12,247 nt of DNA from Candidatus Heimdallarchaeota archaeon B3_Heim. Its GTDB lineage: Archaea; Asgardarchaeota; Heimdallarchaeia; Hodarchaeales; Hodarchaeaceae. Position 1 is the first letter of the stretch. Each line of letters opens with the position of its first letter. Made by a program: the position numbers and the translations under genes. The notes under the pieces are model-generated. The model was not told the origin of the DNA. It searched no databases and worked only from the letters and a program-made list of their open reading frames with translations. Below are positions 1 through 12,247 of the stretch, one piece after another. The stretch covers positions 1-12,247 of the forward strand of contig NJBF01000070.1 in assembly GCA_003144275.1 (NCBI GenBank), in the 5' to 3' direction.

Positions 1-660
1 AGACTTGCTTTCGATAACTGGTTACTAATAAGTCAACAGCGTATAGAGGCAAAAAAGTCAATGTTGATGGATGTATTGCCTTCTATTCAAGAGATTTGGA
101 ATGAGCAACACGAAAATCAGATAAGCAATAGAATTTCACTCGTGTCAGAAAATTTAATTAGAGAAATCATTCCACAGGAAATTAAAACCGCACAAAAAAC
201 GATCTATCTAGCACTTAAAGACCCTCCATCTTCAAATAGAAAAAAAATCTCTCACGCTGGACGATTATTTGATCCATTCATGTTCAACACTGGTATACAG
301 GGTCTCTTGAAGCGTGGAGTAAAATTATCCATATTAATCGGAAATATTGATTTATTTATACAAAAATCTCACCCTGTATTATTGAAAACATTGGTAAATG
401 GTCTAGTAGATGGAATAATTGATATAAAAGCCTTAAACAGCCATTTGCCGCAATCCTTTTTACTTGTTGACTCCAAAAGATTATATTTGTTCTTTCTAGA
501 TGATGTTCAAGCTGAGAAAGGAGAAGCATTACGAACAGAAAGAAGGAGCTTAGCAGAATTCTTTATCTTAGTTTGGGAGAAATTTTGGAGCAGTGCCTCG
601 ACTATTGATTTTGAACATGTAGTAAATGAGTTAAAAAATTTAGAAAAACCCAGTGAGTAG
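1..660 (+). CDS. TrmB-family transcriptional regulator, C-terminal (PLD-like/effector-binding) part; 5'-truncated by the window edge
   Basis: Frame +1 is open from base 1 (RLAFDNWLLISQQRIEAKKS precedes the ORF-track Met at 61), so the real start lies upstream of the window. Motifs LLKRGVKLSILI, FLLVDSKRLYL and AEFFILVWEKFWSSA fit the TrmB C-terminal fold, preceded by a helical linker. The HTH is not in the window. Confidence 0.65.
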   Translation, partial: RLAFDNWLLISQQRIEAKKSMLMDVLPSIQEIWNEQHENQISNRISLVSENLIREIIPQEIKTAQKTIYLALKDPPSSNRKKISHAGRLFDPFMFNTGIQGLLKRGVKLSILIGNIDLFIQKSHPVLLKTLVNGLVDGIIDIKALNSHLPQSFLLVDSKRLYLFFLDDVQAEKGEALRTERRSLAEFFILVWEKFWSSASTIDFEHVVNELKNLEKPSE

Positions 661-733
661 CACCATTAGCTAAAGATGAAGGAAAAGATTAGCAGGATAC
701 CTGCAAGATTCACCCTACGAAAATTGATTAACC

Positions 734-1789
734 ATGGCGATTCCCCTATTCAACCTAATTTTAGCTGTTATAATTGGTTTAGCAACTGGTTTGGTTCTTC
801 AAAAAGGAAGAATTTGTGCCAATACTGCATTTCGGAATTTACTCCTAATTAAAAATTCGGAATTAGCATCAGCATTATTTGTAACCGTATTAGTGGAACT
901 AATTGGATATCAAATCCTTGAACTACTACCAGGAACCAATTTTGTATCCAATCCTATTCCGTTTTCATTTGTGCTGCTTCCTTCGGGAGCGTTTATCTTT
1001 GGAATAGGTACCGTAATAGCCGGCGGTTGTGCAGGAGGAACTTGCTATCGGATTGGAGAGGGGTCTATGAAATCATTACTAGCTTTTATCGGATTTGGTA
1101 TAGGGGTAGGGGTATTGGTGATTGATCCTTTCAAGAATATAGTCGATGGCTTACGTGCATCCACTGATTGGTCCATAAATGATCAAATTCCTTCCTTAGA
1201 AATATTCTTCCCCAGATGGGTCTGGACTGCAATAGCTATTATTCTTATGATTATTTTCGTATTTTTTCAGAAGGAAAAAACGTCTAAATTAACACATCTC
1301 AGACCTCAATGGACCCCTCTTATTTCAGGAGTTTTTTTAGGCTTCCTTGGTATTAGTGCACGCATCACTTCAACACCCACTGGCCGAGCTTTTGGATTTT
1401 CCACAACTGATGGAATTGGCGAACTTTTTCAAGCTTTAGCAGGTATACTGAATCTCGTTGATCTTGATACTATCGGATGGGCAGGCTTTTTTATTATTGG
1501 ATTAATTGGGGGTTCCTTTATTTCATCCCTTGAAACTAAAGAATTTAAAGTGAAAGTTCCAGCAGCTTGGGAGATAGTAAAATTCTCTGGTGGAGGATTT
1601 ATACTTGGTTTTGGTGCGATGCTTGCTCTAGGGTGCAACTTTAGTCATATCTTAGGAGGAATCCCTGAATTAGGAATTTCATCACTAGTCGCAACACTTC
1701 TCATGATCCTAGGTAACTGGATTGCCTCATTCATACTCTATAAACGTTTAAATCAACCAATTCCATCTTCCACACCAATTCTCCTTTAA
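734..1789 (+). CDS. yeeE: YeeE/YedE family sulfur-compound (thiosulfate-type) transporter
   Basis: 351 aa, polytopic, with two internal repeat halves. Family motifs GLVLQKGRICAN, FGIGTVIAGGCAGGTCYRIGEG and GFGAMLALGCNF carry Cys at the three positions conserved in YeeE transporters. Confidence 0.9.
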   Translation: MAIPLFNLILAVIIGLATGLVLQKGRICANTAFRNLLLIKNSELASALFVTVLVELIGYQILELLPGTNFVSNPIPFSFVLLPSGAFIFGIGTVIAGGCAGGTCYRIGEGSMKSLLAFIGFGIGVGVLVIDPFKNIVDGLRASTDWSINDQIPSLEIFFPRWVWTAIAIILMIIFVFFQKEKTSKLTHLRPQWTPLISGVFLGFLGISARITSTPTGRAFGFSTTDGIGELFQALAGILNLVDLDTIGWAGFFIIGLIGGSFISSLETKEFKVKVPAAWEIVKFSGGGFILGFGAMLALGCNFSHILGGIPELGISSLVATLLMILGNWIASFILYKRLNQPIPSSTPILL

Positions 1790-1813
1790 TATGTTTGAGT
1801 TTAAGGAATTAAA

Positions 1814-2548
1814 ATGACTGCTAATTTTACTATGAAAGATCTGGTTGTCATTATTCCAGCACATAATGAGGAAGATACTCTTCCTTCACTACTAAGATCG
1901 ATTAGAACCTCAATTACACAGAACATAATTGTTGTCGATAATGCTTCAATAGATCAAACTAGGATCAAAGCACAGAAGGAGGGGGCAACTGTTATTGTCG
2001 AAAAGCGTCTAGGTTACGGTAATGCTTGTCTCGCAGGAATTAATTATTTACGTTCACTTCCGAAAATACCTAGAGTTGTCTGTTTTTTCGATGGGGATGG
2101 ACAAAGTATTGTAGACGATATTCAACAGGTTGCCCGAGTAGTTTTCGAAGGTAGAGTGGAATATTGTCAAGGAACCAGAATGATCCAAAAATCTTCAAGA
2201 AATAGGCTAGGAACATTGGCACGCATAGCAAATCGTTTTTATTCTTATATTCTCTCTGTAACCTATCGACAGCATATTACAGATCTTGGTCCTCTTCGAA
2301 TTGTCACGTGGAAGACATTACAAAGGCTTGATATGAAAACTCCTAGTTATGGATGGACTATGGAGATGTCGTCCAAAATTCTCAAAGCAGGTATTACCCA
2401 TGCTGAAATCCCAGTCAGATATTTTCAACGTACCAAGGGAAAAAGTAAAATTTCTGGAAATACTGGAAGTGCTATCAAAGCTGCACTGGTTATGACTTTT
2501 ACTTATATTAGAGTACTCTTTTTCTGGAGGCCTTTTCATCGTCAATAA
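1814..2548 (+). CDS. Glycosyltransferase family 2, polyprenol-phosphate-sugar (DPM) synthase-like
   Basis: VIIPAHNEE, VVDNASID, GYGNAC, DxD motif FFDGDG, ITDLGP, YGWTMEM, EIPVRY and GKSKISG. AAGGA RBS just upstream of ATG 1814. Confidence 0.92.
   Translation: MTANFTMKDLVVIIPAHNEEDTLPSLLRSIRTSITQNIIVVDNASIDQTRIKAQKEGATVIVEKRLGYGNACLAGINYLRSLPKIPRVVCFFDGDGQSIVDDIQQVARVVFEGRVEYCQGTRMIQKSSRNRLGTLARIANRFYSYILSVTYRQHITDLGPLRIVTWKTLQRLDMKTPSYGWTMEMSSKILKAGITHAEIPVRYFQRTKGKSKISGNTGSAIKAALVMTFTYIRVLFFWRPFHRQ
2526..2530 (+). promoter_or_regulatory. Shine-Dalgarno GGAGG for the DUF2064 gene, lying inside the 3' end of the GT2 gene
   Basis: GGAGG at 2526-2530 is 7 nt before an in-frame ATC (2538) and 10 nt before an in-frame GTC (2541). 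Confidence 0.55.
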
Positions 2549-3302
2549 CAATACAATTGGACTTATTGTCTTTACTAAAGTTCCACAACCTGGGTTCGTA
2601 AAAACTCGCCTCAAACACCCCTTATTCTCACCTGACTTTCCCTCACAATTGCAGGTTGCAATGTTATTAGACACAATTATGGGATTAAAATTCATCCCAG
2701 AAAAATTTGTCCCTGTGATCACTTATTATCCAGAACATGCTAATTCAACGTTTGAAGAGCTGATCATTGACCCTCTTATCCATGATAATTCAGAATTTGT
2801 GTCGTCACTTCATTTTGTTCCCCAGATTGGACAAAAATTTACTGATCGGTTTAAAAACGCTTTTAAATATGTTTTCCAAGATCTTAAATTGTCTTCAGCA
2901 TTGATTATAGGTTCAGATACACCACACATTCAACCATCTCTTTTACTGACGGCCATCCACATTTTGCAGGAGAATAGTCAGAATTCTGTTTTAGGACCGT
3001 CACAAGAAGGAGGTTTTTACTTGCTCGGTCATAATGAGCCTTATCTTGAGAATATTGATTCTATTTTTCATCAAAATAATTCCTATAAAGAGCTTGGAAA
3101 TGCAATGGATCTCCTGTTAAATGTTACAGACGTACACATATTACCTGAAGTTACTGATGTTGATCAATTTGAAGATTTGAAAACGGTCCGTTCTATTATT
3201 AAGATATTGTCATTTAATTATGAAAGGGGAAAAATAGAATATTTTCCCGAACACACATTTAAACTCATTGACTCAGTAGCACCCAATATCTGGGTTTCCT
3301 AG
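2538..3302 (+). CDS. TIGR04282/DUF2064 family (CofC-like GT-A fold) transferase, the family annotated as arsenosugar-biosynthesis / rSAM-selenodomain-associated transferase; start uncertain
   Basis: The family N-terminal signature GLIVFTKVPQPGFVKTRL is encoded in frame at about 2559-2612, upstream of the ORF-track start (TTG 2649). Other motifs: QIGQKFTDRFKNAF, LIIGSDTP, VLGPSQEGGFYLLG, TDVDQFEDL. The frame is open back to a TGA at 2493 with no ATG/GTG/TTG before 2649. Confidence 0.88.
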   Translation: MVNNNTIGLIVFTKVPQPGFVKTRLKHPLFSPDFPSQLQVAMLLDTIMGLKFIPEKFVPVITYYPEHANSTFEELIIDPLIHDNSEFVSSLHFVPQIGQKFTDRFKNAFKYVFQDLKLSSALIIGSDTPHIQPSLLLTAIHILQENSQNSVLGPSQEGGFYLLGHNEPYLENIDSIFHQNNSYKELGNAMDLLLNVTDVHILPEVTDVDQFEDLKTVRSIIKILSFNYERGKIEYFPEHTFKLIDSVAPNIWVS

Positions 3303-3336
3303 GTCTAAATCGCTAAATATTATATGTGTTTAGACA

Positions 3337-4152
3337 CTAGGTAACATCAACTAGGGAATCTATTCTTTCAATTGAATCGTGAATGCTTTTTACTCCATCT
3401 ATAGAAAGTGATATGGCATTCTCAGGGCATAAAATAACACATCTCCCACATCCTCTACAAGCTTCACTTATGACAGATTTTCCATCAACTACTTCAATCG
3501 CTTTGACAAAACAGACGTCAACACAGGTGCCACATCCGATACAATTGTCATCTACAGATACTGTTACTCCTGGCATCTTGGTTATTTTTGAAGATATTTT
3601 ACTTGATACATGAGGAAGTATTCGCCATAAACAACAACAATCACAGCAGTTACAAATTGTGAGCAACTTTTCACCTGGACCGACCTTCAACCAGACTGTA
3701 TCGAGTTTGTTTCTCCCGATCAAATGAACTAAACCCGCATCTCGACATTTTCGAACGTGATCAAGTGCTTCTTCCTTTGTCACTTTTCTTCCGAGATTTT
3801 TATCAATTTTCATAGCTGCTTCCCCTAGAAACAAACACCCCAATTCAATGGGATAATGATCACACTTTGATGCTGATCGACATATACACCAATCCATGAT
3901 AAAATGGTAGTTTGCTTCTTCCACAAAGTGCTCTACAATTTTCGAAGGTACAATCGTTTCTCCGTGTCGCTCTATTGGCTTATTTATTTGAACCGTACTA
4001 TCGTCTTTTGGCAAATATAGAATATCATCACCATCAAACATCATATAATCCAAAGCTCGCCCCAAGAGGGGGACACGAGTAAATTTTGATAAGAAACTTC
4101 TAAGTGGAAACCCCTTTTTTAATAACCAAATGAATAATCTTGATCTAGGCAT
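3337..4152 (-). CDS. Cys-rich 4Fe-4S dicluster (ferredoxin-domain) protein
   Basis: Two C-terminal ferredoxin motifs ([23 protein letters not shown]) plus CICRxxxxC...GC and CNCCDCCC; 19 Cys in 271 aa. Confidence 0.88.
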
Positions 4153-4390
4153 AATGCTGAACCGTCACTTACACAAATCGAACGCAATGAGCACTTTCGA
4201 ATTAAATATATTACTATAATCGCAGGTTTTTCTAATTTAACCGTAGTTTATACGTCTTTTCGTCTTCCGTAAAGAAGCCTTATTATTTTTTCTAATTTAC
4301 ATATTTTACAAACGGTTCACTTTCAGAAAAATTCTGGAGTGGGATGTTTTCTCTCAAACTAATTTATAGGAATTAAGTGTAGGTTATTGG

Positions 4391-5827
4391 ATGCAAATTC
4401 CACTTGGGGTATTAATCTGGATGATGAGTGGGTTCTTTTTCCTTCTCAGTTCGAGCTATTACATCCTAGAGATGATACCTTCATTTCTTCGTCATAGAAA
4501 AGATTATCTTAATCCGAATATCCCTTCTAATCAAGAAATACTTTCTTTACTTAGCCAAACAGATCAACCTTTTCCCAAAATAAAATTTCAAATTACAACA
4601 CGAGGGAACGAGATTGATGTAGTCAAAAGGGGAATTGCTAGTATATATACAGTATCAAGTGGTAATCAATTATTTGAATCAAATTTTGAGCTACTAGTTG
4701 TGACAGATAATCCTGAGGAAACAAAAATTTTTACTGATTTTTTCAAGGAACTGCATGATTTATTCCCTTCAGAAGCGATCGTAGTTCCGCCAGAATATCG
4801 AACTCCTAATTCAACACTTTATAAGGCAAGAAGTCTGCAATATTCAGTAGAATATAGAAAATCCAAAAAGTCTTCTTCAATGAAAGGCAGGCCAAGGTCA
4901 TTTATTTTCTATTTTGACGCAGAATCGACTATCAAGGGAGAAGATTTTCGAAGAATTATTCATTCAGTCATTTCTTTCCCTGATAAAAAAGTATTCGAAG
5001 GTCCTATTGTCTATCCGCATAAATACTTTAAGGCCAACGTATTTAGTCGGCAAATGGAAGCCTCACGTCCATTTAATTGCCACCATTGCGCACACGTGAT
5101 GAAAAACCCCCCTCCTACACACTTACACGGTTCTAACCTGCTGGTTGATGAGGAAATCGTGAATGAAATTGGCTGGGACTTTGGAAGAGTTGATAATAGA
5201 CCTCTACTTGCTGAGGATTTAATTTTTGGACTTAATGTGTATGTGAAGTATGGTGGAAGCCCTTTTGGTTGGCACGGAGGCCGTTTATCCGAGCAACCGC
5301 CATTCTCAATTCGTTCTTCTTTTAATGCACGAACTCGCTGGGTAACAGGAGCGTGGCAGGCATTAAAACTCCTTAAAAAGTCACCTGAGTTTAAAAAACT
5401 CTCTTGGCAACAACAAATGTCGATCAAACTACGAATTAGATTACGTATCATGACACATTCTCTCAGCTTCTTCGCGACAAGCTTTGTAATCCTTAGTTTG
5501 GCCATATTCCTCTTTCCTTCATTTTTCTTATCATTTCAAATTAATTCTGAACTATTATCGCCATCTTTTAGAACTGCGCAATTTCTCTTAACCCGTTTCA
5601 TTTTTCTACCTGGTACACTTCTTTGGTTTTTTGGAATTTACATAGGTTCTTTAAAGAATTTAGAATTGATAGAGGAGATTTCCCAAAAAGATAAAATCAT
5701 TGAGATTATCAAGCTATTAATCATAACCCCCTTAGCAGGACCTATTGAATCTTTCAGTGCTCTATATGCCTCAATCCGATGGCTTATTGGAAAACCTTAC
5801 AACTCGTGGGCAGTCACTTCAAAATAG
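4391..5827 (+). CDS. Membrane-bound GT2 glycosyltransferase, Egghead/BRE-3 (beta-1,4-mannosyltransferase)-like
   Basis: One N-terminal TM and several C-terminal TMs. Motifs ITTRG, LLVVTD, IVVPPEYRTPNSTLYKARSLQY, FYFDAES, HGSNLLV, LAED and EQPPFS...ARTRWVTG correspond to the D, D, ED, QxxRW-like set of processive-type GT2s. Confidence 0.8.
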   Translation: MQIPLGVLIWMMSGFFFLLSSSYYILEMIPSFLRHRKDYLNPNIPSNQEILSLLSQTDQPFPKIKFQITTRGNEIDVVKRGIASIYTVSSGNQLFESNFELLVVTDNPEETKIFTDFFKELHDLFPSEAIVVPPEYRTPNSTLYKARSLQYSVEYRKSKKSSSMKGRPRSFIFYFDAESTIKGEDFRRIIHSVISFPDKKVFEGPIVYPHKYFKANVFSRQMEASRPFNCHHCAHVMKNPPPTHLHGSNLLVDEEIVNEIGWDFGRVDNRPLLAEDLIFGLNVYVKYGGSPFGWHGGRLSEQPPFSIRSSFNARTRWVTGAWQALKLLKKSPEFKKLSWQQQMSIKLRIRLRIMTHSLSFFATSFVILSLAIFLFPSFFLSFQINSELLSPSFRTAQFLLTRFIFLPGTLLWFFGIYIGSLKNLELIEEISQKDKIIEIIKLLIITPLAGPIESFSALYASIRWLIGKPYNSWAVTSK

Positions 5828-5836
5828 GCGAAAATC

Positions 5837-7231
5837 GTGTTGAACCTTAGAAAATTCTGGGATGCAGAAGAATCTAAGCTATATGGGGTGAAGAATCATT
5901 TGAATCTTAAGGGAAGTGTTCTGTTACTGATAGGAGGATGTTTGTTACTTCTCTCTATACTCATTTTAATATCTAAAACAGGTTTAGATCGCTCAACGCT
6001 TATATTTGAACTAGTGTTTTTTTTACCATTCTCAATTTATCTGATGATTATAATTTCAACAAAACATTTCAAATTAGATACTAAACAATATTTCTTACCA
6101 GTAGTTGTACTCTTTGCTTTCTTAATCCAAATTATTGTTCTAACTACCGAAATTACCCTATCAGATGATCTCTATCGCTATTTTCTTGAAGGAAAAATGT
6201 TTTTAAACGGATTAAATCCATATTTGACCTCATTAGATAATGTTCCAAGTAACTTCACTAGTGAATTCTTACCTTTAGTCAACAATAGCCATATCACATC
6301 ACCCTATCCTCCTCTTGCAATATTACTCTTCGCAATTTTATCGTGGATCTGGGAAGATCCGCTCCTCTTCAGAATCGTTTTTTCGATATCATTTATTCTG
6401 TCAATCGTATCATTAGATAAGCTATTATTAGTAAAACACAGATGGAAACTCGTTGTTTTTGCGTGGAATCCACTATTTCATCTTGAAACAGGCAACGGGT
6501 CGCATTTTGAAGCTTTAATTGTGTTACTCATAATTTTCGCTTTGTTAAATTTAGAACAGAATAGGAGAGGTTTAGCAAGCATTACGTTATTGGCGACTTT
6601 CTTCTTAAAATATTACAGTATCTTTCTAATTCCTCTATTTTGGAAACGTTTAGGAAAGAATGGACAGAGAATTTTCTCGATAGGTATGTTAGGATATGTA
6701 ACTTGGATTTTTTTAAATCCTTCACTGATTACAGGCTTATTAACCTTCGCGGGTGAGTGGTACTTTAATGCGAGTACAATTTGGGTCCTTTTTGAACTTA
6801 CATCTTCCTTTTTTCTAGCCAAACTTATAGCAGGGTCAATTTTCATTATCATTTTAATTGTAATCTTATTTAAAGCACAAAAATACGAAAACATACCTTA
6901 CATGTATGCAGGAGTTATCATCGGCCTGTTCTTACTATTACAACCTACATTTCATCCTTGGTATCTTTTTTGGCTATTCCCCTTTATCTTACTGGAGAAA
7001 GATACAATTCCATGGAGCTGGATTATTCTATCAGGCTTAATCATTTTTTCGTACAACGTATATATCCAATTTGATACAGTTAACGTTTGGAATGAACTGA
7101 TTTTAGTACGCATAATTGAATATGTACCATTTTACTCTCTCTTTCTGTATGAAAATAGAATGGACATTTTCACCCAAATAAAAATTTTAAAATCTTATTT
7201 AAATAAAAGAAGAGGGATTTTTCCCTCCTGA
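5837..7231 (+). CDS. GT-C fold polyprenol-phosphate-sugar-dependent glycosyltransferase (GT87/DUF2029-like)
   Basis: About 10 or more TM segments. First-loop motif SDDLYRY...GLNPY, then SPYPP, AWNPLFHLETGNGSHFE and FHPWY. GTG start 9 nt after the upstream stop. Confidence 0.82.
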   Translation: MLNLRKFWDAEESKLYGVKNHLNLKGSVLLLIGGCLLLLSILILISKTGLDRSTLIFELVFFLPFSIYLMIIISTKHFKLDTKQYFLPVVVLFAFLIQIIVLTTEITLSDDLYRYFLEGKMFLNGLNPYLTSLDNVPSNFTSEFLPLVNNSHITSPYPPLAILLFAILSWIWEDPLLFRIVFSISFILSIVSLDKLLLVKHRWKLVVFAWNPLFHLETGNGSHFEALIVLLIIFALLNLEQNRRGLASITLLATFFLKYYSIFLIPLFWKRLGKNGQRIFSIGMLGYVTWIFLNPSLITGLLTFAGEWYFNASTIWVLFELTSSFFLAKLIAGSIFIIILIVILFKAQKYENIPYMYAGVIIGLFLLLQPTFHPWYLFWLFPFILLEKDTIPWSWIILSGLIIFSYNVYIQFDTVNVWNELILVRIIEYVPFYSLFLYENRMDIFTQIKILKSYLNKRRGIFPS

Positions 7232-7239
7232 GATTCATC

Positions 7240-7743
7240 TTAGATAATAAATTTCACGAGATTATCTGGGATTCTATCTTTTAACCAGTAATCCACACCA
7301 TACCATTTTCCAGCGCTTATTAAAGCACAGGTAATAAACCCTACAAATAATAATGGCTGCGTCCAGATCCATTCAACACCTAACGAACCTAAACCCAGTA
7401 CAATTGTGGAACCAGCGCCTATTACTGACCCGAGTCTAGTCAAAACTCCAAAAATTAGTGATAATGATATTAATAATTCAATAATCATCCATCCGAATCC
7501 AAACAGGGCAGCATTTGGAAATGCAAAATCTCGGATTATAGTATCAATAGGTGTAGCAATATGATCGGGATGATCAATGAAATAACTAATGGTACCAATA
7601 AAGCCTGAGCTTGTAAAAGCGCCTTTGCTAAGATTACTTATCCAAGTTGTTAAGAAGGCAAAGCCCAGAAAAAATCGCAAGATTACAATATATCCTCCAG
7701 AAATTTTCTGTTCGTGCATTTTTCGAATTACTTCACGATTCAT
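7240..7743 (-). CDS. DoxX / TQO small subunit DoxD-like membrane protein
   Basis: ILRFFLGFAFL...K, IELLISLSLIFGVLTRLG and AGKWYGVD match the DoxX/DoxD pattern (LR..lG..F, E...G..l..G..TR, aG...glD). AGGAG RBS 8 nt upstream of the ATG. Confidence 0.8.
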   Translation of the reverse strand: MNREVIRKMHEQKISGGYIVILRFFLGFAFLTTWISNLSKGAFTSSGFIGTISYFIDHPDHIATPIDTIIRDFAFPNAALFGFGWMIIELLISLSLIFGVLTRLGSVIGAGSTIVLGLGSLGVEWIWTQPLLFVGFITCALISAGKWYGVDYWLKDRIPDNLVKFII

Positions 7744-7890
7744 TATTAATTCTCCTTTACTTTTTGAGGATAATGAATTGAGATCTATTTATGATTATGC
7801 CTCGAAAGATTGGAAATCAAGCCACTGAAACCGTAGAGACTTACATAATCTATAATTGACTATTTTTTTCAGAATGTAAATCATAGAATT

Positions 7891-7908
7891 CGAAAATAAA
7901 CATTTAAA
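7891..7908 (+). promoter_or_regulatory. Putative archaeal promoter (A-rich BRE-like tract plus TTTAAA TATA box) for the methyltransferase-rSAM operon
   Basis: CGAAAATAAACATTTAAA with TTTAAA at 7903-7908, followed by RBS AGGAG at 7949-7953, 9 nt before GTG 7963. Confidence 0.5.
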
Positions 7909-7962
7909 GCAGCATGAAATCTGCCAAGCTTTGTCTGCTCTTGTCAGTAGGAGTAACTTGAA

Positions 7963-8754
7963 GTGAATTTTCGATACGATTTTACGGTAAAAGATGTCCA
8001 GGATGCTTATGATGGCGCCGTAGGAATCTTATGGGAGGTATTAATGGGAGAACACATTCATATTGGAGGAGAAAAAGAGACCCAGAGATTAGCAGAGAAA
8101 TTGGGAGTAAGAGATACTTATATCCTAGATATATGCTCAGCTCTCGGTGGTCCTTCGAGATACTTGGCAAAAACCTTCAATGCGACGGTACTTGGTGTAG
8201 ACATAACAAAAACAATGTTAGATAAAGCAACTGCTCGAACCCTAAAAGAAGGGTTACAAAATAAGGTAGAATTTCGGAGAGGGAACGCTTTGGATTTACC
8301 AGTAAGTAGTAACAGTATGGATATTGTTTGGGGACAGGATGCCTGGTGTTATGTAACCGACAAGGCACGATTAATACAAGAAGCTGTTAGAGTCTGCAAA
8401 CCTGGAGGAAAAATAGGCTTTACAGATTGGATTTTAGGTTCCACTCCACTTTCACAAGAAGAAGCAGATTTTCTTTATGAATTCATGATTTTCCCTAATT
8501 TAGAAACTCTTGACGGTTATAAGTTGCTCTTAGAGGATAACAAATGTCAAATACTGGAAATAGAAAATCTTCAGGAAGATTTTGCTACTCATATGAAGTA
8601 TTATTATGACAAAATTCAAGAGATGCGAGATTCTATTATTCAAGAATTTGGGTCAGATTTGTACCAAATTGCAGAAGCGGGAGTTAAGGCATGGAAGGCC
8701 GCTTCTGAGCAAGGAAAAGTAACGCGGGGTTTATGGATTGCAGAAAAAATTTAA
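7963..8754 (+). CDS. Class I SAM-dependent methyltransferase (sarcosine/dimethylglycine- or phosphoethanolamine-N-methyltransferase-like fold; substrate unknown)
   Basis: MGEHIHIGG, motif I variant ILDICSALGGPSRYLA, GVDIT, GNALDLP...DIVWGQDAWCYV, VCKPGGKIGFTDW. Good RBS upstream. Confidence 0.88.
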   Translation: MNFRYDFTVKDVQDAYDGAVGILWEVLMGEHIHIGGEKETQRLAEKLGVRDTYILDICSALGGPSRYLAKTFNATVLGVDITKTMLDKATARTLKEGLQNKVEFRRGNALDLPVSSNSMDIVWGQDAWCYVTDKARLIQEAVRVCKPGGKIGFTDWILGSTPLSQEEADFLYEFMIFPNLETLDGYKLLLEDNKCQILEIENLQEDFATHMKYYYDKIQEMRDSIIQEFGSDLYQIAEAGVKAWKAASEQGKVTRGLWIAEKI

Positions 8755-8768
8755 CGGAAGAAACAAAA

Positions 8769-9833
8769 ATGTATGATGAACCGAATTCTGCATTCCTTCA
8801 TGGAGGAATGTCATCGGAGACTCTGATTCAGAAGAAATACTTTAATGAGGGCTTGATATATACTTTGCAGATCGAATCAACCCTTAAATGTGCACAGGGT
8901 TGTTCATATTGTTACGCAGAATCTACACCATCCAGTTCTGAACTTTTGGAATCAGAAAAAATCAAAAAAATTATTGATGAAGCTACCGAAATCAAAGTTC
9001 GATGTATCGATTGGCTAGGGGGTGATCCTCTGGTCCGAAAAGACTGGTATGACCTACTGTTATACTCACAAGAAAAAGGGCTAATTAATAATATTTGGAC
9101 CTCTGGAATTCCTTTAAAGAATGAGGAAATTGCAAAAAAAGCTATCACTGTTACACAAAACGGAGGTTTTATTTCTGTACACCTCGATTCACTTAATCCT
9201 GACGTCTACAAGCAGGTTCATAAGTATAGGGTCGAAGAGAATATTGAGGCTATCATCAAAGGAATAGATAATATTCTGTCTCTAGGTAAAGATCCAAAGG
9301 AAATCTGGAATTGTATCACGTTAACAAACCCAGTGGCAGTTAGTGATGTCTATGAAACCATGGCCTGGTTTTGGAATGAAAAGAATATAAGAACTGTTCT
9401 CACTCTCTATAATCCAGTGGCAAGCTCTGACCCTCGTGATGAGCTAGTCCCCTCCAATGGATTAATTCAAAAAGCTTATCAAGGTCGGGACGAAATTATG
9501 TATGGGGATGACCTATCTTTCTCCACAATGGATGTTAATAAATTCTATTGCGGAAGTATGATTTGTATTACAAATGATGGTTACTATACACCCTGCAGCG
9601 TCATCCGTACAAAAGAATTCGGAAATCATAAGAATTTAAGTTTAATAGAACTTCTGGAAGAAAATCCTGGAGATATCTTAATGAAACAGCTTCGGGATCC
9701 AAATAATTTACCCGAACCATGTTCAAATTGTGACCAAAATGAAGTTTGCTTTGGTTGTCGATCTTCTGCTTACTACTACTCTGGAGATATGTTTGGGTGT
9801 GATCCCAAATGCTCTAAATGTAATCCAAGCTGA
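8769..9833 (+). CDS. Radical SAM enzyme with SPASM domain (NirJ/AhbD/PqqE-like architecture; function unknown)
   Basis: CAQGCSYC (CxxxCxxC), GGDPL, WTSG, and a SPASM Cys array: FYCGSMIC...DGYYTPC...CSNCxxxxxCFGCRSSAYYYSGDMFGCDPKC. The start may be ATG 8769 (14 nt after the upstream stop) or ATG 8733 (overlapping it). Confidence 0.92.
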   Translation: MYDEPNSAFLHGGMSSETLIQKKYFNEGLIYTLQIESTLKCAQGCSYCYAESTPSSSELLESEKIKKIIDEATEIKVRCIDWLGGDPLVRKDWYDLLLYSQEKGLINNIWTSGIPLKNEEIAKKAITVTQNGGFISVHLDSLNPDVYKQVHKYRVEENIEAIIKGIDNILSLGKDPKEIWNCITLTNPVAVSDVYETMAWFWNEKNIRTVLTLYNPVASSDPRDELVPSNGLIQKAYQGRDEIMYGDDLSFSTMDVNKFYCGSMICITNDGYYTPCSVIRTKEFGNHKNLSLIELLEENPGDILMKQLRDPNNLPEPCSNCDQNEVCFGCRSSAYYYSGDMFGCDPKCSKCNPS

Positions 9834-9837
9834 AACG

Positions 9838-9856
9838 AAAAAAAAAGGGGTTTTTT
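9838..9856. terminator. Bidirectional oligo(T) terminator between convergent genes
   Basis: A9-GGGG-T6 gives a T-tract on each strand, 4 nt after the rSAM stop and about 20 nt after the 7TM gene stop. Oligo-U termination is typical of archaea. Confidence 0.6.
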
Positions 9857-9875
9857 GATTGCAGCGGAGATCTTT

Positions 9876-10643
9876 TTAATTTCCACCAAGCAATCTTTTG
9901 AACCAATTAGGCATTAAGTAGCCGATCATACTAGATAATCCTGCGATAGAAGCTGTTAACCAAGCTATAAAATACCAATAAGTATAACCTTCGGGAGAAA
10001 AACGATCGAGAAAGAAGAAGACAAAAACAAGAATTTCAAATACAGCTGTTAAGCTAATCATAAAAAATCCTCCTCTAGCCAACCTAGTATTCGAGTTGAT
10101 CGTTGCTTGAAATGCTTTTACTAGTAGAATTAAAAATCCGACAGTAGACACGATTACATGCCAAATAAGTAGATGAATTGATATATACTCACCAGGAAGT
10201 TCCAAAAAGGGTGCAGATTGTAACTGAAAGATAAAAATCATTAAGAAACCGAGAGTGATCCCATTTGCAAGTGTTATAACTTCTCTTAAGTTCGTAATCT
10301 TTGTATCTTCATCAAAAAAGATATCCTCGGTAAAATAATACAAGAATACATTACCTAATAATGAAAACGCATATCCAATGTTAATTCCAACGGTAGAAAT
10401 ATCGATTTGATCCCCCGTTAAGAAGTTTGTCGTTTTTGTGCTGAATAACATTAATACAGCCAAGAAATAGAAAGCGAAACTCAAGAATAGGTTTCTAGTT
10501 GCATTTTTCCTAGTACTCTTCCATTTAGAAGCAAGGTTCATTGTCAGATAAGTATACACTAGTAAAGCAGTTCCTTCAGCGATTAACGCCAAAGGAGGAA
10601 TTTCTGATATTTGTTGTTGTATTAAAAGTATTTCTGAAATCAT
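9876..10643 (-). CDS. Seven-transmembrane membrane protein (receptor-like, HisKA_7TM-type topology, no cytoplasmic output domain)
   Basis: Seven hydrophobic segments counted by eye, a basic loop (KWKSTRKNATR) after TM1, and a YLMPNWFKR C-terminal tail. 12 nt downstream of the longin-like gene with a GTGA RBS. Confidence 0.7.
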   Translation of the reverse strand: MISEILLIQQQISEIPPLALIAEGTALLVYTYLTMNLASKWKSTRKNATRNLFLSFAFYFLAVLMLFSTKTTNFLTGDQIDISTVGINIGYAFSLLGNVFLYYFTEDIFFDEDTKITNLREVITLANGITLGFLMIFIFQLQSAPFLELPGEYISIHLLIWHVIVSTVGFLILLVKAFQATINSNTRLARGGFFMISLTAVFEILVFVFFFLDRFSPEGYTYWYFIAWLTASIAGLSSMIGYLMPNWFKRLLGGN

Positions 10644-10655
10644 TTTCTTTCACTT

Positions 10656-11144
10656 TTACCATAATCCACTATCTTTGAGTTTGTCAGCTACTTTTTCCTC
10701 TTTTTTCGGGTCACAATGAATATTAGAGGTCTTTTTGATTGATTCGATATTCCTCATTATGATACGCCTGAATTCAGGAACAAGATGTTCATTCAATACT
10801 GTATCAACAATCAATTCTTTTTCTTGGTAAGAACGATAGAATGTTTCGGCATGATTATTAATTGTAACTAATGTTGGATACCAACAATCGGTATTTGCCT
10901 CGCGAGATATGGCTATCACACTGAGAATTTCTTTAGAGCCTGTTATGATAAGATTGGCTGTGTTCGTTTGAAATGATGTTAATTGGCCAATTTCAAAATC
11001 ATGAGCCATCCCTCTGAGTGCTACTAAAAATCCTCCAAAGAGGACAGAATCAGTTTTTGTATGACCAAACTCAAAGGAAGAAATAGGAATCCCCGAATCC
11101 TTATCTATAATCCATAAACCAATAAATCCTTGGGTATCTTCCAC
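10656..11144 (-). CDS. Longin/roadblock-like (profilin-like fold) domain protein
   Basis: FIGLWIIDKDSGIPI (beta-hairpin), DSVLFGGFLVALRGMAHDF (helix), GQLTSFQT..NLIIT...ILSVIAI (strands), then a helix. This is the beta-beta-alpha-beta-beta-beta-alpha-alpha order of longin domains. GAGTGA RBS precedes the GTG, and an in-frame TGA just upstream fixes the start. Confidence 0.62.
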   Translation of the reverse strand: MEDTQGFIGLWIIDKDSGIPISSFEFGHTKTDSVLFGGFLVALRGMAHDFEIGQLTSFQTNTANLIITGSKEILSVIAISREANTDCWYPTLVTINNHAETFYRSYQEKELIVDTVLNEHLVPEFRRIIMRNIESIKKTSNIHCDPKKEEKVADKLKDSGLW

Positions 11145-11292
11145 GCTTGATCACTCAGGGGAAACGGTGTAAAATCTTGAGGAGTTTGACTTTTCAACAA
11201 AATAGCTACGTATTCATTCCTCAATATCCCTTTTTAATAATTACTTTTCTAATTAAATTCTTCTTCTAGTGACACTGTCCTATCTAGATATA

Positions 11293-11315
11293 TCCTAAGA
11301 TCCTAAGAGTTATAA
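11293..11315 (+). promoter_or_regulatory. Putative promoter of the DtxR-family gene (TTATAA at 11310-11315) preceded by an 8-bp tandem repeat TCCTAAGA x2
   Basis: Direct reading of the sequence. TATA spacing favours GTG 11361 over ATG 11331 as the start. Confidence 0.4.
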
Positions 11316-11360
11316 GGTCTAATTAATCATATGACCTTACATATCTTAGATGGGATAATT

Positions 11361-12044
11361 GTGCATTTAAAACCTCATAAACTTCGAGATATTGAAGAGG
11401 AGATTATGGAAGCTCTTTTTGACCTTCAATTTTCTCTTTGTGATGATTCTCACTTGAAAATGAAACAAATTCTTGATCGCATCGGTCCTCAGGTGTCAAA
11501 GACACAACTGACGAATATTGTTCAGAGAAAACTTGAAAAACTTGGATATGTCCATTATACCCCGTACGAAGGGGTTCGTCTCACAACTGAGGGATTTGAA
11601 GTTGCACGTAAGGTTGCCCGAAATCATAGATTAGCAGAAGCGATGCTTTTTCAAATCTTTCACATGCCCTTCAAGACTATTCATGAACAAGCTTGTCTCC
11701 TAGAACATGCTATTTCCGATGAAATGGCTCAATACATTTACAAGGCGCTCCCAGAAAAGAGTACTCCATTTGGAATCATGATTCCTATGTCGGCAAATGA
11801 GGAATTTGCTTGTTCCGATCAAACTATCATAGATACTCCTAAGGGATCAAAGGTAGTTTTAACTCGTATTTCTATCCATAATTATGAAACAGCTAATCAT
11901 CTTTTCAACTATGGAATAAATGGGATAGGAGAAAAATTTCAGGTGATAAATCAAACTAAGAAAAGCGTTGTTATCAGTAATAAAGGTTCAGAGTTTACTA
12001 TTCCTCTGGATCTTGCAAAAACTCTTTATGTTGATCCAGTATAA
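11361..12044 (+). CDS. dtxR: DtxR/MntR-family metal-dependent transcriptional repressor with C-terminal FeoA-like domain
   Basis: EEEIMEAL, winged helix KLEKLGYVHYTPYEGVRLTTEG, HRLAE and HEQACLLEH (metal ligands equivalent to DtxR H79/E83/H98/C102/E105/H106), and an SH3/FeoA-like tail. The start is GTG 11361 or ATG 11331. The symbol denotes the family; the metal is unresolved. Confidence 0.9.
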   Translation: MHLKPHKLRDIEEEIMEALFDLQFSLCDDSHLKMKQILDRIGPQVSKTQLTNIVQRKLEKLGYVHYTPYEGVRLTTEGFEVARKVARNHRLAEAMLFQIFHMPFKTIHEQACLLEHAISDEMAQYIYKALPEKSTPFGIMIPMSANEEFACSDQTIIDTPKGSKVVLTRISIHNYETANHLFNYGINGIGEKFQVINQTKKSVVISNKGSEFTIPLDLAKTLYVDPV

Positions 12045-12182
12045 TTTGATGAATAATCTGAAAATAGCGATGAAGACATGATCATTTTTGTCCGACAAGG
12101 CAATATTTCTCGTATTCGCAGACCTCTCTCTCTTCAGTCTTCACGTAACTACGATAAAGGATAGATGCTTTTCTTTTCTGAT

Positions 12183-12197
12183 GAAAAGGTTTAAATA
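12183..12197 (+). promoter_or_regulatory. Putative archaeal promoter: BRE-like GAAAAGG plus TATA box TTTAAATA
   Basis: GAAAAGG at 12183-12189 directly followed by TTTAAATA at 12190-12197; GGTGA RBS at 12222-12226. Confidence 0.6.
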
Positions 12198-12235
12198 ATG
12201 GTAGTTCCGCATATAAAGATTGGTGAATCTACTAT

Positions 12236-12247
12236 ATGCGTTTTGAA
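12236..12247 (+). CDS. Start of a gene running off the window (MRFE...), product unknown
   Basis: ATG 12236 lies 9 nt after a GGTGA RBS and about 38 nt after a TATA box. Only 4 codons are visible. Confidence 0.45.

Follow-up and report, generated by a model that had tools for sequence, protein, structure and literature searches.

Do the glycosyltransferase genes of this contig work together with the transporter, methyltransferase and radical SAM genes among them, and what would such a unit make? The stretch analysed (the window; 12,247 nucleotides) makes up the whole of a 12-kb contig from a Hodarchaeota MAG. From comparative evidence, we consider the arguments evenly balanced on the full reading that the cluster adds an unusual sugar to a membrane-anchored glycolipid or lipoglycan by way of a polyprenyl (dolichyl) phosphate carrier. 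So read, the cluster would share part of its course with the methylthioxylose pathway of tuberculosis bacteria and the bacterial arsenosugar pathway.

Gene content and conservation of the cluster

All nine genes that the preliminary description had named within about 9 kb were recovered in place by Pfam and NCBIfam profile matches. The order YeeE–GT2a–DUF2064–GT2b–GT-C (a transporter, two family 2 glycosyltransferases flanking a DUF2064 protein, and a GT-C glycosyltransferase) is kept in all related genomes with DUF2064, at protein identities of 39-80%, and the core genes reappear in rearranged order in a second Heimdall family. YeeE adjoins the core in the same direction in every locus of sufficient length. 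Of the 12 other cluster-bearing genomes, 10 carry a YeeE ortholog and an eleventh has a remnant; 49 genomes without the cluster have none. Similarly, orthologs of the radical SAM protein (rSAM) were found in 9 of 11 DUF2064-positive genomes of the genus versus 0 of 10 DUF2064-negative ones. Together with the methyltransferase (MT), rSAM lies downstream of the core in seven loci; the pair is absent beside the core in three genomes (G001, G016 and G019), the last of which retains an rSAM ortholog unlinked from the cluster. The conservation of YeeE, MT and rSAM beside the glycosyltransferase core, on which the initial proposal depended, was thus observed.

The genes could also be unrelated neighbours held together by recent common ancestry, as the earlier description had partly allowed. 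They are arranged in several transcription units on both strands in the ORF layout of the window, and the genomes with a window-type cluster (type A) all belong to one class. However, gene order retained down to 39% identity, recurrence of the same genes, rearranged, in a second family, and phyletic co-occurrence and gene fusions make this explanation extremely unlikely. Because the grouping is conserved across species it is not due to chance, and the cluster conserved in Hodarchaeales very likely constitutes one functional unit. The Fe-S protein gene (3337 to 4152, reverse strand; C-terminal 2x[4Fe-4S] ferredoxin domain) is a lineage-specific insertion outside the core, present in the window and in the two relatives nearest to it but nowhere else. 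Its product has the ferredoxin motif alone in common with the Fe-S protein of type B loci (see below).

YeeE, a YeeE/TsuA-type thiosulfate-family transporter, is encoded by the first gene of the operon (734 to 1789, forward strand; PF04143, 192 bits). It matched the YeeE of S. thermophila (6leo/8k1r) with an E value of 4e-38, and C28, C99 and C301 are invariant in seven cluster-linked orthologs. DoxX, an accessory small membrane protein of the DoxX/DoxD family (7240 to 7743, reverse strand; PF07681, PF04173), follows GT-C in nine loci and, in Heimdall locus L210, adjoins YeeE with a gap of 5 nt. Both are genuine cluster partners and suggest an input of sulfur; a thiosulfate-type supply to the sugar substituent, or redox upkeep of that substituent, is plausible.

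The GT2a–DUF2064 pair and the membrane glycosyltransferases

GT2a (1814 to 2548, forward strand; PF00535) resembles polyprenyl-phosphate sugar synthases of the DPM1/AglJ/PpgS/ArnC type. Its best NCBIfam matches were AglJ (93 bits) and PpgS and its best PDB relative was the Dol-P-Man synthase 5mlz, with ArnC and GtrB likewise among the relatives; it is single-copy, paralogs within the genome reaching at most 71 bits. The nearest named GT2a families make hexose- or HexNAc-phosphopolyprenols, and no signature of pentose specificity was found.

The DUF2064 gene (2538 to 3302, forward strand; PF09837, 65 bits) matched TIGR04282 over the full model from position 2562, with 93.6 bits against a cut-off of 134 bits. 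The first canonical start codon is TTG at 2649, and the real gene begins further upstream, most likely with ATC at 2538, which overlaps the GT2a stop and lies 7 nt past a GGAGG at 2526-2530. The protein is related to PDB 3cgx (E 5e-20), and the top 30 Swiss-Prot fold matches of its AF2 model (pLDDT 90) were all CofC/FbiD guanylyltransferases. This CofC-like protein is a probable nucleotidyltransferase, but it might be a glycosyltransferase instead.

TIGR04282 genes had previously been described as defined by the company of ArsS and ArsM. In Actinomycetes, a match to the GT2a profile stands directly upstream of DUF2064 in all 20 loci examined. These actinobacterial DUF2064 proteins exceed the TIGR04282 cut-off, and their GT2 partners show the same AglJ/PpgS-like profile as GT2a of the window. 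Since Actinomycetes pair them with a Dol-P-synthase-like GT2, TIGR04282-type genes are not tied to ArsS alone, and the mycobacterial methylthioxylose pathway is therefore the closer analogue. The pair is conserved over two domains of life (Asgard archaea and Actinomycetes), and DUF2064-GT2 fusions exist.

GT2b (4391 to 5827, forward strand; PF13632) is an Egghead/beta-1,4-mannosyltransferase-like membrane GT2 of the Glyco_trans_2_3 family. Its relatives carry the JGI name egghead/beta-1,4-mannosyltransferase, and it has invariant acidic residues and an RxRW motif; solitary homologs with 33% identity occur in Nitrososphaerales. GT-C (5837 to 7231, forward strand) was placed in the GT87/MptA_B/PIG-M-like group by family-level GT87 matches and by fold, the protein itself falling below both the PF09594 and the MptB cut-offs (MptB 23 bits only). 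Its family comprises 12,092 representatives and has an invariant LSDD..YR..G.NPY..SPYPP block; Pfam GT87 (PF09594) was matched by 54 of 86 members. The AF2 model (pLDDT 94) matched the folds of MptB, MptA, PIG-M, ALG3 and PimE. The GT87/MptA-MptB/PimE mannosyltransferases and the eukaryotic GPI mannosyltransferase I (PIG-M), with which GT-C has in common the fold class, the acidic motif of the first loop and, presumably, lipid-linked glycan acceptors, are its top structural neighbours, yet sequence identity is only 13-16%. GT-C probably uses a polyprenyl-phosphate-sugar as donor, and polyprenyl-phosphate-mediated extracytoplasmic glycosylation as the general activity of the cluster is likely. 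A GT2 polyprenyl-phosphate-sugar synthase with an outer-face GT-C is also the arrangement of the three-component systems (GtrB/GtrA/Gtr-type GT-C; ArnC/ArnT; the pentofuranose systems of PMC11127046). However, no GtrA-like flippase was recognised within the window, and the donor route proposed here runs via DUF2064 and not via a standard nucleotide sugar or PRPP.

An ordinary Agl-type surface glycosylation module is an alternative: GT2a would make a Dol-P-hexose (AglJ/AglD-like) and GT-C, like AglS of Haloferax, would transfer that sugar outside the cell to an N-linked or S-layer glycan, the roles of DUF2064, YeeE, DoxX, MT and rSAM being unrelated or auxiliary. AglJ as best NCBIfam match of GT2a, Haloferax AglS at rank 30 among the fold matches of GT-C and the lack of a pentose-specific signature agree with this joint reading, which we nevertheless regard as unlikely. 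Against it speak a GT2a–DUF2064 pairing conserved over two domains of life, the natural fusion P0401, in which DUF2064 is joined to the GT-C family (hhalign probability 100%), and the restriction of YeeE and rSAM to cluster-bearing genomes. Moreover, Heimdall versions of the cluster enclose a methylthioadenosine phosphorylase (MTAP) and a deaminase, and neither AglB nor other agl genes were found within the window.

Exchange of modules around DUF2064

MT (7963 to 8754, forward strand), a class I SAM methyltransferase, is translationally coupled to rSAM (8733 to 9833, forward strand; PF04055; NirJ2-, AhbD- and TIGR04053-like), which has a SPASM-type C-terminus matching the SPASM region of PqqE (6c8v) and is not ArsS. 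Orthologs of both form an rSAM–MT–DUF2064–GT2 operon (type B) in Lokiarchaeota-type genomes (f14): the rSAM adjoining DUF2064 is 52% identical to that of the window, and an MT ortholog with 51% identity lies between rSAM and DUF2064 in all nine loci. The type B cassette differs in having its own TIGR04283-like soluble GT2 and a membrane protein of ~250 aa, and in lacking GT-C, the Egghead-like GT2, YeeE and DoxX. Other Asgard families possess the canonical trio of ArsS, TIGR04282 and TIGR04283, and further ones SPASM rSAM, MT, DUF2064 and a TIGR04283-like GT2. Modules are swapped around a constant DUF2064, with ArsS or SPASM rSAM plus MT on one side and TIGR04283 or GT2a plus GT-C on the other, which supports the earlier idea of a re-purposed module.

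MT and rSAM could instead tailor the acceptor or the finished glycan (e.g., by methylation, epimerisation or thioether formation), the donor being methylthioribose or 5-deoxyribose from general metabolism. The pair forms a transcription unit of its own, distal to the rest of the cluster, and is missing beside the core in the three genomes named above; SPASM enzymes are not known to act as adenosyl-transferases. On the other hand, in the f14 loci (9/9) a compact operon without GT-C or GT2b has the pair immediately ahead of DUF2064; MT and rSAM are therefore tied to the DUF2064 step and not to a particular acceptor, and the tailoring role is quite improbable.

A canonical arsenosugar or arsenolipid pathway, following the NCBI product name of TIGR04282, is very unlikely. 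Database relatives of DUF2064 carry the product name 'TIGR04282 family arsenosugar biosynthesis glycosyltransferase', MT has weak ArsM-like matches, and the bacterial arsenosugar cassette (ArsS TIGR04167, ArsM, TIGR04282 and TIGR04283) likewise unites a radical SAM enzyme, a methyltransferase, DUF2064 and a GT2. However, TIGR04282 is matched below its cut-off, the rSAM is of SPASM type, MT is non-ArsM and the GT2 is of polyprenyl-phosphate synthase type and accompanied by a GT-C. Nor did a profile search of the genome find ArsS, TIGR04283 or an arsenosugar ArsM above cut-off, a set that might have explained DUF2064 from elsewhere in the genome, and the true ArsS set in other Asgard families indicates that the window cluster is different. 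ArsS adenosylates dimethylarsenite, giving a 5'-substituted 5'-deoxyadenosine (PMC13598754). The rSAM of the window showed no relation to ArsS or to the Rv1681-like enzyme of Heimdall genomes, and adenosylation chemistry is therefore an analogy only.

Origin of the donor sugar

The preferred reading, a polyprenyl-phosphate-linked unusual sugar, would begin with a 5'-substituted 5'-deoxyadenosine, i.e., methylthioadenosine, a radical-SAM by-product or the product of MT and rSAM. Cleavage would give a 5-substituted pentose-1-phosphate, for which the MTAP of the genome could serve, and which in Heimdall relatives may fall to a dedicated in-cluster phosphorylase and an MtaD/DadD-like deaminase. 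DUF2064 would turn the sugar phosphate into a nucleotide sugar and GT2a would load the sugar onto dolichyl phosphate; after flipping, GT-C would move it to a lipid-linked glycan on the outer face, GT2b being possibly among the cytoplasmic steps that build the acceptor glycolipid. For a donor that is an adenosine-derived 5-deoxy-5-X-pentose we see about as much for as against, and that X contains sulfur is possible but rather doubtful.

In M. tuberculosis, Rv0540 is presumably a DUF2064 gene. MtxS (Rv0539) makes decaprenyl-phosphate-methylthioxylose, which is transferred by the GT-C MtxT (Rv0541c), and this donor derives from 5'-methylthioadenosine (PMC8780516, PMC12088412, PMC11127046). Methylthioxylose capping of lipoarabinomannan resembles the proposed archaeal counterpart in that a polyprenyl-phosphate-sugar synthase GT2 and a GT-C together place a 5-deoxy-5-substituted pentofuranose derived from SAM/methylthioadenosine on a lipoglycan outside the membrane (PMC8780516, PMC11127046). 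The archaeal cluster differs by the additional YeeE, DoxX, Egghead-like GT2, MT and SPASM rSAM, and no epimerase was identified. MtxT was outside the top 30 fold neighbours of its GT-C; a recurrent membrane neighbour of ~450 aa in the actinobacterial loci had no detectable relation to it.

The window cluster itself is without phosphorylase or deaminase, and its genome has one probable MTAP, unlinked to the cluster. The genome also encodes MtnA, and methylthioribose-1-phosphate therefore has its normal salvage fate. In 9 of the 20 actinobacterial loci, an MTAP homolog stands no more than 8 kb from the GT2a–DUF2064 pair; one is also found inside the Heimdall cluster L210 and another near an ArsS-type locus. 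The L210 homolog is the second MTAP copy of its genome and adjoins an MtaD/DadD-like amidohydrolase and a radical SAM gene, both of which are also present in locus L124.

Gene content, conservation and reading frames of the cluster

The window represents an entire contig (C78; 12,247 bp) of a 3.95-Mb genome that is 94% complete, and the nearest public contigs carry the labels Candidatus Hodarchaeota or Hodarchaeales MAGs. All nine genes named in the preliminary description were recovered by ORF and domain calls in the window. Seven are on the forward strand, i.e., the genes for YeeE (734-1789; PF04143), a polyprenyl-phosphate-sugar-synthase-like GT2 (GT2a, 1814-2548), DUF2064 (start placed at 2538; PF09837, below the TIGR04282 cut-off), a membrane GT2 of the Glyco_trans_2_3 type (GT2b, 4391-5827; PF13632), a GT-C protein with a GT87/MptB/PIG-M-like fold (5837-7231), a class I methyltransferase (MT, 7963-8754) and a radical SAM protein with a SPASM-type C-terminus (rSAM, 8733-9833). 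The genes for an Fe-S protein (3337-4152) and a DoxX family protein (7240-7743) are on the reverse strand. An in-genome paralog search found one copy of each cluster gene. The flanking genes, comprising an unnamed ORF (61-660), two unnamed reverse-strand ORFs of 255 and 162 aa (9876-11144) and a DtxR/FeoA-type regulator (11331-12044), had counterparts in the three closest genomes only, or in none; the flanks (61-660 and 9876-12044) lie outside the unit and do not travel with the cluster.

Within the window's genus, 11 of the 21 genomes had homologs of DUF2064, as did one of about 39 others in the class. Wherever a locus was of sufficient length, the genes for YeeE, GT2a, DUF2064, GT2b and GT-C shared one strand and were separated by short gaps only, the proteins being 39-80% identical. 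DoxX lay downstream of this core in convergent orientation in nine loci, and MT and rSAM were downstream in seven and six loci, respectively. The proposal had depended on YeeE, MT and rSAM staying beside the glycosyltransferases in related genomes, and they do so, YeeE as part of the core synteny itself, and MT and rSAM in the loci just counted. Apart from the window, only its two nearest relatives had the Fe-S gene, which is therefore an insertion splitting what is elsewhere a five-gene operon. The core recurred rearranged in a different family (genome G054, locus L055; genome G395, locus L210; and the Heimdall contig L124), with GT2a and GT-C transcribed divergently from DUF2064 and GT2b. 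Signs of decay were also observed. On contig C1 of genome G015 (L035/L051), GT2a was partial, GT2b was truncated, no GT-C gene was beside the core, and a partial rSAM gene was 1.4 Mb off; on contig C228 of genome G018 (L033/L044), the YeeE gene at the cluster was reduced to a 75-residue remnant.

The phyletic distribution followed the same pattern. Of the 12 other cluster-bearing genomes, 10 had YeeE orthologs (≥50% identity) and an 11th kept a remnant; no ortholog was present in the 49 cluster-less genomes, three of which had only ~35%-identical YeeE paralogs. Within the genus, rSAM orthologs (≥69% identity), some of them unlinked from the core, were present in nine of 11 DUF2064-positive and none of 10 DUF2064-negative genomes, and both sets of counts are drawn from related genomes and are not independent.

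The start of the DUF2064 gene required separate consideration. The TIGR04282 model match begins at 2562, the alignment with relatives begins at residue 1-2 when translation is started from 2556, and neither ATG nor GTG nor TTG occurs in frame between the TGA at 2493 and the TTG at 2649. In an alignment of nine GT2a/DUF2064 junctions (2526-2548 in the window), a conserved GGAGG was followed ~7 nt later by a putative start codon, which was ATG in L049, TTG in L048 and L054, CTG in L044 and L050, ATA-GTG in L045 and ATC in the window. Because of this conserved spacing, the lack of a canonical start in the frame and the reach of the matches, the start in the window was placed at the ATC at 2538. 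Initiation of DUF2064 thus placed appears to be near-cognate in the window (ATC), in L044 and L050 (CTG) and in L045 (ATA or GTG). Many database gene calls of the family are N-terminally truncated (213-220 aa), as would be caused by a start at a near-cognate codon. The start overlaps the last codons of GT2a, and translational coupling is therefore indicated rather than a frameshift fusion of the two genes; such a fusion was rejected, because in relatives the homologous start position is an ATG, TTG or GTG preceded by a stop codon.

Families and predicted folds of the encoded proteins

The GT2a profile matched the Dol-P-Man synthase 5mlz, ArnC and GtrB over the catalytic domain, and judged by sequence the protein is most probably a GT2-class polyprenyl-phosphate sugar synthase. 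Its in-genome paralogs scored ≤71 bits, and a GT2 phylogeny was uninformative, with the in-genome paralogs on very long branches.

The DUF2064 protein of the window scored 65.3 bits with PF09837 (gathering cut-off 25.8) and matched PDB 3cgx at E 5e-20. It reached 93.6 bits over the full TIGR04282 model, below the cut-off of 134 bits, which was passed by the proteins of the actinobacterial locus L161 (144.5 bits) and the Asgard locus L219 (184.6 bits), which is of type C as described below. In its AF2 model (pLDDT 90), the top 30 Swiss-Prot fold neighbours were all CofC/FbiD guanylyltransferases, which favours a predicted role as a nucleotidyltransferase on a phosphorylated substrate. Rv0540 of Mycobacterium tuberculosis, probably a DUF2064 gene, was not among these 30 matches, all slots being taken by CofC/FbiD, and a literature search for DUF2064 and for Rv0540 found no papers. 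DUF2064 was found naturally fused with GT2 domains, and in the protein P0401 its fusion partner is a member of the same GT-C family as the window protein (hhalign probability 100%, E 3e-60). No fusion of DUF2064 with a radical SAM domain was present among 12 long forms, which is weak evidence either way. Further contexts of DUF2064 (P0391 and P0394) were a fusion with a class I/II aminotransferase domain (PF00155) and a 1,097-aa PAS/GAF sensor protein.

The family of the GT-C protein comprises 12,092 cluster representatives, and PF09594 (GT87) was matched by 54 of 86 sampled members; the window protein itself had no PF09594 match at E 0.01 and scored 23 bits with MptB (cut-off 40), and its relatives are labelled PF26314 (MptA_B_family). 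An acidic block in the first loop was invariant. The AF2 model (pLDDT 94) matched MptB, PIG-M, ALG3 and PimE with a Foldseek probability of 1.00, the closest fold neighbours being MptB/MptA, GPI-mannosyltransferase I, ALG3 and PimE. MptB/MptA, PIG-M, ALG3 and PimE all work on lipid-linked glycans. MtxT of M. tuberculosis was not among the top 30 fold matches. GT2b is a multi-pass membrane GT2 (PF13632, 42 bits), and JGI automatic annotation gives its relatives (E 1e-95 to 1e-103) the name egghead/beta-1,4-mannosyltransferase. PDB sequence searches with the GT-C and GT2b profiles gave no match. Lone homologs of GT2b (~33% identity) occur in many Nitrososphaerales (soil Thaumarchaeota), with no other cluster genes nearby (L056-L123). 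Three-component glycosylation systems combine a polyprenyl-phosphate sugar synthase of the GT2 class with a GT-C transferase and a small flippase. GT2a and GT-C would supply the first two components, whereas no Pfam family of small GtrA/ArnEF-type flippases was found in any ORF of the window, and DoxX is a candidate four-helix flippase.

YeeE scored 192 bits with PF04143 and aligned over its full length with the YeeE of S. thermophila, with three invariant cysteines at the cysteine positions of that protein; the TsuA equivalog cut-off was not reached (197 against 400). The rSAM protein scored 63 bits with PF04055, its CX3CX2C motif was visible in the alignment with a Lokiarchaeota ortholog, and its C-terminal region (276-362) matched the TIGR04053 SPASM family and PqqE (6c8v). 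The Lokiarchaeota ortholog of MT (L126:7166-7975) contained one in-frame stop, aligned to a serine rather than a cysteine of the window MT; selenocysteine is therefore unlikely, and the stop probably reflects faulty assembly or a pseudogene in that contig.

Neighbours of DUF2064 in other genomes

The DUF2064 family is widespread. Of the genomes sampled, 42 of 301 from Asgard archaea and 84 of 201 from Actinomycetes had it, the latter count taking in the unpublished genomes G092, G067, G103 and G096, no sequence of which was analysed. Solitary DUF2064 genes in Nitrospinota and Methanobacteriota had uninformative contexts.

The Asgard genes occurred in three architectures. Besides the architecture of the window (type A), all nine loci of family f14 (type B) had the order membrane protein, rSAM, MT, DUF2064 and TIGR04283-like GT2, with the rSAM and MT being 52% and 51% identical to those of the window. 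In families f11 and f17 (type C), ArsS (398 bits) was followed by a TIGR04282 protein (185 bits) and a TIGR04283-like protein. DUF2064 is the constant element, since all three types keep it while its radical SAM and transferase neighbours are swapped. The membrane protein preceding rSAM in the nine type B loci (L211-L218 and L126) is an unnamed, tryptophan-rich, multi-pass protein of ~250 aa (A9), and an upstream Fe-S protein and a UbiE-like methyltransferase were found in eight and seven of the nine, respectively. A9 matched neither the 255-aa protein nor DoxX of the window, and the Fe-S protein of type B has only the ferredoxin motif in common with that of the window.

The arsenosugar cassette combines ArsS, ArsM, TIGR04282 and TIGR04283, and the window genome lacks ArsS, TIGR04283 and the arsenosugar ArsM. 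The best matches genome-wide were 41.5 bits for ArsS (TIGR04167; cut-off 300), 58 bits for TIGR04283 (cut-off 182) and 83 bits for the arsenosugar ArsM (NF038099; cut-off 400), so that the absence of these partners, which had not been recognisable in the window, extends to the whole genome.

In 20 of 20 Actinomycetes loci retrieved, the gene directly upstream of DUF2064 gave a full-length match to the Hodarchaeales GT2a profile (69-125 bits). This GT2 shows the same pattern of NCBIfam matches as GT2a, and its DUF2064 partner passes the TIGR04282 cut-off. In the methylthioxylose (MTX) system of M. tuberculosis, an MtxS-type GT2 may likewise stand beside a DUF2064 gene, the candidate pair being Rv0539 and Rv0540. 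With the probable MTA phosphorylase (MTAP) encoded elsewhere in the window genome (235 bits; cut-off 275) as a probe, a homolog was found ≤8 kb from the GT2a-DUF2064 pair in nine of the 20 actinobacterial loci, near one ArsS-type locus and inside the Heimdall cluster L210. The MTAP in this last cluster is a second copy in its genome (G395); its neighbours are a radical SAM gene and the gene for an MtaD/DadD-like amidohydrolase, a deaminase recruited along with MTAP, and a YeeE-DoxX pair is next to them; the same radical SAM and amidohydrolase genes were present in L124. The Heimdall radical SAM protein is not orthologous to that of the window.

Besides MTAP, the actinobacterial pair (L160-L179) often had as neighbours a methyltransferase, a membrane-anchored molybdopterin oxidoreductase (Oxidored_molyb) that is presumably YedY/MsrP-like, and a conserved protein of ~450 aa (A7) that matched nothing in Pfam or NCBIfam. 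The presence of a sulfoxide-reductase-type enzyme beside a putative thioether-sugar pathway is suggestive. A comparison of the ~450-aa protein with the window GT-C family gave no link (hhalign probability 1.5%).

A possible pathway for a modified glycolipid

MtxS (Rv0539) makes decaprenyl-phosphate-methylthioxylose, and MtxT (Rv0541c) is the GT-C that moves methylthioxylose onto lipoarabinomannan, with the donor derived from 5'-methylthioadenosine (PMC8780516, PMC12088412, PMC11127046). ArsS makes 5'-deoxy-5'-dimethylarsinoyl-adenosine (PMC13598754). The MTX and ArsS products are both 5-deoxy-5-substituted pentoses from the adenosyl part of SAM. Taken together, the results support a scheme in which an adenosine-derived pentose phosphate would be activated by DUF2064 and transferred by GT2a to give a Dol-P-sugar, from which GT-C would glycosylate a glycolipid primed by GT2b. 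The comparisons show that the genes are conserved and co-occur, how the proteins fold and are related, that the GT2a-DUF2064 pair is found in both archaea and bacteria, that relatives have recruited MTAP and a deaminase, and that fusions exist; every enzymatic step of the scheme, the identity of the sugar and of its acceptor, and the roles of YeeE, DoxX, MT and rSAM are inferred. No phosphorylase is encoded in the window's own cluster, which counts against the scheme, as does the presence of MtnA, by which methylthioribose-1-phosphate has a normal salvage route. Further weak points are that the SPASM rSAM of the window is unrelated to ArsS and that MtxT was missing from the fold neighbours of GT-C.

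A more far-reaching reading is that the Hodarchaeales make a sulfur-bearing pentose (thio- or methylthio-type, possibly seleno-) from SAM and thiosulfate imported by YeeE, by a new SPASM rSAM and MT chemistry paralleling ArsS/ArsM, and display it on a GPI/PIM-like glycolipid via Dol-P and the PIG-M/GT87-like GT-C. We consider this rather unlikely as it stands. If the reading were true, DUF2064 would be the long-sought universal activator of 5-substituted 5-deoxypentoses, common to the arsenosugar, methylthioxylose and Hodarchaeales pathways.

The kind of system is known from polyprenyl-phosphate-dependent extracytoplasmic glycosylation and from the arsenosugar and MTX cassettes. The combination of DUF2064, GT2a, a GT87-like GT-C, an Egghead-like GT2, YeeE/DoxX and a SPASM rSAM with MT in Asgard archaea is, as far as found, new, no matching architecture having been found in a literature search. 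The comparison puts DUF2064 at the hub of a modular set of genes, in which a radical-SAM- or adenosine-derived precursor would pass to DUF2064 and then to a GT2, joined in some cases by a GT-C, and it suggests a concrete testable function for DUF2064, i.e., nucleotide activation of 5-substituted pentose phosphates. For the Hodarchaeales, which are regarded as near the eukaryotic ancestor, it points to a lineage-specific envelope glycolipid pathway that draws on PIG-M/ALG3/GT87-type and Egghead-type enzymes. The cluster also bears on the question of whether MTX-type modification occurs outside lipoarabinomannan (PMC11127046). Among the sequencing runs listed, none of which was an RNA run, the DNA shares found in marine-sediment and cold-seep metagenomes were all small.
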